Part shown: piece after piece, positions 1 through 64,000 of the stretch | Position numbering within the stretch: position 1 is the stretch's first letter | Layout: every line of letters begins with the position of its first letter | Assembly (NCBI GenBank): GCA_016936175.1 | Contig: JAFGPN010000004.1 | Coordinates: forward strand, 5,726 to 69,725 | Source of the DNA: Patescibacteria group bacterium | GTDB lineage: Bacteria > Patescibacteriota > Kazan-3B-28 > UBA10110 | Length of the DNA stretch: 64,000 nucleotides | Direction of reading: 5' to 3' | Notes under the pieces: model-generated | Told to the model about the DNA's origin: nothing | Databases searched by the model: none | The model's input: the letters and a program-made list of their open reading frames with translations, nothing else | Position numbers and translations under genes: made by a program

Positions 1-2515
1 TGCCGTTTTTGGTTGTCGGACGAGCAGTCTCAGGGGTCATCAAGTCGTCGTCCTCCTGGGCCATCACCGTAAACGAAACCACCTTATCGCCCCTATCAGA
101 CGATTTAAACCGCATCAGGGTAACTCCTTGTGTAATCCGGCCTAACATCGGGACACCTTTTAGTGGCATCCGAATTACCTGCCCGTTTTTGGAGGTGATA
201 ATCAAATCGGCATTTAACGTCCGTGCAACCAGTTGACCACCAATTACCTTGCCAGTTTTCTCGTTGACGTTAAAGGTCTTTACACCAATGCCACCGCGAT
301 GTTGCAAGGGGTACTGGGTTAAGCTGGTACGTTTGCCCAACCCTTTTTCCGAGATAGTCAACATGCCGTAATCACCACCGCTCATCGCCACATCGGCCGC
401 TACCACTTCGTCTTTGGGACGTAAGCGAACACCTCGCACGCCGCGCGTACTCCGACCTAACAATCTGGCGTCAACTTCTGCAAAGTGAATCGCTTGTCCT
501 TCGCGGGTTATTATCACCACCGAATCCCCTTTGCGAGATTTACTCACCCACTTTAATTCGTCGCCTTCGTCTAACTTAATTGCAATCAAACCATTGGCAC
601 GAATATTGGCGTATTTAACAGCCTCGGTTTTTTTGATTACACCACGCTTAGTAATCATCACAAAATTATCCGCGGGCTCGTATTTTTGCATCGTTAGGAT
701 GCCCGTAACAATCTCTTCGGGCCCTAACTGAATTACGTTTACCATCGCGCTACCTTTGGCAATCCGCGAAGCTTGCGGAATTTCGTAGACCCGTTGCCGA
801 AAAACTCGTCCACGATTAGTAAAGAACAGGATGTCATCATGATTTTTGGCGACCTGAATTCTATCAATCTGATCTTCGTCTTTGGTCGTCATCCCAATGA
901 TTCCTTTACCGCCTCGCTTTTGGGCCTTATAGGCAGTTACCGGCTGACGTTTGATATAACCACCCTTGGTAATGGTAATTACCACTTCTTCGTTTGGCAC
1001 TAAATCTTCTTCGCTAAACTGACCCAAAGTTTTTTGCATTACTTTAGTCCGTCTCTCGTCACCGTATTTATCCTTTAATTCAAGCGACTCCGTTTTAATA
1101 ATCCCCATAATCCGCGCGTCCGAAGCCAGGATATCTTTTAGCTCTTTGATTAGTGTTTTCTTTTCTTTATATTCGTCCTCGACTTTTTTCCGCTCCAAGC
1201 CAGCCAAAGCCTGCAGGCGCATCTCCAATATCGCTGTCGATTGAGCTTCCGACAGCTTAAACTTCTTCATCAAATTAGCGTGGGCCTCTTCTTTGGTCGC
1301 CGACTGTTTAATGGTCTTGATTACCGCATCCAGATTGTCGAGCGCAATCTTGAGCCCTTCTAAAATATGAGCGCGCTCCTGGGCCTTAGCTAGATCATAT
1401 TGGGTCCGTCGCGTTACTACCTGCCGACGATGATCGATAAAGTATTGCAGTGTAGATTTTAAATCCAGCACCTGCGGCTGGATGCCGTCCACTAATGCCA
1501 GGTTATTAACATGAAACGAAGACTGCATCGCCGTTTGCTTAAACAGCTGATTTAAAACTTTTTTGGGATAGGCATCCTTCTTCAGCTCGATTACTATCCG
1601 AATGCCGTCCCGGTCTGATTCATCTCTCAGGTCCGATACACCGATTAGCTTCTTGGTCTTAACTAAATCCGCAATCTTTTCGACCAAGGTAGATTTATTA
1701 ACCTGATACGGCAGTTCGGTAACCAAAATTCTAAAACCGCGATTGGTCTCTTCGATCTCCGCTACCGCGCGCATAACAATGCTGCCCTTGCCCGTTAGAT
1801 AGGCCTGCTTAATCTCGTTCGGATTATAGATAACTCCGCCAGTCGGAAAATCTGGCCCCTTAATATATTCCATTAGATCTTCCGATGAGCTACCAGGATC
1901 ATCCACCAAGTGCGCGATGGCATCCATTAGCTCACCTAAGTTATGAGGTGGCACGCTAGTCGCCATTCCCACGGCAATGCCCATCGTTCCGTTTAACAAT
2001 AGCTGAGGCACTTTGGCTGGCAAAACCTTGGGCTCTTTGCGCGTTCCATCATAGTTGTCCATAAAATCAACCGTATCGTGATCAATATCAGCTAACATCT
2101 CCTCGGCCATCTTAGTCATCTTGGCCTCGGTATAACGCATAGCCGCCGCGCCGTCACCATCCACCGAGCCAAAGTTTCCCTGACCATCTACTAATGGATA
2201 CCTCATCGAAAAATCTTGGGCTAACCGCACCAATGTATCGTAGGCCGCCAAATCGCCATGGGGATGATATTTACCCAATACTTCACCGACTACGGTGGCA
2301 GATTTTCTATACTTGGCAGTTGGGTGTAGCCCCATCTCGTTCATGGCATACAGCACCCGACGATGGACTGGCTTTAATCCATCTCTCACATCCGGTAAGG
2401 CGCGGGCCACGATTACGCTCATGGCGTAACTTAAATAGGATTGCCGAATCTCTTCTTCCAAGATCCGCGGCATCACTTTACCAATTAAATCTTTTTCTTC
2501 GTGGTCCTTCTTCAT
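1..2515 (-). CDS. gyrA: DNA gyrase subunit A (C-terminal end runs off the window start)
   Basis: Own reverse translation from ATG at 2515 gives [58 protein letters not shown]...KYHPHGD...AAMRYTE. The frame stays open to position 1. It is absent from the ORF track because no stop lies inside the window. Confidence 0.95.
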
Positions 2516-2585
2516 ACCAAGTAAGCACCTCTCCGTTAACGCTAACGGACTACTTTAGAAATCTAATTCTTAATTATATAGCTCG

Positions 2586-3593
2586 CTAAACTGACCTGTA
2601 AGAATCAATCAGCCATTTACCATCAGACTGCTTGAGCATAACAAATAATCGTTTGTCTGTAACGGTCACTCCGTCTGGGGTCTCCTTAGTCAGCGTGGCA
2701 TCTATCTCAATCTTGGTGTCGCTGAGTTTTCTGGTATCAGCAATCTTATAGCTTTTAATCTCCGAGGTTTCTTCTTGAACTGCCCCTGGCTGGAAATCGG
2801 CCTCGGCCGCCGGAGTTAGGTATAGCCGCATCGCCACCACATCTTTGCCCACGTAAGCCTGCATAAACTTGGTAGTAACGTCGTTGGCTGCTGTTTTCTC
2901 GGCATCATCCTCGTCGCTCTTAGTCTTTTGCTCATCAAGATAGGTCTGTACAAAATCCTCAACCTCAGAGGCGATAGCAAATAGCTCTCGCGATAATGTG
3001 GTGGTGATTACACTCCCCTTGTCTGCCACCAACAGATTATCGTAAGACTCATTCATCGCTTCGCTTAAGGTTTTAAGCGTATCGATATCTTTCATCTCTT
3101 TAATCAGAGAACTGCGACCTTTTTCGATAACTCGACCCATCTCTCTTAAATAAGCGATGTAATCATCCAAAAAGGTAGTTAACCGACTGTTAAACACATT
3201 GCCAGAAAGCGAATAGCCACCTGGGCTATCTAGCTTGTACAACACATCCCGAAGCTGACCATTGGTTTTATTTAAAGCAGTTTCGAAACTACTACTGCCC
3301 TCCAAGGCCATATCCTCAAACTTATTTAAATCGGCAAAACTATTGGTCAATTGATTAGTGGCTATTACCACCGTGTTCCACTGCTCGCTAATAGTTTTAG
3401 TCCCTGCCCCGGTTTGGCTTTGAACTGTGTAGTAATAATAAGAGGCCAACCCACCAATCATTACAATCAAGACCCCTGCAAAGATGGTGGCAAGAATAGT
3501 TAAAGCTGGCGGGCGAGTTGCCCGACGGATATTCTCCGCTTCCTCGTAGATAACCTCATCAGAGCCGCTATCGGCTGGGTCCTCAGAAACCAT
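2586..3593 (-). CDS. hypothetical membrane-anchored protein
   Basis: 335-aa ORF with one N-terminal hydrophobic anchor (ALTILATIFAGVLIVMIGGLASYYYY) followed by a soluble domain. No family recognised. Confidence 0.55.
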   Translation of the reverse strand: MVSEDPADSGSDEVIYEEAENIRRATRPPALTILATIFAGVLIVMIGGLASYYYYTVQSQTGAGTKTISEQWNTVVIATNQLTNSFADLNKFEDMALEGSSSFETALNKTNGQLRDVLYKLDSPGGYSLSGNVFNSRLTTFLDDYIAYLREMGRVIEKGRSSLIKEMKDIDTLKTLSEAMNESYDNLLVADKGSVITTTLSRELFAIASEVEDFVQTYLDEQKTKSDEDDAEKTAANDVTTKFMQAYVGKDVVAMRLYLTPAAEADFQPGAVQEETSEIKSYKIADTRKLSDTKIEIDATLTKETPDGVTVTDKRLFVMLKQSDGKWLIDSYRSV

Positions 3594-3713
3594 AAAATAT
3601 AGCCTCCTTTACTGCCCTTATTATACCTGAAAATTATCCCATAAAAAAGCTGGCTCGTAGTGGGGTAGAGCCAGCGCTGTCTCGGGTTGCGGTCGTGAGT
3701 GGATACATGAACT

Positions 3714-4268
3714 CTATGGATAGCTGTTTACAGCATTACTGAAATGGATCCAGCTGATTATGACGTAGGTGCCAAACACTACTAACGCGACAAAGATCCA
3801 GACTGCGATCTGCCAGCCTCGCTGGGATCGCCAGAACTCATTAATGCTCGTATATGGTTTGGCCTTCCAGGCATACTCGTTACCCTTTGCCCCCAACACG
3901 ATATCGATAATGAATCCGGCGAATCCCCAGGTCAGTAGCCAACCCAACAGGCTGGCTATGCCCCAGATGGGCAAATTGTTGAAAAAACACCAGAGCCAAC
4001 CAAAAATGAAAGCCGGCCAACTCCATCGCCTGATCTCCAGCGGAACCCCTCCGTTATCTGCTTGGTTGGACTGGACGGCTACCGTTTGCCTAACTCTTGG
4101 TTGTTGCCGGAGTTGTTGCTCTCGCTCCCTTTGTATCCGGTTAGCCTGAACTCGCCGATATTCGCTAACGTTAATCCCACAATCAACGCAGTAACGGACA
4201 CCCCACTCTGGATGAATCGAGATGTCCTTATGACACTGAGGACAAGATATATCTTCTCCTGCCGACAA
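3714..4268 (-). CDS. zinc-ribbon membrane protein, function unknown
   Basis: 184 aa. It has an N-terminal CPQC...CVDCG zinc ribbon, a Gln/Arg-rich linker and Trp-rich C-terminal TM segments. Confidence 0.55.
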   Translation of the reverse strand: MSAGEDISCPQCHKDISIHPEWGVRYCVDCGINVSEYRRVQANRIQREREQQLRQQPRVRQTVAVQSNQADNGGVPLEIRRWSWPAFIFGWLWCFFNNLPIWGIASLLGWLLTWGFAGFIIDIVLGAKGNEYAWKAKPYTSINEFWRSQRGWQIAVWIFVALVVFGTYVIISWIHFSNAVNSYP

Positions 4269-4346
4269 TTGCGGTCACCTCCTTATCTGTATCTGTAGTG
4301 CCTATATGTCAACCGTCTAATCTACCACAAATTACAACGGATTGGT

Positions 4347-5261
4347 CTACCCGGCGCTAATATAGCGAATCTCTGGCTCCAGGGTAGTTCCCATCCGTTT
4401 TTTGACCGCCTCAATCACCTTAGCCGCTAGCTTCTTTACATCTTTTGATTTTGCCCCACCGATATTTACCAAAAAATTAGGGTGTTTGGTAGAGATGCGC
4501 GCTCCACCCACCGTTACCCCGCGCATCCCAGCCGCATTAATCAGCTTCCAGGCCGCCTCACCAGGTGGATTTTTAAAAAAACTACCGGCACAAGCCGCAT
4601 GGGGATGTTTGCCCCACCGCAACTGTTTCTCTTCATCGATGGCTTTCAATATTCTATTTTTGTTATCTGGCAACAATTTAAATCGCGCGCTCAATACAAT
4701 CAGATGCGGCTTGGCTTTTAATTCCGAACTGCGATATGTAAAATCTAACTCCTTAGGGCTAACGGTGGCAACCTTCCCAGTTTTGGCGTTAAATAAATCA
4801 ACCTCGATCAAAGTTTCGGCAATCGCTTTGCCATAACAACCGGCATTGCCAACGATTGCGCCGCCCACACTGCCCGGGATATTGGCCAAAAAATCTAGGC
4901 CGCCCAAGTTATACATCGCCGCATGTTTAACTAATCGATTAAGCGAACAGCCCGCCCACGCCATGGCGGTGGTGGCGGTTTTATCTACTTCGATATTATT
5001 GGCCAAATAACGCACCACCAGCCCTCGGAATCCGGCATCATCAAACAATAAATTGCTGGCGGCGCCAATCACCAGATACCGCAGTTTTAACTGGTGTGCC
5101 AATTTAACTATCTCAACCAATTGGGTGGGATTTTTAGCTTCAATCAATAAATCAGCTGGCCCACCGATCTTAAACGTACAGTAACGCGAAAGTGGAACCC
5201 GACGTTTAATTACGCCAGGATATTTTTTTGCAAACTCGTTGTATTTTTTAGCATCAGTCAC
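4347..5261 (-). CDS. murB: UDP-N-acetylenolpyruvoylglucosamine reductase
   Basis: 304 aa with FKIGGPADLL, GSVGGAIVGNAGCYG and GSFFKNP motifs typical of MurB. Confidence 0.9.
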   Translation of the reverse strand: MTDAKKYNEFAKKYPGVIKRRVPLSRYCTFKIGGPADLLIEAKNPTQLVEIVKLAHQLKLRYLVIGAASNLLFDDAGFRGLVVRYLANNIEVDKTATTAMAWAGCSLNRLVKHAAMYNLGGLDFLANIPGSVGGAIVGNAGCYGKAIAETLIEVDLFNAKTGKVATVSPKELDFTYRSSELKAKPHLIVLSARFKLLPDNKNRILKAIDEEKQLRWGKHPHAACAGSFFKNPPGEAAWKLINAAGMRGVTVGGARISTKHPNFLVNIGGAKSKDVKKLAAKVIEAVKKRMGTTLEPEIRYISAG

Positions 5262-5263
5262 GT

Positions 5264-6001
5264 TTATGCCTTAACCAGTAGCATTGCGATAATTCCCAAG
5301 ATCAAAACTGCTACCTGTCCAAATCTTGCTAACAAATATTTTCCGGTTTTTAATTCGGCAAATAGATCAACCAACGCAATGTAAATAAATCCTCCAGCAC
5401 CAACTGCAATGATGTACGGCACTACCTGCTGAATAGACTGAAGAGCAAAATAGGCCACCAGACCGCCGATTACTGCTACCAGAGCGGATAATAAATTCCA
5501 CCACAGCGCTCGTGTTTTGGTAAATCCGCTATGAATCAACACCGCAAAATCGCCTAACTCCTGCGGAATTTCGTGCAAGAGCATGGCAAAAGTTGTGGCG
5601 ATACCCACCGGTATGCTCACCAAAAAAGCAGAGGCTACAATTACGCCGTCCAAAAAATTGTGAAACGCATCCCCCACTAACACCGAATAGCCAATTACTT
5701 TTTTATTCCCGCACTCGTCACAATTGTGATGATGCTCGTGATGCCAGTGTAGCACTTGCTCAAACAACAGGAACAAAATTATCCCCCCGGCAGTGTAGTA
5801 CAACGCAATATTCCCGATTGCGGTAATTCCTTCTGGAATTAAATCTAACAACCCGACCCCCAACAGGGCGCCCGCCGCAAACGCCACTAACCACGGCATT
5901 GATTTATTTAGGGCCTTCTCACTAAACGCAAAATACAACGCTCCAATCAACGAAACCGCGCTAATGATTAATAAACTAATTAAAATGTAAAGTAATGTCA
6001 T
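5264..6001 (-). CDS. ZIP family metal transporter (ZupT-like)
   Basis: 245 aa and multi-TM, with a His-rich loop (HWHHEHHHNCDEC) and HNFLDG and HEIPQELGDF motifs. Confidence 0.8.
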   Translation of the reverse strand: MTLLYILISLLIISAVSLIGALYFAFSEKALNKSMPWLVAFAAGALLGVGLLDLIPEGITAIGNIALYYTAGGIILFLLFEQVLHWHHEHHHNCDECGNKKVIGYSVLVGDAFHNFLDGVIVASAFLVSIPVGIATTFAMLLHEIPQELGDFAVLIHSGFTKTRALWWNLLSALVAVIGGLVAYFALQSIQQVVPYIIAVGAGGFIYIALVDLFAELKTGKYLLARFGQVAVLILGIIAMLLVKA

Positions 6002-6004
6002 TGG

Positions 6005-6430
6005 TTATTCGGTAGATACTGGGATGGTGCCACATTTTGTGGCGGCTTGGGCGGCTTTTACGGCATCATCCAAATTGGGCTCGACCGTCCAAACTTGGCG
6101 GCCGTCCTTAAGCCAGAGATCAACATTACGATCGTGCGTCTGCGAAATTCTTAAAACTTCGCAGTTTTTTATCATCGATAGCGCCTGATTCCATTCAATC
6201 ATTTCACTGCCAGTCGAATCACTCCCCTGCCCTGGCAGATTTTGATTATCCGAAGAAATGCAGGCCGTGGTCGGCATAGGTGCACTCGGGTTTCCGTGTT
6301 TTATCCACTGATTATTCTGACAGAGCCAGGTGTCTTCGTCACCGCTACCCAATCTCAGCCCCACCACCGTAGCGCCTGATATCGCCAAAATTAGCACCAA
6401 AACCCACAAGAATTTATCCAATCTGTCCAT
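6005..6430 (-). CDS. hypothetical exported/anchored protein
   Basis: 141 aa with an N-terminal signal-anchor helix. No family recognised. Confidence 0.5.
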   Translation of the reverse strand: MDRLDKFLWVLVLILAISGATVVGLRLGSGDEDTWLCQNNQWIKHGNPSAPMPTTACISSDNQNLPGQGSDSTGSEMIEWNQALSMIKNCEVLRISQTHDRNVDLWLKDGRQVWTVEPNLDDAVKAAQAATKCGTIPVSTE

Positions 6431-6540
6431 CTCCCATCATTTTACCATCACCACATTCAACGGCAGGGCACTTTTTATTTTGGACATGTCGTGTCGTAAG
6501 CCGTAAAATCAGATATCCGAACCACAGGTATTTTAATCTG

Positions 6541-6638
6541 GTCATTGCGAGGAGTTGTTAACAACGACTAAGCAATCTCGAGATTGCCACCTTCCGGGGC
6601 AGAGCCCTCCAGGGCGAAGCCGCTTCGCTCGCAATGAC
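6541..6638. repeat. long inverted repeat of the short-hairpin family (gtcattgcgag ... ctcgcaatgac)
   Basis: The 11-nt arms at 6541-6551 and 6628-6638 are exact reverse complements. The repeat sits in the gap downstream of rarA. Confidence 0.7.
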
Positions 6639-6651
6639 ATGAGCGGAAAAA

Positions 6652-7809
6652 TTATACTGATTTCTCATGTGACATTTTTTCAATTGGGGCAAAGTAATGT
6701 TTGCCTTTTAGCTGCTCGGGTAGATAACTTTCTTTGTCATATTTTTCGTAGCCAGCGCCATAACCCAAACTCTTCATTAATTTGGTTGGCGCGTTGCGCA
6801 CTTTAAGCGGAATCGGCAGATTACCGTGCTGTTTTACATCTTCAATCGCCGCAAAATAAGCATCGTACGAGCTTCTATCTTTGGGACACCGTGCCAAATA
6901 CACTACACCGTGCGCCAGATTAATGGCACACTCTGGGAGCCCTATAGTTTCGACCGACCGAAACACCTCGTTTGCTACCACCAGAGCCGTCGGCTGAGCC
7001 ATCCCGATATCTTCTGAGGCAAAAACTACCATCCTTCGGGCAATAAATTTAGGGTCTTCTCCCGCTTCCACCATTCGAGCCAAATAGTACAGGGCGGCAT
7101 CGGGTTGGCTAGCGCGCATGCTTTTTATAAACGCGCTAATGGTGTTAAAGTGCTCATCCCCTTGCTTATCAAATCGCAGAAATTTATTTTGCAGGGTGTT
7201 GGTTAAACTCTCAACCGTTACCTTGCCATAAAAGTTTCGCGTATTTTCTAACATCGTAATCGCTTGGCGAGCGTCTCCGTTCGCCATATTAATTAACCAG
7301 TCGCGCGCTTCTTCATCTAACTTTATTTCGGAACGAGCGATAATCTGCAACATTTCGTCATGCGATAGCTCGTTTAAAACAAAAACTCGACAGCGAGAAA
7401 GTAGCGCGGGAATTACCTCGAAGCTAGGATTCTCCGTGGTAGCACCGATTAAAGTTAGCTCTCCCCGCTCCACATACGGCAACAAAAAATCCTGCTGGGC
7501 CTTGTTAAACCGATGGATCTCATCCAAAAACAACACCCGCGGCTTGATAGTGGGCTGACCAACTAATTTACGAATATCGTCCTTGCCAGACGAAACGGCC
7601 GACAGCTCCGTCAGCTCGACATCTAAAGCTTTAGCATAGATCTTGGCCAATGTGGTTTTGCCCACCCCCGGCGGCCCCCACAAGATAAACGAAAACAAAT
7701 GCTTATTTTCTATGGCGATTCGGAGGGGTTTGCCCTCGCCTACCAGATGAGTCTGCCCAATAAACCCAGATAGATCTTGTGGCCTAATTTGAGATGCTAA
7801 TGGCTCCAT
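6652..7809 (-). CDS. rarA: replication-associated recombination protein A (AAA ATPase)
   Basis: 385 aa with Walker A GPPGVGKTTLA, LFLDEIHRFNK and a C-terminal MgsA-type helical domain (ALYYLARM). Confidence 0.9.
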   Translation of the reverse strand: MEPLASQIRPQDLSGFIGQTHLVGEGKPLRIAIENKHLFSFILWGPPGVGKTTLAKIYAKALDVELTELSAVSSGKDDIRKLVGQPTIKPRVLFLDEIHRFNKAQQDFLLPYVERGELTLIGATTENPSFEVIPALLSRCRVFVLNELSHDEMLQIIARSEIKLDEEARDWLINMANGDARQAITMLENTRNFYGKVTVESLTNTLQNKFLRFDKQGDEHFNTISAFIKSMRASQPDAALYYLARMVEAGEDPKFIARRMVVFASEDIGMAQPTALVVANEVFRSVETIGLPECAINLAHGVVYLARCPKDRSSYDAYFAAIEDVKQHGNLPIPLKVRNAPTKLMKSLGYGAGYEKYDKESYLPEQLKGKHYFAPIEKMSHEKSV

Positions 7810-7925
7810 ACAGCCTATTATCGCACAGCTACGAATCAGGTATAATCAGGTTATATTTGTCATTCCCGGGTCGTCCCTGGCCGCACCCGAGGCGTAGCCG
7901 CGGGCAGGCTAATGGCAGTACCATT

Positions 7926-8195
7926 ATGTACTTTGTGTATATCATACGGAGTGCGACAACGAGGCGGCACTATGTGGGGCTGACTGCTGATGTTTGCAAA
8001 AGATTGGCTGCTCACAATTCTGGAACCACCAGACCAACTATCAGCGGACGCCCATGGTCGCTAATACATCAGGAAGAATTCAATACTAGGACAGAAGCCC
8101 GAGAACGAGAAAAGTATCTAAAAAGTTATGGTGGCGCCGGTGAGAAACAGGCTATAATCAGGGCGTCCGCTGACAATTATTCCCGGGTCGTCTAA
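7926..8195 (+). CDS. GIY-YIG nuclease family protein (small, stand-alone)
   Basis: MYFVYIIRS...HYVGLT...RLAAHNSG...EAREREKYLK is a GIY-YIG-type fold pattern. I moved the start to ATG 7926, because the track start at 7794 overlaps rarA. The 3' end overlaps the first 15 nt of tRNA-Gln. Confidence 0.7.
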   Translation: MYFVYIIRSATTRRHYVGLTADVCKRLAAHNSGTTRPTISGRPWSLIHQEEFNTRTEAREREKYLKSYGGAGEKQAIIRASADNYSRVV

Positions 8196-8254
8196 GGGCA
8201 GGACACTTGGTTTTGGTCCAAGGAATCGGGGTTCAAATCCCTGCCCGGGAGCCA
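8181..8254 (+). tRNA. tRNA-Gln (anticodon UUG), CCA encoded
   Basis: Manual cloverleaf. The acceptor stem tcccggg/cccggga has 7 perfect bp. D arm is gtc-taagggcag-gac, the anticodon arm is cttgg-ttTTGgt-ccaag, and the T arm is cgggg-ttcaaat-ccctg. Discriminator g is followed by cca. Total length 74 nt. Confidence 0.9.
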
Positions 8255-8318
8255 TTCGACAAGCTCATGGCTTTGCGCCAAAATGCATGCGTGAGACGAT
8301 TTCCGATATAATAAATTT

Positions 8319-8612
8319 GTGAGTAGAGCAAATAAAATATTTCTCGGCGTATTTATAACCAGTTTGATATTAGCAGTAGCTACATATTGGTATATTCCCG
8401 CCAGCTGTCGGCCTTATTTTTCTCCGATAACCAAAATCTTACCCGGCACCAGTGACTCCGCGCCCATTGCTATGTATTCTTCGGTTATCTGTGGACAGCA
8501 ATATTGGGTGGCAGGGGTATTGTTTTGGACCTCCTTGGTTATAGCTGGAACGATGATCTTGACAGGGGGAGTTCGATATTTGGGAATTAAATTCAGGCGT
8601 TTAAAACGCTAA
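8319..8612 (+). CDS. small hypothetical membrane protein
   Basis: 97 aa with a GTG start and 2-3 hydrophobic helices. Confidence 0.45.
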   Translation: MSRANKIFLGVFITSLILAVATYWYIPASCRPYFSPITKILPGTSDSAPIAMYSSVICGQQYWVAGVLFWTSLVIAGTMILTGGVRYLGIKFRRLKR

Positions 8613-8813
8613 AATATCAGTAGCTTCAACTTAAGAGGATTAAATGCCCCACCCTGCAACCCATTGACCAGGGGCGAGTTCTCGGTGTATGCTAGCCCTC
8701 TTGATTACCGCACCTTGAATTTAGACTCTGGCGTAGAACTACGCAGGCACAAGAAGGACGGACACTTCTGCAAAGCACCGCAACTGCGGTGTTGGTAACA
8801 GGAGCAGATATAT

Positions 8814-9413
8814 ATGACGAAAAATGACAACGATCGTTCGCAACCTGTTGTTGTAACAGCAAGTGATTCCCTCCTCCATCCCCTTGATCACGTCTACTCG
8901 CTTACTCGGGGACTCAAATATGTGAGTCCCGTACTTTTTCCTATGGCGGGTGATGAATCTCTCGCACCTCTCTCTTCTCTAATTAAGTGCGGATTCGGTT
9001 TGGAGAAGCTACATCGGTATCGGTATCAGTATCGGTACCTTGAAGCAACGGTACATACCCCCGATTTGATTGTGCGTGGGTTCGAGCTACAGAGAAACGC
9101 TCGCAGTCTGGATGTATTCAGCGAGTTGCTGAACAGGGAGTGTCGCGGCTTTGAAGACATCAATATTTTACTCGCCTATATCATCCAACTGATTGAACAT
9201 CAGCTCAAATACAAAGAGACTGAACTGCCGGATCATGAACACTTCCATATTTTCTACCACAGTAAAGAAATTGTTTCTTACGTACACTGGCTGTCTGGTC
9301 AATGGAATATTGATATTGGTGAGTTCAGTGGTAGTGATTGGAGCGCAGACACCCGAGTCTTCGCCCCGATGGCGGAGTCTGGGCTAATCATGGAGTTACT
9401 TGGTGGCTCTTAA
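8814..9413 (+). CDS. hypothetical protein (ORFan)
   Basis: 199-aa ORF followed by a hairpin plus T-tract terminator. No motif recognised. Confidence 0.55.
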   Translation: MTKNDNDRSQPVVVTASDSLLHPLDHVYSLTRGLKYVSPVLFPMAGDESLAPLSSLIKCGFGLEKLHRYRYQYRYLEATVHTPDLIVRGFELQRNARSLDVFSELLNRECRGFEDINILLAYIIQLIEHQLKYKETELPDHEHFHIFYHSKEIVSYVHWLSGQWNIDIGEFSGSDWSADTRVFAPMAESGLIMELLGGS

Positions 9414-9435
9414 CCTTTTCGTCTCCCACCCCCTA

Positions 9436-9484
9436 CCTCTCAAGTCTTTGGATGGTAACATCTTTAGAACTTGGGAGGTTTTTT
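9436..9484 (+). terminator. intrinsic terminator
   Basis: A 10-bp stem (cctctcaagt / acttgggagg) is followed by tttttt. Confidence 0.6.
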
Positions 9485-9830
9485 AACGTTTCAACTTAAG
9501 CCGTATCCCCCCAGTCCAAAGTTCTAAACTTATCCATTAGGGGGAGCCAAGACCAAATTAGTCGCTTACAGAGCGAGTTTTTAGTTTGTGTAATAATGTA
9601 TTTATGGTTTTTGATATTGAACTTACTTTAAATAGATGGGGATTTGGCAAAATTGCTGAAAACAAGTTTCAGTTTCTTTGCTTTAGGTTTTCCAAATGGG
9701 ATATCCCTAACAAATACTCAATCTCTTTTGAGATAAATTGGCGGACTAAAGAAAAGGGCTAATTCCCCCAACTCTTTTCTCACCTTTACCCAATCAATAG
9801 TTCTAAGACGGTCCACCAGGGGGAGGCACT

Positions 9831-9867
9831 GAAAAATAAACCGCTCTGGGAGCGGTTTATTTATTTT
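9831..9867. terminator. bidirectional intrinsic terminator
   Basis: The hairpin aaaccgctc-tggg-agcggttt is flanked by an A-run on the left and a T-rich run on the right. It sits at the 3' end of the minus-strand gene 9881-10840. Confidence 0.65.
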
Positions 9868-9880
9868 GGTAAGTCAGCAA

Positions 9881-10840
9881 TTACGATTCTTGGGGCAGTT
9901 TCTGATAAATACTGGCGTAATGTTCTGTAGAGTAATAGCCTGTTGGTTTATCATATTTCACCGCTGCTAATTGTTGCGGATGCACATCGCTTTCGTATGA
10001 GATAAGTATTCCGTTATGTTTTAGCACTCTAGTGATCTCTTCGGCGAGGCGACTTGAGTATTCCCTTTTCTTATCACGGATGTAATCCGAATCGGTTGAA
10101 AAGGGCATGGTCTCTAATCCTGATGCAACGATTACCCCCACCGATCCATCTTCTAATCGACTGATACAATCTAACATGTCGCCCATTATATGGGTCTCGG
10201 TCTCGTCTGTAGAAATAATCCTTGATTCCTTATTGACGATGCTCTCAGCAGGCTCACTGGCCACGCGGTGTGGCTTTCTTTCGGCTTCCAACATAGCCGC
10301 TATCCGCTCTTTGCTCAAATCTTCTGTTGCGTAATCGCTTGTAGGTGCCATATATGCCCGTGATTTTGGGCCTGTGTTTTTTCCTGCCACCGGTACGTCG
10401 CCACTTGGATCAGACAGTATCGCGTCTATCTCTTCTGCAGTTAAATCGCCCACTGCCAGACTTGGGGTATTGGAGCGATGTAGGTCAACTCCAATGTAGT
10501 GTTTAGCACCCCACTCCACAGCGGCGACGTAAGGCACTTCTCTAGATGAGCCACAACCAAGATCGAGCACTGTTTGACCATCTGCTCGTTCCTTTACCAA
10601 TGACGTCAGGCCCTCTTTGTTCAACCAATGTGGGAGATGTTCTGAATACGGTTCACCCATTTCTACAAATTTGTCTGGCAAATCAATCGGCTCTTTGTCT
10701 TCAGGCCGGGGCGCTCTGACAAAAAGCTCTCTGGTAGCTTCGGCTATTTTTTGCTCTCGAGTCTTTTCATTAGAGCCCGCCCCTCCTGAATCGGGAGAGG
10801 GAACCTGACTGAACGAACTGTTATTTTCAGGACTTTTCAT
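9881..10840 (-). CDS. class I SAM-dependent methyltransferase-like protein
   Basis: 319 aa with glycine-rich motif I (VLDLGCGSS) and a downstream acidic loop (IGVDL). The rest is unrecognised. Confidence 0.5.
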   Translation of the reverse strand: MKSPENNSSFSQVPSPDSGGAGSNEKTREQKIAEATRELFVRAPRPEDKEPIDLPDKFVEMGEPYSEHLPHWLNKEGLTSLVKERADGQTVLDLGCGSSREVPYVAAVEWGAKHYIGVDLHRSNTPSLAVGDLTAEEIDAILSDPSGDVPVAGKNTGPKSRAYMAPTSDYATEDLSKERIAAMLEAERKPHRVASEPAESIVNKESRIISTDETETHIMGDMLDCISRLEDGSVGVIVASGLETMPFSTDSDYIRDKKREYSSRLAEEITRVLKHNGILISYESDVHPQQLAAVKYDKPTGYYSTEHYASIYQKLPQES

Positions 10841-10902
10841 TTCTTATCATTATATCATAAATAACGGTATTTATCAAGGGTACAAATACATTAGGTAGGT
10901 TC

Positions 10903-10934
10903 TAAAAACTCCGCGGCCCAAAGCCGCGGAGTTT
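10903..10934 (-). terminator. intrinsic terminator
   Basis: The stem aactccgcgg / ccgcggagtt is followed by a T5 run on the minus strand. It lies directly after the stop of 10957-11352. Confidence 0.65.
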
Positions 10935-10956
10935 TATAGTTCCAATCAGAACTCGC

Positions 10957-11352
10957 TTAATAGACGTTAAAAGCCAGCCATAAGAAGAATACACCAAGCA
11001 GTGAGGCGATCAGCCCAAAGAGCATTGAGGTTGTGCCTGGATTATAGACCTTGGTAACCATAAACCTCACACTATTTGGGAACAGGATGATAAAGGCTCC
11101 CTTAACCAAACCGATCCAGCCCAGCAGAGGCACCACCCACATCCAGTTATCCGCCATCAGCCGATGCTCCGTACCCAGAATTATCACCGAGACGGCTACA
11201 GTAACAAATGAGAGGCTAAGCAGAGCGCCAGACGGCTTCTTCCCCAAACTATCCAGCATAGCGTGGATGTCCTTGCTGTTGAGCAAAAGCGGTACACCTA
11301 TCAAGATCATCCAGGCGGCGAACACTAACGCGATAATTGCAAAAAAGCTCAT
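10957..11352 (-). CDS. small integral membrane protein
   Basis: 131 aa with four hydrophobic helices. Confidence 0.5.
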   Translation of the reverse strand: MSFFAIIALVFAAWMILIGVPLLLNSKDIHAMLDSLGKKPSGALLSLSFVTVAVSVIILGTEHRLMADNWMWVVPLLGWIGLVKGAFIILFPNSVRFMVTKVYNPGTTSMLFGLIASLLGVFFLWLAFNVY

Positions 11353-11494
11353 AATATCCCTCCTTCTTTATTTCTATCATTATAACATCCGAATCCCCCA
11401 CTAATAAACCACTCTCAGATTGATTTTTACTACACAAAGTGTAGGATAGGAGCGAGTTAGGTAAGGTCGAAATCTGGGGGCGACTAATGCCTCC

Positions 11495-12517
11495 TTGACA
11501 TCACAGTCAAGCCCATCTTCTAAGGAGGTGAGCAAGGTGCTTTTTCACATCAACTCAGACGAGGCAAAACAGGCAATCGACAGGCTGTTTGAGTATCTTA
11601 TTGCTCACCCCGAGATTGACCAAGAACAGTTGGCGAACGCTTTCCAGACGAATGGCGAGCTAAGTGATATCTGCCGTGCAGTTTTCTGCCTGGTAGTGAT
11701 CGGCGATCACGACGGTCTGTTCAAAAGGCGAATAACCGATTCAGCCAAAATACTGGGTACTGCCTTACTTCCTCTGCTTGAACTAGTTGAACCGGTTGGG
11801 CTTATCGAAATCGAAGGTCTAATCGCCGACGTAGCCGATCCCGACAACCCATCAGGGTTACCCCTGTTAATCGCCGCTGTTAATTCTCCCAATGACTGCA
11901 TTCGCATTCACGCAGCCACCTACATCGGCATCTTCGGCGAAGCCGTTCTCGAGTTGATCGAAAAACTGGCGGAAGACCCCGATCCTGAAATGCAGGAGGC
12001 TGTCATTAACTCAGCCCAAAGTATCGGGGTATCAGCATTACCCCTACTCGAGCGGCTGGCTAACAATCTCGAGCTTGACGAAACAGTCAGCGACTTGGCT
12101 CGTGAGGCAATCAGTCACATTAACTGCTTGACTGAACTACAAGCGCGTCGAGAAAATTATTATCGCTCAGCCCAGAAGGAGGTGACTATGAGCAATAAGT
12201 ATCGTCGAACGGAAGGCGAAGACCCTCATCTGCCCGGGGAGCGTGTCGGAATTCAGGCCGCCACCATCTTTGTGCTGGTAATATTCGGCGGAATCGCGGC
12301 GATAGCGCTGGGGGACACTGTTCGTGATCCCGTCCTGTTGCTGGCATTGATAATCAGTGGCTGGCTCACCTGGATCTGTAGCGATATGGCCTGGAATCGG
12401 GGCACTCAAGGTCTGCGCGATGTTTGGTGGAAGGTGCTCATCGCTGGTGCCACCATCGGCGGCATCGCCACCATTTGGAGTGGCATTCTGTGCTGGTTGC
12501 ACGCAACCAGCAGATAA
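11495..12517 (+). CDS. HEAT-repeat protein with C-terminal TM helices
   Basis: 340 aa. Repeats of the type IRIHAATYIGIFGEAVLELIEKLAEDPDPEMQEAVINSA resemble HEAT/PBS-lyase repeats. The C-terminus has 3 TM segments. Confidence 0.5.
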   Translation: MTSQSSPSSKEVSKVLFHINSDEAKQAIDRLFEYLIAHPEIDQEQLANAFQTNGELSDICRAVFCLVVIGDHDGLFKRRITDSAKILGTALLPLLELVEPVGLIEIEGLIADVADPDNPSGLPLLIAAVNSPNDCIRIHAATYIGIFGEAVLELIEKLAEDPDPEMQEAVINSAQSIGVSALPLLERLANNLELDETVSDLAREAISHINCLTELQARRENYYRSAQKEVTMSNKYRRTEGEDPHLPGERVGIQAATIFVLVIFGGIAAIALGDTVRDPVLLLALIISGWLTWICSDMAWNRGTQGLRDVWWKVLIAGATIGGIATIWSGILCWLHATSR

Positions 12518-12538
12518 GATGTCAACCAAACCGAAACC

Positions 12539-12566
12539 AAACCTGCGGGAAACCGTAGGTTTTTTA
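12539..12566 (+). terminator. intrinsic terminator
   Basis: The hairpin aaacctgcgg-gaaa-ccgtaggttt is followed by a T-run. Confidence 0.7.
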
Positions 12567-12601
12567 TTGGAGAAATAGCAAAATCGATTATAAATCGCCC
12601 A

Positions 12602-12650
12602 TTGACGAGCTTTTATTACTAGAGTAATATTTAGATAGTTGTCTAAATAT
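12602..12650 (+). promoter_or_regulatory. sigma-70-type promoter with overlapping palindromic operator
   Basis: TTGACG (12602-12607), a 17-nt spacer, then TAATAT (12625-12630). The inverted repeat atatttagata..tgtctaaatat (12627-12650) overlaps the -10 box and lies upstream of the ArsR-family gene. Confidence 0.5.
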
Positions 12651-12666
12651 CTAAATACCTGTTTAA

Positions 12667-12936
12667 ATGGCTATCAAGGATGTCTCAGTCGCCTTTAAGG
12701 CCTTGTCGGACCCCATTCGCCGAGAGATCTTAAAAAAACTTAAAAAACGAGACTTAACTCCTTCTGAGCTGGGTCTTTACTTCCCTATCTCCGGCCCCTC
12801 CCTTTCTCACCACTTAAATATTCTTAAACAGGCTAACCTCATCTCCGCAGACAAACAGGGCCAAAAGATAGTTTACTCGCTCAACACCACCGTCTTCTAC
12901 GATATTATTAACAATTTTTTAGAAGGATTTAAATAA
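12667..12936 (+). CDS. ArsR/SdpR-family winged-helix transcriptional repressor
   Basis: 89 aa. LSDPIRREILKKL...LTPSELGLYFPISGPSLSHHLNILKQANLI is the classic ArsR HTH. Confidence 0.8.
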   Translation: MAIKDVSVAFKALSDPIRREILKKLKKRDLTPSELGLYFPISGPSLSHHLNILKQANLISADKQGQKIVYSLNTTVFYDIINNFLEGFK

Positions 12937-13351
12937 CTTGTCCCCGGGTTTAACCCGGGGACCCAGCAAAAACAAGAAAATGGCTGGCTATCTCTACATC
13001 CTTTCCAATCAGAAGAATGGCACATTATACATTGGCGCCACCTCCGATCTTCAAAAAAGAATTTGGGAACACAAAAACAAATTTGTTCCAGGGTTCAGTA
13101 ACCAATATAAATTATTCAAACTGGTCTACTACGAACAATTCGAAGACGTGCTATCAGCCAGAGCTCGCGAACGAACACTAAAGAAATGGAATCGTGATTG
13201 GAAAATAAAACTTATAGAAACACAGAATCCAAACTGGAAAGATCTATATCAATCAATTATTTAATTCTTTCTCGCCTTCGGGCTAGACCCGGAGGCCCAG
13301 AAAAAATAATTTATTTGCTGTCTGGGTCCCCGGATTAAATCCGAGGACAAG
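12937..13351 (+). mobile_element. GIY-YIG gene cassette bracketed by 30-nt palindromic units in inverted orientation
   Basis: The left unit cttgtccccgggtttaacccggggacccag (12937-12966) matches the reverse complement of the right unit (13322-13351) at 27 of 30 nt. A third, related unit lies at 13271-13300. Confidence 0.45.
12980..13264 (+). CDS. GIY-YIG nuclease family protein (small, stand-alone)
   Basis: MAGYLYILSNQKNGTLYIGATSDLQKRIWEH...ARERTLKKW shows GIY...YIG plus a conserved R/E pattern. The start was moved to ATG 12980. Confidence 0.75.
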   Translation: MAGYLYILSNQKNGTLYIGATSDLQKRIWEHKNKFVPGFSNQYKLFKLVYYEQFEDVLSARARERTLKKWNRDWKIKLIETQNPNWKDLYQSII

Positions 13352-13373
13352 GCAAAAGAAGAAAGGAGATGCT

Positions 13374-14033
13374 ATGCGCAAAATTCAATTTACATTCAAA
13401 ACCGAATGGCTATCAGTCCTACTAATTATCGCAGTTATTATCGCCGCCATCTGGGTTTATCCCCTACTCCCCGCCAAGGTCCCCTCGCACTGGGGAATTA
13501 ATGGACAGGTTGACGGTTGGACATCGCCTGTGGGGCATGTATTGATGTTCCCTGGGATGATGGTAGGAATGTATCTGTTGTTTTTGGCCTTACCGCACAT
13601 AGAGCCACGGCGTCAGCATTTTATTGAATCGTGGGGGTTCTATCAGATGATTCGCAACTTTATGATGGTGTTTTTAGCGGCCATGTATGGCTTAACCAGC
13701 TACGCCGGTATCACCAATAATCCAATCGCTGTCGATAAAATTGTTCCAATCGCCGTTGGTGTTCTCTTCCTGTTCATCGGCAACTACCTCACCCAAGTAA
13801 AATCCAATTTTTTCATGGGCATCCGCACTCCTTGGGCACTCTCATCCGAAGAAAACTGGAAAAAGACACATCGCTTAGGTGCTTACACCTTTGCCCTGGG
13901 CGGGGTATTATTTCTGACTACCCCCTGGCTTCCCGTGCCCTTCAACTTTTATGTTCCAATGGTCGGTGTTTTTGGCGCCGCCTTTTTACCTATCCTGATG
14001 TCCTTTGTCTGGTTTAGGCAAGGCAACAAATAA
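13374..14033 (+). CDS. SdpI/YhfL-family membrane protein (DUF1648-type N-terminus)
   Basis: 219 aa. It has PSHWGINGQVDGW near the N-terminus, then multiple TM helices and GIRTPWAL. An RBS aaaggag precedes the ATG. Confidence 0.65.
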   Translation: MRKIQFTFKTEWLSVLLIIAVIIAAIWVYPLLPAKVPSHWGINGQVDGWTSPVGHVLMFPGMMVGMYLLFLALPHIEPRRQHFIESWGFYQMIRNFMMVFLAAMYGLTSYAGITNNPIAVDKIVPIAVGVLFLFIGNYLTQVKSNFFMGIRTPWALSSEENWKKTHRLGAYTFALGGVLFLTTPWLPVPFNFYVPMVGVFGAAFLPILMSFVWFRQGNK

Positions 14034-14034
14034 A

Positions 14035-14118
14035 ACTCCCCCGCCATCGGAGGAGGAACGTCCTCGACTGGCGGCCGGTTTGGGGCCACCCGTTTGCCGG
14101 GACAAATGGGTGGTGAAA
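14035..14118 (+). repeat. structured intergenic element, short variant (copy D)
   Basis: ccgcca...tggcgg helix followed by the family 3' hairpin gccacccgtttg-ccggga-caaatgggtgg, as in copies A, B, C and E. Confidence 0.7.
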
Positions 14119-14184
14119 AGAATAACAGATTAAAATCCTGAAACAAGTTCGGGATGACAACGGTGTTTTGTAGGGGAACTTCCA

Positions 14185-15132
14185 CTAAGTGACAGTCAGA
14201 GCAAAACACTCTCGCCCAACCCCGTGATAAAAGCGCTGAACGACACTGGACGGTTCGCTGATCTCCTCACGGTAGATCTTGCTTTCATCGCTATCTTTAG
14301 AGAGTACCGTATCAAAAGTAGCGCACAGCTCATATGTCTTGGCCCCTGTCACCTTATATTCGAACCTTTCTTTGGTTTCCGGATCGATCAGGCCATCGGG
14401 GGCAACAAAAATATTTACATCAGTGATTAGTTGATCCAGATTGACTGGTAGTTTTTGGTGGCCAACTTCACCTTTAAAGCCATAGTACTGTTGAATGGCT
14501 TCCTGGATACCGTTGAGCCTTTCCACCCGAGAAGCATCCAGATTCTCCGCCCGCCGCTCGGCTGGGCTACCGATGATAAAGAAGCTGCCAATTACTGCCC
14601 CAGCCGCCGCGATAAAAACAATCCACTCAAACAGCCGGAATCCCGCTCCGATCCTCGGTGACTCCTTACTAAAATGTCTTAGATGCCACCATTGATATCC
14701 CAGCACCGTCGCGGCGATGGCCAAAGTGATAAGCGTATGAATAATAAATCGCGCCACCAGTGTGCCATTCATCAAGCCCATAAATAGCTGGATGATCTGC
14801 CAGATAATAATCAATATCACGACCACCATCGTGATGTACAGCAGCCAGTTTCTGACCCCAGAATCGGGCTTCATCTTACCCACCTTTAATAACCGATTGG
14901 CCACCAAATTAAGATAGGCAAAGATCGGAAAGGCAATCAATACAGCGGCCATAAAACCGATGACCGCTTCGTCATTCAACATCATCCCTACATTCGGAAG
15001 CGCATCCGGCACAAACTTATTTACGATCGCCTTGAGCAAGAAGTTCAAACCCAAACTGCTGATCAGTAGCGTAGCGTAACTCAAAAGATACACGAACCCG
15101 TCCCGCGCGTAATTGTATTTGCCTTCGCTCAT
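14185..15132 (-). CDS. integral membrane protein with extracytoplasmic C-terminal domain
   Basis: 315 aa with about 6 TM helices followed by a soluble C-terminal domain. No firm family. Confidence 0.55.
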   Translation of the reverse strand: MSEGKYNYARDGFVYLLSYATLLISSLGLNFLLKAIVNKFVPDALPNVGMMLNDEAVIGFMAAVLIAFPIFAYLNLVANRLLKVGKMKPDSGVRNWLLYITMVVVILIIIWQIIQLFMGLMNGTLVARFIIHTLITLAIAATVLGYQWWHLRHFSKESPRIGAGFRLFEWIVFIAAAGAVIGSFFIIGSPAERRAENLDASRVERLNGIQEAIQQYYGFKGEVGHQKLPVNLDQLITDVNIFVAPDGLIDPETKERFEYKVTGAKTYELCATFDTVLSKDSDESKIYREEISEPSSVVQRFYHGVGRECFALTVT

Positions 15133-15155
15133 GTCTTAATTATACACTGAGATAC

Positions 15156-15572
15156 CTACCACTCAGAAGCCAAGGAAAGTAGCTCGTTTTGAATACTACG
15201 GAAAAAATCCTGGTCTTCTTTATATGTCAGCTTCTCTGCCACCTGAGCAATCGGTACCCATCTGCACTTCAGTATCTCCATGCTCGGTGTTAAGGGCTGA
15301 TTGGCGGCCCGAAACAAAAAATAGTAGATGGTCATAAATTTGTTCTTATCCCCAGACATTCGGGAATAAGATGGATAAGATTTAACATAGTTCAGATTAT
15401 CTGGCTCTATCCCCGCCTCCTCGCCGATTTCTCTAAGGGCGGCCTCGAGATACTCTTCTCCCGGTTCTACCGTGCCTTTGGGCAGTTGCCAACTGTGGGT
15501 ATGAGTAAAAACGAGGACGACCTCGCCCACCTCGTTAACGATTACCCCACCGGCTGATTCTTTTTTAGTCAT
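15156..15572 (-). CDS. NUDIX hydrolase
   Basis: Nudix box GTVEPGEEYLEAALREIGEEAGI. The start was moved to ATG 15572, giving an 8-nt overlap with the cysS stop. Confidence 0.8.
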   Translation of the reverse strand: MTKKESAGGVIVNEVGEVVLVFTHTHSWQLPKGTVEPGEEYLEAALREIGEEAGIEPDNLNYVKSYPSYSRMSGDKNKFMTIYYFLFRAANQPLTPSMEILKCRWVPIAQVAEKLTYKEDQDFFRSIQNELLSLASEW

Positions 15573-17022
15573 TGGTCGATATCCTTGGCCCCCGATTGGT
15601 ATCCTCCACCACAAAACCCAGCTTAGCTATTCTATCGCGCAGTTTATCTGATCTTTGCCAATCTTTGGCCTTCCGAGCCTTTTCTCGCTCTGATACCAGC
15701 TTTTTTACTTCCGCCGGAATCGCTGACGGCTTGTGGTCTTTTAACCCCAATCCTAAAACTTTATCAAAATCCAGCAAAGTTGCCTGTTTGTCCGACAACG
15801 ATTTTTTCGATTTTAACAGTTCCCAAACTACCGTCATTGCCTTTGGCATATTCAAATCATCATTTATCGCCGCCAAAAATCTTTTCTTATATGTCGTGTC
15901 CACTTTCCCTTTGTCATTCCCGCGCCATTCGGCCTCGAGCTCATGGCCGAGAGGAAGGCGGGAATCCATTTTTGTTTTCTGGCTGGATCTCCGGGTCAAG
16001 CCCGAGGATGATGGGAGGGACACAGCAAATACTGCTCGTAATTTATTCAATGAATTCTGTGCGCCTACCAGCGCTGACTTAGAAAAACCTAACTTTTGTC
16101 GATAGTGACCAGAAATCGCCAAATACCGGAATACCATTGGTTCGATTCCCTGCCCCGCTAAATCAGTTAGGGTGTAGAAATTGCCGGCACTCTTGGCCAT
16201 CTTGGCACCATTCACTACCATAAACGCATTGTGGAACCAATAATGCGCTAACGGCTTACCGTACGCCGCCTCGCTTTGAGCAATCTCATTGTTGTGATGA
16301 GTGGCGATGTGATCTTCACCACCCGTATGAATATCAAACGGCTGGCCCAGCTCTTTGGTAGAAATTGCCGAACACTCAATGTGCCAACCCGGATATCCCA
16401 CTCCCCAAGGAGATTTCCACTCCTGTTGCCGTTTTTGCATCCCGGAGAACTTCCATAAAGCAAAGTCGGTTTCTCGTTTCTTATATGGACTGTGCCATAC
16501 TCGCGCCTTACCGGCACCCACTCCACCTAGTCTGCCATAGTTTTTAAATTTGGCCGTATCAAAATAGATTCCATCGGAAGTTTTGTAGGTATAGCCTCTT
16601 TTTTCCAGCTGCTTAATTAATTCGATCTGTTCTTTAATATATTTGCTGGCCCACGCAAATTTATTTGGTAACTCAATGTTTAAAGCTTTTAAATCTCTAA
16701 TGAATTGTTCAGTATAAAATTTGGTAATCTCTTTCGCAGTTTTGCCAGTTTTCTTCGCTTCGCGCTCAATCTTGTCTTCGCCAGTATCGGCATCCGAGGT
16801 TAAATGGCCAACATCGGTGATATTCATCACCTGACGAACTTTGTATCCGTTGTATCCCAACACTCGCCGCAAGATGTCTTCCGCTAAATATGCCCGCAGA
16901 TTGCCGATATGCGCATACTGATAAACAGTTGGTCCGCAGGTATATACAGAAACCTGACCGCGTTTTATCGGTTTAAACTCCTGTTTCTTCCGCCCCAATG
17001 TGTTGAAAAGTTTTAATCCCAT
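15565..17022 (-). CDS. cysS: cysteine--tRNA ligase, carrying an in-frame repeat insertion
   Basis: 485 aa with HIGN, a KMAKS loop and a DALR-like C-terminus. See the repeat at 15913-16013. Confidence 0.92.
   Translation of the reverse strand: MGLKLFNTLGRKKQEFKPIKRGQVSVYTCGPTVYQYAHIGNLRAYLAEDILRRVLGYNGYKVRQVMNITDVGHLTSDADTGEDKIEREAKKTGKTAKEITKFYTEQFIRDLKALNIELPNKFAWASKYIKEQIELIKQLEKRGYTYKTSDGIYFDTAKFKNYGRLGGVGAGKARVWHSPYKKRETDFALWKFSGMQKRQQEWKSPWGVGYPGWHIECSAISTKELGQPFDIHTGGEDHIATHHNNEIAQSEAAYGKPLAHYWFHNAFMVVNGAKMAKSAGNFYTLTDLAGQGIEPMVFRYLAISGHYRQKLGFSKSALVGAQNSLNKLRAVFAVSLPSSSGLTRRSSQKTKMDSRLPLGHELEAEWRGNDKGKVDTTYKKRFLAAINDDLNMPKAMTVVWELLKSKKSLSDKQATLLDFDKVLGLGLKDHKPSAIPAEVKKLVSEREKARKAKDWQRSDKLRDRIAKLGFVVEDTNRGPRISTND
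15913..16013 (+). repeat. two-unit palindromic element inserted in-frame in cysS
   Basis: Positions 15913-15966 are identical over 54 nt to the intergenic copy at 17034-17087. They are followed by a second hairpin unit (ggatctccgggtcaagcccgaggat). The element encodes ...SSGLTRRSSQKTKMDSRLPLGHELEAEWRGND... Confidence 0.85.
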
Positions 17023-17033
17023 ATTTTTCTCTC

Positions 17034-17160
17034 GTCATTCCCGCGCCATTCGGCCTCGAGCTCATGGCCGAGAGGAAGGCGGGAATCTAGAAAACAAAAT
17101 GATTTTTATTTTTTTATCTGGATCCCCGATGTCGAGTCGCTCTGCGCTCGGCTCGAGGAC
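17034..17160 (+). repeat. two-unit palindromic element, intergenic copy upstream of cysS
   Basis: The 54-nt unit gtcattcccgcgccattcggcctcgagctcatggccgagaggaaggcgggaatc is followed by an AT-rich spacer and then a ctggatcccc... hairpin unit. Confidence 0.85.
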
Positions 17161-17194
17161 AACTATTGCATCACTGGATACAATAGTTGGCTTA

Positions 17195-18100
17195 TTAAGT
17201 GGCACTTAAGTGAGGTTTAAATGATTTAACCTGATAATCAACCAAGTAGGCGCCAATCAACACTCCAAACCCACCTAATATATTATGCAGGGTTAACTGC
17301 TCGCCCAAAAACACAACGGCCAAGATAGCGATCTGAAACAGCATCGTATTTTGGAATATAGCGGCCTCCAGCGCCTGTAATTTGTCTAAGCAAGAGCTCC
17401 ACATCATCCCGGCAAAACCAAAGATAATACCAGTTACTAACACCGAAAGTCCAATCTGCCACTGACCTAAAACTGCAATATCCCCACCGCTCAAAAGCCC
17501 GATTGGCAGTAACACAGCCAGACCGATCCCGTTAGTAATCAGAGAGGTGGAGATGGTCTCGTCACCCGGCCTCCGCATAACAAACCTGGTCATTACCGTA
17601 TTAAGAGCGTAACTGGCCTCGGACGCCAATAACATTAACATGCCAAACATGGAACCACCAGTTACTTCGCCACCCAAAAATATATAAACGCTTATGCCAG
17701 CTACCAATACTCCAAACAACTGTTGAACCCTGGGACGTTCTTTTAAAATAATTGCCCCCAACACCATTACTAGCACCGAGCTCATCCCGGCAAACAAACC
17801 AGCCGTAGCACCGGTAACATATTTTAGCCCCATCACCGCAAACAGTGGCGCCGCTACATACCCCATCAATCCAACCAATACTAACGCTCGAATCTCGTAA
17901 GTTTTAAAGTTCCACTTTACCTTCTGACGATGGATAAGATAGTAGGTTAGAACGGACAAAAACGAGACAACCTGAATACTTGCGATTAGCACCATCGGCG
18001 AAACCAGCCCCAATCCCAATTTGATAATGATTTTAGAAGCCGACCACAAAAAAGTAACAAACAAAGCCTGGACTAACCAAATGGATCGCGTAGACTTCAT
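17195..18100 (-). CDS. EamA/DMT-family transporter
   Basis: 301 aa with 10 predicted TM helices in two EamA-like halves. Confidence 0.7.
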   Translation of the reverse strand: MKSTRSIWLVQALFVTFLWSASKIIIKLGLGLVSPMVLIASIQVVSFLSVLTYYLIHRQKVKWNFKTYEIRALVLVGLMGYVAAPLFAVMGLKYVTGATAGLFAGMSSVLVMVLGAIILKERPRVQQLFGVLVAGISVYIFLGGEVTGGSMFGMLMLLASEASYALNTVMTRFVMRRPGDETISTSLITNGIGLAVLLPIGLLSGGDIAVLGQWQIGLSVLVTGIIFGFAGMMWSSCLDKLQALEAAIFQNTMLFQIAILAVVFLGEQLTLHNILGGFGVLIGAYLVDYQVKSFKPHLSAT

Positions 18101-18699
18101 GTCGATCTCCTCCCCTCTAAGGCGCGAGCTAAGGTTACTTCATCAGCATATTCTAAATCACCACCCTGCGGCAAACCCGAAGCGATGCGAGTGACCTTAA
18201 CTTTGGTAGATGCAATAATTTTTTGCACGTACATCGCCGTGGCCTCGCCTTCGACATTGTGATTAGTGGCGATAATCACCTCTGTAAAACCGTCGGCTTG
18301 GATTCGCTGGGGCAGATCGGCCAACTGTAAACTATCGGCGCTAATTCCATCCAGTGGAGATAATCTTCCGCCCAACACATGATATTTACCGTTAAAACTA
18401 CGTGACCTCTCGATCGCCAATACATCTAACGGCTCTTCTACTACGCAGAGAGTCGTGCTATCGCGCTGTGGGTCAGCACAGATACTACATGGATTGCTAT
18501 CGGACACATTGTGGCAAGCATCGCAATAAACCAGGCTGGATTTTAACTCTAATAACGCTTCCCCTAACGCCGTGACATCGTTCCCGGGGTTACGAATCAA
18601 ATAAAAAGCTAGCCGGGAGGCCGTTTTGGGCCCAATCCCCGGCAACCGACTAAGTTCTGTAATCAGGCGTGATACCGATTTTGGTAGTGTGTACATCAA
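18097..18699 (-). CDS. recR: recombination protein RecR
   Basis: 200 aa with the HhH motif LPGIGPKTASRLAF, a C4 zinc finger (CDACHNV...CSIC) and a Toprim domain. Confidence 0.92.
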   Translation of the reverse strand: MMYTLPKSVSRLITELSRLPGIGPKTASRLAFYLIRNPGNDVTALGEALLELKSSLVYCDACHNVSDSNPCSICADPQRDSTTLCVVEEPLDVLAIERSRSFNGKYHVLGGRLSPLDGISADSLQLADLPQRIQADGFTEVIIATNHNVEGEATAMYVQKIIASTKVKVTRIASGLPQGGDLEYADEVTLARALEGRRST

Positions 18700-18827
18700 A
18701 TAAAAATGTCTAACGACAAATTTCTAATGCTTAAATGAATCCCAATACCCAAATCCTGATAGCCTTAGACATTGGAGTTTGGTCATTATTTAGAAATTAG
18801 ATATTGGGAATTAGAAATTGAGTTAAG

Positions 18828-19127
18828 TTACAGTCCCGGGATGCCTAAGCCCCCCATTACTTCTTTGGTCTTTTGGGCCGCCGATTGCTGGGCTCTTTTA
18901 CTAGCCGCCGCAAAAGCTTGGGTTAAAAATTTAATTAAACTATCTTTTTCGGCTGGATCAAGCAAACTATCATCGATATCAATCGAAACAATTTTTTGTT
19001 CACCATCTACCACTACTTTTACCTTGCCACCTAGCTCAACCCCTTCAAACTGCAGTCCACGCAACTCTTGTTGCAACTTTTTAGCTTTGCCTTGCAACTC
19101 CCACATTTTTTTAGCTTTGTCGAACAT
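18828..19127 (-). CDS. ybaB: YbaB/EbfC nucleoid-associated protein
   Basis: 99 aa beginning MFDKAKKMWELQGKAKKLQQEL. It is adjacent to recR, which is the conserved gene pair. Confidence 0.85.
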   Translation of the reverse strand: MFDKAKKMWELQGKAKKLQQELRGLQFEGVELGGKVKVVVDGEQKIVSIDIDDSLLDPAEKDSLIKFLTQAFAAASKRAQQSAAQKTKEVMGGLGIPGL

Positions 19128-19129
19128 GA

Positions 19130-19876
19130 TTAATCCTCGCTTAAGATTACCTCTTTAACTATAATCGGTTTGGTTGGCTTGTCTTCTCTGGTCTTAACAT
19201 TACCGATCTTATCGACGATGTCCATCCCTTCGACCACTCGACCAAACGGGGTATGTAGGCCGTCCAACCAATCGGTCGCCTCTTTGGTAATGATAAAGAA
19301 CTGGCTTCCATTAGTGCCCTGGCCCTCTTGTTGACCAGCGTTAGCCATCGCCACAATCCCCCGTACCAGTTTAGGAGTATTTTTATTTATTTCATCATTA
19401 AAAGTGTAGCCCGGGCCACCAGAACCATCGTCAGCCGGATCATCGTTACGCGAGAGCGGATCGCCTGTTTGAATCATAAAATCTTTGATTACCCGATGAA
19501 ATGTCACGTCGTTGTAAAATTGATTTTTTACCAACAACACAAAGTTCGCCACGGTTTTGGGAGCGGTATCGGTTAGCAGTTCAAATTTAATATCACCCTC
19601 ACTGGTAACCAAGGTGGCAAATTTGGATTGAGCTAAGTCCTTTTTACTAATTTGGCCAAACGGTCCGCTGACATTGCGAATCGAAGCGCTCAAAACAATT
19701 GCCTTAGGAACCGCCACCACCAATATAAACACCAAAGCCACGGTTATCACTGGCCAGAGCAACTTTTTCCAAGGGAAAGCTACCGCGTACAACCGCCGCC
19801 GTTCCCGCCATTCCTTAAGGGCGGCCTTTTTCGCGGCTATTTTTTGTTCCTTGCGTAATCGTTGTCGCTTTGACAT
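19130..19876 (-). CDS. cyclophilin-type peptidyl-prolyl isomerase with N-terminal membrane anchor
   Basis: 248 aa with FHRVIKDFMIQTGDP and GSQFFIT motifs. Confidence 0.88.
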   Translation of the reverse strand: MSKRQRLRKEQKIAAKKAALKEWRERRRLYAVAFPWKKLLWPVITVALVFILVVAVPKAIVLSASIRNVSGPFGQISKKDLAQSKFATLVTSEGDIKFELLTDTAPKTVANFVLLVKNQFYNDVTFHRVIKDFMIQTGDPLSRNDDPADDGSGGPGYTFNDEINKNTPKLVRGIVAMANAGQQEGQGTNGSQFFIITKEATDWLDGLHTPFGRVVEGMDIVDKIGNVKTREDKPTKPIIVKEVILSED

Positions 19877-19971
19877 ATGCTCTCCTATGCAGTCATTTTA
19901 TCACGTTGACAGACGCCAAATTAGACCAACCAAAGAAAGGCCTCCCTCCTTAAAATTGGCCTCGACCTTAT

Positions 19972-20193
19972 CTAAAAACCAGGCAACAAGGGCCGCGCCA
20001 CTAAGTTAGTGCCCCACAGCACCACATACGGTCCAATCCACTGGATTATCATAATCGAAATTAGGATTACCGCCAGCTGGCGCCAAAAAGAATTAGTAAA
20101 ATCACGCTGACGTACCGCTTCATCCCTAAAACTGTCGACAAATTTATCGCCGAATACCGTTTTAGCAAACTGTTCTGTTGCAGAAATCTTCAT
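19972..20193 (-). CDS. small hypothetical membrane protein
   Basis: 73 aa with one TM helix. It lies immediately downstream of 20197-21501. Confidence 0.4.
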   Translation of the reverse strand: MKISATEQFAKTVFGDKFVDSFRDEAVRQRDFTNSFWRQLAVILISIMIIQWIGPYVVLWGTNLVARPLLPGF

Positions 20194-20196
20194 AGT

Positions 20197-21501
20197 TTAG
20201 AGCGTAGGATTAACCATGGTTTTAAACAATCTCTCCCAGAACCCAATCGGTTTAGGATCCGAGACCGGCGCCGGGGGTGCACTATCAACCGTCGTCCCAA
20301 TTATACCCGCCGCAGTCATATACTGCAAAGTTGATTCAAAGGGGGTTCTGGCCGCTATATCGGGTAACGGCTCAAAGCCATTAATCGTCGAGATATCCTT
20401 AATCTCCAAGATCTCTCGGGTGCTAGCTAACCGCTTAGCCTCTACGGCTGCATACTCGTCTATTAGGTTCTGCTCGTTCCTGGCTTCAGCTGAAGTTCTG
20501 GGGGCAAGATAGATATTATCCAATGAGCCACTCCCCGAACCAGTCTGCCCATTGCCATCAATCTTAGTGGAATCAGTCGATGCGGAGGTATCGGGATTGA
20601 CTACGGTCGGCACAGCTGTACTGCCAGTAACTACTAAGCTAATACTCTTGTTAACGGTGTAAACACTGGCATCTCGACCTTTGGCCGTTACCACAAAATC
20701 ATATTGAGTAAGTGGAGTAGTAGCAGATGTGGTTAAAATTAAATCTGCCACCAGTGGCGGGATAGCCGAAGCCGGCGCAAACTTGGCCGTTACATTGCCC
20801 ACCAACCCAGAGAGCGATAGGTCGACCTCGCTGGCATAACCGTTTAAAGGATTCACCGACACCCGATAGATCGCCGTGCCTCCCACCCGCACCGTGTGTA
20901 AAATCGGCTGAACCGTTACATCAAAGGTGGGGCTAACCACTGGGGTTGGGCTTGGTGCAACTACTAATGAGTTTACCCCCCAAGGGTTAGTGCCAGCCCT
21001 CTGAAATAATAAGTCTAACTGGCCGGCATTAACCACAACATCAAAGGTTAAGGTGTTCCATTGATTAACCTGAGTAATGGTGCTAAAACTCTTGGCATTA
21101 ACCGTCACCTTAGTAGAAAAAGCGCTGTTTAAACTCCCACTGACCAAGCTTAAGCGATAGTTACCGTTATCTAAACCAGTGATACGGAAGCTGGCCGGAT
21201 CCACCCCATTGTTTCCATCGCGATTTAATTTGTTACTAACCGCGGCACCACTACTAAATACCATCGCTTCATCTACCCACCCGTACTCTAAGCCGGAAGC
21301 AGATATCGGATACATCGAAGCTCCGCCATCTACCGCCAAATAATTGGATTCTAACGCCGAGCCGTCACCAAAATCAAATTGACAGGAATTACCTCCCGCC
21401 AAACTTAAACCCACTAAGATCAATAACAAGATGCCCAGCGACACGGCTAAGCGCAGCTCGCTTTTAATAAAACTAACAAATGAGTGAAAGAGGTTTGGCA
21501 T
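20197..21501 (-). CDS. secreted/anchored hypothetical protein with beta-sandwich-like repeats
   Basis: 434 aa with an N-terminal anchor. The composition is Thr/Val/Ser-rich and beta-strand-like. No firm family. Confidence 0.55.
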   Translation of the reverse strand: MPNLFHSFVSFIKSELRLAVSLGILLLILVGLSLAGGNSCQFDFGDGSALESNYLAVDGGASMYPISASGLEYGWVDEAMVFSSGAAVSNKLNRDGNNGVDPASFRITGLDNGNYRLSLVSGSLNSAFSTKVTVNAKSFSTITQVNQWNTLTFDVVVNAGQLDLLFQRAGTNPWGVNSLVVAPSPTPVVSPTFDVTVQPILHTVRVGGTAIYRVSVNPLNGYASEVDLSLSGLVGNVTAKFAPASAIPPLVADLILTTSATTPLTQYDFVVTAKGRDASVYTVNKSISLVVTGSTAVPTVVNPDTSASTDSTKIDGNGQTGSGSGSLDNIYLAPRTSAEARNEQNLIDEYAAVEAKRLASTREILEIKDISTINGFEPLPDIAARTPFESTLQYMTAAGIIGTTVDSAPPAPVSDPKPIGFWERLFKTMVNPTL

Positions 21502-21522
21502 AGATAGGGGCTTACCTCTTAA

Positions 21523-22926
21523 TTATACCGTCTGTGCCTCTTCTGGGGTAAGTTCGGCTGTCGCCTCGATCGTTCGTGCGGTTTCCAACGATCTAAACAC
21601 CATCGTTTCGGGCTGGAAGTAGAGCTCTGTTTGCCCCACCGGACCATTACGATGTTTGGCAATCATTACATCGGCGATGTTGGCTCTATCAGAATCCTTT
21701 TCGTAGTAATCCTCTCGATAGATAAACATCACCACATCCGCATCCTGCTCAATCGACCCAGACTCTCTTAAATCCGAAAGCTGCGGAACTTTTTTGGGCC
21801 GTTGCTCTACCGCCCGTGAGAGTTGGGATACAGCTATCACTGGCACATCCAATTCACGGGCAAGCCCCTTAAGACTTCTGGAAATCTCGGAAATCTCTTG
21901 CACTCGATTATCGGAGTGACTTCGACCCTCCATCAACTGCAGATAATCTATAATAAGCAAATCTAAACCTTTTTCCATCTGTAGTCGACGAGCCTTTGTC
22001 CGCATCTCCATTACATTCATACCCGGAGAATCATCAATGTAAATCGATAGTTCTGATAGCACGCTCATCGCATCATTAATCCGAGAAAAATCTTCTTCTC
22101 GTAGATTACCAGTTCTAAGCCGCCACGAATCGATGCCGGATTGCGCGCTAATCAATCGCTCAGTTACTTGCTGGGCTGACATCTCTAAATGGAACATCCC
22201 CACCGAGAAGCCGGCTAAAGCCGCATTTAGCGCAAAGTTTAACACCAAACTAGTTTTACCGATACTGGGCCGAGCCGCCACCACTACCAAATCCGATTTC
22301 TGAAAACCGGCCAAGAGATTATCTAGCGCCCGATACCCAGTAGGAATACCCCTCAACTCCCCTCGGTGCTCGTGTAGCTTATCAATCCGCTCAAAAGCCG
22401 AGCTTAAAGTGTCCTTAACCGATACAAACCCGCTTTTAAGATACCGTTGTGAAACTGCGAATAAAGTCTGTTCGGCTTTATCTAACACATCGTCCACTTC
22501 GCTACCCTGGTCTCGACTTAATACCGAGATACTGTTAGCGGCGGCGATTAGTCTTCTGAGGGTGGCCTTGCTGGAAATAATTTCGGCATAACGCGTTACA
22601 TTGGCGCTACTAGGCAAACTACTAGCCAGTTCAGCCAGATAGCTGGCGCCCCCAATCCCTTCTAGCTGTTGTCGATCTTTCAAAACGTCCGTTAAAGTAA
22701 CCACATCAATCGGCCGCCTTTTCTCGTAAAGCGCCAACATCGCTTCGAAAATCAGCCGGTGTCGGTCCTCATAAAAATCATCGGGACGCAAAATATCCGC
22801 CACTTTAATCATGGCATCCTTATCCAACAACAACGATCCTAACAACGATTTCTCCGCCTCTAAGTTCTGAGGCGGGATAATTGTGCTGGTCGCGCTAACT
22901 GATTGAGTTCTAGTAGCCATAATCAA
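21523..22926 (-). CDS. dnaB: replicative DNA helicase
   Basis: 467 aa with PPQNLEAEKSLLGSLL at the N-terminus and Walker A ARPSIGKTS in a RecA-like C-terminal domain. Confidence 0.93.
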   Translation of the reverse strand: MIMATRTQSVSATSTIIPPQNLEAEKSLLGSLLLDKDAMIKVADILRPDDFYEDRHRLIFEAMLALYEKRRPIDVVTLTDVLKDRQQLEGIGGASYLAELASSLPSSANVTRYAEIISSKATLRRLIAAANSISVLSRDQGSEVDDVLDKAEQTLFAVSQRYLKSGFVSVKDTLSSAFERIDKLHEHRGELRGIPTGYRALDNLLAGFQKSDLVVVAARPSIGKTSLVLNFALNAALAGFSVGMFHLEMSAQQVTERLISAQSGIDSWRLRTGNLREEDFSRINDAMSVLSELSIYIDDSPGMNVMEMRTKARRLQMEKGLDLLIIDYLQLMEGRSHSDNRVQEISEISRSLKGLARELDVPVIAVSQLSRAVEQRPKKVPQLSDLRESGSIEQDADVVMFIYREDYYEKDSDRANIADVMIAKHRNGPVGQTELYFQPETMVFRSLETARTIEATAELTPEEAQTV

Positions 22927-22934
22927 AAAGGGCC

Positions 22935-24458
22935 TTACATTATATCAAACACGTTCCCGACTGCGGCTACCGCTCCCGATTCTCGGACTACTCGATACTC
23001 TACCGCCATATCGGACACACCCAGTTCAGCCAAACCAGCCAAGACCACCTGATGGTTAGTGGATTTGCTCATCACTTGCTTAAGAAAATCACTGGGTAGT
23101 TCAACCACTAATTTTCCGTTGTCAATTACTGCGGAACTACTTTTTAGTAGCGCGCCGGTAGCCGGATTAGTTACCTCTAGTCGGTCACACAACTGTGGCC
23201 AGAATTCGGCAATGTTTTTTGTGCTTGATTTTGGCGGATTGGCCGTTACAATAGTTGACTTAGCGGTAATCGAAGCCGGACGAGACGGTGCTGACTTAGC
23301 GGTTACTTCAGCCGGGGTCGTTGCACATTTAAGTACTGCCATCTCCAAAGCCAGCTGTGGCAAGTGTGATAGTTTGTAGGTGTTGACCGACTCCACCAAT
23401 CGCTGTAGCCAATTAACCAGCTGGTTAACACTTACTGTGCTAACCTGTTCTGTCATAACCTTTTTATCGTCGGCCGAGCGATCGATTAAACTAATGTTTC
23501 CCAATTTAACCATCAGTAGCTCCCTTAGATGATTCATCCATTGTTTGGCTAATTGATTTAAATCGTAGCCCTTAAAATAGACATCACTAATTAAATCGAT
23601 ACCAACAACTACTTGCCCGTCAATCACTGCCTGAGTTAGGTGCTGAATCACACTGCTATCTACTACACCTAACAGTTTAGCCAACTCGCCCCGATCAATC
23701 TTGCTTTCACCAAAACCTGCCGCCTGGTCCAGCATACTAAGAGCATCCCGCAAGCTTCCTTCCGCATTTTCGGTAATCAGTTCGATCCCCGCCTGGGTAA
23801 TCTCAATCCCCTCCTGTTGGGTCACTTTTTTTAACTGCTCGGTTACTTCGACCCGAGACAGATAGTGAAAATCAAAATACTGGCACCGAGAGATTACCGT
23901 CGGCAACAGTTTGTGTACTTCAGTGGTAGCCAACACAAAGATTACATGAGCCGGTGGTTCTTCTAAGGTTTTGAGCAGGGCGTTAAATGCGTTTTTAGAG
24001 AGCATGTGGACCTCGTCGATGATATATACCTTGTATCTGCCCAGCGAAGGCACCAGGTTAACCTTTTCGATTAGATCGCGAACATCATCAACCGATGTAT
24101 GTGAAGCGGCATCAATCTCAATTAGATCGACAAAATTGCCTCGGTCAAATGCGATACAGTTAGCGCATTTACCACATGGTTCACCCGGCACACTCTTTTT
24201 AATATTATCGCCGCCCTCCGTAGCTCCACTATGCAGTGGAGCGAAGGATGGGTTGTTTGCTTCGCAGTTAACAGCTTTGGCCAACAATCGGGCCAACGAT
24301 GTCTTGCCGGTGCCACGAGGACCTGCAAATAAATAAGCGTGAGCAATCCGATCGTTAACTACCGCGTTAATCACTGTCTGCTTAATGTGCAGTTGACCGA
24401 CAAAATCCGCAAATTTTTGCGGACGCCACTTTCTATATAAAGCCCCACCCTTTGGCAT
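22935..24458 (-). CDS. dnaX: DNA polymerase III subunit gamma/tau
   Basis: 507 aa with GPRGTGKTSLARLLAK, a zinc module (CGKCANC) and IIDEVHMLS. Confidence 0.92.
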   Translation of the reverse strand: MPKGGALYRKWRPQKFADFVGQLHIKQTVINAVVNDRIAHAYLFAGPRGTGKTSLARLLAKAVNCEANNPSFAPLHSGATEGGDNIKKSVPGEPCGKCANCIAFDRGNFVDLIEIDAASHTSVDDVRDLIEKVNLVPSLGRYKVYIIDEVHMLSKNAFNALLKTLEEPPAHVIFVLATTEVHKLLPTVISRCQYFDFHYLSRVEVTEQLKKVTQQEGIEITQAGIELITENAEGSLRDALSMLDQAAGFGESKIDRGELAKLLGVVDSSVIQHLTQAVIDGQVVVGIDLISDVYFKGYDLNQLAKQWMNHLRELLMVKLGNISLIDRSADDKKVMTEQVSTVSVNQLVNWLQRLVESVNTYKLSHLPQLALEMAVLKCATTPAEVTAKSAPSRPASITAKSTIVTANPPKSSTKNIAEFWPQLCDRLEVTNPATGALLKSSSAVIDNGKLVVELPSDFLKQVMSKSTNHQVVLAGLAELGVSDMAVEYRVVRESGAVAAVGNVFDIM

Positions 24459-24480
24459 AATTTCTCCTAAGTCGCACCTA

Positions 24481-25482
24481 TCATAATACCACAGACTCCC
24501 CGGCCAACCACCTCAACCGTTGAGTAATTTTTCGCCCGCTCACATGTGCCAGATACCCCAAATATGATGGCATCGCTTTGACTACAGTGCCCAAATTGCC
24601 CACCGTCATCTCCCGCGAAATCCTCCCACATATTCGTTTGACTGTTTTCCTCCTCGGCAGGTTGTAGTGGGGCAGAGCGTTGTATCCTATAAAATCTATA
24701 CCCCAAGAGAGTTTGCGTAAGATGAGCTTGTCGGGGTGGAGCTGCAACTTCAGCTCGGATTTCAGAAAATGAGCTATCTCCACAAAATATCCCATCAACT
24801 CACCGGGACCGTCTGCTAACAATGTAAAATCATCGGCATAACGGAGATAGCGCTTAGCTCGAAGCCGATGCTTAGCAAACTTGTCCAACGGATCGAGATA
24901 AACATTGGCGAATAACTGGGATGTCAGATTCCCCAACGGCATCCCTGTGCCACCCGTCTTGTCATTCCCGCTTAGGCGGGAATCCAGGCAACCGAAGCTA
25001 CCAATGATATTTTCCAATAGCCCCAATAATCGCTCATCAGCAATACGGGTTTGCAACAATTCCATCAGCACCTTGTGGTCTACACTATCGAAAAACTTAC
25101 GAATGTCTAACTCCAACGCCCAACAGGGGCTGGTATAGTTTTTACTCACCTTCCGAGCCATCTCTGCCAGTCGGAAAAATCCTTTGTGCGTTCCCTTGTT
25201 CTTCCGGCAAGAATAGCTGTCAAATATAAAGGTTTTATCAAAAGCCGAATGCAGGATACGATAGATGGCATGGTGAAGCAGTCGGTCATGGACAGACGCC
25301 TTACTGATCAGTCGGGGCTTGGGGTCGGAGATGCGGAACTGTTGGTAACCACCATGGCGATACGTACCATCTACCAGCTCTTCGTGCAGGGCAAATATGT
25401 TATCTTCAAGATGGAGTTCAAACGCTTGGACATCCGACTTACTCCGTTTCCCTTTCAGAAACTCCGTCCAGGCTAAGAACAA
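24481..25482 (-). CDS. DGR-type reverse transcriptase
   Basis: 333 aa with YADDF (motif 5) and LGNLTSQ, which fits the [ILV]GxxxSQ signature that separates DGR RTs from group II intron and retron RTs. It uses a TTG start. The RT-like sequence EIISLENL continues in frame upstream to a stop at about 25541, with no canonical start in between. Confidence 0.85.
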   Translation of the reverse strand: MFLAWTEFLKGKRSKSDVQAFELHLEDNIFALHEELVDGTYRHGGYQQFRISDPKPRLISKASVHDRLLHHAIYRILHSAFDKTFIFDSYSCRKNKGTHKGFFRLAEMARKVSKNYTSPCWALELDIRKFFDSVDHKVLMELLQTRIADERLLGLLENIIGSFGCLDSRLSGNDKTGGTGMPLGNLTSQLFANVYLDPLDKFAKHRLRAKRYLRYADDFTLLADGPGELMGYFVEIAHFLKSELKLQLHPDKLILRKLSWGIDFIGYNALPHYNLPRRKTVKRICGRISREMTVGNLGTVVKAMPSYLGYLAHVSGRKITQRLRWLAGESVVL

Positions 25483-25518
25483 ATTCTCTAACGAAATAAT
25501 CTCTGCAAAGACACCATC

Positions 25519-25897
25519 ATGGAAAATAACTTTCCCATTAAGCCCCCCCTACGGATTTGGAGAAATCCCGATTGTATTGAGATTGTATGAGTTCTACCGG
25601 CTTTTGCATGATGCCATTCAAAAATTTCCCAAGTCAGAGAAATATTCTCTCGGTCAGACGCTTCAGAATACGACTCTCGCCCTGCTACGATCGATTATAA
25701 TTGCTACCCGATCAGACAAAATGACTCGAAGAGATTATTTGGTTGCCGGTAATGCCGACCTAGATGTTTTAAAACTGCTTATCCGCCTAGCGGTCAACAC
25801 TCAATCGCTGGATCAGAAAAAATATCTTCTACTGGAAACCCAGCTCCAAGAAATTGGTCGGATGCTAGGCGGATGGCTCCGCAGTTTAGAAAATTAG
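25519..25897 (+). CDS. Avd-like four-helix-bundle accessory protein, frame interrupted at a C7 tract
   Basis: ...EIPIVLRLYEFYRLLHDAIQKFPKSEKYSLGQTLQNTTLALLRSI...LETQLQEIGRMLGGWLRSLEN matches the 23S-IVS/Avd family pattern. ATG 25519 is one frame off, and loss of one C in 25543-25549 would fuse the two frames. The alternative in-frame TTG at 25577 would clip helix 1. Confidence 0.6.
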
Positions 25898-25899
25898 CT

Positions 25900-26029
25900 A
25901 CTCCGAGGAAGGCCACCACCGTACCATAGTTGTCGTTCGGATTGTCAGCATTCCTGTTGTCGAACTTCAGCTGATCGTCGTTGAAATAGAAGTACACAGA
26001 GTTCGTCCAGTTGCCATCGGCGTTCCAGT
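25900..26029 (-). repeat. DGR template repeat (TR)
   Basis: 130 nt, collinear with the VR at a constant +448 offset. Read on the minus strand it encodes the Asn-rich WNADGNWTNSVYFYFNDDQLKFDNRNADNPNDNYGTVVAFLGV. Confidence 0.85.
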
Positions 26030-26260
26030 GTTGCCTCTTCACTATCCAGGTCACTGCGAGCTAAAGGTGATAGCTTCGCTGTATTTTATGTGGGGAGTTA
26101 CCCTCAATCTTATGAGAGGCAAGGAGTGTCTAATTCTCAAGTCGGCCCTCTCGGGTGGAATAAATTCTACCAGACTCCGGCCGGGTGCTTGTGACACAAT
26201 TTCGGCGGACTAAATCCGTAAACTTAGCCACACTGCCTACTTTCACATCTATTTTACAAT

Positions 26261-26291
26261 AAAAAATGCGGCGGGTAGAAACACCCGCCGC
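26261..26291 (-). terminator. intrinsic terminator after the DGR target gene
   Basis: The hairpin gcggcgggt-agaaac-acccgccgc is followed by a U6 run on the minus strand. Confidence 0.75.
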
Positions 26292-26343
26292 CTTGAAAGC
26301 GAACGCAAAGTTCGAAAATTGCAAAGGACCAATCCCCAAGTTG

Positions 26344-27246
26344 CTACACTCCGAGGAAGGCCACCACCGTACCACAGTCGTCGTCCGGATAGCCAGCACG
26401 CCTGTCGTCGAACACCAGCTGACCGTCGTCGAAAGCGAAGTACACAGAGTCCGTCCAGTCGCCATCGGCGCTCCAGTCCCACTCATCTCCCGAGCAATCA
26501 ACGAAGAGTTGCCCATAAGCGGTAAGCCGGTCCGGCATGGTCAGTAGCAGGCAAGCCACTTGAGCGGTGATCAGCGGAAGCTGATTATTGTTCAGCGCTT
26601 CGAAGCGAGCATTGCGGGGACTGAAGCCAGCGTAGAGATCGCCGAAATTGAAGGACAGCACTAGCACATCACCGGGGGTCTCGGCCTCCAGCTTCTTTAG
26701 CTGCTCCCGGACATCTTCCATAATGCGGATGTGCTGCTCGTCCATCTGACCCGCTCGGTAGTTATAGAAAGAGCGGCTCGCGGCAATCAGTTCGAACAGT
26801 TTCTCACACATCGCGCCATAGCCCTTGCCATAAGGATCAGTGATATTCCAGAGCTCAGCCAAATAGGCAAGCTTAGGAATTACCGCCAATCCGTCAGCCA
26901 ACTTCTGTGCCTTGACCTTGGCTACTAACGCATCAACCTGCGACAGATCGATCCGCTTAAATAGCTTGATCAAGCGAGCCTTTTGCTCCTCGATAGTGGC
27001 CGATTTCCACCCCTTAGGGTAGAACCAGGCCCGCTTGACCCGTTCATCAATGTACGGGTTGGTCGGAATCAGTGCCTCGAACAGGGCGACGAACTTCTGC
27101 TTGAAGTCACTTACCCAGTTCGTGTCACTGATCATCCTCTGGACCATAGCAAAACCAAATCGGTTCAGTACGGTCTTCAAGGCATCAATTACAAACGAGC
27201 CGATCTGCCGGGCTTGCCCAACAGTCATCAAAGTTGACCTCGACAT
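26344..27246 (-). CDS. DGR target (variable) protein
   Basis: 300 aa from ATG 27246, with RBS aaggag 7 nt upstream. The C-terminal 43 aa are VR-encoded. I see no signal peptide or TM helix, and the N-terminal ~250 aa are unrecognised. Confidence 0.8.
   Translation of the reverse strand: MSRSTLMTVGQARQIGSFVIDALKTVLNRFGFAMVQRMISDTNWVSDFKQKFVALFEALIPTNPYIDERVKRAWFYPKGWKSATIEEQKARLIKLFKRIDLSQVDALVAKVKAQKLADGLAVIPKLAYLAELWNITDPYGKGYGAMCEKLFELIAASRSFYNYRAGQMDEQHIRIMEDVREQLKKLEAETPGDVLVLSFNFGDLYAGFSPRNARFEALNNNQLPLITAQVACLLLTMPDRLTAYGQLFVDCSGDEWDWSADGDWTDSVYFAFDDGQLVFDDRRAGYPDDDCGTVVAFLGV
26348..26477 (-). repeat. DGR variable repeat (VR), 3' end of the target gene
   Basis: 17 mismatches to the TR. 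16 of them fall where the TR has A on the coding strand. The 3'-most 27 nt are identical and GC-rich. Confidence 0.85.
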
Positions 27247-27488
27247 CTGAAGTCTCCTTTTTAACCAACCTCTGCGAGGCATTCCGGTTTACCGGAACTT
27301 ACGGGTTAGACCGCCTCCTCAGCGTTGGGTTAGCACAGCCGCTAACGCTACCAATGTAGCACAAAACTCGCTCCCAGCCAAGATTTTCCCGCTCCCAAAC
27401 CTGATTTTATTCTACCCTCTTCTCTATCCCGCCCTCCAGATTAGAGCGCTTTTACGCCATTGGAGCCCGAGTGTCCCTGTCTTTCTTA

Positions 27489-27684
27489 CCCCATTGAGCA
27501 AATTGCGTTATCCGGCAGTAAAACTGCCGTTTGGCGCGATCGTTGTCTGAGGCCAGCTACATGGGTAGATGGCCGAGTTCGATCGATATAAGCCAAGTAA
27601 GGCAGTTTTGGTAGCCGGATAGCAATTTGTGATTGGGTCCGCCTTTGGGCGCCACCCGTTTGGCGGGGCAAATGGGTGGCAAAA
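27489..27684 (+). repeat. structured intergenic element, full copy A
   Basis: The 5' arm ccccattgagcaaattgcgttatccggc pairs with the 3' arm gccggatagcaatttgtgattgggt. The conserved core is gagttcga..aagccaagtaaggca. The 3' hairpin is gccacccgtttg-gcgggg-caaatgggtggc, followed by aaaa. Confidence 0.8.
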
Positions 27685-27714
27685 GTAAATTAAGAAAAAA
27701 TTTTATGTTTCTTT

Positions 27715-27840
27715 CTGGGTCCCCGTCTTCACGGGGATGACAGAAAAAATGGATTCCTGCCTTCGCAGGAATGACAAGTTGGGGTTCTAGGTCCCCGGGT
27801 CAAGCCCAAGGACAAGGGAGCAAGGTCCGCCAGCTGGCGG
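27715..27840. repeat. cluster of short palindromic hairpin units
   Basis: The units are ctgggtccccgtcttcacggggatgacag, ggattcctgccttcgcaggaatgacaag, ctaggtccccgggtcaagcccaaggacaaggg and ccgccagctggcgg. Confidence 0.8.
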
Positions 27841-27848
27841 AGGCGCAA

Positions 27849-28724
27849 TTACTTGTAGTAAACCCGATCGTCTATCCTCAAATCCACATATTCTCGGGGA
27901 GGGGTTTTGGTGGTTCTTAAGACCTTTACCAGATTATTTAGCTGGGTTTCGACACTCCTGGTGGTATCGAGAATAATCTTCCAGCCATCCGAGGTAACCA
28001 CCTCTATTTCGTAAGTAGTTTCTGGAATCAGCACTCTCCGCGCAGCTAAGTTGGTTTTGCGAGGAAGATTGGCAGAGACAGCAGTTACAAACTCGATGAA
28101 TCCAGTAGCCACAATCTTCTGATTTAAATTGACCGGCACATTTTTTAGGTCCTCCACCACAATCAGTGGGCTATCAGCCTTGGCGATGTCGTAAACCACT
28201 CCCAGACGATTAACCATAAACCGCTCATTGTTTGATTGCCAGATAATGGTGGTCTCGTGTTCATCAATTACCACTGATAACGTTCGGTTAATCAGATTTT
28301 TTCGAAAATGCGCTTCCCTAATCTGCGGTATGGCCAAAATCTGATGCCTAGCCCTACCATCCATGAACAGCAATGCGTTCACCGGCTTAAACCCATCCTT
28401 AAATACAGCTTTTTGGATCTCCTCATCTTCCACTAAGTGGTTGCCCTGAATATCAAACTTGGTCAAAACCAACAGCGATGTACCAAACAATACATAGATT
28501 AGCATCGCCAAAACCACCCCTATCCCCACCTTGGTTAACGGCGTAGCTACTACTCGTAACGACCTAGGTTTAAATTTGGGCTGCCAGACTAATCTTTTAA
28601 GCCGTTTTTGGCTAGGACGCATAACCTGTGGTCGGGTAGTATAAAAAACCACCTTGCTTCGATTATTAACCGAAGTTGGTTTTTTTCTCTTCGAGATAAA
28701 ATCAAATGCAAACCCCCGTTTCAT
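27849..28724 (-). CDS. ftsQ: cell division protein FtsQ-like (POTRA domain)
   Basis: 291 aa with a basic N-terminus, one TM helix and a POTRA-like segment FDIQGNHLVEDEEIQKAV. It lies downstream of murC. Confidence 0.7.
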   Translation of the reverse strand: MKRGFAFDFISKRKKPTSVNNRSKVVFYTTRPQVMRPSQKRLKRLVWQPKFKPRSLRVVATPLTKVGIGVVLAMLIYVLFGTSLLVLTKFDIQGNHLVEDEEIQKAVFKDGFKPVNALLFMDGRARHQILAIPQIREAHFRKNLINRTLSVVIDEHETTIIWQSNNERFMVNRLGVVYDIAKADSPLIVVEDLKNVPVNLNQKIVATGFIEFVTAVSANLPRKTNLAARRVLIPETTYEIEVVTSDGWKIILDTTRSVETQLNNLVKVLRTTKTPPREYVDLRIDDRVYYK

Positions 28725-28843
28725 CCCGTTAGAGATAGGTAACCTAGCGCTACCTTTAGACCATTAGTGATATAGACATCAATCATCATTAATTTAAGTT
28801 TACCCCGCTTATTGGGTTACCGTTAGGTAATCTCTAACGGGAT
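28723..28843. repeat. long inverted repeat filling the murC-ftsQ gap
   Basis: atcccgttagaga (28723-28735) is the exact complement of tctctaacgggat (28831-28843). A second 7-bp segment, ggtaacc/ggttacc, also pairs. Confidence 0.65.
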
Positions 28844-28850
28844 TCATTTT

Positions 28851-30242
28851 TTATTTAGCTAATTCATTTTTAAACTGATGAATCCAATCGCTGTTTTTGC
28901 CAGCTCCCAACGAAATCACTACATCACCACTTTGTAATTTGTCTTTAATATATGTGCTAATGGCTACAAAGTCCGGCAAGACCACTGCCTTGTTGGGAAT
29001 TGATGTATTAATCGCATCGGCTAATTTTTCGGAACTGACCGCTCGCTTGTCGGCATCGCTATCACCCACCGCATAGATGGGAGCTAACATCACCACGTCA
29101 GCCGTTTTTAAGCTGTCGACAAAATCGTCGAACAGCAATCGAGTCCGACTGTGTTGGTGTGGCTGAAACACCACCCAAAGTCGTCGTTCTGGAAAATAAG
29201 ACCGAGCCGCAGATAGTAATGCTCTGATTTCAGTCGGGTGATGAGCATAATCATCCACCAGGGTAATACCTTTAATCGTCCCCAAAATCTCAAATCTTCG
29301 AGCGGCACCGTTAAAATCTGCTAACACCTCACGGATTACTTGATCGGCTACCCCCAAATGGCGCGCCACCGCCGTAGCCGCCAATGCATTAAGCACCAGG
29401 TGGTTACCTGGCAGTGGCAGTTTAAAGCTTTGTTTATCTACTTTAAACTCGGAGCGTCCATCAACGACCTTAACGTCAGTGGCTATTAAATCATTACTAT
29501 CATTAAATCCGTAAGTAACTACTTTGGCCTTAGCCAACGACAATATCTCCTTTAAATTTTTATCGTCGCCGCAAGCCACCACTAAACCGTCTGTCGGAAC
29601 TAACCCAATAAACTGGCCAAAGGCTTGTTTTAGATCAGACAAGTCTCGATAGTAATCCAGATGATCAGAATCAATATTAGTTACAATGGCTATTTTTGGC
29701 GGCATGTCTAAAAACGAGCGGTCATATTCGCATGCTTCTACTATCATATAGGGACCTGCGCCAAAGACGCCGCAGCCACCGATCGACTTGACCTCTGCTC
29801 CAATCAACGCCGATGGATTTAATTGGCCAGCCCGCAACATGGCAGTAAGCAGAGCAGTGGTGGTGGTTTTACCATGAGTGCCTGCAACGGTGATGCCAAT
29901 TTTATCTGCCATCAACTTTCCCACAAATACAGATCGTTTAGTAACCGGGATACCTAATTCTATGGCCTTGGCCACTTCTGGATTGGCGATTTTTGGGGCT
30001 CCCCCACGAGTGATGGCTGAAGTGTAGATTAGTTCGTTAATATTACCCGGCAGATTGTCCGCCGAATGTGGTCCCACAAATACTTTAGCGCCTTTTCCCT
30101 CTAATCTATTCCGGCCACTAAAATCTATATTATTGGAACCGGTCACCGTGTGACCCATACCCAATAACACATCGGCGATAGCTTGCATGCCAATACCACC
30201 GATACCTACCAAAAAAAAGTGTCTGACGGCTAACTTTTCCAC
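28851..30242 (-). CDS. murC: UDP-N-acetylmuramate--L-alanine ligase
   Basis: 463 aa with GIGGIGMQAIADVL at the N-terminus and GTHGKTTTTALL as the Mur ligase P-loop. Confidence 0.92.
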   Translation of the reverse strand: MEKLAVRHFFLVGIGGIGMQAIADVLLGMGHTVTGSNNIDFSGRNRLEGKGAKVFVGPHSADNLPGNINELIYTSAITRGGAPKIANPEVAKAIELGIPVTKRSVFVGKLMADKIGITVAGTHGKTTTTALLTAMLRAGQLNPSALIGAEVKSIGGCGVFGAGPYMIVEACEYDRSFLDMPPKIAIVTNIDSDHLDYYRDLSDLKQAFGQFIGLVPTDGLVVACGDDKNLKEILSLAKAKVVTYGFNDSNDLIATDVKVVDGRSEFKVDKQSFKLPLPGNHLVLNALAATAVARHLGVADQVIREVLADFNGAARRFEILGTIKGITLVDDYAHHPTEIRALLSAARSYFPERRLWVVFQPHQHSRTRLLFDDFVDSLKTADVVMLAPIYAVGDSDADKRAVSSEKLADAINTSIPNKAVVLPDFVAISTYIKDKLQSGDVVISLGAGKNSDWIHQFKNELAK

Positions 30243-30350
30243 TCCTACAGTATACCCCGTTAGAAATTGCCCGAAAAGTTTACCAAATTCAACAAAACCA
30301 AGCGGAGCATCGTTCGCTTATCTGAACCCAAAGAGAAGCCACCCCCTTTG

Positions 30351-31040
30351 TCAGATTTTTAAGAGGGTACGGCCAACTCTACTACTTAGCTCTCTCTCTC
30401 TGATTTCGTGGATAATCAGCTTCTTACCCTGATGCTCGGCCTTGTCCTCCACCAACTCCCCCCGGACTTCCAGCCGGGTATCTTTGTCGGTAAATTCGGC
30501 GATGCGTGATTTTATTCCAGGGTCGGCGATATAGTCTATCTTGTACGGCATCAAGCCAAACTCCGTGCCATCTTCGCTCACAAAATAATCATCGTAGGCA
30601 CTGTCATCGGGTGCGGATTTTATCGCACCGAAATAAGTTAAAAAGCCATCGTCGCCGGGATTACCGTTGATTGTGACCATAAAGTTATTAGCCACCTCCG
30701 ATTTATCCCACGGTCTGCGATACTCCATCACAATATGCGAGCGCTCATCTTTTAGCACTTTAAACGTCCAGATCTCCTCGCCACCGGCGCCCACCACTCC
30801 CTCGGAATATTTGGTAGAAACTTTATAATCCTCTTTAACCTTTTCTAATACTCCCGAAGTTAGATCGACTAACTCCCATTTATAACCGGTGGTCTGATTA
30901 GAAGGCAACACTATCTGAAAACTATTTCCTTCGGTGATGTTGTGGTTTTGTTTATTGTCAACCATAGTTATCTGCTGTAGCTTGGGGCCACCGCAACCAG
31001 CCAATATTAATATTGGTAACAACCAAATAAATTTTTTCAT
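30351..31040 (-). CDS. lipoprotein with chagasin-like (I42) peptidase-inhibitor domain
   Basis: 229 aa with lipobox LILAGCGG. NSFQIVLPSNQTTGYKWEL resembles the chagasin family core. Confidence 0.6.
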   Translation of the reverse strand: MKKFIWLLPILILAGCGGPKLQQITMVDNKQNHNITEGNSFQIVLPSNQTTGYKWELVDLTSGVLEKVKEDYKVSTKYSEGVVGAGGEEIWTFKVLKDERSHIVMEYRRPWDKSEVANNFMVTINGNPGDDGFLTYFGAIKSAPDDSAYDDYFVSEDGTEFGLMPYKIDYIADPGIKSRIAEFTDKDTRLEVRGELVEDKAEHQGKKLIIHEIRERELSSRVGRTLLKI

Positions 31041-31242
31041 AGCACGTCTCCTTTGTTTATGTTCAGCTTTAATTATAGACTAAATCGACAAAAAACTGCC
31101 CCCACCCTACCAGAAATCCCCTCCCGATTAATTCGTTTGCCCCTCGTCTCTCGAGGTGTTAGGATAGGGCGTCATGAGGTCTGGATGTCTCGAGCGAAGT
31201 CGAGAGGCAAAATCAAACCGACCTTGAAAAGGAGTACAACCC

Positions 31243-32733
31243 ATGTCCGCACGAAACTTGATGATGCCGGGACACCCCCGGTATCAGCCCAAGACGCTTA
31301 TCCCCTACTTTGGTTACGATAACTACGCTCACTGGCTACTGGTGATCGAGATCGCGATCTTCCGAATCGCCTGCCGAATGGGGCTATTCACCGCCCAACA
31401 GGGTCAACTACAACTACTAAGCAGTAAGGTCGAACAACAGCTACTCAACAACGTCACCACCACCGAGATGGATCGGCTGGAGTTCGGTGATGAAGACGCC
31501 GGCATCAAGGGAACCCATCACGACATCGAAGCCCTAAAGCGCGCCAGCGAGCGATATCTGCCCAGGGCACTTTGGTCCCTCTTCCACTTCGGCGCAACCA
31601 GCTGGGACATCGTGGCAACCGCCATTTCTCTTATGCTGTTGCTATCGTATCGCGCAGTGATTAGGCCGCTGATTATTAAGTGGGGTAACTCACTAGCCGA
31701 TCGTACCGAACACTACGCCGAAACAGTAATGCTCGGCCGAACGCATGGGCAACCGGCCAATCCCATCACCGTAGGGCACTGGCTGGCCTACCCACTCGGG
31801 CGACTGATTGATATCCTAGCGCACCTAGATCAGTTTGCCTCCGAGCTAACCGGCAAATACTCCGGCCCGGTCGGCGCTAGCAATGCGCTGGTGGCCTTCG
31901 GCCGGGGAGATGCCCGCGCTATCGAAGAAGAGCTACTCAGGGAATTGGGTCTGGCTCAACCGCTAGTCTCCACCCAGATTACCCCACCCGAGTCTTGGTC
32001 ACGGTATCTACATGAGCTGGTACAGCTAACCGGCGTGATGGCGCAACTAGCTATCGATGTCCGCCTGCTCTACATTCCAGAGATTGGCGAAGTGGGGGTA
32101 GCAACTCTCGGCTTCGATCCGGCGACGACTACCGGCTCTTCGACTATGAGCCACAAGCGTAACCCGATCGACCCGGAGAACGTCTGCGGCATGCACATCA
32201 TCGCCAACTCTCAGCTAAATCTAGTTGGCTCACTCGCTACCAGCTGGCTACAACGAGACCTGGTTGGCAGTAGCGTCTCCCGTTACCTGCCAATCATCCC
32301 AATCTGCGCTACGTACGCGCTGCAGAAGATCCTCAAGGTTACCGGGGCGTTGGACATCAACGCTCAGAGAGCACGACAAAACCTAACCGATCAGGGCGAC
32401 TTAATTCTATCCGAACTGCTACAGCTAGCGCTGAAGCATTATGGCTATAGTGGCAATGCTCATCAGCTGGTCAATAAGCTGGTCAGTGAAGCTCAGAAGA
32501 CCGGCGTCAGTTTGATGGAAACAACCGAGCGCATCCTGCGCGAGAACAAGGCTGACCTGCTTGGCCCTAACCTCGAACTGAGCGATTTGGAGATCCCGTG
32601 GCTTCGCCTCATCAGCGACGAAGATGGCCTCGGCCTTAACTCACTTATGAGAGAGCCGCGCCGTTACATCGGCCTATCTGCCCAAAATGCTCATCGAGTT
32701 GCGCAACTGTGGAGAGAGCAGACAGCCGTCTAG
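31243..32733 (+). CDS. class II fumarate-lyase superfamily protein (adenylosuccinate lyase-like)
   Basis: 496 aa with the signature GSSTMSHKRNP (SSxMPxKxN loop). An RBS aaaggag precedes the ATG. Confidence 0.7.
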   Translation: MSARNLMMPGHPRYQPKTLIPYFGYDNYAHWLLVIEIAIFRIACRMGLFTAQQGQLQLLSSKVEQQLLNNVTTTEMDRLEFGDEDAGIKGTHHDIEALKRASERYLPRALWSLFHFGATSWDIVATAISLMLLLSYRAVIRPLIIKWGNSLADRTEHYAETVMLGRTHGQPANPITVGHWLAYPLGRLIDILAHLDQFASELTGKYSGPVGASNALVAFGRGDARAIEEELLRELGLAQPLVSTQITPPESWSRYLHELVQLTGVMAQLAIDVRLLYIPEIGEVGVATLGFDPATTTGSSTMSHKRNPIDPENVCGMHIIANSQLNLVGSLATSWLQRDLVGSSVSRYLPIIPICATYALQKILKVTGALDINAQRARQNLTDQGDLILSELLQLALKHYGYSGNAHQLVNKLVSEAQKTGVSLMETTERILRENKADLLGPNLELSDLEIPWLRLISDEDGLGLNSLMREPRRYIGLSAQNAHRVAQLWREQTAV

Positions 32734-32758
32734 GCTCCTCCCGCATCTCAGACAACAA

Positions 32759-32787
32759 CGGCACCGCTATGCGGTGCCGATTTTTTA
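32759..32787 (+). terminator. intrinsic terminator
   Basis: The hairpin cggcaccgc-tat-gcggtgccg is followed by a T6 run. Confidence 0.8.
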
Positions 32788-32804
32788 TATCTTTTTGAAA
32801 ATAA

Positions 32805-33329
32805 CTAACCAGCTATCATTTCGCGTAACTGCTTAATTACTTCAACATTCTCTTCGTTCTGTTCCGGCCCAAATATCTCTTCTCGTAAATCTAGATACAG
32901 CCCTGCCCAAAGTTTGAACGAAGGCGATTGTTCCAAATCATCTTGTTTGTCGGACAAACTTTTTAGCCCTATCTGCAAATCTTCTCCTTCCGCCACCAAA
33001 TGATTCAAGCCCCCCTCATCCAGCTGACTTCCTAACAAAATGGCATAAACAAAATTATTCCCATTGTTGTGCTTTCGCGCATTCTCTCTCGCCAACCTCT
33101 TCTGCTCATCAGGATCATCAATGGTTTGCCCTATCAGCCTCTTCCCTGTACCGTATACTCGACTCTCGATCGATTGGCAGTAATTTTTTATTACATCATA
33201 TGATGAACCGTTGTTCCTTAAATTATCCTGTACCTCTCGTAAAAGATCTCGATCTAGCTCAAATAAGCTACGGATCTCCGCCGGCGGCTGATACGACTCT
33301 GACATGGCATGTGGCTCCATTCGTTCCAT
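32805..33329 (-). CDS. hypothetical protein
   Basis: 174-aa acidic, helical ORF. No family recognised. Confidence 0.5.
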   Translation of the reverse strand: MERMEPHAMSESYQPPAEIRSLFELDRDLLREVQDNLRNNGSSYDVIKNYCQSIESRVYGTGKRLIGQTIDDPDEQKRLARENARKHNNGNNFVYAILLGSQLDEGGLNHLVAEGEDLQIGLKSLSDKQDDLEQSPSFKLWAGLYLDLREEIFGPEQNEENVEVIKQLREMIAG

Positions 33330-33415
33330 CTCTCATTATACCACAAAAATATATTTTCGTCAATTAAAAAACAGGCAACCAGCAGATAAAACCTGGCTCC
33401 CCTACTATATAATAC

Positions 33416-34195
33416 CTACTTCTTGCCCGTCGGATACTCGTGGGCTTCGACCACCTGTTCAACCGAGTAGCGATATTTGCAAAAATCACAGTCCGGATCG
33501 GGGTCTGGGATATCATCTCCCACCAGACACTCCTTCATTCCCAGAATGGTTGCATCTATCCAATCTGTCTTGCCGACATAGGGAATTAATTTAATATCAA
33601 ACTCTAACTTGGCATCAAAAGCTTCTGCGTCGCGTTTACCATTGCAGTAAACAAAGTAAGCGGTATCAGAAACTTTAAATCCGTTCTGACGAAACAGCCA
33701 TTGATAGATCTCTACTTGCCTTTTATAGCCATCCTGCCAAGCGGCATCCAAGCTTACCTCGGCATCTTTGCTGGTGGCTTTGTAATCTACAATTATCAAT
33801 TCTCCCGCTGGGTTAACCCAAACATCGTCGATTCCGCCATAGATTAACAGATTGGTTGCCGGATGCAAATACCGAACTCCTACATAAGCATTGCGCCAAG
33901 TCTCCAAATCTTCGTGTTGGTACGGCACTGCATCCAAACCGTAAGCCTTCATTAAAGGGTGAGAAGTGCCATCTGCCCGATGTACATCGAATTCTTTTTT
34001 TAACAACAAGTCCACCGCCGAGTTGAGACTAAACGGATAACCCGGTGGCTGACCCACGCCCAGACGCCGATCAATATAAAAACACCGAGGACATTTAATA
34101 AAGTTATCGATCTTGCTCCGGCTTAATTTGTAGGGTTCGGAAGAAGTAGGATCAAACAGATCGCGTCCCCGCTTCCCTCGATAATATTCAGACAT
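33416..34195 (-). CDS. PD-(D/E)XK nuclease family protein (Cas4/RecB-like, Cys-rich)
   Basis: 259 aa. It has IVDYKATSK (the D..E/DxK core), an N-terminal CPRC and a C-terminal CDFC pair suggesting an Fe-S or Zn site. Confidence 0.6.
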   Translation of the reverse strand: MSEYYRGKRGRDLFDPTSSEPYKLSRSKIDNFIKCPRCFYIDRRLGVGQPPGYPFSLNSAVDLLLKKEFDVHRADGTSHPLMKAYGLDAVPYQHEDLETWRNAYVGVRYLHPATNLLIYGGIDDVWVNPAGELIIVDYKATSKDAEVSLDAAWQDGYKRQVEIYQWLFRQNGFKVSDTAYFVYCNGKRDAEAFDAKLEFDIKLIPYVGKTDWIDATILGMKECLVGDDIPDPDPDCDFCKYRYSVEQVVEAHEYPTGKK

Positions 34196-34218
34196 AACAA
34201 CAATTTAATGCTTATCAA

Positions 34219-34902
34219 TCATACCATATCAGATACCCGAGCTTTTTCCAGATCGGTTATCGACTTAATCTCATCTAATTTAATTGCCTGGATAACCGAA
34301 AATTCTCCAATCCGAACTCGGCACAAGTTAGATAAGTAAGCCCCGACACCCAGCTCTTTCCCAATATCATGGGCTAGCGATCTAATATATGTCCCGGGCG
34401 AAACCCTGGTCGTAAACTCAACCCGGGGATACCGATAATCGATTAGCTCAATGTCATAAACTTCAACCGGGCTGGGCTTTAGCTCCACCGCTTCGCCCTG
34501 CCGCGCTAATTTGTGAGCGCTTTGCCCACCGATTTTTTTAGCCGAAAAAATCGGCGGCAACTGCTCGGTTTGACCGATAAATGTTTTTAAAACATTTTTT
34601 ATCTCGCTATCGCTCGGTTCTCGATCGGAGACAGCTGTTAGTTCTCCCTCACTATCATAGGTACTGCTATCCTTGCCTAAGGTAATTTCGGCCCGATAAA
34701 CTTTATCTAAGCTCTTAAATTTATCAACCTGTTTAGTAAACTCCCTGGTTACAGCCAAAACCAACAAGCCCGAAGCCAGGGGATCTAATGTGCCAGCATG
34801 ACCAATCGTTCGTTCACCAGTTACTCGACGCAAAACATCTACCACATCATGCGAGGTGGGTCCGACCGGCTTATCAATCAGAAAGAAACCGCTTATAGAC
34901 AC
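34219..34902 (-). CDS. truB: tRNA pseudouridine(55) synthase
   Basis: 227 aa with GHAGTLDPLASGLL, the catalytic Asp motif. Confidence 0.9.
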   Translation of the reverse strand: MSISGFFLIDKPVGPTSHDVVDVLRRVTGERTIGHAGTLDPLASGLLVLAVTREFTKQVDKFKSLDKVYRAEITLGKDSSTYDSEGELTAVSDREPSDSEIKNVLKTFIGQTEQLPPIFSAKKIGGQSAHKLARQGEAVELKPSPVEVYDIELIDYRYPRVEFTTRVSPGTYIRSLAHDIGKELGVGAYLSNLCRVRIGEFSVIQAIKLDEIKSITDLEKARVSDMV

Positions 34903-35378
34903 TTGGTTTGCGTATCTGTAGCTTCGGTTAATTCTCCAAACTGTCCGCTCATCTCGTTGTAGCGATTATCGGTTACTGCCGCGGCAACCGTATCGGTCTG
35001 CACCGTTATCTGAATAGTGTGAGCAGTTTTTACCCCGTCTAGAGCCTCATTAACCCGATTACCATAGCCGCCATTGCGAGAATCGAAAGTAAACTCGTAC
35101 AGCATCGCACCCACACACTTGTTAGCGCTGACCGACTGCATAAACTGAAGATTTTCGCCGTCAAATTTATAGGTCGGCGCGTTATCGGTTATCCATCTCT
35201 CCGCTATCCCCCGTCCGCCGATCTGCTGGTTTACCGTATCACTCGAGTCAGTTGAGGTGGCATCGGGCACTACCGAACCATCGCCCGGCTGAGTAACTAG
35301 CCTCAGGCCACAACCACCAGCTCCAACCAATAAGATTAGCGAAGCGATAATAATAATTGATTGACTAGCTTTGCTCAT
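34893..35378 (-). CDS. hypothetical lipoprotein
   Basis: 161 aa with a signal peptide and a lipobox-like GAGGCG. Confidence 0.5.
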   Translation of the reverse strand: MSKASQSIIIIASLILLVGAGGCGLRLVTQPGDGSVVPDATSTDSSDTVNQQIGGRGIAERWITDNAPTYKFDGENLQFMQSVSANKCVGAMLYEFTFDSRNGGYGNRVNEALDGVKTAHTIQITVQTDTVAAAVTDNRYNEMSGQFGELTEATDTQTKCL

Positions 35379-35412
35379 TTCTCAATTTAGTATTTAATTA
35401 CTAAAAATTGAT

Positions 35413-36576
35413 TTAATATTTCCCCGTTTTAATTATTTTGTAACGATCTTGCCAGAAACCACCAATGCCAATCATCATCAATATGAGACAGACCAGCCAG
35501 CCAATAAGCGGAACTATCCCTACCAGCCCAAACAAGATTGCGCCGACTATTAATGCGCCCAACTGTCTGCCGATAGTTTTATCGAACTTTCTAACTAGCC
35601 AACTCCCAATTAATATGGCGGCCGCAAAATAACCAAACATCAGCAATAAGCCATAAACCAGGCCGACGGCAATAGTCAGATGAATTCCGATCAGTGTTAT
35701 GGTTAATACCAACATTAGTACCGGTATGCCCAGAGCTACTACTAACCCTTGCCAGAAAGCCTTCCAATAATCTTTTTTAATTGCCACGGTAATCCGCGGC
35801 AATAGTTTGGGCATCAACCAAATGATTACCGCTCCCATCAGCAAAATCGAGACCAACTTCCACAGCAAAAACCCAGCACCAAGGGCTGGTATCATCCATA
35901 ACATCACTCCCAACATCGGCGGCAACGGAGTGTGTGTAGTTTTTTGGGGATGATAAGTAACCGTCTTAGCATATTTGGCAAACTCCGGATTTTCTTTAGG
36001 CGCCCAATAACTTAGCTCGCCGCCAATCTTGGTCCCGGGCAGGATAGAGATATAGTTGTCGGTTTTTATCTCAACGTCGCCATCGATACTAGCGTTAAGG
36101 GTTACCGCTCCTCCAGCTATCCGGGCATTACCATAAATCTTGCCGCCGACCATTGCCGTAGCGGCGCCAATAATTAAATCACCCCTAATCACCGCTTTTT
36201 CACTGGTCGTTAAGGTGCGGGCCCCAACTATTACATCATCATCTACTGTGGTATTAATAACTACCTCACCAGCTCCGATTCGAACGTCACCAGCTACCCG
36301 ATTGTTAACCCATACCGTGTTGGCTCCCACCCACAGATCACCCTCCACTTGGCCATTTATCTGAGCAGTGTTGGCCCCGATTAACAAATCACCATCGATA
36401 GCGGCATCAACCATGGCCGTATTGGCGCCAATATAGGTATCATCAGTCAGCGCCGCCCTAATCGTAATCGGTTGACCCGTATCACTAGCCATAAAATTGG
36501 GCGCCGCCCAGGCTGGGTTCGCCAAACCCACGGTAGTAAGCGCCACGAACATCAATATAAAAATTTTCTTTATCAT
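35413..36576 (-). CDS. bactofilin-like beta-helix repeat protein with C-terminal TM domain
   Basis: It carries repeats of the type DGDLLIGANTAQINGQVEGDLWVGANTVWV and about 5 C-terminal TM helices. The start was moved to ATG 36576 (signal peptide MIKKIFILMFVALTTVGLANPAWA). Confidence 0.55.
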   Translation of the reverse strand: MIKKIFILMFVALTTVGLANPAWAAPNFMASDTGQPITIRAALTDDTYIGANTAMVDAAIDGDLLIGANTAQINGQVEGDLWVGANTVWVNNRVAGDVRIGAGEVVINTTVDDDVIVGARTLTTSEKAVIRGDLIIGAATAMVGGKIYGNARIAGGAVTLNASIDGDVEIKTDNYISILPGTKIGGELSYWAPKENPEFAKYAKTVTYHPQKTTHTPLPPMLGVMLWMIPALGAGFLLWKLVSILLMGAVIIWLMPKLLPRITVAIKKDYWKAFWQGLVVALGIPVLMLVLTITLIGIHLTIAVGLVYGLLLMFGYFAAAILIGSWLVRKFDKTIGRQLGALIVGAILFGLVGIVPLIGWLVCLILMMIGIGGFWQDRYKIIKTGKY

Positions 36577-36651
36577 CACCCTAAATTTATTTTTTATATC
36601 TTTAACTATTATACGCCCCTGGCCGCGTCCGCGGTAGCGGGCAGGCAAAAT

Positions 36652-36695
36652 AAAAAAACCCGCCGATGAGGGCTATGACCTCAGAGGTCGGCGGG
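36652..36695 (-). terminator. strong intrinsic terminator
   Basis: The stem cccgccga / tcggcggg has a structured loop and is followed by a U7 run on the minus strand. Confidence 0.8.
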
Positions 36696-37273
36696 CAGGG
36701 GGGAGAAAGGCATCAACAAGAAGTAACGCGGCCGGGGTGTTGTGAGGGCCCCGGCCTTGGGAGGAACTGTCGTGAAGAAGGTTTGGGTGGGCGCTAACTC
36801 CAGCACACGTTGGCGACACATCTCAAAAACCCTCTTACACGTCGGGTAAGCAAATGGGTAGATGGGAACCAGCTAACTTGTCCCGTTTAACAGGGAGGCA
36901 CGCGCTGTGGCTCAGCTGGTTCCCATCCGGGGCGGAAAATAATCTGGAGTGTTCTGATGTGGTAAGTGGAAACCAACCGGCTAAGAGCACAACAAAGGGT
37001 GGGGTGGAGATGACCAGTTGTAGACTGCCCAAACAGATTAACCGTTCTTAATCGGCACCTGGTGGCCAATGGCGGCTGGCAGTAAGCCACCAAGGAATGG
37101 ACCGCTACACCAACACGCTCGGAGTCACCTGCAACAGGAAACTCCTCGATTCATCGCGGCCTCACATCGAAATCGCATGCTCTCAACTAAATCTTCACCC
37201 TCAGAGAGCCGGATGCAAAAGGGTTAAGCTGGTTTTGGGGTTGTCAATGTGCGCACAACCCGTAACGATCTTA
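36696..37273. ncRNA. ORF-free, hairpin-dense region: candidate large structured RNA (identity and strand unresolved)
   Basis: No ORF longer than 76 aa occurs in any frame over about 580 nt. Many perfect local helices are present, including a 14-bp stem gatgggaaccagct/agctggttcccatc at 36861-36926. The region is bounded by a minus-strand terminator. Confidence 0.4.
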
Positions 37274-38128
37274 TTATACCCTAGCCAAAGCGGGTTCTTC
37301 TGGCTTGATAACCTCCTCGTATTTTAAGGCTCTGATCAGCCGAGTAACTCCGATTCCTGTCCCAAATCGCGGCCTCATCGCCAGAGATAGATAGTTTTCT
37401 AATTCTCGCTCAACCCTCTCCCGACCAAATAACCCAAACAGCTTACCAGCATATTCGCCATCGCTAATGTGATAAAAGTTATACCGCATCTCATTAGCGT
37501 TACAACTGCGCTCTGCCCCACCGAAAGTTTCCATCCCATGAAGAATAACATCCACCTTGGAAAACAGGTCATTCCCTTGATGTTTCATGTTCCAAAACGG
37601 ATGAGTAGAAAAGGGGAAATTTTTTAAAAATACTACCGGCGCAAAATCTTTTGACATCAGCAATTCCTGCTCTGCCTCTATCTCTTCTACCCCATAGTGA
37701 TCAGCTATATCAGAATAGTTCATCTCCAGCATCGGGCTTTTAAAGCCCAGATAAGCCAAAAGTTCTCGCTCTAATCGCATTAGATCTTGCATATCGCCAA
37801 AGCTCTCAAATTCGAACATCGGAAAAATCTTATCGTGCCGACCTTCGATTGGATGCTGTTCGTCTCGATAGCTAGTAGAGATACAAAAAACGCCCGGAAC
37901 TTCCGGGTGTTTCAACAACTCATATTCTAGCCACATCTGACCAGTTTGTGGCAACGGCCAACGTGTGCCTCCAAACTCAAATTGAGAAATAGTGGTAGGG
38001 TCCTCACAGGCGGCCAAAATAGATAATCGCGCTTGAACTGGCACCTCCACAAATCCTCGACCGACAAAAAATTCTCTTAACTTATTTACTGTCCAATTGT
38101 ACTCATAAATATCAATTAGCTTAATCAT
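37274..38128 (-). CDS. class II aminoacyl-tRNA-synthetase-like catalytic core (AsnA/AsnRS-paralog type), no anticodon-binding domain
   Basis: Motif 2-like YRDEQHPIEGRHDKIFPMFEFE and motif 3-like RFGTGIGVTRLIRAL. The start was moved to ATG 38128, which is preceded by RBS aaaggag. Confidence 0.6.
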   Translation of the reverse strand: MIKLIDIYEYNWTVNKLREFFVGRGFVEVPVQARLSILAACEDPTTISQFEFGGTRWPLPQTGQMWLEYELLKHPEVPGVFCISTSYRDEQHPIEGRHDKIFPMFEFESFGDMQDLMRLERELLAYLGFKSPMLEMNYSDIADHYGVEEIEAEQELLMSKDFAPVVFLKNFPFSTHPFWNMKHQGNDLFSKVDVILHGMETFGGAERSCNANEMRYNFYHISDGEYAGKLFGLFGRERVERELENYLSLAMRPRFGTGIGVTRLIRALKYEEVIKPEEPALARV

Positions 38129-38338
38129 AGAATCTCCTTTCCCATAATTATTCTGGGTGAGTAAAACTTTTATTTGATTGTCCGCATTGATACTGTTTAT
38201 CAATGGGCAAAAAAATAGACTCTTGCGAGTCCATTGGGGCTACTTATCAAAGAGCAGCCAGTTAGCTAATAAATTCTTAGCTAATTTTACCAGTTGATGA
38301 TTTTACGTCAACATACAAACTATACACTCTGGGAGCTT

Positions 38339-38803
38339 CTATTTATTTAGTAACCAAAAAATATAGGCCAAATAAGTAGCAAATGCTACCCAGGCCGCAT
38401 ACAGCCACAATAAGATCGACGACCAGCGCGCTTTTCGCCACATCATTACGATTAGCCAAATCACCGTCGCCTCTAAAAACAACATCTCAATAATTGCGCT
38501 ACCCGTCCACTGCTTAAAGAAAAATAGATAACTCCAACCAACGTTTAATAATCCGTTGATAATAAACAGCCAGTTCACCATCCAGAAATTTTTGGGACGC
38601 TGTTTTTGGTTAAACCACAGCAAGAACGAAATAGTGGCAAACAGATAAATAATCGTCCACATCAGCCCGATAAAGGCACCGGTTGGAGCTATGCCTGGTA
38701 GGTTTGAACTAAAATACCACGGCAGACCAATGTTGGTTAAGTAACTACCAGCCCAAGCCACCCCAATCGCCCCTAGCGGAATCAAAATATAGTTTATTCT
38801 CAT
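38339..38803 (-). CDS. tspO: TspO/MBR family tryptophan-rich membrane protein
   Basis: 154 aa with 5 TM helices and a Trp-rich pattern (NVGWSYLFF, WVAFATYL). Confidence 0.7.
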   Translation of the reverse strand: MRINYILIPLGAIGVAWAGSYLTNIGLPWYFSSNLPGIAPTGAFIGLMWTIIYLFATISFLLWFNQKQRPKNFWMVNWLFIINGLLNVGWSYLFFFKQWTGSAIIEMLFLEATVIWLIVMMWRKARWSSILLWLYAAWVAFATYLAYIFWLLNK

Positions 38804-38812
38804 ATATTTATT

Positions 38813-39280
38813 CTACCCTAACCAATTCGATAGTTGGTATATAGCCACTCCAAACGCCACCGAAACATTTAGCGATTTACGTTGGCCTCTCATCGGAATC
38901 TCGATTATCACATCAGAAATAATTCGGAGTGGCTGGCTCACTCCCCTGACTTCGTTGCCAATAATCAACGCGATTTTAGATTTAGTTGGCTTAAACTTGC
39001 GATAATCCACCGCTCGCCCATCCTGCTCTAACGCTACAATCAAATACCCGCTCTTCTTCAAATCGCGAATTAAATCACCCACTCGCTTAATTTTTACCCA
39101 CTGCAACCTTTTTTCTGAGCCTAACGCCACCTTGGCGATCTCTGGGCGAGGCGGAAACGGTGTATATCCGGTCAGATATAGTTTAGCTACCCCAGCTCCC
39201 TCGGCCGTCCGAAAGATCGAGCCGACATTATGCATACTCCGAATATTGTGCGCAATCACCACCAGTTCTTTTATCTTCAT
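38813..39280 (-). CDS. SpoU/TrmH-family RNA 2'-O-methyltransferase
   Basis: 155 aa with NVGSIFRTAEGAGV, LIIGNEVRGVS and SLNVSVAFGVAIY motifs. Confidence 0.85.
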   Translation of the reverse strand: MKIKELVVIAHNIRSMHNVGSIFRTAEGAGVAKLYLTGYTPFPPRPEIAKVALGSEKRLQWVKIKRVGDLIRDLKKSGYLIVALEQDGRAVDYRKFKPTKSKIALIIGNEVRGVSQPLRIISDVIIEIPMRGQRKSLNVSVAFGVAIYQLSNWLG

Positions 39281-39292
39281 ATTCGTATATTA

Positions 39293-39485
39293 CCCCATTG
39301 AACAAATTGCGTAAGCCAATAGCAAAACTGCCGCTACGGCGCGGCTGCTATTTGAGTCCCGGTATACCGGGACGAGTTCAACTAATAGAAGCCAAGTAAG
39401 GCACCGTTTTGCCTTTTGGGTAGTAATTTGTGATTGGGGCCGCCTTTAGACGCCACCCGTTTGGCGGAGCAAATGGGTGGCAAAA
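39293..39485 (+). repeat. structured intergenic element, full copy B
   Basis: Same architecture as copy A. The internal hairpin is gtcccgg-tata-ccgggac and the 3' hairpin is gccacccgtttg-gcggag-caaatgggtggc. Confidence 0.8.
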
Positions 39486-39531
39486 CAAATTTTAGTAACT
39501 TTGGTAAAAGTAAACAAGATATAATGGGTGC

Positions 39532-40884
39532 ATGGCTAATACAATTCAATTTTTGGGCGCCGCGGGAGTCGTTACCGGCTCTAGTTATTTAGTATCAACC
39601 GATTCGGCTAAGTTCTTGATCGATTGCGGATTGTTTCAAGGCGCGGCGGCGGCGGACAGAAAGAATTATCAATCGTTCCCTTATAATCCAACCAAGATTA
39701 ATTTTCTTATTTTAACTCACGCTCACTTAGATCACTGTGGCTTAATCCCTAAACTGTATCGGGATGGATTTCGGGGACGTATCTACACTACCCCGGCAAC
39801 CTTCGATCTAGCTCAAGCCATTTTAACCAACGCCGCCCAAATCCAAGAACACGGCGTCACCGACAAACAACTGGAAGCTTTGTTTATAAAACGCGACGCC
39901 ACTAATTCGTTTAAGCTTTTCGAAACTCACGAATATGGTAAAACCTTCTCCCCGATGCCGGGCATTAAAGTGCGACTTAATGATGCCGGGCATATCTTGG
40001 GAGCCGCCATCGTCGAGGTATGGATCCAAGGTCAAAAACTGGTCTTCTCCGGAGATCTGGGCAACAGCCCGGTACCCATCATGAAAGACCCCACCATTAT
40101 TCGAGACGCTAACTATGTTATCTGTGAATCGACCTACGGCGATAGGTTGCACGAGCCACCTTCTGCTCGCGAAAAGAATCTATTGGCGACAATCAAGCAA
40201 GCCGCCAGAGATGGCGCCAAACTGATCATCCCCTCTTTTGCTTTAGAGCGCAGCCAAGATCTGCTCTACACTTTAAATAATTTTCGTAACAGCGGGGTAC
40301 TTCCCAATATCCCCGTGATATTAGACAGCCCCTTGGCCTCTCAAATCACCGATATCTTTAAGCGATACACCAAATTATTTGATGCGGATTTTCAAAGATA
40401 CTTAAAGACCGATAAAGATCTGTTCGATTTCCCCGGCTTTCGCCAGACCAGAACTAAATTTCAATCCAAGGCCCTAAACCAGTTATCGGGCGCCGCTGTG
40501 ATCATCGCTGGTTCTGGCATGGCCGATGCGGGCCGAGTTCAACACCATCTGCTTCACCATTTGGACGAACCCAGAACCCAAGTGCTATTCGTTGGCTTCC
40601 AAACTCCCAACACTTTAGGTCGCCGATTAATTAACGGGGCACGTCAGGTTAGAATAATGCGCCATCGGATTACGGTAAAAGCTCAGATCAAAGAGTTGGG
40701 CGCCTTCTCGGCTCATGCCGATCAGGCCGGACTACTGCGTTGGTTATCGGGCTTTACCTCTAAGCCCACTGTATTTTTGACTCACGGCGAAAATATCTCT
40801 CGCGAAGCGTTAGCTAAAAAAGTTTTGAGCAAACTTAAACTTAAGGCAGTTATCCCAGCTATGGGAGAGATAAAAACAATATAA
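39532..40884 (+). CDS. MBL-fold beta-CASP ribonuclease (RNase J/CPSF-like)
   Basis: 450 aa with the HAHLDHCG motif and beta-CASP and C-terminal motifs (SAHAD). TATAAT lies 7 nt upstream of the ATG. Confidence 0.8.
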   Translation: MANTIQFLGAAGVVTGSSYLVSTDSAKFLIDCGLFQGAAAADRKNYQSFPYNPTKINFLILTHAHLDHCGLIPKLYRDGFRGRIYTTPATFDLAQAILTNAAQIQEHGVTDKQLEALFIKRDATNSFKLFETHEYGKTFSPMPGIKVRLNDAGHILGAAIVEVWIQGQKLVFSGDLGNSPVPIMKDPTIIRDANYVICESTYGDRLHEPPSAREKNLLATIKQAARDGAKLIIPSFALERSQDLLYTLNNFRNSGVLPNIPVILDSPLASQITDIFKRYTKLFDADFQRYLKTDKDLFDFPGFRQTRTKFQSKALNQLSGAAVIIAGSGMADAGRVQHHLLHHLDEPRTQVLFVGFQTPNTLGRRLINGARQVRIMRHRITVKAQIKELGAFSAHADQAGLLRWLSGFTSKPTVFLTHGENISREALAKKVLSKLKLKAVIPAMGEIKTI

Positions 40885-40942
40885 AGAGCCCCTCTTGGTA
40901 AAGCTTACAAGTTAGCTCGCGGCTTTATACCCAATCACCCTA

Positions 40943-43384
40943 CTATTGCGGCAATTCTGGCGACAACGACTCAAGCAAATCCGCCAAACCAACCAACCGT
41001 TTTTTCTGTTTAAGGCATCGTTTTAATTTTCTGAGAGCCCGCAGTTCTATCTGCCTAATCCGCTCACGGGTCAGCTTAAATTCCCGACCGATTTCTTCGA
41101 GAGTCCTAACATCCCCATCATACAGACCAAAGCGTAGCCGTAAGATCCGTTGTTCTCGCCAATCCAGTGTCGCCACAACTTTCATCACCTCCTCACGAAC
41201 CAACCTCTGCATCGCATCCTGTTCTGGCGTCGCCGTGACCCAATCCTCCTGAAAATCCCGAAATAGGCTGTCTTTATTGTCACCGATTGTTTTTTCAAGG
41301 CTAATCGGTTTTTGGGCAAATTTGAGAAGCTCCCTTACCCTATCTTCTGTCACATCCATTTTGTCAGCAATCTCTATATTGGTTGCCGGTCGACCCTCCT
41401 CGGCCTGAATATCTTTGCTGGCTCGACCTAGTTTAGTAATGGTTTCTACCATATGCACTGGTTTGCGAATTAATTCAGCCTGATCTGCTAATGCCCGAGA
41501 AATTGCTTGGCGAATCCACCAAGTAGCATAAGTGCTAAGTTTAAATCCCCTATCTAAATCAAACTTTTCTACCGCCCGAATCAAACCAATATTCCCCTCT
41601 TGAATCAAATCCAAAAAACTCATACCTCGATTGAGATATTTTTTGGCGATAGACACCACCAATCGAAGGTTCGCTTCTATCATCTTCGTTTTAGCTGCTT
41701 CTGCTTTTCTCCATAGCGATGTATCAATTCGTTCTTTTTTACCCGCACGGTAAACTTTTGCATAATAAATTTCTTCTTCCGGGGTAAACAATGGAATCTG
41801 TCCCATCATCTTTAAATAGTGCTTTACTGAATCGTCCAGTCTAAGATTGTCACCAGCGGCAATTTCTTCTAGCTCCTTTTCTGTCAAAAACACATCTTCT
41901 CCCCGCGAGCTGATTCCCTGTAGTTCACGGTCTTCGGCCAACTTGCTCCGTTTTTCCTCCGCCATTGTGCTTGCCTGTCGCGCTCTCCGTCGAGATGTCG
42001 ATTTAGTCTCCATTCCAGAACTGCCTCTTCCTTTCGGAAGTTTTCCCAACTCGTCCAAAACCCAAGCCACCGCCTCGGGACTATAGTAATCATGCGGCTG
42101 GCCATTATACGGATTAATTAATCGACGACAATGTAAAGTCGGATTATGTTCGAGAAATTCTGCCAACTTATTTCGGACGGTTTCAGCGCGACGAGTGCTC
42201 TGACTTAATAACTGAGTGATAGTGCTCCATCCCTCTTCCCAGCCCTCCGGCTTGAGACCTTTCTCGCGGGTAGGTCTTTTTGCTCTGACTTTCTCGGCTG
42301 GAGGCTTTGGACCTGTAGATTCAAAAACCAGTTCCTGCCGTTTGGATTTTGTGCGCTCTGCTTGCTTCCTCTCCCGCTGTTTTTGTTTCTCTTCCCTGTC
42401 CAATAACCTATCTCGTTTTTTTTCCTCGCGTTTTTGTTGCTGTTCTGCCTTGGTACGTTTATCCCGGTGATGCTGAGTAAGGTTAAGCCCAGAATATCCG
42501 CGAGATCCCCGTCTCCCCAAACAAGAAGACGAATCGCCGCCTAATCCTGCCACCACATACTCCACTCCGGGTTGCATCTCGACAGCTCCAATGGCGGAGG
42601 CATCTACCTCAACCTTTGATGCCCGCTCGTACCGCGGCGAATCTTTAATTACTAATCGGCCGCTATGAACCTTTTTTAAGCCAGGAATCACCGGCTCAAG
42701 CATCCCCCTAATCAGAGCGGTTTCGTGAACAGCAAGACACTGCTCCTCAAAAGGAAAAACAATCGTCTCAATGTCTCGGCGATTACTATCCATTAAATCA
42801 TCGAGCACAACGTTGCCCAAATCTTCGCTGTACCGCAGTTGCTTTCGCTCCCCCGAGTAATCACCCACAATAAACCACTCTGGATGTTGAGCACGGTATC
42901 GTTCTGCATACTTTTTTACAGTCTCTTCCCCTAAACTAGGAAAGGCTGAATGCATCACCTGCGTCAGCCCCCACGGCGTCATCGGCCGATCGGGCGCAGT
43001 CCGCACACTCTCCTTAAATCGAGCTTCGTCTGGTGACCTATGTAGGGGCAGTTGCTTAACCAACTTCAGGCCGGGCAAGGCGGCCTCATCATTATCAAAA
43101 GCCATCAACACTTCTTGGCGAGCCTTTGCTACCCCCGATGACTTGTTCCGCTCCGCCGACAGAATTTGGTAAACTGCTTGACGACTGGGAATATCGAGTT
43201 GCTCGGAGCTATCTTTCAGAGTGCGTGTCCATAACTCTAAAATCTCCGCCCTCGGCACCCCCAGTTCCTCGGCCCATTGATCAGCCAGGTCAGAACTGCC
43301 ATCTCCGCCCCGACTAAAATCGGGCGAGGTTTCTACAAGCCCGTCAGCAGGAACGCTAGCGTAATCCCCTTTTTCTTCCTCCAC
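40943..43384 (-). CDS. rpoD: RNA polymerase sigma-70 (RpoD-like) with ~500-aa N-terminal extension
   Basis: The C-terminal ~300 aa carry regions 1.2 to 4.2 ([61 protein letters not shown]). The N-terminus includes a Lys/Arg/Glu-rich tract. Confidence 0.88.
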
Positions 43385-43415
43385 TTATTTAGGTATTGCC
43401 CCCGATTATACGCTA

Positions 43416-44432
43416 TCAGGCAGTCTTTTCCCAGGGGGGTCCCACTCTCCCAAAATGGCCTAATCGAGCAGTGGCCAGATAGATCGGTTGTCTTAAATCC
43501 AAGAAGTCAATCATCCCCTTGGGGGTCAGATTAAACTGATTTTTCAGTTCATCCGCCCAAGTCGCTTCGGGCTCGGTTTTAACCATCAATGGCTCCGCCA
43601 CCCCAATCGAATAAGCCAGCGTCACTTTGGCCCACGACACTTGTTTTTCTTTAATCAATTTCTTGGCCAGATAACGCGCCATGTAGGCGGCCGAGCGATC
43701 AACTTTGGTGGCATCTTTGCCAGAGAAGGCTCCCCCACCCACATTTATCTCCGGCCCATAAGCATCAACTACTAATTTGCGCCCGGTAACCCCAGCATCG
43801 CCGTCAAATCCACCAACTACAAATCGGCCGGTGGCGTTAATAAACAGTTCGATATTGGCTAGATTCCCAAATAGTGGTTCGAGTATTTTATTTTTAATCA
43901 GCGCGCGCGCAGTTTCTATCGTCATGGTTTCTGGATGCTGAACCGATACCACTATCTTTGTTGGCCGCCCCGAATCGTCAACCGTTACCTGGGCCTTGCC
44001 ATCGGGCCCCAAATGCAGCTCCGGCCCCAATTCAAATAATTTATGAGTGATTCGACGGGCAAGCGCAAACGGCAGGGGCAACATTTCGGGAGTTTCGGAG
44101 GTGGCGTAACCCACCATAACCCCCTGGTCCCCTGCTCCGCCGCTATCGACGCCCTGCGCAATATCCGGGCTCTGTTTAACCACATTAATCGCGAATTGGT
44201 AGTCGCCCCTAACACCCAACTCACTTAGAACCTGTCGAGCGATAACTTCATAGTTTACCGTTCCCGCACTGGTAACTTCACCAATAATAAATATCTGGCC
44301 GTGACCGCCTAACACCTCGATCGCCACCCGCGAATTCGGATCTTGTTTTAAAAATTCGTCTAGAATCGCATCGGCAATCTGATCGCAGATCTTGTCAGGA
44401 TGACCAGGCATTACACATTCAGCTGTTCGCAT
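43416..44432 (-). CDS. metK: S-adenosylmethionine synthetase
   Basis: 338 aa with GHPDKICDQIAD, GAGDQG, GGGAFSGKD and DRSAAY motifs. Confidence 0.92.
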   Translation of the reverse strand: MRTAECVMPGHPDKICDQIADAILDEFLKQDPNSRVAIEVLGGHGQIFIIGEVTSAGTVNYEVIARQVLSELGVRGDYQFAINVVKQSPDIAQGVDSGGAGDQGVMVGYATSETPEMLPLPFALARRITHKLFELGPELHLGPDGKAQVTVDDSGRPTKIVVSVQHPETMTIETARALIKNKILEPLFGNLANIELFINATGRFVVGGFDGDAGVTGRKLVVDAYGPEINVGGGAFSGKDATKVDRSAAYMARYLAKKLIKEKQVSWAKVTLAYSIGVAEPLMVKTEPEATWADELKNQFNLTPKGMIDFLDLRQPIYLATARLGHFGRVGPPWEKTA

Positions 44433-44452
44433 TCTTTTCTCCCTTCTTTTTT

Positions 44453-44634
44453 AAAAACCTCTTTCCCGAACAGGAAAGAGATAACTTGTATATATTATCG
44501 TTCCCGCTAAGGGACGGCTGGGGCACCTTCTCCTTGATGTCCGCTGGGTAGGCCTGCCCGCCCGTAGCGAAGCGAAGGAGGGTTGTCGGTGGGCATCGGG
44601 CCGTTTCCCTTGGCATCCCACACTCTTGATAGTT
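44453..44634 (-). promoter_or_regulatory. SAM-I-like riboswitch with terminator expression platform
   Basis: The minus strand reads CUAUCAAGAG...AAGGGAAACGGCCCGAUG...CGACAACC...GGUGCC...GAUAAU. This is followed by the terminator ctctttcc-tgttcg-ggaaagag plus U5, then RBS gaagggag and the metK ATG. Confidence 0.65.
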
Positions 44635-44659
44635 CTGATTGTAGTTTAATTATACCGAA

Positions 44660-45199
44660 CTACGGCTCTAACACTGCATCCCGTTCGCCATTATTAATGG
44701 TCAACGCAATATTGGCCATCCCGTCTACTTCAAACTGCTTCATCAGCCTCTCAATCGAGCCGGAGATTGCTACTACTCGGGCTGAACCACCCATCGGTGT
44801 ATCAAAGTTATTATTAAAATCGATGATTGCCTGACCATTATCGATGTTAACCGAATTGACTACTACCCCATCATTGAGAGGGCTACTCATCCCTTGCGAT
44901 CGTTGGCCCTCGGTCGGACCTTTTATCCATTCTTGGATAGTCGCCAAGGCCAATTCATTTATTGCGTTAGTTTTAGGCACAATACGTTCAACCGCCACAA
45001 AATCAAAATCCGTTTCGGTTGGCACAACATAGTAAACCAACACCGACTGAGTGTTAGATTGGATAACACTCGGTTTTTTTAGTTGCGAGGTAGTGGTATA
45101 GACCCAAATGCCCAACAACACCAGCGGGATAATTGCCAGCGTCCACCACAACGAAAGATTATTTTCTTTCTTTTTCGCCATACGCTTATTATAAACCAT
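44660..45199 (-). CDS. GerMN-domain protein with N-terminal anchor
   Basis: 179 aa with one TM helix. The GerM-like pattern is VYYV...EWIKGPT...VNSVNIDNGQAIIDFN. Confidence 0.65.
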   Translation of the reverse strand: MVYNKRMAKKKENNLSLWWTLAIIPLVLLGIWVYTTTSQLKKPSVIQSNTQSVLVYYVVPTETDFDFVAVERIVPKTNAINELALATIQEWIKGPTEGQRSQGMSSPLNDGVVVNSVNIDNGQAIIDFNNNFDTPMGGSARVVAISGSIERLMKQFEVDGMANIALTINNGERDAVLEP

Positions 45200-45229
45200 C
45201 CCACCATCAGAGGCGCTGGTTTTCCTAGA

Positions 45230-45472
45230 CCCATTGAGGCGATTGCGTCAGCCAATAGCAAAACTGTTGCTACGGCGCGGCTGCTATTTGAGCCCCGGTA
45301 TACCGGGGCGAGTTCAGCTAATCTAAGCCAAGTAAGGCAGTTTTGGTATTTGGGTAGCAATTGGTGATTGGGAGGTCTTTTGGGGCGCCACCCCGTTTGG
45401 ATGCCCAGACTAAGACCATGGGTCTTTAGTTCGGAAATACTCTAGGGGGTACAAGCAAATAGGGTGGCAAAA
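45230..45472 (+). repeat. structured intergenic element, full copy C (with ~56-nt insertion in the 3' hairpin loop)
   Basis: The internal hairpin gccccgg-tata-ccggggc shows a compensatory change relative to copy B. The 3' stem is gccaccccgtttg ... caaatagggtggc. Confidence 0.8.
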
Positions 45473-45514
45473 CTGATTCTAAAAAAAGTCCTTATAGAAG
45501 CTATAATTAGACTG

Positions 45515-46297
45515 ATGGAACTAACCGTTCTAAAACTCGGGGGGAGTATTCTCACTCACAAATACCAGAGTGGAGAGTTTGACCCCGTTACGGCCGATCG
45601 GCTAGCCCAAGAAATCAGACAAGCACTGACCAGCTCCCCCCAGCAACTAATCTTAATCCATGGGGCAGGCGGTAAAGTTCATCGCTTGGCCAACGAGTCT
45701 AATCTAAAAACCGGAGCCATAACCCCAGCTCAGATTGATGGCTCGCTCAAAACTCATTTTGCGGTATGTGAGCTAACTCAGCAATTATTGCCCATTTTAT
45801 CCAACCACAATCTACCCGTAACGCCTCTCCCCGCCAACTCGATGTTCCTAATAAAAAATGGCCAGTTAGAAATCGTGGGGGCAGAGTTGGTTGAACGGGC
45901 TTTAAAACTCGGCCTGATTCCCCTACTCTCCGGTGATATGGTGTTTGACGATCAAACTAACTTTTCTATTTTATCTGGCGATCGAGTGGCCACAGTTTTA
46001 GCCCAAATATTTAAGGCTAAAAAAATTATCTTTGCCAGTGATGTTGATGGGCTATACGATAGTGACCCCAAAACTAATCCGCAGGCTAAGCTTATTAAAC
46101 AAGCCAAACTAAACAACATCGATACTACTGCTGATACCACTTCGTCGATTGACACCACCAACCAAATGCTGGGTAAGATCGCCGCGTTGATGAGAGATGC
46201 TAAAAATATTTCAGTTCAAATCGTTAACGGTTTAGTAGCTGGTCGATTAGAACAGGCTCTGACCAATCAATCGGTTATCGGAAGTTTGATTGAATAA
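45515..46297 (+). CDS. isopentenyl phosphate kinase-like (amino acid kinase family)
   Basis: VLKLGGSILT, LIHGAGGKVH and FASDVDGLYDSDPKTNP motifs. I moved the start to ATG 45515, because the track start at 45464 lies inside the repeat hairpin. Confidence 0.65.
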   Translation: MELTVLKLGGSILTHKYQSGEFDPVTADRLAQEIRQALTSSPQQLILIHGAGGKVHRLANESNLKTGAITPAQIDGSLKTHFAVCELTQQLLPILSNHNLPVTPLPANSMFLIKNGQLEIVGAELVERALKLGLIPLLSGDMVFDDQTNFSILSGDRVATVLAQIFKAKKIIFASDVDGLYDSDPKTNPQAKLIKQAKLNNIDTTADTTSSIDTTNQMLGKIAALMRDAKNISVQIVNGLVAGRLEQALTNQSVIGSLIE

Positions 46298-46320
46298 AAA
46301 AAACAGGGAGCAAAATCTCC

Positions 46321-46353
46321 AACTATGTCTGTTCACAACAGACATAGTTTTTG
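46321..46353. terminator. bidirectional intrinsic terminator
   Basis: A 12-bp stem, actatgtctgtt / aacagacatagt, is flanked by A-runs and T-runs between convergent genes. Confidence 0.75.
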
Positions 46354-46356
46354 ACC

Positions 46357-46896
46357 TTACTCCCTTGAGAGCCACTGGCGCACCTTGGCCGGAGCGTGGC
46401 TTTTAACCATATCCCTTACCCAACCCAATGGCTTACCGACGTCGAGTGCTAACTTCAACCACTTCCACGCAGTATAAATCTCACGATTGAGCGGTCTGAT
46501 ATGGAAGGTGTCGACCCCTAAGAAGTCCCGCTCGGACAGGGTGAACATCTTCGTCCGCTCGGTCTCGCCTTTGTAGGGATGACCGGTCAGCCTCCCAAAA
46601 AATGCCCAGACCCCGCATCGACGACGATCTGGTTCAACGATCTCGAAGAAGCCGATGGGATAAAGTAGCCCTATCCCAAGCCCGGTTTCTTCACCGAATT
46701 CGCGAATAGCGGCTGTTTCGGCAGACTCGCCTTCTTTAATGGCTCCCATTGGAATGGAGGCCATCCCGGCGAACTTCCCCACATCTGGTCGATCTTTGCC
46801 ATATGGTTCGATAACCATAATGATCTCACCTTGGGGGTCAAAACAGAGTACTGCGACCCCTTTCAGGTCGTAGTCGTTGGGAATTGGAACCGTCAC
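46357..46896 (-). CDS. NUDIX hydrolase
   Basis: 179 aa with Nudix box GAIKEGESAETAAIREFGEETGL. Confidence 0.75.
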   Translation of the reverse strand: MTVPIPNDYDLKGVAVLCFDPQGEIIMVIEPYGKDRPDVGKFAGMASIPMGAIKEGESAETAAIREFGEETGLGIGLLYPIGFFEIVEPDRRRCGVWAFFGRLTGHPYKGETERTKMFTLSERDFLGVDTFHIRPLNREIYTAWKWLKLALDVGKPLGWVRDMVKSHAPAKVRQWLSRE

Positions 46897-47166
46897 CTAT
46901 GCCCACCTCCTTCTGGGTTTTTTCGGTTCTGACGGAACAAACAAGGTAGTCACAAACACAATTGCGGCTACAACACTAAAGATGGCTGGCAGGTCCAGGC
47001 AGAACACCACCAGCGTACCGACCAGGACAACTGCTCGCAACAGACCGACCCTCGTTCTTCCACTGCCAAATGTGGAATAGTGAAATACGCCCCAGGCCGC
47101 TACGAGAAAGACAAAGGCTCTAAAAAGCCAGACAACCACCCATAATAGCTGATACTCTACTCCCAT
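46897..47166 (-). CDS. small hypothetical membrane protein
   Basis: 89 aa with 3 hydrophobic helices. Its stop abuts the start of the NUDIX gene. Confidence 0.45.
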   Translation of the reverse strand: MGVEYQLLWVVVWLFRAFVFLVAAWGVFHYSTFGSGRTRVGLLRAVVLVGTLVVFCLDLPAIFSVVAAIVFVTTLFVPSEPKKPRRRWA

Positions 47167-47265
47167 AGAGCAACACCTCCCGTAATCTTATCTAATGATG
47201 TCAAGGCTGGCTAACAGCACCGCCAGATAGCCCAAGATACCCCTAAAATCTGCCTCGGTCAACCC

Positions 47266-49053
47266 CTATAACAAGGCCTGGCCCTGCATGGTAAACAACC
47301 GGCGGTAGTAACCGCTCTTCTTCATTAATTCTTCGTGAGTTCCCTGCTCTAATATCTTTCCTTTGTCGAACACCACTATGCGATCAGCCCTTTTAACGGT
47401 GGAAAGCCGGTGAGCCACAATAATGGTGGTCCGGCCTTCGATTAGTTTCCACATCGCGTCCTGGATCTTTTTTTCGTTCTCGCTATCCAGCGCCGAGGTT
47501 GCCTCGTCCATTACAATGATCTTAGCATCTTTTAATATAGCCCGAGCGATGGCTAACCGCTGACGCTCACCCCCAGACAAACGGACACCCTTCTCCCCGA
47601 CCATAGTTTTAAATCGCTTCCGCAAAGAAACAATAAAATCAAACAGATTAGCGATCTTGGCCACTTCTGTCACCTGCTGATCAGTTGCGGCCGGTTTGCC
47701 GTATTTAATGTTATATCCGATCGTATTATTAAACACCGCCACATCCTGCATCACTGCCGAGATATGTTTGCGTAGGGAGCGCTGAGTTACATGTTTAATA
47801 TCTTGTCCATCAATCAACACTTGTCCCTTAACTGGATCGTAGAACCGCATTAACAACTTAACAAAAGTAGATTTGCCCACGCCAGAAGGCCCGACCAAGG
47901 CCACCACCTCGCGCGGCTCGATTCGCAGATTTAGATTTTTAAACACCACTTTCTCGCCCTTAAATTTTTTAGTGTTTTTGTAGCTAAAACCTACCTGCTT
48001 AAATTCTATGCCCCCCTCGCTAACCTTAATCGGCTCAGCCCCGAGTACATCTGTCACTTCGTCTTTGTAATCCCAAATTTTAAACAATCGCTGAATCGAC
48101 ACCATTCCTACCTGAATGCTGTCGTAGATCTGCATCACACTACCCAGCGGCCCTAACACTCTTCCTAAATAGGCAACAAACAAGATAAGATCGCCGATCA
48201 TTAACTTTCCCGTTAAAACTAAATAGCCACCGTAACCGTAAACCCACATATAACCTAAAACATAAACAAATTCGCGCAAAAAACCCGTTAATCGTAGCAG
48301 CCTTTCTTGGGTTTTACGCATGGATAATATTTTGGCTTGAGTAGCCTCTAAACGACTCAGTTCATAATCCTCACGAGAAAACTCTTTGATTAGCTGTTGA
48401 TGATAAAAGTTATCAATAATTAATCGGTGTTGTCTCTCCCACTGAGTTCTAAGCTTTTTCTGCCAAAAACGCATAATCCTGGCTCGCCAAATTGATATAA
48501 CCACATAGATCGGAGCCACAATCGCAAATACCAAAGACAGTGGTTTGCTAAACATAAACATCACCACCACCGCTATGGTAAAGTTAATAACCAAAGGGGT
48601 AATGCTGACCACCAAAGAGCGAACAATCCCAAATATCTCGCTAATACCCGAATTCATTCGCGCACTTAACATTCCTGGAGCTTTTTTCTCAAAAAATCCA
48701 ACCGACATCGACAGAATCCGCCCCAGACTTTTTTTAGTTAGCAAGAGATTAGAGCGCACTCCGGTGATGGCGTCCAGGTAAAACCGAACTTGTCCGATCA
48801 ATCCGCTATTAATAAGATCGATGGCAAAATAAATACCAATCAGCCAAAATAAAATCTCTGTCTTCGACTTATCGCCCAAATAACGGGCAAACAGCTCACT
48901 AAGATTTTGGCTGGTTAAAAAGTTAACTATCTCGCGATACAACCACGGCGTCGCCATCTCCAATAACGACCCAATGATGGCCAACAACAAAATCACCAGC
49001 AAAACGGGATGTAGCGGCTTAGTCTCTACAAAAAGTCGTTTAAAATCTTTCAC
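47266..49053 (-). CDS. ABC transporter, fused permease/ATPase (MsbA-like exporter)
   Basis: 595 aa with a 6-TM N-terminal domain, Walker A GPSGVGKST, signature LSGGERQR and Walker B IIVMDEATS. Confidence 0.88.
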   Translation of the reverse strand: MKDFKRLFVETKPLHPVLLVILLLAIIGSLLEMATPWLYREIVNFLTSQNLSELFARYLGDKSKTEILFWLIGIYFAIDLINSGLIGQVRFYLDAITGVRSNLLLTKKSLGRILSMSVGFFEKKAPGMLSARMNSGISEIFGIVRSLVVSITPLVINFTIAVVVMFMFSKPLSLVFAIVAPIYVVISIWRARIMRFWQKKLRTQWERQHRLIIDNFYHQQLIKEFSREDYELSRLEATQAKILSMRKTQERLLRLTGFLREFVYVLGYMWVYGYGGYLVLTGKLMIGDLILFVAYLGRVLGPLGSVMQIYDSIQVGMVSIQRLFKIWDYKDEVTDVLGAEPIKVSEGGIEFKQVGFSYKNTKKFKGEKVVFKNLNLRIEPREVVALVGPSGVGKSTFVKLLMRFYDPVKGQVLIDGQDIKHVTQRSLRKHISAVMQDVAVFNNTIGYNIKYGKPAATDQQVTEVAKIANLFDFIVSLRKRFKTMVGEKGVRLSGGERQRLAIARAILKDAKIIVMDEATSALDSENEKKIQDAMWKLIEGRTTIIVAHRLSTVKRADRIVVFDKGKILEQGTHEELMKKSGYYRRLFTMQGQALL

Positions 49054-49297
49054 CCCGTTTGAAAACTATTAATATAGCTAATAACATTTTTACTATTTAA
49101 TTTTGGTCTATCCCGTTATTAGATAATCAATTCGGAAAAATAATTACTAAGTAATTATTTTTGCCACAGGCCTCTAACGGGGTTCATAGTGGTACAACAC
49201 CATTCTAAACTCGCCACGATTTTTGACAATCGCGACAACAGCGCACCGATGTGCTATAATATTTATGTAAGCGGCTGACTGGCCGCTATTCTTGTGC

Positions 49298-49972
49298 TCA
49301 AAACAAACTCGGCAATTGCTTCGATAACTCCCTAATCGTTGCGAAGTGGTAGTCGGCGCCGGTTCGCATTGGACCATTTACAAGTGCTGTAGTTGCTCCG
49401 GCCGCCTTACCTGATGCAATACCCTGCAGGGTATCTTCCACCACCAATAACTCGCCCGGGGCCACCCCCAACAGCTCCGCTGCTTTTAGGTACACATCCG
49501 GCGCCGGCTTAGGTTCTCCCACATCCGAATAAGAGACAAAGTTGTCCGCCCGAGCGATTAGCTCGTCCCACCGATACCAGTCCCGATTCGTTTCTACTGC
49601 CCGTCGGCTAGCGTTAGTCACTACCGCGGTCGGCACTTGATGTGACCGACACCAATCCAGCAACTCCACCGCACCGGGAAAGATCGAAGCGCTAACAGAT
49701 TGACGCAACTTGCTCGCCTGCTCAATTACTTTTATTACGATCGCTTCTACCTCGGCGGTGGTGGGTGGATGTCCCCAAATTACATTCATTACATCGGACA
49801 CCCCTTGCCGAGTAGTTTTGCCGAAGTAGTGTTGATCGTACTCCTCTTTGGTTAGATCGTAATCAAACTCTTGTTTAACCACCAACGCCATCACCCGACG
49901 ATAAAACGGCTCCGTATTAATTAACGTGCCGTCCAAATCAAAAGCGATAGCCTTAAACACCTTACCCACCAC
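49298..49972 (-). CDS. HAD-superfamily hydrolase (beta-phosphoglucomutase-like)
   Basis: 224 aa with motif I FDLDGTLINTE. Confidence 0.8.
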   Translation of the reverse strand: MVGKVFKAIAFDLDGTLINTEPFYRRVMALVVKQEFDYDLTKEEYDQHYFGKTTRQGVSDVMNVIWGHPPTTAEVEAIVIKVIEQASKLRQSVSASIFPGAVELLDWCRSHQVPTAVVTNASRRAVETNRDWYRWDELIARADNFVSYSDVGEPKPAPDVYLKAAELLGVAPGELLVVEDTLQGIASGKAAGATTALVNGPMRTGADYHFATIRELSKQLPSLF

Positions 49973-49973
49973 C

Positions 49974-51059
49974 CTATTGTAACAGCTCGTCGGCTATCCG
50001 CTCGGCGGCTAGAGGATAAGCTAATTCACGAATATTAAAAGCCAGCCGTTTGCCCATATCCGAGTGGACTACCCGAGCTATTCTCTCTACTAAAACGGTC
50101 GGCGTAGCTTCCGATTGTAACAATAGCGCGGCCGCCCCCTTATCGGACAGGTATTTGGCGTTAGCGTACTGATGATCGTTGGCAGAATTGGGTAGTGGAA
50201 TAAGAATTGCTGGCCGACCGGTAGCCGCAATTTCAAAAGCCGCCGTGGCGCCAGCCCGCGAGATAATCACCGCCGCTCGCTTCATCAACGAAGCCATCTG
50301 AACGTTAGGAATAGAATCAATCGGATGATAGTCTTGGCCAAAATCACTGCTGGCCTTCCAGCTCTGCAGGCCAGCATAATCAGCCGACCCCGTTTGATGA
50401 ACCACCTGATAATTAGACAATAACTGTGGCAAGCTATTCTGAATCAGCTGATTTATCGCATGCGCTCCCTGCGACCCGCCGGTAACAAAAACCATCGGTT
50501 TTTTATCGTTAATCGGCAGGGGAATCTCTCCTATAGCTCGATTGTAAAACACTTCATTAATCGGTACCCCAGTAAATATCAATTTGGACAATATTTTTCT
50601 ATTATTCTCGTAGGCTTCGAGCGGAAACGATACGCAGATCTTACTAGCCAAGGGGGCTAGAATTCGATTTGCCACCCCCATTACTGTGTCCGATTCGTGC
50701 AAGATTAACCTCCGACCTAACACCAACGCCGCCAATCCTACCGGAACCCCCACATAACCGCCCTTAATTAACACCCGCTCTGGCCAGAAAAATATCACTA
50801 CAAACAAGGCGGTAATAAACCCCCCTATGGTTACAAAGATATCCACTAAATTTCTTAAATCAAAATATCGGCGCCACTTTCCGGCTGGCACACCTATAAA
50901 CTTAATCCCGGCCTCGGTTACCAACTGACGGTCACTACCCTTGAGTGAGCCGACATAAAGCAACTGAGCTTTAGGCTCTTTTTTTAGGATTTCCTGCGCG
51001 ATCGATAGCGCCGGTAAAACGTGCCCAGATGTTCCACCACCAACTAAAAGGATCTTCAT
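49974..51059 (-). CDS. murG: undecaprenyldiphospho-muramoylpentapeptide beta-N-acetylglucosaminyltransferase
   Basis: MKILLVGGGTSGHVLPALSIA at the N-terminus and the GGSQGA motif. The start was moved to ATG 51059. Confidence 0.9.
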   Translation of the reverse strand: MKILLVGGGTSGHVLPALSIAQEILKKEPKAQLLYVGSLKGSDRQLVTEAGIKFIGVPAGKWRRYFDLRNLVDIFVTIGGFITALFVVIFFWPERVLIKGGYVGVPVGLAALVLGRRLILHESDTVMGVANRILAPLASKICVSFPLEAYENNRKILSKLIFTGVPINEVFYNRAIGEIPLPINDKKPMVFVTGGSQGAHAINQLIQNSLPQLLSNYQVVHQTGSADYAGLQSWKASSDFGQDYHPIDSIPNVQMASLMKRAAVIISRAGATAAFEIAATGRPAILIPLPNSANDHQYANAKYLSDKGAAALLLQSEATPTVLVERIARVVHSDMGKRLAFNIRELAYPLAAERIADELLQ

Positions 51060-52167
51060 CGCTTTTATCTTGAGTCGTTTGTCTCGAAACATTCAATAAT
51101 ACACCAGAAGCTATCATAACAAACATTAGCGAGGTTCCTCCCTGGCTAACAAACGGCAGGGGTACCCCTGTCAACGGCAGTAACCCCGAGATAGCACCAA
51201 TATTGATTACCGCCTGAAGACCTATCCATACCGTGATGCCAAGGGCAATTAATCGCCCAAACACATCAGGAGCGGTTTTGGCCACCTTAAGTCCCCTCCA
51301 AACCACGATTGACAGGGGTAGAATAACCAACAACAACACTCCGATTAACCCTAACTCCTCACCAATTACCGCAAAGATCGAATCCGATGAGGCCTCGGGT
51401 AAGAAATCAAACTTCTGCCGACTGTGACCAAACCCTAAGCCCAGTATCCCCCCCGAACCCAGCGCAATTAAAGCCTGAGTGATATGGTACCCGGCCCCTA
51501 ACGGGTCCCGTTCGGGATTAAGAAAGGTGAGTAAACGAGCTAATCGGTACGGCGCCGCTTTGATTAGGGCCCAGACCAAGGCCACACCCCCAACGATAAT
51601 AGTAAGAACATGGCTTAGGTTAGCTCCAGCCGCAAAATAAAGCGCCAGAGCAATACCAGATACCACTATCGCCGTACCCATATCCGGCTCGGCCATAACT
51701 AAGGCACCAATTGCACCCATCAGTATCACAAACGGAATAAAGGTAGAATACAAACCTCGCATTCTCGAACCTTTCCGCTCAAACCAATAGGCCAGATAGA
51801 TGATTAGGGCAATCTTTAGAGGCTCGGTTACCTGCAGGGTAAGATCCCCCGCCCCAATCCATCGACGCGATCCACCAGCCGAAAAACCGAGACCCGGGAT
51901 AAACACCAATAACAGCAGAGCTATCGATAGCCCTAGGCCGATAGTAGCAACTGGTCGAAACCGATGATAATCAAATCTTTGAATAAAAAACCAAATCACT
52001 AATCCGATTAGCGCAAAAACTAACTGACGGAAAAAGTAGTAAGTATTACTGCCAGTTGCTTGATACGACTCTACTACCGAGGCAGATGAAACCATCAGCA
52101 AGCCAAACCCCACCAAAAACAAGGTGGCAAGAATCAACCATGGATCAGGCGCGTGATAGCGTCGCAT
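50971..52167 (-). CDS. ftsW: SEDS-family peptidoglycan polymerase FtsW/RodA
   Basis: 398 aa with 10 TM helices and PEASSDSIFAVIGEELG and PFVSQGGTS motifs. The 3' tail overlaps murG by 89 nt in another frame. Confidence 0.88.
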   Translation of the reverse strand: MRRYHAPDPWLILATLFLVGFGLLMVSSASVVESYQATGSNTYYFFRQLVFALIGLVIWFFIQRFDYHRFRPVATIGLGLSIALLLLVFIPGLGFSAGGSRRWIGAGDLTLQVTEPLKIALIIYLAYWFERKGSRMRGLYSTFIPFVILMGAIGALVMAEPDMGTAIVVSGIALALYFAAGANLSHVLTIIVGGVALVWALIKAAPYRLARLLTFLNPERDPLGAGYHITQALIALGSGGILGLGFGHSRQKFDFLPEASSDSIFAVIGEELGLIGVLLLVILPLSIVVWRGLKVAKTAPDVFGRLIALGITVWIGLQAVINIGAISGLLPLTGVPLPFVSQGGTSLMFVMIASGVLLNVSRQTTQDKSDEDPFSWWWNIWARFTGAIDRAGNPKKRA

Positions 52168-52208
52168 AAATTAATTGAGATTAATTTACCTCGAGCGAAG
52201 TCGAGGGG

Positions 52209-53639
52209 TCACTCCATCTTATTATATTTTTTTATCAGCTCTTTAACTACTTGTTTAAATTGATCTCCGCGATCGTAGGCATCCTTGAACATATCAAAAC
52301 TAGCAAACGCCGGGGCTAACAACACTGTGCCTTCGCTTTTAACATAGCGATAGGCTAGCTCAACCGCCGATGCCAAACTTTTGGCTGCCTTATACGGAGT
52401 ACGCACCTTAGCCGTCTTCAATTCTTTTGCTAACCTTTGGGTGCTTTTGCCAATCAACACAATCCCTCGGATTCGGCTATCATCTAAAGTCCGGGATAAC
52501 TCGCGCAGGTGTTCTCGTTTACTTGCTCCACCGATTATTATCGCTAACTGTCCCGGAATAGTGGCAATCGCCGCTAGAGCTGCCACTGGGGTGGTAGCCG
52601 CCGAATCATCTATAAACCGAGTCTTTCCTAAGACCCCGGCTAACTCTAAGCGATGAGGCAGACCTTTAAATTTACTTAGCCGCCTAACAATGACAGTCGG
52701 TTTTAACCCCACTATCAACACAGCACTCAAGGCGGCCAAGGTGTTCTCTAAATTATGTCGGCCAGGTAATGGAATCTGTTGTCGGTGGCACAAAACCACT
52801 CGCCGGCGAGTTTTGGGGTTTCGATAGATTACCTCATCACCAGCTAAGTAAAGACCTTTGGGCAAGATTTTACGGATGGAGTAAGAAAACTTTTTCCCAG
52901 CCGCTCGATGCAACGCTTCTCGAGTTATCGGGTAATCCGAGCTGGCAATCAGCCAATCTTGTTTACTCTGGCGAGTAAATAGATTGCTTTTGGCTTCCCA
53001 ATATCGCTTAAACTGCTTGTGGCGATCAAGATGCTCCGGCGATACATCCAGCATCACCGCCACATCCGGGCTAATAATTATGTCTTCCAGTTGAAAGCTA
53101 GAGAGCTCTAATATCACCCAGTCTTTTTTGGTCAACTTGGGCAATAACTTAAGTGGTGGCGAACCAATGTTGCCACCTAAATAAACTCGGCCCGGTAACT
53201 GCCCCGTCAATAGATGATGGATCAATTTGACTGTGGTGCTTTTGCCCTTAGTGCCAGTAACACCAATTATCTTGGCTGGGCACAGCTCAAAAAATATCTG
53301 CGTTAGAGAGCTCATTACCACCCCTCGTCGTCGGGCCTTTTTCAGCTGGGGCAGATCTAAAGGCACGCCTGGACTACGAAACAAAATATCTAATTCCCCC
53401 ACTTGATCGAGATAGGTTTTGCCCAAAAACAGCTCGGAGGTTAACCTTTTAAACCGACGGAGTAACTTTGGTTCTATATCCGATATCGGCTTACTGTCTA
53501 ACCCGATCGGTCTTAATCCAGCCGCATTCAAAAACTCGAGAACATCTAATCCCTCTCGCCCTAACCCCAACACCCCCACGCGATATGCCGGCTTAGTCGC
53601 TATTGTCATACCTGAATTATACCAAGTTAATCCAATCAC
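52209..53639 (-). CDS. murD: UDP-N-acetylmuramoylalanine--D-glutamate ligase
   Basis: 476 aa with a Rossmann-type N-terminus (VGVLGLGREG) and P-loop GVTGTKGKSTT. The true start may be ATG 53609. Confidence 0.9.
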   Translation of the reverse strand: MIGLTWYNSGMTIATKPAYRVGVLGLGREGLDVLEFLNAAGLRPIGLDSKPISDIEPKLLRRFKRLTSELFLGKTYLDQVGELDILFRSPGVPLDLPQLKKARRRGVVMSSLTQIFFELCPAKIIGVTGTKGKSTTVKLIHHLLTGQLPGRVYLGGNIGSPPLKLLPKLTKKDWVILELSSFQLEDIIISPDVAVMLDVSPEHLDRHKQFKRYWEAKSNLFTRQSKQDWLIASSDYPITREALHRAAGKKFSYSIRKILPKGLYLAGDEVIYRNPKTRRRVVLCHRQQIPLPGRHNLENTLAALSAVLIVGLKPTVIVRRLSKFKGLPHRLELAGVLGKTRFIDDSAATTPVAALAAIATIPGQLAIIIGGASKREHLRELSRTLDDSRIRGIVLIGKSTQRLAKELKTAKVRTPYKAAKSLASAVELAYRYVKSEGTVLLAPAFASFDMFKDAYDRGDQFKQVVKELIKKYNKME

Positions 53640-53640
53640 T

Positions 53641-53857
53641 CCCCCGCCATCGGATGATTTGTGCCCTATCCCATGTAGCCAATTGCGCTGTTTCCCCCGC
53701 CATTGGAGCTTGAGTGTTCTGAGCCCAACAAATCACTGTCGCGAAGCCCGTTGTCTGTTAGGGCGAGAGCGGTAAGGTGATTTGTTGAGGCGAATAGCGA
53801 GAGCGACTGGCGGCCGGTTTGGCGCCACCGTTTGCCGGGACAAATGGTGGCAAAAAA
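53641..53857 (+). repeat. structured intergenic element, mosaic copy E
   Basis: It shares cccccgccatcgg and gactggcggccggtttgg with copy D, and gccattggagc.gagtgt.c with the region upstream of copy A. Its 3' hairpin, gccaccgtttg-ccggga-caaatggtggc, is 1 bp shorter on both arms. Confidence 0.7.
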
Positions 53858-53879
53858 GATAATAAGCTAAAATTTCCGC

Positions 53880-53976
53880 CGGAGTTTATACTCGCTTGCG
53901 GGTGCAGGAATGACAAATCAATTTTTATGTCTGGATCCCCGTCTCCACGGGGATGACGACGCAGGGTAAACGTCGT
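53880..53976. repeat. cluster of short palindromic hairpin units
   Basis: The units are gcaggaatgacaa, tctggatccccgtctccacggggatgacg and acgacg-cagggtaaa-cgtcgt. Confidence 0.75.
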
Positions 53977-55025
53977 TAATTGGGGCCAGCGCCAATAATC
54001 CCGATAATCACACCCATAACGGCGGCTAACGCGCCAATAATCCAAAACCTCATCGTTACCTTGGTCTCTGGCCATCCCAGCGCCTCAAAATGATGATGCA
54101 GAGGGGCAATCAAAAATAATTTTCGTTTTAAAACCTTGCGATAGAACATCTGCAGTAGCACCGATATGGTCTCCACCATCGGCACAAACGCTATTAACGG
54201 CAATATAGCAACCCCCACATTATTTTTTAGTAGCATCGCCACTACCCCCAAAGTCGCCCCCATTGAGAGAGCATAGGTGTCCCCACCAAAAAACCTGGCC
54301 GGATAGACATTAAACCAGAGGTAAGCGATTAGCGCCCCCACTATCGAAACGCAGAAGATGGCCAAGCTAACCTGATCGTTCATAAACGCTAGCGCGCCGT
54401 AAGCGCTAAAAGCGATTGCCAACAACCCGCCCGATAGACCATCCAGACCATCCGTAATGTTAACTGCATTGGTAACCGCTAAAATTACAAAGATAAACAA
54501 GGGGATATACCACCAACCAATCAGAATGTCACCATAAGCCGGGATATGGACACTGTTCATCCCTAATTTAGAAAAAAACCACCACGCTCCTAGCGCCGCA
54601 ATCAAAAACAACCAGACCATTTTGTGGCGCGCTCGCACACCTTTAATGCCTCCAACTCCCCGGATGTTAAACCAATCATCAACTGCCCCTAAAATTCCCA
54701 CCGCCACCATCGCGAACAACGGCAAGTAAGTCTGCGAGCGAGTAAAGTTAAACACCAGCGTAATCAGCGCCACCACTCCCCAAACTAACGGACCAGCTAA
54801 TGTGGGAATATGGCGTTGATGTTTCTCCCCATGTAATTTCTGAAACACAGTGGCATAACTACCATATAAAGTCTCCTCTTTGGCTTGTTTCCAAAACTTA
54901 AACCGATACAGCACCGTTGTCCACAAGGGGGTTAAAAACATCGCCAATAAAAACGATATCGTTCCCACGATCATTACTCTCAGCAGATCCCCTTGTTCGG
55001 TAACTATCTTGGTAATATCATCCAT
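53976..55025 (-). CDS. mraY: phospho-N-acetylmuramoyl-pentapeptide transferase
   Basis: 349 aa, multi-TM, with NAVNITDGLDGL and APLHHHFE motifs. Confidence 0.92.
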   Translation of the reverse strand: MDDITKIVTEQGDLLRVMIVGTISFLLAMFLTPLWTTVLYRFKFWKQAKEETLYGSYATVFQKLHGEKHQRHIPTLAGPLVWGVVALITLVFNFTRSQTYLPLFAMVAVGILGAVDDWFNIRGVGGIKGVRARHKMVWLFLIAALGAWWFFSKLGMNSVHIPAYGDILIGWWYIPLFIFVILAVTNAVNITDGLDGLSGGLLAIAFSAYGALAFMNDQVSLAIFCVSIVGALIAYLWFNVYPARFFGGDTYALSMGATLGVVAMLLKNNVGVAILPLIAFVPMVETISVLLQMFYRKVLKRKLFLIAPLHHHFEALGWPETKVTMRFWIIGALAAVMGVIIGIIGAGPN

Positions 55026-55030
55026 ACTGT

Positions 55031-55260
55031 TTTGAAAATTATTTATGGTGTCATGCTGAATTTATTTCAGCATCTGGATCCTGAATGAGTTATTTTATAT
55101 GGCCTACGGCAGTAAAGTGTCTCCAGGATGACAAGTGGTAAGTGTGGGGTGTCATCCTGAACGTAGTGAAGGATCTAGTTCCGGCTCACCGGAACGCTAC
55201 GCTAGATTCTTCGGCTAATTGCCTCAGAATGACATGCTTTTATCCGATAAATGCTAACCG
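55031..55260. repeat. cluster of short palindromic hairpin units filling the murF-mraY gap
   Basis: The units are gtcatgctgaa-tttat-ttcagcatc, ggatcctgaa...ccaggatgac, gtcatcctgaacgtagtgaaggatc and gattcttcgg...ctcagaatgac. Confidence 0.8.
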
Positions 55261-56529
55261 CTATTCTCTCGCCAGCTCCGCCGGCGTGTATTTTTCCTTT
55301 ATCAGATTGGCTATTTTATCCAAATGCACCGCGCGGGATCCTTTGACCAGAATAATATCATTATCCTGCAAATAGGCAAAAACTGCATCCGGCTCGGTGA
55401 TGGTAATCACTTGGTTTAAACCAGAGGAGCTAGCCGCCGCGCCGATTAGCTGACCGCCCTCTCCTACTACCATTAACAGATCGACGGTTTTGGCGGCCGT
55501 TGCCCCCACTTCGCGGTGGCCTTTCTCACAAGCGGTGCCCAACTCTCGCATATCGCCCAGAATCGCCACTCGCCTTCTCCCACCAGACAATCGACTTAGG
55601 CTCCTAAGCGCCGCCAGCATTGAAGTAGGGTTGGCGTTATAGGTATCATCGATTAACGTCAGCCCACTCAACTCTATCCGCTCAAACCGACCAGTGGCCG
55701 AGCGGTAACTAGCCAGCGACTTGGCACTATCATTTATATCTACACCAAAATAATCTGCCACCACTACAGCCACCAAAGCACTGTAAACAAACTGCTCGCC
55801 ATAGACAGGCATATTAACTTGGATGGTTTTGCCTCGATAGTTAATATCAAAATGCAGACCACTGCTACTCAAGGCAATATTAGAAGCCGTCGCATCGGCG
55901 TCACCGTTTAAACCAACCAGCACCTTTTTGGCGGCAGTCTTTTTGGCAATCAGATTGGTCAGTTCATCATCCCGATTTAAAATGGCCAAACCATTTGACC
56001 TGACCCCAGCAATTAACTTACCCTTCTCATCGGCTAACTCGGATTTACTGCCAAAGAACTCTAGATGGACATCACCAATATTAGTCAGCACCCCAATCTC
56101 TGGATATAACCACTGCATAAAATAAGCTATGTCACCTGGTCTATCCGCCGCCAGTTCTAACACCAAGATCTGTGGATAATCAGCCCGCTTAATTAATTTA
56201 CCGAGTGCCACCCCAGTTAATCGACCAACATCCCTTATAGTTAATTTAGTTTTATCATCCACCACCGTTCCAACAAAAGCCGGGTCAATAATTGTCGCCG
56301 CCACACCAAATTCGGTGTTAAGGTTGCCCGAGGTATAAGCTACCACCACATTGCGTTCCTTAAGGTTGCTATTTAGCACTAACGCAACAGCATCTTTGGC
56401 GCTGGTTTTACCAGTACTACCAGTAATGGCTACAATTCTTGGGTTGTATTTATTAAGTATCCGAGCCGCCCACCACCATAACCAAGTTTTTAGAAATCGC
56501 TTTAGCATATTATTGTTATGTTCATACAT
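55261..56529 (-). CDS. murF: UDP-N-acetylmuramoyl-tripeptide--D-alanyl-D-alanine ligase
   Basis: 422 aa with P-loop ITGSTGKTSAKD and a Mur ligase C-terminal domain. Confidence 0.9.
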   Translation of the reverse strand: MYEHNNNMLKRFLKTWLWWWAARILNKYNPRIVAITGSTGKTSAKDAVALVLNSNLKERNVVVAYTSGNLNTEFGVAATIIDPAFVGTVVDDKTKLTIRDVGRLTGVALGKLIKRADYPQILVLELAADRPGDIAYFMQWLYPEIGVLTNIGDVHLEFFGSKSELADEKGKLIAGVRSNGLAILNRDDELTNLIAKKTAAKKVLVGLNGDADATASNIALSSSGLHFDINYRGKTIQVNMPVYGEQFVYSALVAVVVADYFGVDINDSAKSLASYRSATGRFERIELSGLTLIDDTYNANPTSMLAALRSLSRLSGGRRRVAILGDMRELGTACEKGHREVGATAAKTVDLLMVVGEGGQLIGAAASSSGLNQVITITEPDAVFAYLQDNDIILVKGSRAVHLDKIANLIKEKYTPAELARE

Positions 56530-56634
56530 GTCATCCTGAACGTTTTTATGTCATGCTCGAATCTGCTGGACAGCAAACGAAGCATCTATGGATTATTCTC
56601 CTGCTATTCAGCAGAATCAGAATGACCAAGGGGG
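56530..56634. repeat. cluster of short palindromic hairpin units filling the ftsI-murF gap
   Basis: The units are gtcatcctgaacg..., gtcatgctcgaatctgctgg... and attctcctgctattcagcagaatcagaatgac. Confidence 0.75.
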
Positions 56635-58353
56635 TTATTTCTCCGGTGGAATCTGCCAATAATTGAGTAAGAAGTTGGCAATATCTCCAAATAACGGCGC
56701 TGCCGAACTTTCGGCGAACTGAACATCTTTGGGTCGATCAATCCTGGTTAACATTACGAATTTGGGGTCCTCTACCGGGCCGAATCCAATAAAGGTACCA
56801 ATGGTGGGACCTTCCTCGTAGCCGCCCCCCTTCGGAATCTGAGCAGTCCCCGTTTTGCCTGCGATGGTATAGCCCGGCACACCGGCTCGCTGGCCGTGTC
56901 CCCGCTGGACCACGCTCACCATCATCGCTGATACCAACTGAGCGGTCTGCGGCTTCATCGCCTGGCGCACCATCTGAGCGTCGATGGATACCGCACCCGA
57001 GGGATAGATAATCTTATCAACGATATGGGGTTTCATCAATTTGCCCTGATTGGCAATCGCCCCAACCGCCGCCACCAACTGGATCGGAGTAACCGCAATA
57101 CCCTGGCCAAACGACATGGTAGCCAAATCTACCTCTCCCCACTGGCGATAAGGTCGGATATGAGCCGGGGATTCGCCATCTAACTCCACCCCAGTAGCGG
57201 CGTCAAAACCTAATGCATTAAGATATTTATAAAACAAGAAACGGCCCAGCTTTTGTGCTACATATATAGCACCGGTGTTAAGCGAAGCTTCTAATACTTG
57301 GGTCATCGTCTGATTGCCATGGGCCTTTAGATCAGAATTCTTAATTGTTCTATCCTCGATCTGCACCTCACCGGTATCGTTATAGACCGTGCTGGGGCTA
57401 ACCAACCCTGCATCAATCCCAGCCGCCATCGTAATTACCTTAAACACCGAGCCCGGTTCATAAACCGCACCGATATTAGGATTGCTAAAGTTCTCCAACG
57501 CATATTCGTTGTAGTAGTTAGGATTAAAAGTCGGATAGCTAGCCATAGCAATAATCCGGCCCGTCGATGGCTCCATCACTATTACCTCTCCGCCAGTAGA
57601 GCCGTGTTTAATAACTGCCTCTTTTAATTTTTTTTCGATGTAGTACTGCGCCGCCCGATCGATAGTCAATACGATGCTAGCGCCATCCTGAGGGTCAACT
57701 ATCTTCCTACCACCTACTGCAATCTGGGCACCCAAAGAACTCTTCTCTACCTGCGCAACACCTTGCTTGCCAGAGAGCTCGCCATTAAAATACCCTTCCA
57801 CACCATACTGTCCGGCCATATCCCGATTAACAAATCCCAGCACCTGGGCCGCCAAGCTATCCTCGGGGTAATAGCGATACTCTTCGGTGCGCAGATACAC
57901 CCCTTCTAAATCGAGCGATTTAATCTCATCCGCTTCTTTTTTTTCTATCCGCCGCTTTAATGGCGCCACATAAACCTTGTTGGATTTCATCGTCTCGATT
58001 AGCTGGCCCTCTTCGATGCCAGTTCCAGCCAAATAGGGCATCAGTTTGGCCGCCACCAGTTCGGGCCGTTGAATTTGGGTCGGTACAATGTTTAGATTAT
58101 ACAGCGATACATTAGTGGCCATTGGATAGTAAGCTTTTAGCTGGTCATCGTAGACCAGTATCTTTCCTCGGTCAGCCGGCAACTGCTCATTAACGTTACG
58201 TTGGTCCTTGGCCATTGCGGTAAAGGTGGCATGCTCAAACACCTGTCGTTGGACTATTCGGCCAACAACCAGGAGCAGCATCAGCACAAAACAGATGCCG
58301 ATGACACCTAAACGGTTTCGCTGCAAAGCTTCCGCCGTAGCGCTGTAAGCCAT
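56635..58353 (-). CDS. ftsI: penicillin-binding protein 2/FtsI-type transpeptidase
   Basis: One N-terminal TM helix, a dimerisation domain and the transpeptidase motifs SVFK, SLN and KTGT. The start was moved to ATG 58353. Confidence 0.88.
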   Translation of the reverse strand: MAYSATAEALQRNRLGVIGICFVLMLLLVVGRIVQRQVFEHATFTAMAKDQRNVNEQLPADRGKILVYDDQLKAYYPMATNVSLYNLNIVPTQIQRPELVAAKLMPYLAGTGIEEGQLIETMKSNKVYVAPLKRRIEKKEADEIKSLDLEGVYLRTEEYRYYPEDSLAAQVLGFVNRDMAGQYGVEGYFNGELSGKQGVAQVEKSSLGAQIAVGGRKIVDPQDGASIVLTIDRAAQYYIEKKLKEAVIKHGSTGGEVIVMEPSTGRIIAMASYPTFNPNYYNEYALENFSNPNIGAVYEPGSVFKVITMAAGIDAGLVSPSTVYNDTGEVQIEDRTIKNSDLKAHGNQTMTQVLEASLNTGAIYVAQKLGRFLFYKYLNALGFDAATGVELDGESPAHIRPYRQWGEVDLATMSFGQGIAVTPIQLVAAVGAIANQGKLMKPHIVDKIIYPSGAVSIDAQMVRQAMKPQTAQLVSAMMVSVVQRGHGQRAGVPGYTIAGKTGTAQIPKGGGYEEGPTIGTFIGFGPVEDPKFVMLTRIDRPKDVQFAESSAAPLFGDIANFLLNYWQIPPEK

Positions 58354-58405
58354 AGGCCTATTATACCCCGAGCCAGTTAACAACGATCTGCGACACCATT
58401 TGCGG

Positions 58406-60547
58406 TTACTCGATCTCCAAATACTGTCCAATAGCCTTACCGAGATAGGCTGCGGCTCGCCGATTTAATGGCCACTGTCTATAATCGCCGCTATCCGAGT
58501 TGATCTTTTGCTGGTCAAACCCGATAAAGCCCTGGATCGAAAAGTAGCCCTCAGAAGTCTCGTAGGATTCTACTCCCGATTGCTGCAACCCCCCCCTGAT
58601 CTTTCTGACCCGTTCTGCACAGATCGAACAGTGGTCACTCCCGCAATGGCGGGCCGAAAATTTGATAGAGCCCAGATCAGTCAGTTCAAACGATCGTCGG
58701 TTGGTCCAATCGGCAATCTTTACTCCTTGCGAAAGCAGAGTAGATTCTTTGGCTACCAATTGATTTGGCTTGAGCGCATTCTTGTAGCCAGATTCCGGCA
58801 GATCATAAAGCGCTGCCAATCGATTAAGCTCAGAGTTAATCTTCTTAACCTCAATCCGCTCTGTATCGCTCAATCTGTCCTCCGGATACCCCATCAGATC
58901 GACTCGAACGTCATTAGGGATTATAACGTCTCCCTCTTTCCATTTAGCTTCCAGAAATTCTCCCAGTTCTTTTTGGGCAAACTTTGATAGATCACTCAAT
59001 GTGGAACAAAACCGACGCATGTCCGTCCCGGGGTAAACATCCCCCCAGCGATAACTATTCTCGTTCGGCGGGCTAGAAGCCTCAGAGTCAACTTGATGAA
59101 CTTTTAACGATCTGCAATCGGGAGATACCGCCACCCGCCACTCTACTCTACCCACCTCGGAATCGAGGGTAAGCTGGGCCACCTCTATATCACAATCATC
59201 TTTCCACATCCCGTCTTCTCGCCAACTTAGGCTGTATTCATCAGGATTTACTGGCACAGGTTCTAACCGCAGATCAACTGGCACCCCCAACTCTTCCTGC
59301 GCTCTTAGCAGTAACCGCGCTTCTGCCAGATCGATATCCGCCTGAAACGCTTTGGTGGAGGCCTCCAACCACCCCCTCCGACTTTGACGGATCTGCCGGC
59401 GCTGACTAAGCAGATTTTCACCTTCATCCCAAGACCTCGGCGATTGAATCCTCTCTTTGGCAGCATCATGCAGTAGTCGACCCATCTTTTTTTGGACGAT
59501 CGGGCTCTCCCAATCCAAACCCTGGCCTGTCAATCTAATTAATAATCGATTAAGGCTACGAATTCCATCAAAGCTACCGACTGCCGGAGTAGCGACCAAA
59601 GCAACCACTACTTCTGGCCCGATTTGATGGGATTTTACAAAATTACAAAACAGCTCATTGCTACATCCCCAAGATTTCTGGTTAAGTAGCTTTGATAGGT
59701 CGCGATGTTCTTTGGCCAGACCTTTAGCATCAGCAATAGCCGACTCCAATTCTGGCGATGATTGCTCGATGATCTTTTTGCTATCGGCTATCTCTCGCTG
59801 TTCTACCAGCTCCCTGGCGGCCCGCAATCTTCCGTTTAACTCAACCGAGTTAGTATTTAGCTCCACTCGACGCAGAGGTTCTTCTGGCAATCTAACTGCT
59901 TGGTAGCTCTCTCGACAAGCTGTTTCCATCTCCGTTTGAGGCCGGTAAACTCGATCTTCAATCAAAAAATCGGTCAGCCACTTAAGGTGGCGATCATTAT
60001 TCAGCCGAATCTTATTGGCTCGCACCTCCTCCCAGCCAGTATCGACTCGTTGCCCGCCCATCGCCACTTTGCCTGGAGCAACGGAAAAGCTACCGTCGCC
60101 CCCCTTCACGGCAGTGACAGAGTGGTAAATAGCCGCGGTGTTGGCCCCGTAGAACGACTTGGCGGCCCGGGTGGCCATTTTAACATCATCGCACACTGCC
60201 ACTAACTGTTCCGTCTGTTCGCTTTCGCTGCAATCACCCCAATCGTCATAGTCTTTTTCGGTCTGCCGACTAGTTACTACCCAGATCTCTCCATCGGCCC
60301 CGAAATGTTCCCTAAACTGACGAGTAAGTTGATCGCGCGCAGCTTGAACATTTTCTTCACGAGTATCACTGGCTGCCCTATTTGCCTCGTTGAATTGAGA
60401 TTTAGCAGCCTCAATCCTGGATGAATACTCTGCATTGATACTAGCGACCCCCCGGTTGGCATCACTCGCAAAAACTTGTTTCAATCGCAGTCGAGGCGAT
60501 GCGCCGTCCACTCTTAATGAATCGATTTTCTCTGAAGATCTCTTCAT
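58406..60547 (-). CDS. large hypothetical protein (ORFan, 713 aa)
   Basis: A long uninterrupted ORF with RBS aaggga upstream. No TM helix or signal peptide, a coiled-coil-like N-terminal part and an HCGSDHCSIC cluster near the C-terminus. No family recognised. Confidence 0.6.
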   Translation of the reverse strand: MKRSSEKIDSLRVDGASPRLRLKQVFASDANRGVASINAEYSSRIEAAKSQFNEANRAASDTREENVQAARDQLTRQFREHFGADGEIWVVTSRQTEKDYDDWGDCSESEQTEQLVAVCDDVKMATRAAKSFYGANTAAIYHSVTAVKGGDGSFSVAPGKVAMGGQRVDTGWEEVRANKIRLNNDRHLKWLTDFLIEDRVYRPQTEMETACRESYQAVRLPEEPLRRVELNTNSVELNGRLRAARELVEQREIADSKKIIEQSSPELESAIADAKGLAKEHRDLSKLLNQKSWGCSNELFCNFVKSHQIGPEVVVALVATPAVGSFDGIRSLNRLLIRLTGQGLDWESPIVQKKMGRLLHDAAKERIQSPRSWDEGENLLSQRRQIRQSRRGWLEASTKAFQADIDLAEARLLLRAQEELGVPVDLRLEPVPVNPDEYSLSWREDGMWKDDCDIEVAQLTLDSEVGRVEWRVAVSPDCRSLKVHQVDSEASSPPNENSYRWGDVYPGTDMRRFCSTLSDLSKFAQKELGEFLEAKWKEGDVIIPNDVRVDLMGYPEDRLSDTERIEVKKINSELNRLAALYDLPESGYKNALKPNQLVAKESTLLSQGVKIADWTNRRSFELTDLGSIKFSARHCGSDHCSICAERVRKIRGGLQQSGVESYETSEGYFSIQGFIGFDQQKINSDSGDYRQWPLNRRAAAYLGKAIGQYLEIE

Positions 60548-60563
60548 AACAATTTTCCCTTAA

Positions 60564-61787
60564 TTAAGCCGATAAAATCATGTTTACTGATATCTTATTT
60601 TTTCTTATGTAATTGCGAATTTTCCTAATAGCGTCCATTTCGATCTGGCGCACGCATTCGCGCGAGACATTGTGGTCTCGGGAGATAGCCTCGAGTGACA
60701 AATCGTAATCACCGCGGTCTGGCCGATCTAGCCCGTTACGGCGCAACAGTACATATTTTTCGGTTGGGGTAAGCGCTTCTGCCAGCATCTTTTCCAAACC
60801 CCTCCGGGCTATCTCTCGACTCACTAGCTCTTCCGGCGATAATTCCCTACCAAGTAGTTCTTGGTCGTTATTGCCCAAAAGACTCACCTCTGCTCTACCT
60901 GCTAAGTCTAATAACTCTGGAACTCCGCATAAGCTGGTAGCGGCACCGGCGCCCAGCTGATCGTTTTTTTGATGATTATTCATAGTCTCATCCTCCATAA
61001 TGGAGCGCGCCCTTCTGGCCGAATCCTGTACATTGTCAGGTATATGTACCAGGCTCCTGGATTTAGTAAATCTAAGCATCGTTCCATAGATACATTTCCA
61101 GGCATAAGAACTAAAACGATATTTACTATTTGGATCAAAATTCTCAACAGCGACCAGCAACCCAATGCCCGCCTCTTGGATCATGTCCTTACGATCACTG
61201 CCAAAGATGTAACTAAAACGCTCATTGGCAATCTCAAACACCAACCCCACATGTTGCATGGCAATCAAGTTTCTCATCTCGTCTCTGGCCAATTCGTTAG
61301 CCGATACTTCTTGCGGACGTCTCCAGGTAGAACCAGTAATACGAGAACTCATCGGTTTATACGGAGCCGCCTGCTTCAGTTGGTCAAATTTAAGCCATTG
61401 TTTTCTGCTAACATCCTCGCTGACCCGCTCGATAATTGGATAGTGTGGATTACGAGTAGGGTCGTAGTCCAACCGCTTGGCTATATCAAGTGGTTGGCCA
61501 AGTTCATCCTTAAAATCCTGATAAATCTCCTCGAGCTCAAGATACGCGCTGATCAGGTCGCCCACCTGACTAGGCAATTTACACCTATCCGACTTTTTGT
61601 ACTTAATTACCTCCAGCGGCCGTAATGTTTGGGAATTTGATTTAGCCTCGATCTGTTCAACCTCCCCCGCTCGATCAACCTGATTATCGGGCATGGCAAT
61701 GCTGGCATGAGCGACGCCTTTTTCGTCGAACACAATACCAAAATCTTGGGTGGTTTCGCCAAAAGTTGTTGAATATCTTATTTCCAT
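60564..61787 (-). CDS. sigma-70 family RNA polymerase sigma factor with ~170-aa unique N-terminal domain
   Basis: Region 2 reads DMIQEAGIGLLVAVENFDPNSKYRFSSYAWKCIYGTM. Region 4.2 reads LSLEAISRDHNVSRECVRQIEMDAIRKIRN. Confidence 0.7.
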   Translation of the reverse strand: MEIRYSTTFGETTQDFGIVFDEKGVAHASIAMPDNQVDRAGEVEQIEAKSNSQTLRPLEVIKYKKSDRCKLPSQVGDLISAYLELEEIYQDFKDELGQPLDIAKRLDYDPTRNPHYPIIERVSEDVSRKQWLKFDQLKQAAPYKPMSSRITGSTWRRPQEVSANELARDEMRNLIAMQHVGLVFEIANERFSYIFGSDRKDMIQEAGIGLLVAVENFDPNSKYRFSSYAWKCIYGTMLRFTKSRSLVHIPDNVQDSARRARSIMEDETMNNHQKNDQLGAGAATSLCGVPELLDLAGRAEVSLLGNNDQELLGRELSPEELVSREIARRGLEKMLAEALTPTEKYVLLRRNGLDRPDRGDYDLSLEAISRDHNVSRECVRQIEMDAIRKIRNYIRKNKISVNMILSA

Positions 61788-61904
61788 AACTTAAATCGTT
61801 ATAAATAGGCTCCCAGTGCGGATTTATCCTTCGCCAATAACCGAGCCTACTACATGCATAAAAATCTGTCAATACTTTCTTCAAATTATGTCATTGTATC
61901 AATA

Positions 61905-61933
61905 TTGCCAGATTTAATCAACTATGATATAAT
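61905..61933 (+). promoter_or_regulatory. consensus-like sigma-70 promoter
   Basis: TTGCCA (61905-61910), a 17-nt spacer, then TATAAT (61928-61933). Confidence 0.55.
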
Positions 61934-61955
61934 GTTAAAAGAGTTAACATTTAAT

Positions 61956-62714
61956 ATGAATAAACTAGATAAAACCCTCCAAGAATACGGCCTAAATGTC
62001 AAAGAGGCCAAAATCTACCTGGCGCTTTTAGAGCTCGGTCGGGCCCCGATTTTGGCTATAGCCAAACAAACAAAAATCAAACGGGCCGGTCTTTACTACA
62101 CAATTCAGGGTCTGGTCAAAAAAGGCCTAGCCACCGAAGTTAAAATCGGCAAAAAGCGCTTATGGGAGCCGCTGGAACCAGAACAGTTACTGGCCCGCGA
62201 GGACGAGCGCCATCGGCTAATCACTCACGCCATGCCCGAGTTAAAGGCACTACATAATCTCACTAGCGGTGAAGCGCGCATCACCTACTACCGGGGGTTT
62301 ACTGGTATTAACCGGCTAGATCGAGAGTTGGTCGAATACGCCGCTACCCTACCCAAAGAGCAACGCGAGTTTTTAGAATACGGCAATATTGACGACATTT
62401 TATCTGGAAAGTTCAGCGATCTGGATAAAACCACTAATCGTCGGATAGGAGCCAATACACCGATTAGAATGATCGCCCCCGCTACCCCAACAGCTAAGAA
62501 AAAAGCCCATGACCCGAAGGGGCTACGGCAAGTTATCCTAGTCCCCAACTCTAAACAAGCCGATAATGTTATCTATTTGATAGTTGGCGATAAGATCGCC
62601 CTGTATTCACTGGATGAGAACGACGACCCAGCCGCCGTCTTAATTACCCATCCCGGACAGGCCCGCCTCCAGCGTGATCTATTTAACCTCGCCTGGCGTT
62701 CGCTGGCATCTTAA
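61956..62714 (+). CDS. TrmB-family HTH transcriptional regulator
   Basis: LQEYGLNVKEAKIYLALLELGRAPILAIAKQTKIKRAGLYYTIQGLVKKGL. The start was moved to ATG 61956, downstream of the promoter. Confidence 0.65.
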   Translation: MNKLDKTLQEYGLNVKEAKIYLALLELGRAPILAIAKQTKIKRAGLYYTIQGLVKKGLATEVKIGKKRLWEPLEPEQLLAREDERHRLITHAMPELKALHNLTSGEARITYYRGFTGINRLDRELVEYAATLPKEQREFLEYGNIDDILSGKFSDLDKTTNRRIGANTPIRMIAPATPTAKKKAHDPKGLRQVILVPNSKQADNVIYLIVGDKIALYSLDENDDPAAVLITHPGQARLQRDLFNLAWRSLAS

Positions 62715-62720
62715 ATTACA

Positions 62721-62749
62721 TTGACCCAGAGCTGATTTTCTGGTATAAT
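62721..62749 (+). promoter_or_regulatory. consensus-like sigma-70 promoter placed for a leaderless transcript
   Basis: TTGACC (62721-62726), a 17-nt spacer, then TATAAT (62744-62749). The ATG follows 6 nt later. Confidence 0.55.
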
Positions 62750-62754
62750 AAAAA

Positions 62755-64000
62755 ATGGAACCTAAATCCCCCAACCCATCGTCGGGCTCTGAGCAAGAGC
62801 GACTAATTGGCCAAACCTACGACGAGTTGGCCCCGACTTATGAATCAAAACTTCGGGAGATTGGCTATCGAAATCTCCACGCGATCAAAGAGATAATGAC
62901 TAGCGAACATGCTACGCATGGAGCCGTATTGGATTTGGGTTGCGGCCCAGGAAATTTGGCTAGGGTCTTAGGGCCAAACTTTACTTACTTTGGGGCAGAG
63001 GTCTCTCCTCGGATGGCTGAACGAGCCCGGGCCATGGGTTATGCCGATGTTTACGAACGCAGCATCGAAGATGTCTTGCAGGCGATCCCCTATGAGGATG
63101 CGTTTGACTACGTGATCGCCAGCAGCTCTCTGCAGTTCATTGCACCAGAAAAACTGGGCGATGTGTTGCTCAAAATGCGACAGTTGGCCCGCAAGGGAGT
63201 TATTTTTACTATTGATGGCGTTCCCCAACAACTACGCGACAAAATGGAAGAGGCCACCAAGATTAAAACTTATAGCCATCTTAGTGCCCCGGCTGAAGAT
63301 ATTTATAGCATTAGGCCGGGGGCCTGGGCAACTCGAAAGCACCCCCCAACATTAGTCGAACGCCACTACAATGTGGGCTGGAAGTCTCCCCATACGGGAA
63401 TCGAAGTGCCAGTACAGGTATTGGCTGAATTTTATCCTCAGCAAACTGGCACCTCTGTTCTTCATGAGAGAAAAAATCCTTGGGAGCCCACAAAAAGCCT
63501 CCCCGAAAGCGAGCTAGCAAAATGGCGTGAAATTTTGATCGGTCAAGATGAGAATTGGCCCAAACACCTCAAAAGAGACAAGTGGGGATTATCGCCCGAC
63601 AGCTCTGTGGATCTTAAGGCATTCGGCTTTGATCCTGATTGGACTCCCATTGATACTCGTATTCATCCGGAAATAATCGATACTGAAATGCAATGGATAT
63701 TGGACCCGATAAATCGCCTGCCATATATAAAGGTTTTAAATGGTAACGTTGGTTTCCCATCAGAAAAAATTGAACATACTATTAATTATATTAAGTCGCT
63801 TGGAGCAACGGAGGAGCAGATTTCTGTTGCCGAGGCTATGCCCCCCTATCCCGGTGGGTACTTGCAGTTTGCTCTCGACTTTGCCAATCCGGCAACCAGG
63901 CGCTTTTTGGCCTTACTCAAAACCAAAACACAAGATTGGGCCAAGCTTAATCCAGAAATAAAAATGCAGATCACCGGAGCCGTTTCGCCTGCGCTCCACT
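62755..64000 (+). CDS. SAM-dependent methyltransferase domain fused to an unknown C-terminal domain (3' end beyond window)
   Basis: Own translation gives MEPKSPNPSSGSEQERLIGQTYDELAPTYE...AVLDLGCGPGNLARVL...FDYVIASSSLQFI. The frame stays open to position 64000. It is absent from the ORF track because it has no stop. Confidence 0.75.
   Translation, partial: MEPKSPNPSSGSEQERLIGQTYDELAPTYESKLREIGYRNLHAIKEIMTSEHATHGAVLDLGCGPGNLARVLGPNFTYFGAEVSPRMAERARAMGYADVYERSIEDVLQAIPYEDAFDYVIASSSLQFIAPEKLGDVLLKMRQLARKGVIFTIDGVPQQLRDKMEEATKIKTYSHLSAPAEDIYSIRPGAWATRKHPPTLVERHYNVGWKSPHTGIEVPVQVLAEFYPQQTGTSVLHERKNPWEPTKSLPESELAKWREILIGQDENWPKHLKRDKWGLSPDSSVDLKAFGFDPDWTPIDTRIHPEIIDTEMQWILDPINRLPYIKVLNGNVGFPSEKIEHTINYIKSLGATEEQISVAEAMPPYPGGYLQFALDFANPATRRFLALLKTKTQDWAKLNPEIKMQITGAVSPALH

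Follow-up and report, generated by a model that had tools for sequence, protein, structure and literature searches.

The cysS gene of this Kazan-like Patescibacteria genome, which encodes a cysteine--tRNA ligase (CysRS), contains an in-frame, tail-to-tail pair of CGTC-tagged REP-type hairpins, and judged by the published criteria the sequence of this element places it in the CGTC-tagged REP superfamily. What is new in this genome, going by the comparison with related species, is a 30-nt palindrome in a hairpin loop, here called the rider, as the hairpins at the orthologous sites are without it. Taken as a whole, the case is probably best explained by an old in-frame CGTC-REP pair, a rider that arrived later, and gene conversion.

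The identical 54-mers and the hairpins at cysS

In the window, i.e. the whole 64-kb stretch of DNA that was analysed, the 54 nt at 15913-15966 match those at 17034-17087 exactly, as the first-pass annotation of this DNA had stated, and no such match arose in 100 dinucleotide-preserving shuffles. Ungapped similarity around the two 54-mers extends to 63 nt (94%), and the window holds no further copy at up to 3 mismatches. The annotation had named uniqueness to these two sites as an outcome that would speak against its reading, but the exact 54-mer was found also in other genomes (L043 and L077) when a genome collection was scanned. One copy lies within cysS (15565-17022, minus strand, 485 aa) and the other in the 172-nt spacer between an EamA-family gene and the cysS start codon.

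Within the gene, the 54-mer is contained in hairpin unit 2 (15912-15968, plus strand), which consists of a TGTC tag, an 8-bp stem (ATTCCCGC/GCGGGAAT), a loop enlarged by the rider, and a CCA tail. It is followed by a spacer that is A-rich on the sense strand and codes for ..QKTKM.. (15969-15982), and by unit 1 (CATCATCCTCGGGCTTGACCCGGAGATCCAG; 15983-16013, minus strand), which is inverted relative to unit 2 and has a degenerate tag, CATC, and a bulged stem; the pair spans about 101 nt (15912-16013). The intergenic unit 2 copy (17033-17089, plus strand) has a CGTC tag, carries the same 30-mer at 17046-17075 and ends 11 nt from the cysS start codon, and its partner, unit 1' (GTTGTCCTCGAGCCGAGCGCAGAGCGACTCGACATCGGGGATCCAG; 17118-17163, minus strand), is separated from it by an A/T-rich spacer (17090-17117). 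Units 1 and 1' both begin with ctggatc and read on the minus strand, in agreement with the A/T-rich spacer and the ctggatc hairpin that had been described behind each copy. Folded as single-stranded DNA, the intergenic region reaches z = -2.6, and the intragenic region folded alone gives z = -0.85 and -1.3, which is so weak that the fold energy does not count as evidence for the intragenic copy. The intragenic element has no match in Rfam at gathering thresholds, the sole match in the window being a tRNA elsewhere, and for a T-box or other leader RNA 5' of cysS there is no Rfam match either.

The extra loop of CysRS

The host protein is 100% identical to one NCBI Patescibacteria CysRS, finds orthologues with E values down to 1e-248 in a protein search and the CysRS 3sp1 in the PDB (E 7e-103), and its catalytic motifs are intact, with HIGN as the HIGH-type and KMAKS as the KMSKS-type motif. 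The cysS frame is open through the intragenic copy and reads ..SSGLTRRSSQKTKMDSRLPLGHELEAEWRGND.., and in an alignment the loop at this place is 38 residues long, compared with 5-6 residues in 79 of 112 orthologues and at least 28 residues in 9 of the 112. The closest insert-free orthologue has 452 aa versus 485 aa in the window, and the net gain in the alignment is 33 residues or 99 nt, close to the roughly 30 residues that had been estimated for the open copy. As proposed, the insert stands between the catalytic part and the C-terminal helical domain, in a variable loop that leads from the last helix of the catalytic/stem-contact part to the first helix of the C-terminal domain. The annotation had suggested a structure model as a check on whether the insert is a surface loop; in the AlphaFold2 model (mean pLDDT 89) residues 340-369, between the helices 315-333 and 376-387, are below 50, and the insert is thus predicted to be a disordered surface loop. 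It is presumably translated and retained in the CysRS protein. Across the orthologue sequences, CysRS has at least two permissive loops. The element would be tolerated because its length is divisible by three, it brings no stop codon, and the loop that receives it is short, variable and disordered at the surface, and insertions out of frame or elsewhere, of which none were seen, would be lethal.

Orthologous sites and the age of the pair

At least six related cysS genes, with about 75-82% protein identity, have the two-hairpin element at this codon position, and independent assemblies of other species are among them. The DNA build, which is head-hairpin-CCAG, an A-rich spacer and CTGG-hairpin-head, is the same at this position in the window and in L001, L002, L005, L006 and L007, and the A-rich spacer is kept at the nucleotide level in these five relatives. 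At the orthologous sites, unit 2 reads GTCATTCCCGCG-(A/C/T)AG-GCGGGAAT, without the 30-mer, and unit 1 reads CGTCATCCCCGACTCGATCGGGGATCCAG at the same place. The outward heads, GTCATCC.../...GGAATGAC, serve as inverted termini. The stem arms vary on both sides yet pair (e.g. CCCC/GGGG versus CCTC/GAGG), the insert peptide is poorly conserved among the orthologues, and the A-run of the L005 spacer contains a frameshift. As the insertion is common to related species at the same position, it is old. [quoted passage not shown]

Directly 5' of the cysS start codon, a pair of the same build is present in L006 and L007 and a single unit in L001, the stem of unit 2 being ATTCTGGATC.. in L006/L007 and ATTCCTCC.. 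in L001. Since pairs sit at both sites in relatives, both have been occupied for a long time, and the 100% identity of the 54-mers does not speak for a recent spread into cysS, as had been argued from it. Of the first reading, the in-frame palindromic insertion therefore stands, whereas a recent arrival of the element is not supported.

The 30-nt rider

The rider is the palindrome CCATTCGGCCTCGAGCTCATGGCCGAGAGG at 15925-15954 (plus strand), which in CysRS codes for PLGHELEAEW and corresponds exactly to the 30-nt difference from L001; its junction relative to L001 is exactly between CCCGCG and AAG. L001, L005 and L006 have rider-free canonical hairpins at the orthologous cysS site. Exact copies of its 23-nt core are present in 75 stretches from other genomes, 62 of which have the full 30-mer, and the core is spread over about 45 genomes that belong to several phyla (many Patescibacteria classes, Desulfobacterota, Gammaproteobacteria MAGs, Ignavibacteria and Planctomycetota), where the rider often caps unrelated hairpins, being placed between the 5' stem arm and the loop. 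With 1-5 exact-core stretches per recovered genome and 2 in the 64-kb window, copy numbers are low. In all ten rider-bearing CGTC hairpins, from 4 genomes, junction and orientation are the same and the loop remainders are AAG, CAG or GAG, and 5 of 76 rider copies have another rider copy around them, in the centre of which they are nested.

When the ORFs of the 75 loci were clustered all against all, no gene family travelled with the rider in more than 4 loci, and the families with 4 loci come from a few assemblies only. A phage vector was considered as well and is unlikely, with 1 match in a viral collection, and in the literature the rider sequence was met in unrelated primers only. One may tentatively consider the rider a separate, minimal piece of DNA, mobile or templated, that is put onto the apex of hairpins. 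If this were true, the same 30 nt would be written either by a trans-acting enzyme that has the tips of single-stranded hairpins as its substrate or by copying from a template, and this writing would reach even inside an essential gene; as a separate entity, the cross-phylum 30-mer would be remarkably small for an insertion unit with sequence specificity.

Further hairpins in the window and an Ssn-like nuclease gene

The family has at least 12 units and 3 dimers in the 64-kb window. A loose tag-plus-hairpin scan gave 22 matches where shuffled sequence leads one to expect 8.7. Chance-type hairpins make up about half of these matches, and the units were therefore counted by inspection. The strict SRM pattern from the literature has 1 match in the window (27715-27742) versus 0.16 expected. 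A second in-frame hairpin (TTGTCATTCCCGCTTAGGCGGGAATCCAG; 24959-24987, plus strand, loop TTAG) lies in a reverse-transcriptase ORF (24481-25482, minus strand), where it codes for ..LDSRLSGND.. and is missing from most homologues; it agrees with the suggestion of the first-pass annotation that a phenomenon like that of the Rickettsia palindromic elements (RPEs) operates in this lineage. An intergenic cluster (27715-27816, minus strand) comprises three units at 27715-27743, 27749-27777 and 27787-27816, the loop of the 27749 unit being GAAG, and the hairpin scan found another intergenic unit (TCGTCATCCCCGTGGAGACGGGGATCCAG) at 53931-53959 (minus strand). TGTC or CGTC tags are present also on the units at 24960, 27715, 27749 and 53931, and the tails are CCAG on most other units, CTA on the intergenic cysS copy, and CCA, in GGGAAT-CCA, at 15966-15968 in the gene.

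At a distance of 2.6 kb from the cysS pair, the window encodes a single-domain GIY-YIG nuclease of 94 aa (12980-13264, plus strand), identified by tblastn and translation (Pfam GIY-YIG, E 9.2e-16), that resembles the Ssn nucleases and has Y6, Y17 and E64; a sequence search against the PDB gave only spurious WD40 repeat matches and weak UPF0213 matches. Directly 5' of this gene there is a tagged hairpin (TTGTCCCCGGGTTTAACCCGGGGACCCAG; 12938-12966, plus strand), and directly 3' a tail-to-tail pair (13273-13351) of units at 13273-13300 (plus strand) and 13322-13351 (minus strand) with an A/T spacer. The hairpins that flank the gene have the stem CCCCGGG without the AT start, and the strict SRM pattern fails with them. 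The entire unit 12938-13351 is located between an ArsR-type HTH gene and an SdpI gene; it is missing in the syntenic L004, where a 45-nt gap is found, and present in L002, the homologue of which is likewise flanked by hairpins. Another GIY-YIG protein, encoded at 7926-8195, is of a different subfamily and shares only 28% identity with the Ssn-like protein from L002, and the tagged sequence at 7859 by this gene is not a repeat but the duplicated 5' end of a tRNA-Gln.

Relation to known repeat systems

CGTC-tagged REPs have been grouped into the families CGTC-1 to CGTC-4, which include RPE-6 and RPE-4 of Rickettsia conorii, and they are defined by an unpaired terminal CGTC tag (variants TGTC and CCTC), a stem of 8-9 bp starting with AT, a loop of 4-5 nt, and a short unpaired tail that mostly is CCA (PMC3733652). 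Genomes carry them in large numbers, scattered and frequently as inverted pairs whose spacers measure 20-100 bp, and in-frame single units and dimers within genes, which add 20-30 residues, have been described, most commonly in R. conorii (PMC3733652). The cysS units share with them the tag, the 8-bp stem that starts with AT (ATTCCCGC, 8 of 8 paired), the CCA tail and the inverted pairing, and the likeness to an RPE-type in-frame palindrome in an essential gene, which the first reading had drawn, goes by these criteria with membership in the same superfamily as RPE-4 and RPE-6. The loop departs from this definition, as the nested palindrome lengthens it in the two 54-mers from 4 nt to 34 nt; minus the rider it has the published length, as in L001, L005 and L006 and in the window units at 24960 and 27749. 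Further differences are that tail-to-tail arrangements are rare in the published set, whereas the tails of the pairs described here point inward, if the head is the tagged end, that many of the published host genes function in DNA synthesis and repair, whereas here it is cysS, and that the published hosts are Proteobacteria, Chlorobi, Bacteroidetes, Spirochaetes and Thermotogae (PMC3733652), whereas the present one belongs to the Patescibacteria.

RPE-1 elements are longer palindromic insertions that interrupt genes, and proteins with an N-terminal RPE-1 are expressed in vivo (PMC3733652). They are alike by function, as in both cases essential genes have received an in-frame palindrome of about 100 nt whose peptide is accommodated at the protein surface, but RPE-1 is long, and by the published criteria the cysS element is made of paired, short CGTC REPs of the RPE-4/-6 type. 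REPINs with their RAYT transposases likewise consist of two inverted hairpins with a spacer and have a single-copy gene flanked by repeats, but their tag is GTAG and their enzyme a tyrosine HUH transposase, in place of the CGTC tag and the candidate GIY-YIG partner nuclease seen here. For the rider, the nearest precedent are REP units or dimers inside other palindromes, as reported for T. roseum, H. neapolitanus and A. variabilis (PMC3733652); the rider differs from REPs in that it has no tag, comprises only 30 nt and is identical across phyla.

The other relevant system is that of Neisseria, in which the repeats, called NTS/dRS3 or 'Ssn-related motifs' (SRM), are recognised by the GIY-YIG single-strand nuclease SsnA (PMC11893778). 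The hairpin is bound by Ssn in single-stranded form, with cleavage a few nt to its 5' side, and SsnA of N. meningitidis has 94 aa and requires Y6, Y17 and E64 for cleavage (PMC11893778), a length and residue numbers that are equal in the protein of the window. The gene for the latter is flanked by tagged hairpins in a way similar to the NTS-ssnA-NTS arrangement, and the orthologous cysS site of L001, which is empty of the rider, differs from the NTS consensus (CGTCATTCCCGCGMAVGCGGGAATCYRG) at 2 of 28 positions; the 54-mers fail the NTS/SRM pattern owing to the rider. The repeats probably act as single-stranded DNA hairpins that the nearby Ssn-like GIY-YIG nuclease would recognise. The published Ssn work concerns the cutting beside hairpins, not the movement of hairpins, and the terms 'in-frame', 'intragenic' and 'Patescibacteria' do not occur in PMC11893778.

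How the two copies became identical

As the rider is missing at the orthologous sites, the identity points to something secondary and recent, be it gene conversion or more than one insertion into the loop, and local gene conversion most likely is the best explanation for it, as we infer from the compared sites. The rider would first have entered one of the two hairpins at cysS, and gene conversion over a short tract would then have made the two copies, which share their orientation and are 1.1 kb apart, identical over the 54 nt. It is rather unlikely that two riders entered, independently and without gene conversion, canonical hairpins that already were similar. The fixed junction, the unrelated hairpin tips and the self-nesting suggest an insertion that is aimed at hairpin tips, and a double insertion would benefit from just this preference, but two independent events only 1.1 kb apart are unlikely for a rider of such low copy number, and the two host hairpins were probably not identical beforehand, since the unit 2 that lies 5' of cysS has a different stem in the relatives L006, L007 and L001. 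It is improbable that the element or the whole 54-mer was transposed into cysS recently and that the identity records this insertion. While the exactness over 54 nt fits such a transposition, and the 54-mer in L043 and L077 indicates that the hairpin-plus-rider composite can spread as a unit, six related cysS genes already have the element at the same codon position with homologous spacer and flanks, the site 5' of cysS is filled in relatives as well, the new part is confined to 30 nt in the loop, and no target-site duplication can be seen.

That the insert is an ordinary lineage-specific, functional extension of a CysRS loop, and the intergenic likeness a local duplication or an assembly artefact, would agree with the varying loop length among orthologues and with the short distance between the copies, but it is very improbable: there are two inverted, tagged hairpins with a spacer like those of the intergenic copies elsewhere in the window, the stem changes are paired, the peptide is poorly conserved, the model is disordered, and the element is found at the same position in independent assemblies of other species and the exact 54-mer in unrelated assemblies. 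Equally one could think of a removal of the insert before or after translation, by a mini-intron, an intein-like element or a programmed bypass. Nothing direct speaks for it, apart from the two stable hairpins that the mRNA would have and the spacer frameshift of L005, and it is extremely improbable, as the net 99 nt or 33 residues are far too small for an intein, there is no Rfam match that would indicate a self-splicing intron, and the frame is open in every intact orthologue, which counts against removal because the frame matters only if the insert is translated. The old in-frame pair with a later rider and gene conversion thus remains the preferred reading.

Significance

This kind of element and its in-frame dimers are already described, and new relative to PMC3733652 is the host phylum Patescibacteria, to which the CGTC-REP and NTS-Ssn system is hereby extended. 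In the very small genomes of Patescibacteria, one would expect repeated selfish DNA to carry a cost, and in this lineage such repeats are written into essential proteins, as in CysRS, and also into one loop of a conserved reverse transcriptase. For annotation, this means that peptides like ..MDSRLRGND.. or ..SSPTRSGIQ.. in these proteins are repeat-derived and not domains. The orthologue series, with its empty loops, varied pairs and a pair with a rider, represents a natural record of hairpin turnover, and the Ssn-like gene with its flanking hairpins offers a testable enzyme-substrate pair.

In-frame hairpin pair in cysS

The cysteinyl-tRNA synthetase (CysRS) gene cysS (minus-strand ORF 15565..17022, 485 aa) contains at 15913-15966 a stretch of 54 nt that is identical to 17034-17087. 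The first copy is open in the cysS frame, and the second lies in the 172 nt that separate the start of cysS from the EamA-family gene (17195..18100). After each copy come an A/T-rich spacer and another hairpin, which begins with ctggatc (15983-16013 and 17118-17163), and the first-pass annotation was correct in every detail of this arrangement. Ungapped similarity between the copies covers 63 nt (94%), there is no third copy with up to 3 mismatches in the window, and none of 100 dinucleotide-preserving shuffles gave a 54-mer match. In protein sequence this CysRS matches an NCBI entry, "cysteine--tRNA ligase [Patescibacteria group bacterium]", at 100% identity; among named relatives those of candidate division Kazan are closest, the catalytic motifs are intact, and the best solved relative is CysRS 3sp1 (E 7e-103).

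In the sense direction of cysS the insert reads CATCATCC-TCGGGCTTGACCCGGAG-ATCCAG, then the A-rich spacer CCAGAAAACAAAAATGG, then ATTCCCGCC...GGCGCGGGAATGAC, which makes two inverted hairpin units with GTCAT "heads" outward and CCAG "tails" inward around the spacer. This three-part build recurs in the copy upstream of cysS and in a pair at 13273-13351, downstream of a GIY-YIG gene. Further units, single or clustered, lie at 27715-27816, 53931-53959 and around 55049-55190, and one (24959-24987) is in-frame in a reverse-transcriptase ORF. Almost all 2-kb bins of 1-64000 show negative GC skew (cumulative -4.35), and thus the window seems to belong as a whole to a single replication arm.

The insert is delimited by an alignment of 112 orthologues, in which the loop that joins ..NSLNKLRAVF to KGKV.. 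is 38 residues long here versus 5-6 in 79 sequences, with at least 28 in nine; the closest insert-free orthologue, P0005 (452 aa), has ..RAVFDRRTGDGKV.. at this place. AlphaFold2 on the same alignment (mean pLDDT 89, pTM 0.86) gave pLDDT <50 for residues 340-369, flanked by helices 315-333 and 376-387; in the model they form a disordered surface loop between domains, the location that the first-pass annotation had raised for the insert. The orthologues P0013, P0024, P0025 and P0028 carry an insert of ~55 residues just before the KMSKS motif (alignment columns 314-370), zinc-ribbon-like with CxxC...CxxC motifs and unrelated to hairpin repeats.

Age of the two sites

Identity of the 54-mers had been read as a sign of recent spread into cysS, a reading that does not agree with the orthologous loci recovered for six related cysS genes. 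The two-hairpin element is found at the identical codon position in L001, L002, L005, L006 and L007, and both the spacer (CCAGAAAGGAAAAACAAAAATGG) and the 3' flank (AAAGGGAAAGTGGA) are homologous among them; L003 and L004 have cysS without the insert. As the CysRS of the insert-bearing relatives is ~75-82% identical to that of the window, these are different species. The hairpin contents vary and the pairing is kept: the unit 1 stem is CCCC/GGGG in L002 versus CCTC/GAGG in L006, and in L002 and L007 a CCTGCTGTACAGCAGG palindrome takes the place of unit 2. Upstream of cysS, L006 and L007 have a pair of the form GTCATTCCCGCGAAGGCGGGAATCCAG, A-rich spacer, TAGATTC..GGAATGAC, which stops a few bases before the same ATGGGATTA start, and L001 also has a hairpin unit there. 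Both sites being filled already in related species, neither is a recent arrival, and the cysS insertion is old. In L005 (8961-9200) one extra A in the spacer A-run splits cysS into ORFs of 361 and 123 aa, which is either an assembly homopolymer error or a real frameshift at the slippery repeat-derived run.

A 30-nt rider in the hairpin loop

Compared with L001, unit 2 of the window has exactly 30 nt extra (10 codons, PLGHELEAEW), which follow the 5' stem arm CCCGCG and precede the loop AAG. At this site L001, L005 and L006 have the canonical hairpin in its empty form, GTCATTCCCGCG-(A/C/T)AG-GCGGGAAT, which indicates that the 54-mer is this hairpin plus a 30-nt palindromic rider, CCATTCGGCCTCGAGCTCATGGCCGAGAGG (15925-15954 and 17046-17075). 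In relatives the stem of the upstream unit is different, so that the two host hairpins were probably unlike before the rider arrived, and the rider has a low copy number, with just two occurrences in 64 kb. For both reasons gene conversion between the same-orientation units 1.1 kb apart is favoured as the origin of the identical 54-mers; the same two observations speak against two independent rider insertions, which are unlikely.

A scan for exact matches to a 23-nt rider core, with one genome per species, found 75 stretches in about 45 assemblies, among them many Patescibacteria classes (including one Kazan genome), Desulfobacteraceae, Desulfatiglandales, Gammaproteobacteria MAGs, Ignavibacteria and one planctomycete. 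The full 30-mer is present in 62 of the 75, and outside of it the sequences diverge. Two core matches (L031, L050) lack the flanking bases, have GC-rich surroundings and are probably chance or coding matches. The rider often sits at the tip of unrelated hairpins, its flanks forming a stem in ~30% of cases versus 3.6% at random places (strict geometry), and 5 of 76 copies are exactly centred in another, or diverged, rider copy (chance rate 5e-5). In CGTC-tagged hairpins junction and orientation are the same in all ten cases (4 genomes), and since L043 and L077 contain the exact 54-mer, it is not unique to the two sites in the window. Diverged variants were almost absent from 650 kb of fetched sequence, no gene family travelling with the rider and no conserved neighbouring gene were found, viral contigs gave one match, and the literature none. 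The nested 30-mer is a lead without explanation.

Other in-frame hairpins

The reverse-transcriptase ORF (24481..25482, minus strand, Pfam RVT_1) contains one in-frame unit, ..LDSRLSGND.., where most homologues have IIxSF-EHSPGKGMPLGN and 12 of 39 other aligned homologues have hairpin-derived inserts of various types. The enzyme is group-II-intron-like, with no obvious intron. Other CysRS orthologues have further in-frame hairpins at residues ~165-175, and in more distant ones the loop used here holds independent long inserts. Permissive loops thus either take repeated hits or have their contents exchanged. The hairpins in the second cysS loop (codons ~160-180 in L001, L002, L006 and L007) are of other repeat types, for example GTCCTCCTTCGCCAAGGCTTCGGAGGATC, encoding ..LLRQGFGG...

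Relation to CGTC-tagged REPs and Ssn nucleases

SsnA recognises and binds the longer NTS form, CGTCATTCCCGCGMAVGCGGGAATCYRG, when this is single-stranded DNA, and cuts a few nt upstream of it; the nuclease has 94 aa and a single GIY-YIG domain, its cleavage is abolished by Y6A, Y17A and E64A, and ssn genes are often repeat-flanked (Chenal et al., PMC11893778). The terms "in-frame", "intragenic" and "Patescibacteria" do not occur in that paper. With the L002 GIY-YIG protein as query, tblastn located a homologous, Ssn-like gene at 12980-13264 (94 aa with Y6, Y17 and E64; Pfam GIY-YIG, E 9.2e-16). It is preceded at 14 nt by a tagged hairpin and followed by the tail-to-tail pair, which matches the published repeat-ssn-repeat arrangement. 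The unit (12938-13351) has an ArsR-type HTH gene on one side and an SdpI gene on the other, and in the syntenic L004 these two genes are 45 nt apart with nothing between; L002 has the unit, and this distribution, together with the arrangement, suggests gain or loss as a block. A second small GIY-YIG ORF (7926-8195, 89 aa) is of a different subfamily and ends inside tRNA-Gln(ttg) (8181-8254), and the first 14 nt around the 5' end of the tRNA (ATTCCCGGGTCGTC) recur upstream of the ORF at 7862-7875; the region 7862-8254 gives the impression of a nuclease cassette that was inserted at this tRNA gene.

CGTC-tagged REPs are defined by a CGTC/TGTC/CCTC tag, an AT-starting stem of 8-9 bp, a loop of 4-5 nt and a CCA tail, have no dedicated transposase, and as intragenic in-frame units and dimers encode 20-30 residues; CGTC-1 has been equated with Neisseria dRS3 and R. 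conorii RPE-6, and CGTC-4 with RPE-4 (Di Nocera et al., PMC3733652). The units of the window agree in tag, stem and tail, and both 54-mers exceed the loop length solely owing to the rider. By the published definition the element shares a repeat superfamily with some Rickettsia elements, and the analogy to Rickettsia palindromic elements was right. The system is of a known kind, to which this element adds a member, a phylum and a host gene.

Follow-up and report, generated by a model that had tools for sequence, protein, structure and literature searches.

In the BPP-1 DGR, which has the gene order mtd-avd-TR-brt, avd is co-oriented and precedes TR, and the RNA that follows TR is a non-coding spacer. 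To our knowledge, BPP-1 has no homopolymer switch, and the cellular control that keeps DGR mutagenesis rare is largely unknown. Another gene order, TR-(avd)-RT, was defined as architecture B3 by Wu et al. in 2018 and is found in 90% of the DGRs of CPR bacteria (PMC5758913). Poly-G/C phase variation has been described in Campylobacter, Neisseria, Bordetella and Helicobacter and, recently, in phages T2 and T4 (PMC12633550). Both the B3 architecture and SSR phase variation are familiar on their own; for the combination of the two we found no earlier report in the searchable literature, which did not take in Paul et al. 2017 (Nat Microbiol), nor any report in it linking avd or RT of a DGR to homopolymers, SSRs or phase variation. 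Here we describe a locus in which the two appear to meet.

The window analysed is a 64,000-nucleotide stretch of a contig from a Patescibacteria group bacterium of the Kazan-3B-28 lineage. It holds a complete minus-strand DGR in the order target gene with VR, spacer, TR, reversed avd and RT (Table 1). An earlier sequence-only reading of this DNA had placed TR, target and RT all on the minus strand, and the coordinates from the ORF list and the repeat search agree with it. As in other DGRs, the TR/VR pair differs at template adenines: by hand alignment there are 17 mismatches at TR adenines (in the minus-strand reading) plus one T-to-G, and a blastn count puts 16 of 17 mismatches at adenines. 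The target gene had no match in Pfam or NCBIfam profile searches.

Table 1. Features of the DGR locus, in coordinates of the window.
Feature	Position	Strand	Remarks
DGR RT body	24481..25548	-	Frame opens after TAG 25551-25549; Pfam RVT_1 2e-22
avd leader ORF, C7 state	25519..25590	+	ATG 25519, MENNFPIK, tract, 13 out-of-frame codons, TGA 25588-25590
RT leader ORF, G7 state	25538..25609	-	ATG 25609-25607, MQKPVELIQSQYNRDFSKSVGG, then Ala and a stop at 25540-25538
Poly-C (C7)/poly-G (G7) tract common to avd and RT	25543..25549		In-frame lengths here C6 or C9
Avd body, four-helix bundle	25550..25897	+	YGFGEIPIV...GRMLGGWLRSLEN; stop 25895-25897
TR	25900..26029	-	130-nt repeat, 87% identical to VR
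VR-TR spacer, 318 nt	26030..26347	-	Terminator hairpin, -10-like site, two covarying hairpins
Target gene with C-terminal VR	26344..27282	-	ORF intact; VR 26348-26477

The plus-strand frame 25550-25894 is Avd. It scores above the cut-offs of both family profiles (NCBIfam NF033474 DivGenRetAVD, 84 bits against a cut-off of 80; Pfam bAvd PF22296, E=1e-20 and 74.7 bits against 40), and its AF2 model has four helices (pLDDT 93.5) in a predicted four-helix bundle like that of bAvd, which Foldseek superimposes on Bordetella bAvd (4dwl) with TM 0.83-0.91 and an rmsd of 1.4 Å; the DGR RNP 8ube was also matched. The profile matches and coordinates thus bear out an Avd-like frame that runs on the plus strand and ends right beside TR. 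On the other strand, besides the RVT_1 match, the RT translation shows the LGNLTSQ and YADD motifs, and its nearest homologues all sit beside Avd, TR and VR in CPR genomes, as expected for the DGR clade.

With TR, reversed avd and RT in this order, the element is a CPR-type DGR of architecture B3. The sequence-only reading had suspected that an opposite-strand avd might be rare, and had proposed a synteny check in related genomes. The check shows the suspicion to be wrong for this lineage: 78/80 of the related loci fetched have RT directly upstream of avd and in the opposite orientation, and the reversed avd between TR and RT is known biology, the normal CPR arrangement published as B3. The nearest relatives of the locus are MAGs of Kazan, Berkelbacteria and Saccharibacteria. 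A TR transcript heading towards RT would be antisense to avd, and the same would apply to all B3 elements.

The VR-TR spacer ranks among the best-conserved segments of the cassette. A terminator scan places a strong terminator hairpin at 26291-26268, followed by a T run, after the target gene; next come a -10-like TGTAAAAT at 26258-26251 and two hairpins (26229-26208 and 26174-26151) with compensatory changes in 15/17 pairs (RNAalifold, 12 relatives). The spacer is probably the promoter together with the structured 5' part of the TR RNA. On the minus strand, the terminator scan gave no terminator-like site in the interval from TR to RT. An Rfam search of 24300-27400 gave no meaningful match, the best being rpsL_pseudo, below threshold at E=0.12, and a promoter scan, which is uninformative for CPR bacteria, found no sigma-70-like site near the avd/RT overlap.

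The unusual part of the locus is the way in which avd begins. ATG 25519 opens a 23-codon ORF (MENNFPIKPPLRIWRNPDCIEIV, then a stop) one frame off the Avd frame, with the C7 run between the two; translation and letters agree with the sequence-only reading here. It is not the only ATG, as had been stated, since an in-frame ATG at 25397 would give a 166-aa ORF. We rejected this ATG as the avd start: it is unconserved, and it is not credible because relatives carry a TAA directly before the tract in its frame. The one other canonical in-frame start in the window is TTG 25577, inside helix 1, and in the C7 state the Avd frame thus lacks an intact ORF with a credible start upstream of helix 1.

Several observations connect the ATG 25519 leader to the Avd body. 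The leader peptide MENNFPIK is conserved in L002, L004, L005 and L021 with synonymous changes only, and in the relatives L086 and L087 the identical leader runs on in frame into Avd, the tract between them being interrupted (CCCTCCCCC). This fusion supports the earlier reconstruction in which one C fewer gives MENNFPIKPPYGFGEIPIV... as the start of the protein. In L052 and L072, which are out of frame, the stretch of 20 codons that separates the tract from helix 1 encodes QLKLPGQF(QN), which is conserved in intact homologues, and has no start codon. In L002 the Avd frame opens just one nucleotide before the tract. Coding conservation on this side of the tract, the start-less codons and the late opening of the L002 frame place the tract inside the avd coding sequence rather than upstream of it, where in the window it would form codons 9-11; ribosomes can thus join the Avd frame only inside the tract.

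The same tract interrupts RT. As the sequence-only reading had it, the RT frame is bounded on the other strand of the tract by a stop, TAG 25551-25549, a short way ahead of GVFAEIISLENL. That reading had not taken in a probable RT start still further upstream, which passes through the same tract: ATG 25609-25607 opens MQKPVELIQSQYNRDFSKSVGGA and a stop in the present G7 state, and with G6 the window's RT leader aligns without gaps, Met to Met, with the N-termini of intact relatives. In these (P0126, P0131, P0140, P0142, P0149 and P0153) RT reads through the tract from M..VE(I/L).Q..N.D...GG(G), with a distal start 26-39 codons upstream. The annotated RT start, TTG 25482, leaves out the conserved GVFAEIISLENL. 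Upstream of this TTG, most of the differences between the window and L002 are silent in the RT frame; P0121, the 333-aa TTG version of RT at NCBI, comes from a Patescibacteria MAG and is 100% identical. Most relatives have an RT start about 10 codons before the IIS.ENL motif, and no canonical start was found at this place in the window's subclade. Lineages of this kind tend to have the distal one: an antisense ATG precedes the first antisense stop in 16/20 lineages without a proximal RT start, compared with 7/48 lineages that have one (p=5e-7). We infer from these comparisons that RT starts at ATG 25609. A conserved ATT at 25527, preceded by GGGAAA, could be a tract-independent RT start.

With these starts, avd and RT overlap 5' to 5' by about 90 nt. 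The overlap is codon-aligned, the avd ATG being antisense to the His codon (CAT) of FHDG in RT and the RT ATG antisense to the His codon (CAT) of LLHD in Avd, and therefore one tract length sets both reading frames. A run of C6 or C9 would put both genes in frame, and C7 puts both out.

One could also suppose that the tract is irrelevant, with Avd made from TTG 25577, RT from TTG 25482 or ATT 25527, and the ATG leaders vestigial or no more than short uORFs. The sequence-only reading had set a TTG start aside on the ground that it would remove most of helix 1. In the AF2 model helix 1 runs from P10 to I26 and the TTG is L13, so that 3/17 residues would be lost, 14/17 kept and the whole bundle retained; the NCBIfam and Pfam family profiles begin 4 positions upstream of this TTG. 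The fold would be nearly intact, and the argument from fold loss is therefore weak. TTG 25577 also has a GGAG 14 nt upstream, the ATT with its upstream GGGAAA is conserved in close relatives, and gene callers picked such starts (P0002, P0121). The codons upstream of these starts, however, evolve as coding sequence in the very frames that would be skipped. The codons for GFGEIPIV, upstream of the TTG, differ at synonymous third positions only among the window, L002, L005 and L021; with them a near-invariant Pro would be lost, and tract-less relatives begin avd 6-20 codons upstream of this Pro. On these grounds both TTG 25577 and TTG 25583 were rejected as the true avd start. For RT, the motif IISLENL upstream of TTG 25482 likewise evolves synonymously, and intact relatives use the distal ATG. 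Starts independent of the tract are thus extremely improbable.

The tract is not peculiar to this genome. About 25 related DGRs have a homologous poly-C tract in this position. These tracts are 6-15 nt long, most often 9-10, and recur in one arrangement: an ATG, 2-14 codons, the C-run, 5-20 codons and the conserved (D/E)IPI(I/V) of helix 1. The tract is C10 in L004 (Kazan RBG_13_50_9), L002 (a JGI contig), L021 and L085, and the AA+C11 of L005 is equivalent to C10 in length; C9 is found in L088, L089 and L007, C6 in L003, and C8-C15 in about 14 more distant loci. Assemblies from short reads or nanopore reads (e.g., that of L005) can give a wrong length for homopolymers of at least 10. In 682 kb of related loci, 20/24 of the C/G runs of at least 8 nt are at the avd 5' leader. 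When all SSR classes are counted, 35 lie inside RT or avd and 3 outside (p=9e-24), a 56-fold higher density in these genes. Such over-representation of a 5' coding repeat relative to the background is what is expected of a contingency locus. About half of these related cassettes carry repeats inside RT or avd, which include poly-C at the 5' or 3' end of avd, (GA)n or poly-G in the linker between RT motifs 3 and 4, and (CA)n at the junction.

The phase of these tracts is close to what chance would give. Eight lineages are in frame, about nine need the loss of a nucleotide and about four the gain of one; the in-frame share of about 1/3 fits the random expectation of 1/3, and shifts in both directions are present. 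An avd without an in-frame start is found in 14/22 of the lineages with a tract and in 3/58 of those without (p=1e-7). These figures bear on the plainest explanation of the window's C7, a homopolymer sequencing or assembly error in a tract whose true length is C6 and whose two genes are both intact. Homopolymers are indeed error-prone, and one C fewer restores both frames exactly. A 7-mer is, however, short enough for reliable Illumina calling, and among about 15 independent relatives out-of-frame tracts are in the majority, so that an out-of-frame call needs no special pleading. C7 is given by two assemblies, the NCBI MAG contig and a Logan contig of SRR13394437, though probably from the same reads; the latter (L001) was rejected as independent confirmation because it is 100% identical over 6,049 nt. 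An error is very unlikely in our view and, with the tract-independent starts, belongs to the less likely explanations.

Direct evidence for changes in tract length comes from Berkelbacteria. One cluster of RT proteins there is about 99% identical and yet shows three different N-termini. The corresponding contigs, from five samples, carry C9 (L090 and L091), C10 (L092 and L093) and C11 (L094); their flanks match, with 2 SNPs confined to L094 in the downstream 60 nt. With C9, Avd is in frame (MEQNSPVKPPPTQFSPIEVPLVHK...) and so is RT from its distal ATG, and with C10 or C11 the genes are out of frame. Length differences among near-identical sequences, with both ON and OFF forms, are thus found in the Berkelbacteria lineage, the window's own lineage being represented by one population. 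To judge from these contigs, a tract polymorphism of three lengths has the signature of a contingency locus. A second RT cluster (P0191, P0251 and P0254) shows similar switching of the N-terminal frame.

The reading we favour, with somewhat better than even confidence, is that reversible slippage of the tract, that is, phase variation, gates Avd and RT together, and that the window has been caught in the OFF state. The two genes would be transcribed divergently, with the poly-C/G tract inside the antisense overlap of their first ~90 nt; with the tract placed in this head-to-head overlap, the whole system is probably turned on or off by tract length. At C6 or C9 both Avd (MENNFPIKPPYGFGEIPIV...) and RT (MQKPVELIQSQYNRDFSKSVGGLNGKVIFHDGVF...) would be full-length, and C7 would truncate both leaders after 23 codons. 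As a hypermutable simple-sequence repeat, the tract would change its length reversibly by replication slippage, and DGR mutagenesis would therefore be on in a subpopulation only. A low, constitutive leak may come on top of this if RNA polymerase or the ribosome slips on CCC-C/GGG-G. Among the three options left by the sequence-only reading (error, decay and slip-strand control), it is the last that has gained, from the conserved position of the tract, its lengths of C6-C15, the random phase and the C9/C10/C11 polymorphism; error and decay are less supported.

Slippage could, on the other hand, do all of the work without any change in the DNA. Programmed recoding, by slippage of RNA polymerase or by a +1 slip of the ribosome, would give a constitutively low level of Avd and RT. 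CCC-C is a known +1 frameshift-prone site; a +1 slip by tRNA-Pro on CCC CCC C|UAC would rescue the window's avd, and a like slip by tRNA-Gly on GGG GGG G its RT. The closest subclade, with the leader MENN(F/L)P(I/T)K, fits this idea, and equally well a switch that is mostly OFF: its pure tracts are all out of frame, in five lineages (C10 in L002/L004, L021 and L085, the equivalent in L005, and C9 in L088), and an ON consensus was not found among them. These lineages are nevertheless under purifying selection and have been active recently. Pattern scans for further junctions of the Kazan type returned one metagenome contig, identical to L004, and no viral contig. Within the closest subclade the out-of-frame state is conserved. 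Across lineages the shift required is -1 or +1 nt and one third are in frame, which leaves no one conserved direction for a programmed shift; nor does any stimulatory RNA structure stand out (fold z-scores between -1.15 and +1.7 when both strands of four lineages were folded, and no Rfam match), and a programmed frameshift in one direction was rejected for these reasons. The C9/C10/C11 variation in the Berkelbacteria relative was, moreover, seen directly in DNA. Runs of A/T induce slippage by bacterial RNA polymerase far more readily than runs of G/C. Recoding as the sole mechanism is, all in all, unlikely.

Elements that are out of phase do not look dead. Wherever TR and VR could be detected in such loci, they differ by 13-24 mismatches, 94-100% of which are at TR adenines. 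In L002 and L004 the TRs are identical, the avd genes near-identical (dS 0.012) and both tracts C10, and their VRs differ at 24 A-sites, which means that homing took place after their split. The avd of the window itself has a dN/dS of 0.09-0.17 against L002 and L005, at a dS of about 1. Judged by these patterns, out-of-phase elements have kept avd under purifying selection and have undergone recent A-specific change in VR.

For the window genome one may still consider a locked-off or decaying element, in which the tract has shrunk (C10+GGAC to C7+TAC) and left avd and RT permanently frameshifted, on their way to becoming pseudogenes. Its C7 is shorter than the tracts of all close relatives, which makes decay plausible here beside their C9-C12; the junction, C7+TAC in place of the relatives' C10+GGAC, differs by 4 nt, and the leaders of both genes are truncated. 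Such cassettes do decay, as L003 shows with an RT truncated at its 5' end. Against decay, avd and RT are free of stops and frameshifts outside the tract, the low dN/dS of avd just cited applies to this very gene, the VR departs from TR by its 17 A-specific changes and the target gene has kept an intact ORF. A single step from C7 to C6 would, furthermore, restore both genes. We think permanent loss quite improbable. Under phase variation, the reading we prefer, switching in the window genome itself is inferred from its relatives, and a C7 is shorter and less mutable than the C9-C12 typical of them; being among the shortest tracts, it may switch slowly or have ceased to switch.

Whether the switch extends to the whole group is a larger claim. 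That hypermutation is phase-variable in a large clade of CPR DGRs, with one tract as a heritable and reversible switch for avd and RT and as part of a wider pattern of repeats in these genes, seems to us a serious proposition that falls a little short of an even chance.

If the switch is real, a tract that flips RT and Avd, both of them essential, together would be a simple stochastic control of a DGR. Costly targeted mutagenesis would be confined to a subpopulation, and this could explain alternating phases of diversification and stasis in metagenomes. Tract length can be read in metagenomes, so DGR activity would be predictable from sequence and could be correlated with VR diversity. Bacterial bet-hedging would also gain a further layer, a "mutator of a mutator". 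There is a practical side as well: CPR avd and RT genes are routinely mis-started or truncated at the tracts, as in the 333-aa RT and the 97-104-aa Avd calls, and surveys that demand intact ORFs will under-count or misclassify such DGRs.

Among known systems, the B3 DGRs of Wu et al. (2018) agree with the present locus in gene order, orientation, Avd-family accessory gene, A-specific mismatches and CPR host (Kazan/Patescibacteria); their survey treats gene order only and mentions neither the 5'-5' coding overlap of avd and RT nor the repeat tract (PMC5758913). The BPP-1 DGR (4dwl, 8ube) shares the Avd fold (TM 0.83-0.91), the RT class with LGNLTSQ/YADD and the mutagenesis of adenines, and it differs in the RNA downstream of TR, which in the window would be antisense to avd. 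A likeness in concept exists with the phasevarion methyltransferases (PMC5909438), where a repeat tract switches an enzyme that alters many downstream phenotypes; there is no homology, and the effect here would be hypermutation of one target gene instead of methylation. In behavior there is a likeness to SSR contingency loci, with which the tract shares its place as a 5' coding G/C homopolymer, the modal length of 9-10, ON and OFF states among close relatives and gene-specific enrichment. Here, however, the host is an uncultivated CPR bacterium, one tract would serve two divergent, overlapping genes, and these genes would encode machinery for mutagenesis in place of surface or restriction-modification functions.

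Simple-sequence repeats in the related DGR loci that were fetched for comparison with the window fall mostly within RT and avd, which hold 35 of them against 3 elsewhere. Apart from the tract (the poly-C/G run in the overlap of the two genes, C7 at 25543-25549 in the window), repeats occur in the stretch of RT that links motifs 3 and 4. Here 11 related loci carry a (GA)n repeat, ~525-655 nt upstream of where avd starts. In 7 of these 11, and also in L064, which has a G run instead, the two halves of RT are in mismatched frames, on repeat lengths that were taken from short-read assemblies and are possibly unreliable. The window has a perfect palindrome at the site where its relatives carry a (GA)n or poly-G run or a long insertion of low complexity; a pattern scan of the window with the palindrome core found its sole exact match in the RT linker, and a second site, with a mismatch, at 58639-58654. 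Other members of the clade place their repeats in the Avd C-terminal tail (poly-C, ..WLKSTKLAPPPLNR) or at the avd/RT junction, the latter with 8-10 units of (CA)n.

Repeats, homopolymers and RNA-related features of the window and of related DGR loci (L-numbers)
Feature	Location	Strand	Context
(GA)n/(CT)n, 16-70 nt	L012, L013, L020, L026, L035, L039, L040, L054, L058, L065, L081		RT linker, motifs 3-4
G10 in place of (GA)n	L064:4442-4451		RT linker, motifs 3-4
Perfect palindrome, 8-bp arms, 4-nt loop, ATTCCCGC-TTAG-GCGGGAAT	window 24964-24983		RT linker, motifs 3-4
Poly-C, C10	L023:5335-5344		Avd C-terminal tail, adjoining TR
Poly-C, C9	L028:5347-5355		Avd C-terminal tail, adjoining TR
(CA)n	L018:3779 and L034:4982		avd/RT junction
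C7	window 51448-51454		inside long uninterrupted minus-strand ORF, 398 aa
C8	window 58589-58596		inside long uninterrupted minus-strand ORF, 713 aa
Terminator hairpin	window 26291-26268	minus	VR-TR spacer
-10-like TGTAAAAT	window 26258-26251	minus	VR-TR spacer
Two hairpins	window 26229-26208 and 26174-26151	minus	VR-TR spacer

Besides the tract, the 64-kb window has only two C/G runs of at least 7 nt, the C7 and C8 of the table, and these could be used within the window as controls for read noise at homopolymers. L003 is a case of genuine decay within the related cassettes: at 1140-1570 its avd is in frame with a C6 while RT is truncated, lacking ~190 N-terminal codons, and RT motif 4-5 directly adjoins the avd ATG. 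In three contigs of the Berkelbacteria lineage (L090, L091 and L093) the contig ends 60-100 nt from the tract; tract heterogeneity or the TR/VR repeat might have broken the assembly there.

The avd start region (25519-25537 in the window, and its counterparts in relatives) is almost palindromic, ATGGAAAATAACTTTCCCAT, because the ATG and CAT of the two overlapping starts mirror each other. Folding gives a small hairpin on either strand, and the region could be a candidate operator-like site.

The VR-TR spacer (26030-26347, minus strand) ranks among the best-kept segments of the cassette when compared with L002, with an identity of 70-94% per 50-nt bin, most coding stretches being at ~60-80%. 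Across 12 relatives, compensatory changes were found at 15 of 17 pairs; an Rfam search of 24300-27400, which takes in the spacer, returned no family match. The spacer probably comprises the promoter and the structured 5' segment of the TR RNA.

On the other side of TR, the RNA directly 3' of the template repeat in B3 elements (TR-(avd)-RT, avd reversed) is antisense to the best-conserved part of avd, which encodes EIGRMLGGWL (window 25750-25899, minus strand). In the Bordetella DGR, the position directly downstream of TR is taken by a spacer that is required for priming. Since antisense avd and the priming spacer occupy the same position in the two systems, 25750-25899 may be a candidate for dual constraint, on the protein and on the RNA.

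Follow-up and report, generated by a model that had tools for sequence, protein, structure and literature searches.

Few bacterial noncoding RNAs exceed about 400 nt, and those of known function are, to our knowledge, either ribozymes or the cores of ribonucleoprotein machines. ROOL and GOLLD RNAs, whose function is an orphan one, are typically associated with phages and lie near tRNA genes. Together with OLE RNA, which is also an orphan, they were recently shown to build RNA-only quaternary assemblies (PMC12286853). The OLE homodimer includes a symmetric kissing loop with a covarying palindrome, and ROOL and GOLLD form RNA-only homo-oligomers that are held together partly by kissing loops (PMC12286853). 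In that work, covarying self-complementary palindromes support symmetric kissing loops at OLE L9.3 and GOLLD L21a (PMC12286853). Among other structured RNAs, group I introns are frequent in Patescibacteria (PMC13011429).

We analyzed a window of 64,000 nt (the whole stretch of DNA under study) from a Patescibacteria contig, in which a preliminary description had singled out a region dense in helices as either a divergent known RNA or a novel large RNA. The first of these possibilities found no support, as no Rfam 15 match was found in the window or in nine homologous loci. The second has held up, because the RNA is unmatched in Rfam 15 and is conserved with covariation. The best explanation, to which we assign a probability of about 0.72, is a new structured noncoding RNA gene of about 615 nt (580 to 750 nt in relatives), representing a family absent from Rfam 15 and forming a stand-alone unit on the minus strand from 36652 to about 37266. 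No description of such an RNA was found in the literature.

Patescibacteria genomes are very small and gene-dense. That such genomes keep a structure-constrained noncoding RNA of 0.6 to 0.75 kb, equipped with a dedicated promoter and terminator, implies that its function outweighs what it costs. A new family whose architecture is backed by covariation and whose dimerization signature can be tested is a target for RNA structural biology, and CPR biology gains a lineage-specific RNA to place in metatranscriptomes, within the limits of a narrow distribution (nine full-length sequences) and of neighboring genes that give no functional clue.

The search of Rfam 15 with cmscan, which had been proposed as a check, returned nothing in the window at the gathering threshold, nothing there at E <= 10 with permissive filters on both strands and nothing in the nine homologous loci at E <= 1, so the RNA is not an ordinary gene of a standard family. 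Like bacterial RNase P RNA (RF00010/RF00011), it is large and structured, contains a probable pseudoknot closed by a long-range pairing, and has RNA-processing genes nearby (beta-CASP RNase, SpoU methylase and TruB); a few short strings also resemble conserved RNase P regions. These likenesses favor the reading that the locus encodes a housekeeping RNA (RNase P RNA, tmRNA, 6S or SRP RNA) too divergent for the standard models to detect. However, the models for all four score nowhere at E <= 10 on either strand, nor in the nine homologues. The RNase P-like strings are, as previously noted, literally present on the plus strand, which is opposite to the strand of the RNA, and RNase P models of types A and B score on neither strand. 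Also, the P4 motifs CR-I (GAGGAAAGUCC) and CR-V (ACAGAA..CCGGCUUA) are absent from the sequence, the order of helices differs, and the long-range helix, GGGUGGAGAU/AUCUCCACCC, is not P4. As for tmRNA, ARAGORN reported none in 36000 to 38000, and neither a tag ORF nor a tRNA-like domain is present. We consider a housekeeping RNA very unlikely.

OLE RNA (RF01071) likewise gave no model match in the window or in the nine homologous loci. Both RNAs are about 600 nt long, come from a single-copy chromosomal gene and have an ornate multi-helix fold with many conserved unpaired nucleotides. Moreover, the palindrome in the loop of hairpin P1, a candidate dimerization site, shows the covariation pattern of the OLE kissing loop. 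The hosts differ, OLE being found in Firmicutes, and so do the neighbors: among the eight examined here, an oapA-type membrane-protein gene is absent, and a DUF8173 gene with its own promoter is present instead. ROOL (RF03087) and GOLLD (RF01688) models also matched neither the window nor the nine loci. These, too, are large (about 580 to 800 nt), ornate, function-orphan bacterial RNAs defined by covariation. Unlike them, the RNA described here has no adjacent tRNA gene (ARAGORN), and it is not mobile: blastn gave no match in phages or plasmids, 22 viral matches to a sequence pattern were judged to be chance, a single copy is present in the window, and one chromosomal locus is conserved.

Another reading is that the locus encodes a ribozyme or an RNA derived from an intron, such as a self-processing RNA of the group-I-like or another kind, in which the conserved unpaired motifs would form the active site. 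The large size, which at several hundred nucleotides is that of Patescibacteria group I introns, the core, which is probably pseudoknotted, and several unpaired motifs that are invariant all fit this proposal, as does the abundance of these introns in the phylum (PMC13011429). We nevertheless regard it as quite unlikely. No Intron_gpI (RF00028) or group II match was obtained in the window at E <= 10 or in the nine homologous loci; the RNA is a promoter-to-terminator unit without a host gene or flanking exons, be they of tRNA, rRNA or protein genes; and its position is fixed and vertically inherited, with extra copies absent. A specific form of this idea, a group I intron inserted in a tRNA gene (PMC13011429), was rejected, as no tRNA halves are visible and Intron_gpI does not match.

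The region from 36652 to 37272 contains no conserved ORF and ends on the minus strand in a hairpin followed by U7. As the preliminary description had stated, long ORFs are absent: the longest that overlaps 36696 to 37273 encodes 76 aa (37097 to 37327, plus strand), and the rest encode at most 68 aa. No reading frame shared among homologues was found, and tblastn comparisons among them gave only fragments of at most 29 aa, which fall in blocks conserved at the nucleotide level and are spread over both strands and several frames. With a length of 580 to 750 nt and no ORF above 76 aa in the window, the RNA falls among large noncoding RNAs (those above 400 nt), a broad class that includes OLE, ROOL, GOLLD and raiA. 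Its G+C content is 0.53 to 0.57, versus about 0.44 in the flanks.

Eight other full-length sequences from metagenomes or MAGs (L001/L016, L011/L012, L018, L019/L020, L021, L022, L024 and L023) and one partial sequence (L003) carry homologous regions of 580 to 750 nt at this locus. They were found through synteny and a pattern scan and were confirmed with nhmmer, a conservation test that had also been proposed earlier and that gave full-length homology to the eight other loci with E values from 3e-34 to 3e-109. All of these regions begin just past an invariant TATAAT, close in an intrinsic terminator and precede a DUF8173 gene. The scan for the pattern AGCCACAGCGC-N15-35-AGTTAGCTGG, run on the JGI metagenomes and on 185,579 species genomes, gave same-clade members and chance matches only (Mycobacterium, L013-L017); distant relatives without the motif would escape it. 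The family thus far appears only in a narrow Patescibacteria clade. From its 5' end, the RNA is predicted to fold into hairpin P1, a probable pseudoknot made by helices X and PK, a variable central domain, M3, D, E, F and the terminator (Table 1).

Table 1. Features of the predicted RNA gene and its downstream promoter, in the order of transcription (window coordinates)
Feature	Positions	Strand	Remarks
-10 box TATAAT of the RNA gene	37273..37278	-	Overlaps TAA stop of upstream aaRS-like gene; invariant in homologues
Inferred transcript of the new large RNA, about 615 nt	36652..37266	-	Start placed about 7 nt past TATAAT; 3' end is the terminator U-run
Hairpin P1, GGGUUGU/ACAACCC	37238..37261	-	7 bp, 10-nt loop; alignment A6: 83.6% of cells paired
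Palindrome UGUGCGCACA	37248..37257	-	End of P1 5' arm and loop; candidate symmetric kissing-loop (dimerization) site
UUGACA motif	37242..37247	-	Invariant in the partial L003 and all 9 full-length sequences, even L023 (no P1 stem)
Probable helix X	37173..37218	-	Inner GCUCUC 37204-37209/GAGAGC 37179-37184; outer UUGCAU 37213-37218/AUGCGA 37173-37178
PK 5' strand GGGUGAAGAU	37191..37200	-	Pairs with 37002-37011
Variable multi-hairpin domain enclosed by PK	37012..37172	-	Per-sequence folding; includes hairpins 37121-37145 and 37058-37095
PK 3' strand AUCUCCACCC	37002..37011	-	One A·C mismatch in the window itself
Hairpin region M3, between PK and D	36949..36990	-	Pyrimidine-rich loop UUUCCACUUACC; read by eye, unscored
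Hairpin D	36861..36927	-	14-bp perfect stem in the window; encloses AGCCACAGCGC (36902-36912), inner hairpin (36882-36895) and AGUUAGCUGG (36869-36878)
Helix E, GUGUAAGAGGGUUU (36827-36840)/AAACCUUCUUCAC (36772-36784)	36772..36840	-	Internal hairpin; MAFFT + RNAalifold
Hairpin F, GGCCGGGG/CCCCGGCC	36730..36756	-	9 pairs in 8 sequences, 6 changed on both sides
Intrinsic terminator CCCGCCGA...UCGGCGGG + U7	36652..36695	-	cccgccga/tcggcggg hairpin
Separate -10 box TATAAT of DUF8173 gene	36608..36613	-	Past the RNA terminator; DUF8173 gene at 35413-36576

The TATAAT box lies 21 to 25 nt upstream of UUGACA in 10/10 homologues, regardless of which gene is upstream, and is accompanied by a -35 element that is weak or variable. 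Reading TTGACA itself as a -35 box was rejected, as a -10 element at 16 to 18 nt is absent in all homologues. The minus-strand terminator recognized in the preliminary description is confirmed at its reported position, and it belongs to the RNA gene itself: all nine full-length copies close with a G+C-rich hairpin and U-run, the hairpin sequence differing in each. From these conserved boundaries, we infer transcription from TATAAT to terminator.

The downstream side of the locus raises the possibility of a cis-regulatory leader or attenuator, in which a very long 5' leader would end in a terminator that conditionally gates read-through into the DUF8173 gene. This gene, whose product is a secreted bactofilin-like protein, lies directly downstream of the RNA and is co-oriented with it in 9/9 loci (in L023 the protein is only 42% identical). 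The terminator stands just ahead of it, and this constant position would fit a cis role. However, a separate TATAAT and a leader, GATATAAAAAAUAAA..GGGG..AUG, precede the DUF8173 start codon and are conserved in 8/9 loci, L023 lacking the box. Because this second promoter follows the RNA terminator, it argues that the RNA is not simply a DUF8173 leader; a riboswitch or attenuation leader, whose terminator serves as the expression platform, has no intervening promoter. In addition, the terminator and the DUF8173 promoter are separated by 5 to about 180 nt, depending on the locus, no conserved anti-terminator alternative was seen, and descent can explain the shared gene order of the entire downstream block (DUF8173, 159-aa ORF, truB, PD-(D/E)XK). 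We know of no riboswitch or attenuator leader that is 600 to 750 nt long. A leader is therefore unlikely.

On the upstream side, a Pfam scan of eight neighboring proteins identified an aaRS-like gene, TspO and SpoU, with DUF8173 and TruB on the other side. The RNA had been described as lying downstream of the aaRS-like gene; this adjacency is real here, but the link is incidental because the upstream gene varies among homologues, being a methyltransferase, a SpoU methylase or a small ORF in 5/9, and the conserved neighbor is the downstream DUF8173 gene. We rejected an association with the aaRS-like gene also because, downstream of its homologues at about 70% identity, tRNA or RRM genes take the place of this RNA. 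A related proposal is that the upstream gene has a long, structured 3' UTR that makes up this region or, alternatively, that the region is transcribed from the plus strand. The TATAAT box overlaps the aaRS-like stop codon in four loci, so co-transcription is possible, and the antisense strand folds better than shuffled sequences in some homologues. Yet the upstream gene differs among loci while TATAAT and RNA persist, the closer aaRS-like homologues lack the RNA, and the counts of G·U versus A·C pairs, the terminators and the promoter all indicate the minus strand. Both forms of this proposal are highly improbable.

Folding energy of the window alone gives modest more-than-chance support for structure. 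The minus strand with flanks and terminator has an MFE z score of -5.4, and the plus strand one of -2.0 (20 shuffles). Leaving out the terminator gives -2.0 for sense, a small excess, and -1.4 for antisense. The sense strand has the more negative z score in 7/9 homologues. The comparison with homologues is the decisive support for what we take to be a structured RNA.

The stem of hairpin D, which has 14 to 17 bp across homologues, illustrates this evidence. Its 17 alignment pairs are 93.8% paired, versus 36 to 55% in controls with slid partners, nine of the pairs are changed on both sides, and 0/500 shuffles reach its score, although shuffle controls overstate significance here because the nine full-length sequences come from one clade and are mutually related. 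Read in the minus sense, the stem contains 26 G·U and 2 A·C cells, and the minus strand is therefore the RNA strand. This stem (GATGGGAACCAGCT/AGCTGGTTCCCATC) had been reported at 36861 to 36926; it is real, but the reported end is one base short, the arms being 36861-36874 and 36914-36927. Helix E, recovered in five homologues, has 15/21 pairs changed on both sides and, read in the minus sense, is rich in G·U pairs; in L001 and L011 a differently arranged helix occupies the site. Hairpin F corresponds to the ggccgggg/ccccggcc helix noticed earlier. With D, F, E and the combination of P1 and PK discussed below, the RNA has the several covariation-supported helices of a large ornate noncoding RNA, and the alignments show covariation in five helices.

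These helices also bear on the reading that the region is a non-functional spacer or a decayed pseudogene. Homologues do share little identity over much of the region (mean column identity, 43%), but compensatory changes maintain helices, protein-like conservation is absent, and 580 to 750 nt of elevated G+C content are retained in small compact genomes. This reading, which we consider scarcely credible, is already contradicted by the covariation.

Helix PK joins distant segments of the RNA and has compensatory changes at alignment pairs 94-147 (AU:5 GC:3 GU:1), 95-146, 92-149 and 86-155. Considered together, P1 and PK have 8 pairs with double changes and are 82% paired, versus 40 to 52% when partners are slid by 1 to 3 columns, and 0/500 shuffles reach their score (subject to the same overstatement). 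The loop of helix X holds the PK 5' strand, so the two helices would make a pseudoknot, which we judge probable. A helix of different sequence occupies the position of X in L024, L018, L019, L021 and L022. In L024, L018, L021 and L022, it is better than shuffled flanks (p <= 0.04), and in the window it is weak (p = 0.18); it is absent in L001, L011 and L023, so that shuffled-flank support extends to only 4 or 5 of 10 sequences. MAFFT with RNAalifold did not recover helix X, whose arms are shifted by indels.

The domain enclosed by PK is variable: the strands of PK are 90 to 240 nt apart among homologues, and each homologue has hairpins there whose sequences are not conserved. The MAFFT alignment is poor in the variable parts, and the central domain consequently has no consensus model. 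Two of its hairpins in the window had been noticed before. One, ggagt..cctg-ttg-cagg..actcc, was located at 37121 to 37145. The other, given as cctggtggcc/ggccaccagg, exists as a helix at 37058 to 37095 but is imperfect, with 9 bp and one bulge, and the strings quoted for it are both strands of one arm.

Hairpin P1, whose closing pair covaries from G-C to A-U, is degenerate in L001 and L023. A perfect palindrome of at least 6 nt within the 12 nt that end at the first U of UUGACA is present in 8/10 homologues, compared with a background rate of 0.085 for such stretches. Five palindrome sequences were observed: UGUGCGCACA, UGCGCGCA, CGUACG, ACGUACGU and GAGCUC. The central pair is G-C in the window and A-U in L019, L021 and L022, with a G·U intermediate in L011, and the switched positions are adjacent and so cannot pair within one chain. 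The palindrome is absent in L018, and in L001 it is present only with G·U pairs. The RNA thus has the sequence features of a symmetric kissing loop (PMC12286853), namely a covarying, self-complementary loop palindrome with adjacent central positions. As an alternative to a kissing loop, the palindrome could act at the level of DNA, as an operator situated immediately after the promoter.

If the kissing loop forms, two copies of the RNA would pair with each other at their self-complementary P1 loops. Like OLE, ROOL and GOLLD, the RNA may be a folded scaffold that acts in trans, with its invariant unpaired motifs (UUGACA, CCACAGCGC, AGUURGCUGG and UUUGCU) making tertiary, protein or ligand contacts. 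We offer this combination of scaffold and self-pairing tentatively, as a proposal that could well be wrong. Similarly tentative is the idea that the RNA would be the first large noncoding RNA class specific to Patescibacteria (CPR) with a pseudoknotted core, self-assembly through a 5' kissing loop and an indispensable scaffold or catalytic function.

Some smaller features were also observed. A tertiary pairing between CAGCGC in the loop of D and GUGCUG in the interior of E is conserved in three sequences, with no covariation. We considered and rejected a role as an anti-Shine-Dalgarno sponge: CUCC and CCUCC are only mildly enriched (z 2.2 to 3.2), and their best copy lies in a paired strand of PK. 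When sequences were inspected by eye, every homologue had a hairpin at the position of M3, with a stem sequence that differs from one to the next, and the loop motif CCUCC..UUACUGACUUAGG recurs in L001, L019 and L021.

The ORF-free region downstream of the aaRS-like gene most likely encodes a stand-alone, trans-acting, highly structured noncoding RNA belonging to a family undescribed so far, judging from comparative sequence analysis. The preliminary description had noted about 580 nt without a long ORF; the ORF listing and a reading of window positions 36400-37600 agree, with no ORF above 76 aa between the minus-strand stop codon at 37274 and the next gene start on that strand, at 36576. The helices it named were all found, as was the minus-strand terminator (see table). 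G+C content is 0.53-0.57 in the region versus about 0.44 in the flanks. Folding-energy z-scores with flanks and terminator are -2.0 for the plus and -5.4 for the minus strand; without the terminator, they are -2.0 (sense) versus -1.4 (antisense), so that the excess for the window sequence alone is modest. The ORF gap, helices and terminator of this single sequence would not prove a structured RNA.

Homologues were sought through both neighboring genes among related contigs and loci (L001-L024). Next to aaRS-like homologues, a homologous gap was found in L001 (81% protein identity) and the first 130 nt of the RNA region in L003 (75%); in L002 and L004-L007 (about 70%), tRNA or RRM-protein genes take the place of the RNA. 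In these other Patescibacteria, tRNA genes come after the aaRS-like gene (L002, region 1431-2088), or small RRM_1-domain protein genes flank it (L002, L004, L005 and L006), in each case without the large RNA. When the two best-conserved blocks served as a pattern for scanning species-genome and JGI metagenome collections, L011/L012 and L016 were gained, all else being chance matches. The downstream gene, which encodes a secreted DUF8173/bactofilin-like protein, led to more relatives: L018, L019/L020, L021, L022, L024 and the distant L023 (42% protein identity). In these, an ORF-poor gap of 580-750 nt separates the DUF8173 gene from the gene upstream, which codes for a methyltransferase or a SpoU methylase or is a small ORF. 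Conservation, proposed earlier as a check, extends from end to end: an nhmmer profile of the nine full-length related regions matched all nine throughout (E 3e-34 to 3e-109), with a single copy in the window. The profile found no copy in 22 viral pattern hits, and blastn gave no match in phage and plasmid collections.

Transcription signals are shared as well. All ten sequences (the nine plus partial L003) have a TATAAT placed 21-25 nt 5' of a UUGACA that never varies, whichever gene precedes; in the window, L001, L011, L003 and L024 this box shares bases with the stop codon of that gene. Each of the nine full-length copies ends in its own G+C-rich hairpin, followed by a U-run. The transcript would thus run on the minus strand from about 37266 to 36652. 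The RNA could instead be a leader of the DUF8173 gene, which we consider unlikely, although it ranks first among the alternatives by our estimates; this reading is weakened by a second conserved TATAAT, followed by a conserved A/U-rich leader, between the terminator and the DUF8173 start codon at eight full-length loci, all but L023. The A/U-rich block is conserved well above the needs of a spacer.

Features of the large RNA region and its homologues
Feature	Window coordinates	Strand	Sequence	Evidence
Perfect 14-bp stem	36861-36874 with 36914-36927			sequence reading
Helix	36730-36756		GGCCGGGG/CCCCGGCC	sequence reading
Hairpin	37121-37145		GGAGU..ACUCC	sequence reading
Imperfect 9-bp helix	37058-37095			sequence reading
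Terminator	36652-36695	minus	CCCGCCGA...UCGGCGGG, then seven U	
DUF8173 promoter/leader	36577-36613	minus	TATAAT, 5-8 nt, GATATAAAAAAUAAA, 3-6 nt, GGGG, start codon	strongly conserved; same in 8/9 homologous loci, not L023
Hairpin D				17 pairs in the RNAalifold structure of an 8-sequence MAFFT alignment; cells paired 93.8%, both sides changed in 9 pairs
P1 + PK			PK: GGGUGGAGAU with AUCUCCACCC about 190 nt downstream	5' region aligned joined to PK 3' region: 82% paired vs 40-52% slid
Hairpin F				8 sequences: double changes in 6/9 pairs
Helix E				5 sequences: double changes in 15/21 pairs
Candidate D-loop/E pairing	36900-36907 with 36801-36808 (RNA 366-373/465-472)		CAGCGC(GU) with GUGUGCUG inside E	complementarity
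CUCC/CCUCC-type tracts, linkers and loops	36698-36710, 36759-36767, 37002-37011	minus		mild enrichment vs dinucleotide shuffles, z 2.2-3.2
Palindrome, window			UGUGCGCACA	
Palindrome, L024			UGCGCGCA	
Palindrome, L011, L003			CGUACG	
Palindrome, L019, L021, L022			ACGUACGU	
Palindrome, L023			GAGCUC	

Homologues folded one by one in segments have a common architecture, comprising the 5' hairpin P1, the long-range helix PK and helices D, E and F. For hairpin D, the covariation score was reached by none of 500 column shuffles, a control uncorrected for phylogeny among mutually related sequences, and pairing fell to 36-55% when partners were slid by 1-3 columns. Compensatory changes in PK include GAGAU/AUCUC, GAGGU/ACCUC, GAGAC/GUCUC and, in L023, GGUGAGGUGGGG/CCCCACCUCACC. 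The arms of helix X flank the PK 5' strand, and the two helices would therefore make a pseudoknot. Helix X is found in six sequences with differing arms (GCUCUC/GAGAGC, GCUCUC/GAGAGU, CUCGCGC/GCGCGAG, CGGCUCUUGC/GUAAGAGCUG, CAGCUCUUAC/GUAAGAGCUG and UUUGCCCU/AGGGCAAA); it is absent in L001, L011 and L023 and was missed by the automated alignment. It outperforms shuffled flanks in four sequences only (p<=0.04), is weak in the window, and is best regarded as probable. The PK-enclosed domain is 90-240 nt long, depending on the homologue, and lacks a consensus model. Given these patterns, a spacer without function is the last-ranked alternative and highly improbable. The candidate D-loop/E pairing is also possible in L018 and L011, and is conserved without covariation. 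The interior of E carries AGUUAGCG, a near copy of AGUUAGCUGG in D, and the PK 3' strand of L011, AUCACCUCC, resembles the 3' end of 16S rRNA.

In the minus sense, hairpin D has 26 G·U cells versus 2 A·C cells, and the counts swap on the plus strand; G·U pairs are also frequent in helix E. The MFE z-score is lower on the sense strand in seven of nine homologues (mean about -4.4 versus -3.0 antisense). A 3' UTR or plus-strand transcript, fourth among the alternatives, seems very unlikely. Stop-to-stop frames differ among homologues, and tblastn of all six-frame window peptides against the other RNAs gave only matches of at most 29 aa, scattered over several frames of both strands and located at nucleotide-conserved blocks. 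The region is not a protein gene, whether intact or decayed. Pyrimidines predominate on the sense strand (C>G, U>A).

The preliminary description had left a choice between a divergent known RNA and a novel large RNA. Against all 4,227 Rfam 15 families at gathering thresholds, cmscan matched only a tRNA in the whole window (8181-8251, plus strand, 54.3 bits), and a permissive search of 36500-37450 on both strands (E<=10) gave noise. ARAGORN found neither tRNA nor tmRNA in 36000-38000. RNase P (types A and B), tmRNA, 6S, OLE, ROOL, GOLLD and raiA, whose models had been proposed earlier as checks, and group I/II introns are therefore excluded, within sight of Rfam models. The nine homologous loci had a single match at E<=1, a SAM riboswitch elsewhere in L023, the most distant of them; this element (RF00162, 59.3 bits, 6072-6189) lies upstream of the gene for S-adenosylmethionine synthetase. 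The known-family option thus found no match, and a novel large RNA is favored; a literature search found no description of such an RNA. A ribozyme or intron-derived RNA, second among the alternatives, is unlikely, and a divergent housekeeping RNA, third, slightly more so.

A perfect palindrome of 6-10 nt occupies the P1 loop directly 5' of UUGACA in eight of the ten sequences, against a background of 8.5% of other 12-nt windows of these RNAs with one of at least 6 nt. The L001 counterpart needs G·U pairs to be self-complementary; that of L018 is not self-complementary. The central positions, whose proximity rules out pairing in the same molecule, change from G...C in the window to A...U in L019 and G...U in L011. 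Kretsch et al. (PMC12286853) relied on such changes, at loop positions unable to pair intrachain, when arguing for symmetric intermolecular kissing loops in OLE (L9.3) and GOLLD (L21a), and the same argument applies here. By this analogy the RNA may self-associate through the palindrome, a tentative lead with the odds against it; alternatively, the palindrome could be an operator in the DNA, immediately following the promoter. The noncoding RNA resembles OLE in size, single chromosomal copy and palindromic-loop signature, yet lies outside that family; in kind it most likely belongs with the large ornate orphan RNAs, while being a member of none of their families.

The aaRS-like gene (37274-38128, minus strand) encodes a 284-aa class II aminoacyl-tRNA-synthetase core (PF00152) without an anticodon-binding domain. 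Proteins identical to those encoded here are found in an NCBI MAG, which identifies the organism as a Patescibacteria bacterium. Several NCBI records name the protein "transposase", which looks like a misannotation. Homologues of 60-68% identity carry Nanoarchaeota or Woesearchaeota labels, and the gene is possibly shared between CPR bacteria and DPANN archaea. Window positions 33416-40884 are rich in genes for RNA metabolism (those of a beta-CASP/RMMBL ribonuclease, TruB, a SpoU methylase and a PD-(D/E)XK nuclease) and also encode a TspO/MBR membrane protein.

Follow-up and report, generated by a model that had tools for sequence, protein, structure and literature searches.

Small intergenic repeats of the ERIC/IRU, RUP, and Correia types, as they are usually described, measure ~100–200 nt, occur in many copies, and consist mostly of one long imperfect stem; they are present at some orthologous sites and absent from others, and they combine with further small repeats. 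The orphan motifs that Rfam files as "Gene; sRNA" are characterized by covarying helices, conserved loops, and restriction to a lineage. A third group, REP/BIME repeats and the IS200/IS605 insertion sequences, is structured on one strand, has neither terminal inverted repeats nor target-site duplications, is arranged in mosaics, and shows an orientation tied to replication (PMC5027513). For IS200/IS605, this replication lock goes with movement as single-stranded DNA, the active strand lying on the lagging-strand template (PMC5027513).

Here we describe an element that, the mode of movement and the active strand of IS200/IS605 left aside, shares these traits with all three groups. It occurs in a 64,000-nt stretch of the genome of a Patescibacteria group bacterium (contig JAFGPN010000004.1, positions 5,726 to 69,725), the whole of which is called the window below. 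The G+C content of the window is 47%, and matches to its proteins assign it to a Patescibacteria group bacterium with a relationship to candidate division Kazan.

Copies in the Window

Three copies, A, B, and C, had been placed on the plus strand of the window by an initial annotation, and both their positions and their common orientation were borne out. Copy A (27489-27685) comprises a rod domain (27489-27641), a linker, a terminal hairpin (27651-27680), and a final AAAAG (27681-27685). In copy B (39293-39485), the 5′ and 3′ strands of helix P1 span 39293-39310 and 39423-39439, respectively; the core loop and its hairpin lie at 39350-39379 (the hairpin itself, GTCCCGG-TATA-CCGGGAC, at 39356-39373), the invariant block AAGCCAAGTAAGGCA at 39389-39403, and the terminal hairpin at 39452-39481, followed by AAAA (39482-39485). 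Copy C (45230-45472) carries an insertion of ~54 nt (45400-45453) in the loop of its terminal hairpin, whose stem is formed by 45387-45399 paired with 45456-45468. Pairwise identities (blastn, plus strand) were 76% for A and B, 84% for B and C, and 71% for A and C.

Two of the blocks that had been called conserved, AAGCCAAGTAAGGCA and GTGATTGGG, have the same letters in all three copies. Others stood only in part: the 5′ block CCCCATTGA.CAAATTGCG is present in A and B and reads (A)CCCATTGAGGCGATTGCG in C; GAGTTC.A is intact in A and B and reads GAGTTCAG in C; and A and B have the 12-bp stem GCCACCCGTTTG/CAAATGGGTGGC and the AAAA after it without any deviation, whereas the stem of C encloses the insertion. 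The individual changes that had been cited in favor of an RNA-level fold all hold, namely the compensatory change between the hairpins of B and C (gTcccgg..ccgggAc versus gCcccgg..ccgggGc), the distinct hairpin of copy A (GGCCAGCTAC..GTAGATGGCC), the G-U pair in A that is an A-U pair in B, and the G-U pair of the terminal hairpin. All three copies fold far better than their dinucleotide shuffles (MFE z = -8.0 for A, -5.4 for B, and -3.6 for C).

The terminal hairpin module was also found at 14085-14120 and 53824-53858, on different bodies, two occurrences that had been missed.

Distribution and Boundaries of the Unit

A two-block pattern scan of a genome collection retrieved copies in Kazan bacterium METE01 and in the Patescibacteria MAG JBAZHL01, and a three-block scan of metagenomes added 15 further loci. 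Searching all loci with nhmmer gave 26 matches, corresponding to the 16 distinct sequences of alignment A3. These sequences, termed family 1, come from the window and from at least 4 or 5 other Kazan-clade Patescibacteria genomes or metagenome populations. As far as sampled, the family is confined to a single subclade of candidate division Kazan (Patescibacteria); this sample is small (~364 kb of DNA in total) and includes several loci drawn from the same populations.

The unit is discrete, ~195–200 nt long, and extends from CCCAUUGAG to GGYRGC-RAAAAG; copies resemble each other from the first base of P1 onward. At two loci of a single MAG, L002 and L006, the unit matches from end to end (CCCATTGAG to GGTAGCGAAAA(A)GG) and is embedded in unrelated flanks, the sole difference between the two units being the length of the terminal A run. 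Such a near-identical pair could have originated by gene conversion instead of transposition. Copy A is 88% identical to the copy at locus L001, downstream hairpins included, even though the neighboring genes differ: L001 lies between rplI and glyS, and copy A adjoins ftsQ.

For the superfamily described below, copy density is one per ~13 kb of the window and one per ~4–5 kb of the METE01 loci. Although the genomes of CPR/Patescibacteria are small and densely packed with genes, structured repeats of a single family take up ~1.5–5% of the DNA sampled from this clade.

Search for Known Families

The element had not been recognized as any named RNA family, and Rfam indeed holds no match to it, either at the gathering threshold or with a limit of E ≤ 10. 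At the gathering threshold of Rfam 15, a tRNA-Gln alone passed in the whole window; in E-value mode (E ≤ 10), applied to A, B, and a copy of the second type described below, the best matches were at chance level and far below gathering. The families covered in this way include 6S, Y RNA/YrlA, SRP, tmRNA, RNase P, riboswitches, ribozymes, HEARO, and the DUF3800 motifs. Viral contigs searched with an exact pattern yielded 0 matches, blastn against plasmid and phage collections gave none, and the literature on structured repeats in CPR contained nothing specific to the element that we could find. The family is therefore new in the sense that it is described neither in Rfam nor in the literature searched; as a structured interspersed repeat or orphan ncRNA motif, it is of a kind already known. 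Resemblances to T-box, tracrRNA, hammerhead, twister, and T-loop were considered and dropped, since the seemingly conserved letters covary or are missing in other copies and Rfam did not agree.

The alternative that had been envisaged at the outset, a young MITE with inverted termini, is wrong as stated. The copies are old (71–88% identity). Terminal inverted repeats are lacking, as judged from the L002/L006 unit, in which the termini are not complementary and the P1 arms lie internal to the 3′ hairpin domain. Nor is a target-site duplication indicated, since no consistent direct repeat flanks the 14 copies compared. We also rejected an outer closing helix, or terminal inverted repeat, made of the two flanks, T-rich on the 5′ side and A-rich on the 3′ side, because duplex energies for flank-to-flank pairing were no better than those of shuffles. 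What the element does have in common with MITEs is that it is multi-copy, intergenic, and variably present at orthologous sites. No transposase or conserved target sequence was found for it.

The terminal hairpin was considered as an intrinsic terminator on either strand, but the order of its U and A tracts speaks against this (UUUU before and AAAA after the hairpin on the plus strand, and reversed on the minus strand). A terminator scan found no site with a hairpin and a U-tract within the element.

Fold and Covariation

The consensus fold obtained with RNAalifold (ribosum scoring, the 16 copies of A3) has two domains. Domain 1 is modeled as an irregular rod of ~150 nt with the closing helix CCCA/UGGG. 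At the base of the rod, UUGAG stands opposite GUGAU, in agreement with the earlier proposal that the 5′ and 3′ blocks pair into a long helix containing a tandem G-A motif. After this base loop, the predicted helices are CAAAUUGC/GCAAUUUG, CCGG/CCGG, AAAACUGCC/GGCAGUUUU, GGCGC/GYGCC, and GGCUG/CAGCC. A second, asymmetric G-A loop (UUGUYUGAG ... CGAGUU) flanks the variable hairpin in the core. Domain 2 is the 3′ terminal stem-loop, clamped by CUUUU/AAAAG: the AAAA(G) tail is not single-stranded and pairs with the CUUUU preceding the hairpin, a feature that had been overlooked. Copies with CAUUU, and no others, carry GAAUAAG.

The first RNAalifold model of the core contained two small hairpins and was replaced by the long helix AAAACUGCC/GGCAGUUUU, for which the copy at L005b shows the double change UUGUC/GACAA. 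Both arrangements of the core are possible, and we keep them as alternative models.

The claim of RNA-level covariation proved to be real. Among the 63 pairs of alignment A3, standard pairs occupy 92.3% of the cells, versus 85.0 ± 0.6 in shuffles, and 22 pairs show changes on both sides, versus 13.4 ± 1.8 in shuffles, none of 500 shuffles reaching 22. When the partners were slid by 1–3 columns, the number of such pairs fell to 3–6. Whole helices switch coherently, from GGCUG/CAGCC to GAUCG/CGAUC to GGCAC/GUGCC, from CCGG/CCGG to CCAA/UUGG, and from GCCACCC/GGGUGGC to GCUACCA/UGGUAGC. Moreover, GAGUUC, the loop sequence AAGUAAG, and the G-A dinucleotides are invariant in A3 though unpaired, and a plain DNA palindrome would not need such blocks.

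The two conserved loops recall k-turns and other tandem sheared G-A motifs, such as those bound by the L7Ae family, in that GA stands opposite GA beside an asymmetric bulge of 2–3 nt and the flanking pair covaries from G-C to C-G. As read from the sequence, the core loop has the layout UUG-UYU-GA-N / N′-GA-GUU, with a covarying 3b-3n pair and with G-G, U-U, and U-U at the three C-helix positions beside the bulge. In the canonical k-turn, a Watson-Crick C helix and a 3-nt bulge precede G-A and A-G pairs, with A1n next to the C helix. Judged by sequence, both loops would depart from this layout, as their helix next to the bulge opens with G-G and U-U, or the nonbulged strand has an extra nucleotide.

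Folding Strand

The plus strand, which had been taken for the structured one, is the better-folding strand in 16 of 16 copies (mean -12 kcal/mol). The predictions for the two strands have 55 pairs in common, and among these there is an excess of G-U over A-C of 45:13 (21 versus 11 columns). This excess is not due to mutation bias, because the element is G-rich while its surroundings are C-rich (GC skew on the plus strand, +0.16 versus -0.14). When DNA parameters are used, the strands differ little (-55.7 and -48.3 kcal/mol, with z = -7.8 and -7.5 relative to shuffles), and a role as single-stranded DNA therefore stays a candidate.

Taken together, these results indicate that selection maintains the two-domain fold of the plus strand in its single-stranded form. 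The active form is most likely RNA, given that conserved G-U pairs, k-turn-like G-A loops, and invariant unpaired blocks would be RNA-type features. In the modeled fold, these same features suggest a protein-binding or tertiary core.

Genomic Context

Nearly every copy has its 5′ side facing the start of an opposite-strand gene, 6–110 nt away. The genes of this genome are leaderless, with TATAAT 5–10 nt before the ATG, and hence the element lies upstream of promoters and outside untranslated regions. One to three small hairpins with the pattern GATYC-stem-GRATGAC come after most copies on the 3′ side, and some of them have, on the minus strand, the layout of an intrinsic terminator for the convergent gene. 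At copy A, these hairpins, GATYC-stem-GRATGAC(A), a separate repeat family, occupy 27716-27812 (plus strand) and have an equivalent in L001; the one at 27772-27753 (minus strand) reads as the intrinsic terminator of the convergent ftsQ-like gene. The place of the element is thus the gap between the terminator-like hairpins of one gene and the leaderless promoter of the next. The flanking genes are unrelated housekeeping genes: ftsQ and genes for a SpoU methylase, an RNase J-like protein, a Germane-domain protein, and an amino-acid kinase, and likewise mraY/murD, rplA/dut, rplL/tgt, and rplI/glyS.

This arrangement bears on whether the element could be a riboswitch-like leader acting in cis on the downstream plus-strand gene, that is, the RNase J gene for B and the amino-acid kinase gene for C. 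Both copies do end 44–47 nt before a plus-strand ATG. Yet the gene that follows the element is convergent in 11 of the 14 family-1 contexts; downstream genes are leaderless and carry a TATAAT 6–8 nt before the ATG, so that the element stands upstream of the promoter; the flanking genes have no common function; and RNase J orthologues of relatives do without the element. We regard a leader function as barely credible.

No promoter was found inside the unit or traveling with it. Upstream of A, B, and the second-type copy at 53694, no sigma-70-type site was called; the one such site near C (45133-45162, plus strand) lies inside the neighboring minus-strand gene, ~68 nt upstream, and is no more than shuffles give (1 found, 0.8 expected).

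These observations weigh on the idea that the copies form a multi-gene family which encodes structured, trans-acting ncRNAs and is maintained by the host, for instance the RNA of a ribonucleoprotein that binds an L7Ae-like k-turn protein. In favor of it are the strong covariation, the invariant loops, and the two tandem G-A motifs of the fold, and the preference for the plus strand, the lack of a known family match, and the occupation of some sites across relatives point the same way. But the unit that is conserved and duplicated begins at the first base of P1 and lacks a promoter, B and L005b lie just 6–12 nt from the ATG of the neighboring gene, and one copy per 4–13 kb, with chimeric bodies and presence/absence variation, is hard to reconcile with genes. 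All copies are, in addition, head-on to replication, which is unusual for expressed RNA genes. On balance, we find this explanation unlikely. An ordinary set of sRNA genes is disfavored on the same grounds, the conserved unit having no promoter and the copies being frequent, modular, chimeric, variable in presence, and locked to one replication strand.

Turnover between Related Genomes

Using homologues of RNase J, we obtained the syntenic regions of relatives. Upstream of their RNase J genes there is no copy, and the spacer measures only ~55 nt. The spacer between the Germane-domain and amino-acid kinase genes is occupied by copy C in the window and by a type-II member in L023; L025 has a remnant there, and the spacer of L027 is devoid of the element. 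Downstream of mraY, the spacer before murD holds a type-II member in both the window and L023; in L025/L016, a DUF3800 gene stands between mraY and murD, and a family-1 copy lies between mraY and the DUF3800 gene. In more distant relatives, represented by 21 kb of L027 and 33 kb of L028/L029, no copy occurs. Such differences in occupancy mean that copies are gained, lost, moved, and converted; some sites have nevertheless long been occupied. The occupation of the Germane and mraY spacers in genomes with an RNase J identity of ~80% hints at a benefit for the host over a purely selfish element.

One rival explanation is a domesticated, orientation-specific insulator: the folded plus-strand RNA would stop or destabilize head-on transcripts, produced divergently from symmetric TATAAT promoters or by read-through from lagging-strand genes, and would thereby shield the upstream convergent gene and the replication fork. 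The layout of the copies is in keeping with such a function, since the 5′ side faces a source of plus-strand transcription (a leaderless TATAAT promoter in ~25 copies, the end of a plus-strand gene in 2), the 3′ side faces the end of a convergent gene or another promoter, and some sites are occupied across genomes. On the other hand, no hairpin followed by a U-tract exists on the plus strand, only a minority of the window promoters have a copy, the plus-strand genes for RNase J and the amino-acid kinase have none at their 3′ ends, and a simple terminator has no need of invariant loops. As a full account of the element, insulation seems to us decidedly improbable.

Orientation Relative to Replication

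All ~25 distinct copies, of both types, are on the C-rich (lagging) strand of their locus, and none is in the opposite orientation in ~364 kb. In the orientation of the element, the GC skew of the loci ranges from -0.03 to -0.23; in the window, 44 of 56 ORFs are on the G-rich strand. We rejected the reading that the element is simply antisense to its flanking genes, because two copies keep the common strand beside genes of the same strand: the one at 14038 in the window and the one at L003 1916, which lies between two plus-strand genes (for an M23/LysM peptidase and an intein-containing XerC-like recombinase). The GC skew stays negative across plus-strand genes and hence marks the replication strand, not the coding strand. 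These discriminating copies, together with the skew, show that the orientation lock relates to replication and not to local transcription.

The lock of the element, which holds in every copy regardless of gene direction, is of a kind known from IS200/IS605 (PMC5027513), and it raises the prospect that the element acts at the DNA level, as a nonautonomous single-stranded-DNA transposon or a REP/BIME-like sequence (IS200/IS605, RAYT, or IS91/Helitron-like) whose folds matter in the single-stranded DNA of the fork and whose RNA is irrelevant. Consistent with this are the lack of terminal inverted repeats and target duplications, the subterminal hairpin a few nucleotides from the 3′ boundary, good folding with DNA parameters, and a BIME-like mosaic and nested architecture. 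Several details are at odds with it. The subterminal hairpin is single and restricted to the 3′ end, and the 5′ flanks are T-rich, with no common tetranucleotide, so that no conserved target of 4–5 nt precedes the element. The better-folding, G-T-rich strand, which is the C-rich strand of the locus, serves as the leading-strand template, opposite to the active strand of IS200/IS605 and contrary to the IS608 rule. A rod of 150 nt with invariant unpaired blocks and G-A loops exceeds the known needs of HUH transposases. Finally, Pfam revealed no HUH, Y1, or RAYT gene among the ORFs scanned (32 of the 56 window ORFs of ≥100 aa and 4 ORFs of L003), nor did precomputed Pfam calls reveal an HUH or RAYT gene among the genes of loci L022-L029. 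Membership of the element in IS200/IS605 is not supported, and a purely DNA-level element appears unlikely to us.

Modular Superfamily

Family 1 is one branch of a modular superfamily whose bodies are exchanged; the second body type is termed type II. A type-II member at 53694-53858 (plus strand) has a 5′ strand, CCCCCGCCATTGGAG, that pairs with CGACTGGCGG and a body that differs from that of family 1; what it shares with family 1 is TTTGG, the terminal hairpin (53824-53851), and AAAAAAG. Just upstream of it are a second 5′ motif (53641-53655, plus strand) and a fragment of a family-1 5′ end (53670-53687, plus strand), and the composite has a homologue at L003 1880-2110. A short member occupies 14038-14120 (plus strand), 7 nt past the stop codon of a plus-strand SdpI-like gene; in it, the 5′ motif and its partner fold into a small hairpin (14038-14074), after which come the shared terminal hairpin (14085-14114) and GAAAAG. 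Elsewhere, type II was found at L009 10310, L016 7534, and L023 15206 and 20864.

The two types have in common a base motif, CCA-UUG(G)AG opposite (C/U)GA(C/U)-UGG; a core loop, GCUGUUGUCUGA-[hairpin]-GAGUUCAGC; and a 3′ part made of a UUUUGG linker, the terminal hairpin, and an A-run. In type II, the sequence of the terminal hairpin can differ wholly (GUUACUUUUC..GAAAAGUAAC). An HMM built on type II recovers family-1 copies with E values of 1e-9 to 1e-14, as well as more type-II copies, and chimeras occur, such as the member at L003 7473, in which the 5′ half is of type II and the 3′ half of family 1.

Copy A is directly preceded, at 27452-27475 (plus strand), by the motif CGCCATTGGAGCCCGAGTGTCC. 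This motif corresponds to the 5′ strand of the closing helix of type II but has no partner strand, and it resembles what a body replacement by recombination would leave behind. The same orphan motif, CCCCGCCAUYGGAG..GAG, precedes 10 of the 16 family-1 copies.

Proposed Nature of the Element

Our preferred reading, to which we give a probability of about 0.45, is that of a dispersed nonautonomous element whose plus strand folds, probably as RNA, around a conserved protein-binding or tertiary core and which spreads through a single strand in a manner coupled to replication. Since bidirectional promoters arising from the symmetry of the -10 box are established, the TATAAT box on the 5′ side may, by its own sequence symmetry, also fire in both directions, and plus-strand transcripts of an element without a promoter of its own could then start at this box of the leaderless gene and read into the element. 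The element would be copied or converted between sites through a single-stranded intermediate coupled to the replication fork; such an intermediate would account for the finding that every copy is on the same replication strand.

A bolder reading draws on a reverse transcriptase of the diversity-generating-retroelement type, which is encoded at 24481-25479 in the window and also beside L003. The element might represent a new class of bacterial SINE-like structured RNA, mobile by retrotransposition or as a single strand, which is expressed from neighboring bidirectional promoters and copied at the fork into intergenic sites, possibly by such a reverse transcriptase. A SINE-like origin would account for the RNA-type fold, for clean boundaries without terminal inverted repeats or target-site duplications, and for the absolute strand lock; the host could have domesticated such copies as insulators against head-on transcription. 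We consider this reading speculative and quite unlikely.

The family is unusual in combining RNA-style conservation with the behavior of a high-copy, chimeric repeat subject to site turnover and with an absolute lock to the replication strand, and further in having no terminal inverted repeats or target-site duplications and in exchanging its modular bodies. If the fold acts as RNA, the family would be a new and abundant class of ncRNA, likely with a protein partner, in a poorly understood phylum; if it acts as single-stranded DNA, it would betray an unrecognized mobilization system based on single strands. Either way, the element offers a testable handle on intergenic space, leaderless promoters, and replication direction in these organisms, and the alignment of its copies can be used as the seed of a new RNA or repeat family model.

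Comparison with Known Systems

The features that set the element apart differ from one of the groups considered at the outset to the next. Unlike ERIC/IRU, RUP, and Correia repeats, as these are described, it has ends that are not inverted repeats, no target duplication, and an extra 3′ stem-loop, and it possesses invariant unpaired blocks and an orientation that is 100% locked to the replication strand. In contrast to the orphan sRNA motifs of Rfam, it has no Rfam match at E ≤ 10 and no promoter of its own, and its very high copy number and modular chimeras are atypical for single-copy ncRNA genes. With respect to REP/BIME and IS200/IS605, it differs by its one-ended hairpin, by the lack of a target tetranucleotide and, in the ORFs scanned, of an identified Y1 transposase, by the position of its better-folding strand on the leading-strand template, and by a conserved fold that is much larger.

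Gene Surroundings of the Repeat Copies

At positions 24481–27282 of the window lies a diversity-generating retroelement (DGR), which comprises a reverse transcriptase gene (24481–25479, minus strand), an oppositely oriented bAvd-like gene (25397–25894, plus), a template/variable repeat pair of 130 nt with 87% identity (25900–26029 and 26348–26477), and a 312-aa target gene (26344–27282, minus), at whose 3′ end the variable repeat is positioned. Copy A of the family-1 repeat is found ~200 nt upstream of this target gene, and the same order, bAvd to target-like ORF to element copy, recurs in two related loci outside the window, L003 and L018. Between copy A and the target gene, the minus strand (27300–27400) holds a promoter-like stretch, TTGRCTGGGAGCNNGTTTTGTGCTA(C/A)AT, conserved in the window and in L018, a Kazan metagenome locus, where it stands on the 5′ side of copy L018a. 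L003 also contains a XerC/XerD-type tyrosine recombinase gene (2221–4431), split by a LAGLIDADG-domain intein and located directly downstream of a copy of the type-II element, the second body type of the superfamily.

The loop of the terminal hairpin of copy C harbors a ~54-nt insertion (45400–45453) with a hairpin of its own, AGACTAAGACC-ATG-GGTCTTTAGT. In L003, L009, and L025, the terminal hairpins of type-II copies are followed by comparable nested pieces, namely an orphaned 3′ half-hairpin of family 1, TTGGACGAGCAAAATGGTAGCGAAAAAG. Small hairpins of the form GATYC-stem-loop-stem-GRATGAC(A) constitute a family separate from the ~195-nt repeat; each site has one to three of them, 3′ of the element (window 27716–27812, 14130–14162, and 53890–53957; many other loci, e.g., L001 1575–1640). 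Some of them have a T-run behind them when read on the minus strand and were scored as intrinsic terminators (27772–27753; L001 1626–1607).

Promoters and Replication Strand

Many genes have a TATAAT box (or TAGAAT/TACAAT) only 5–10 nt ahead of the ATG, without a Shine–Dalgarno sequence, as at window positions 39521–39534 and 45505–45518 and in upstream regions of L001, L002, L005, L008, and L016. As a rule, mRNAs of this lineage seem to be leaderless.

GC skew of the plus strand is negative throughout positions 1–64000 (−0.07 to −0.16) and never changes sign; of the 56 window ORFs with a length of at least 100 aa, 44 are carried by the minus strand. The whole window is within one replichore; tRNA-Gln (8181–8254) is on the lagging strand.

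A Hairpin Repeat in cysS

A 63-nt hairpin repeat occurs in copies 94% identical (15904–15966 and 17025–17087; also 15983–16008), one immediately 5′ of the cysS start and one within the cysS reading frame (15565–17019, minus). The internal copy separates the catalytic domain from the anticodon-binding domain and leaves the frame open (translation ...PSSSGLTRRSSQKTKMDSRLPLGHELEAEWRGNDKGK...), a situation resembling the in-frame insertions of palindromic elements known from Rickettsia.
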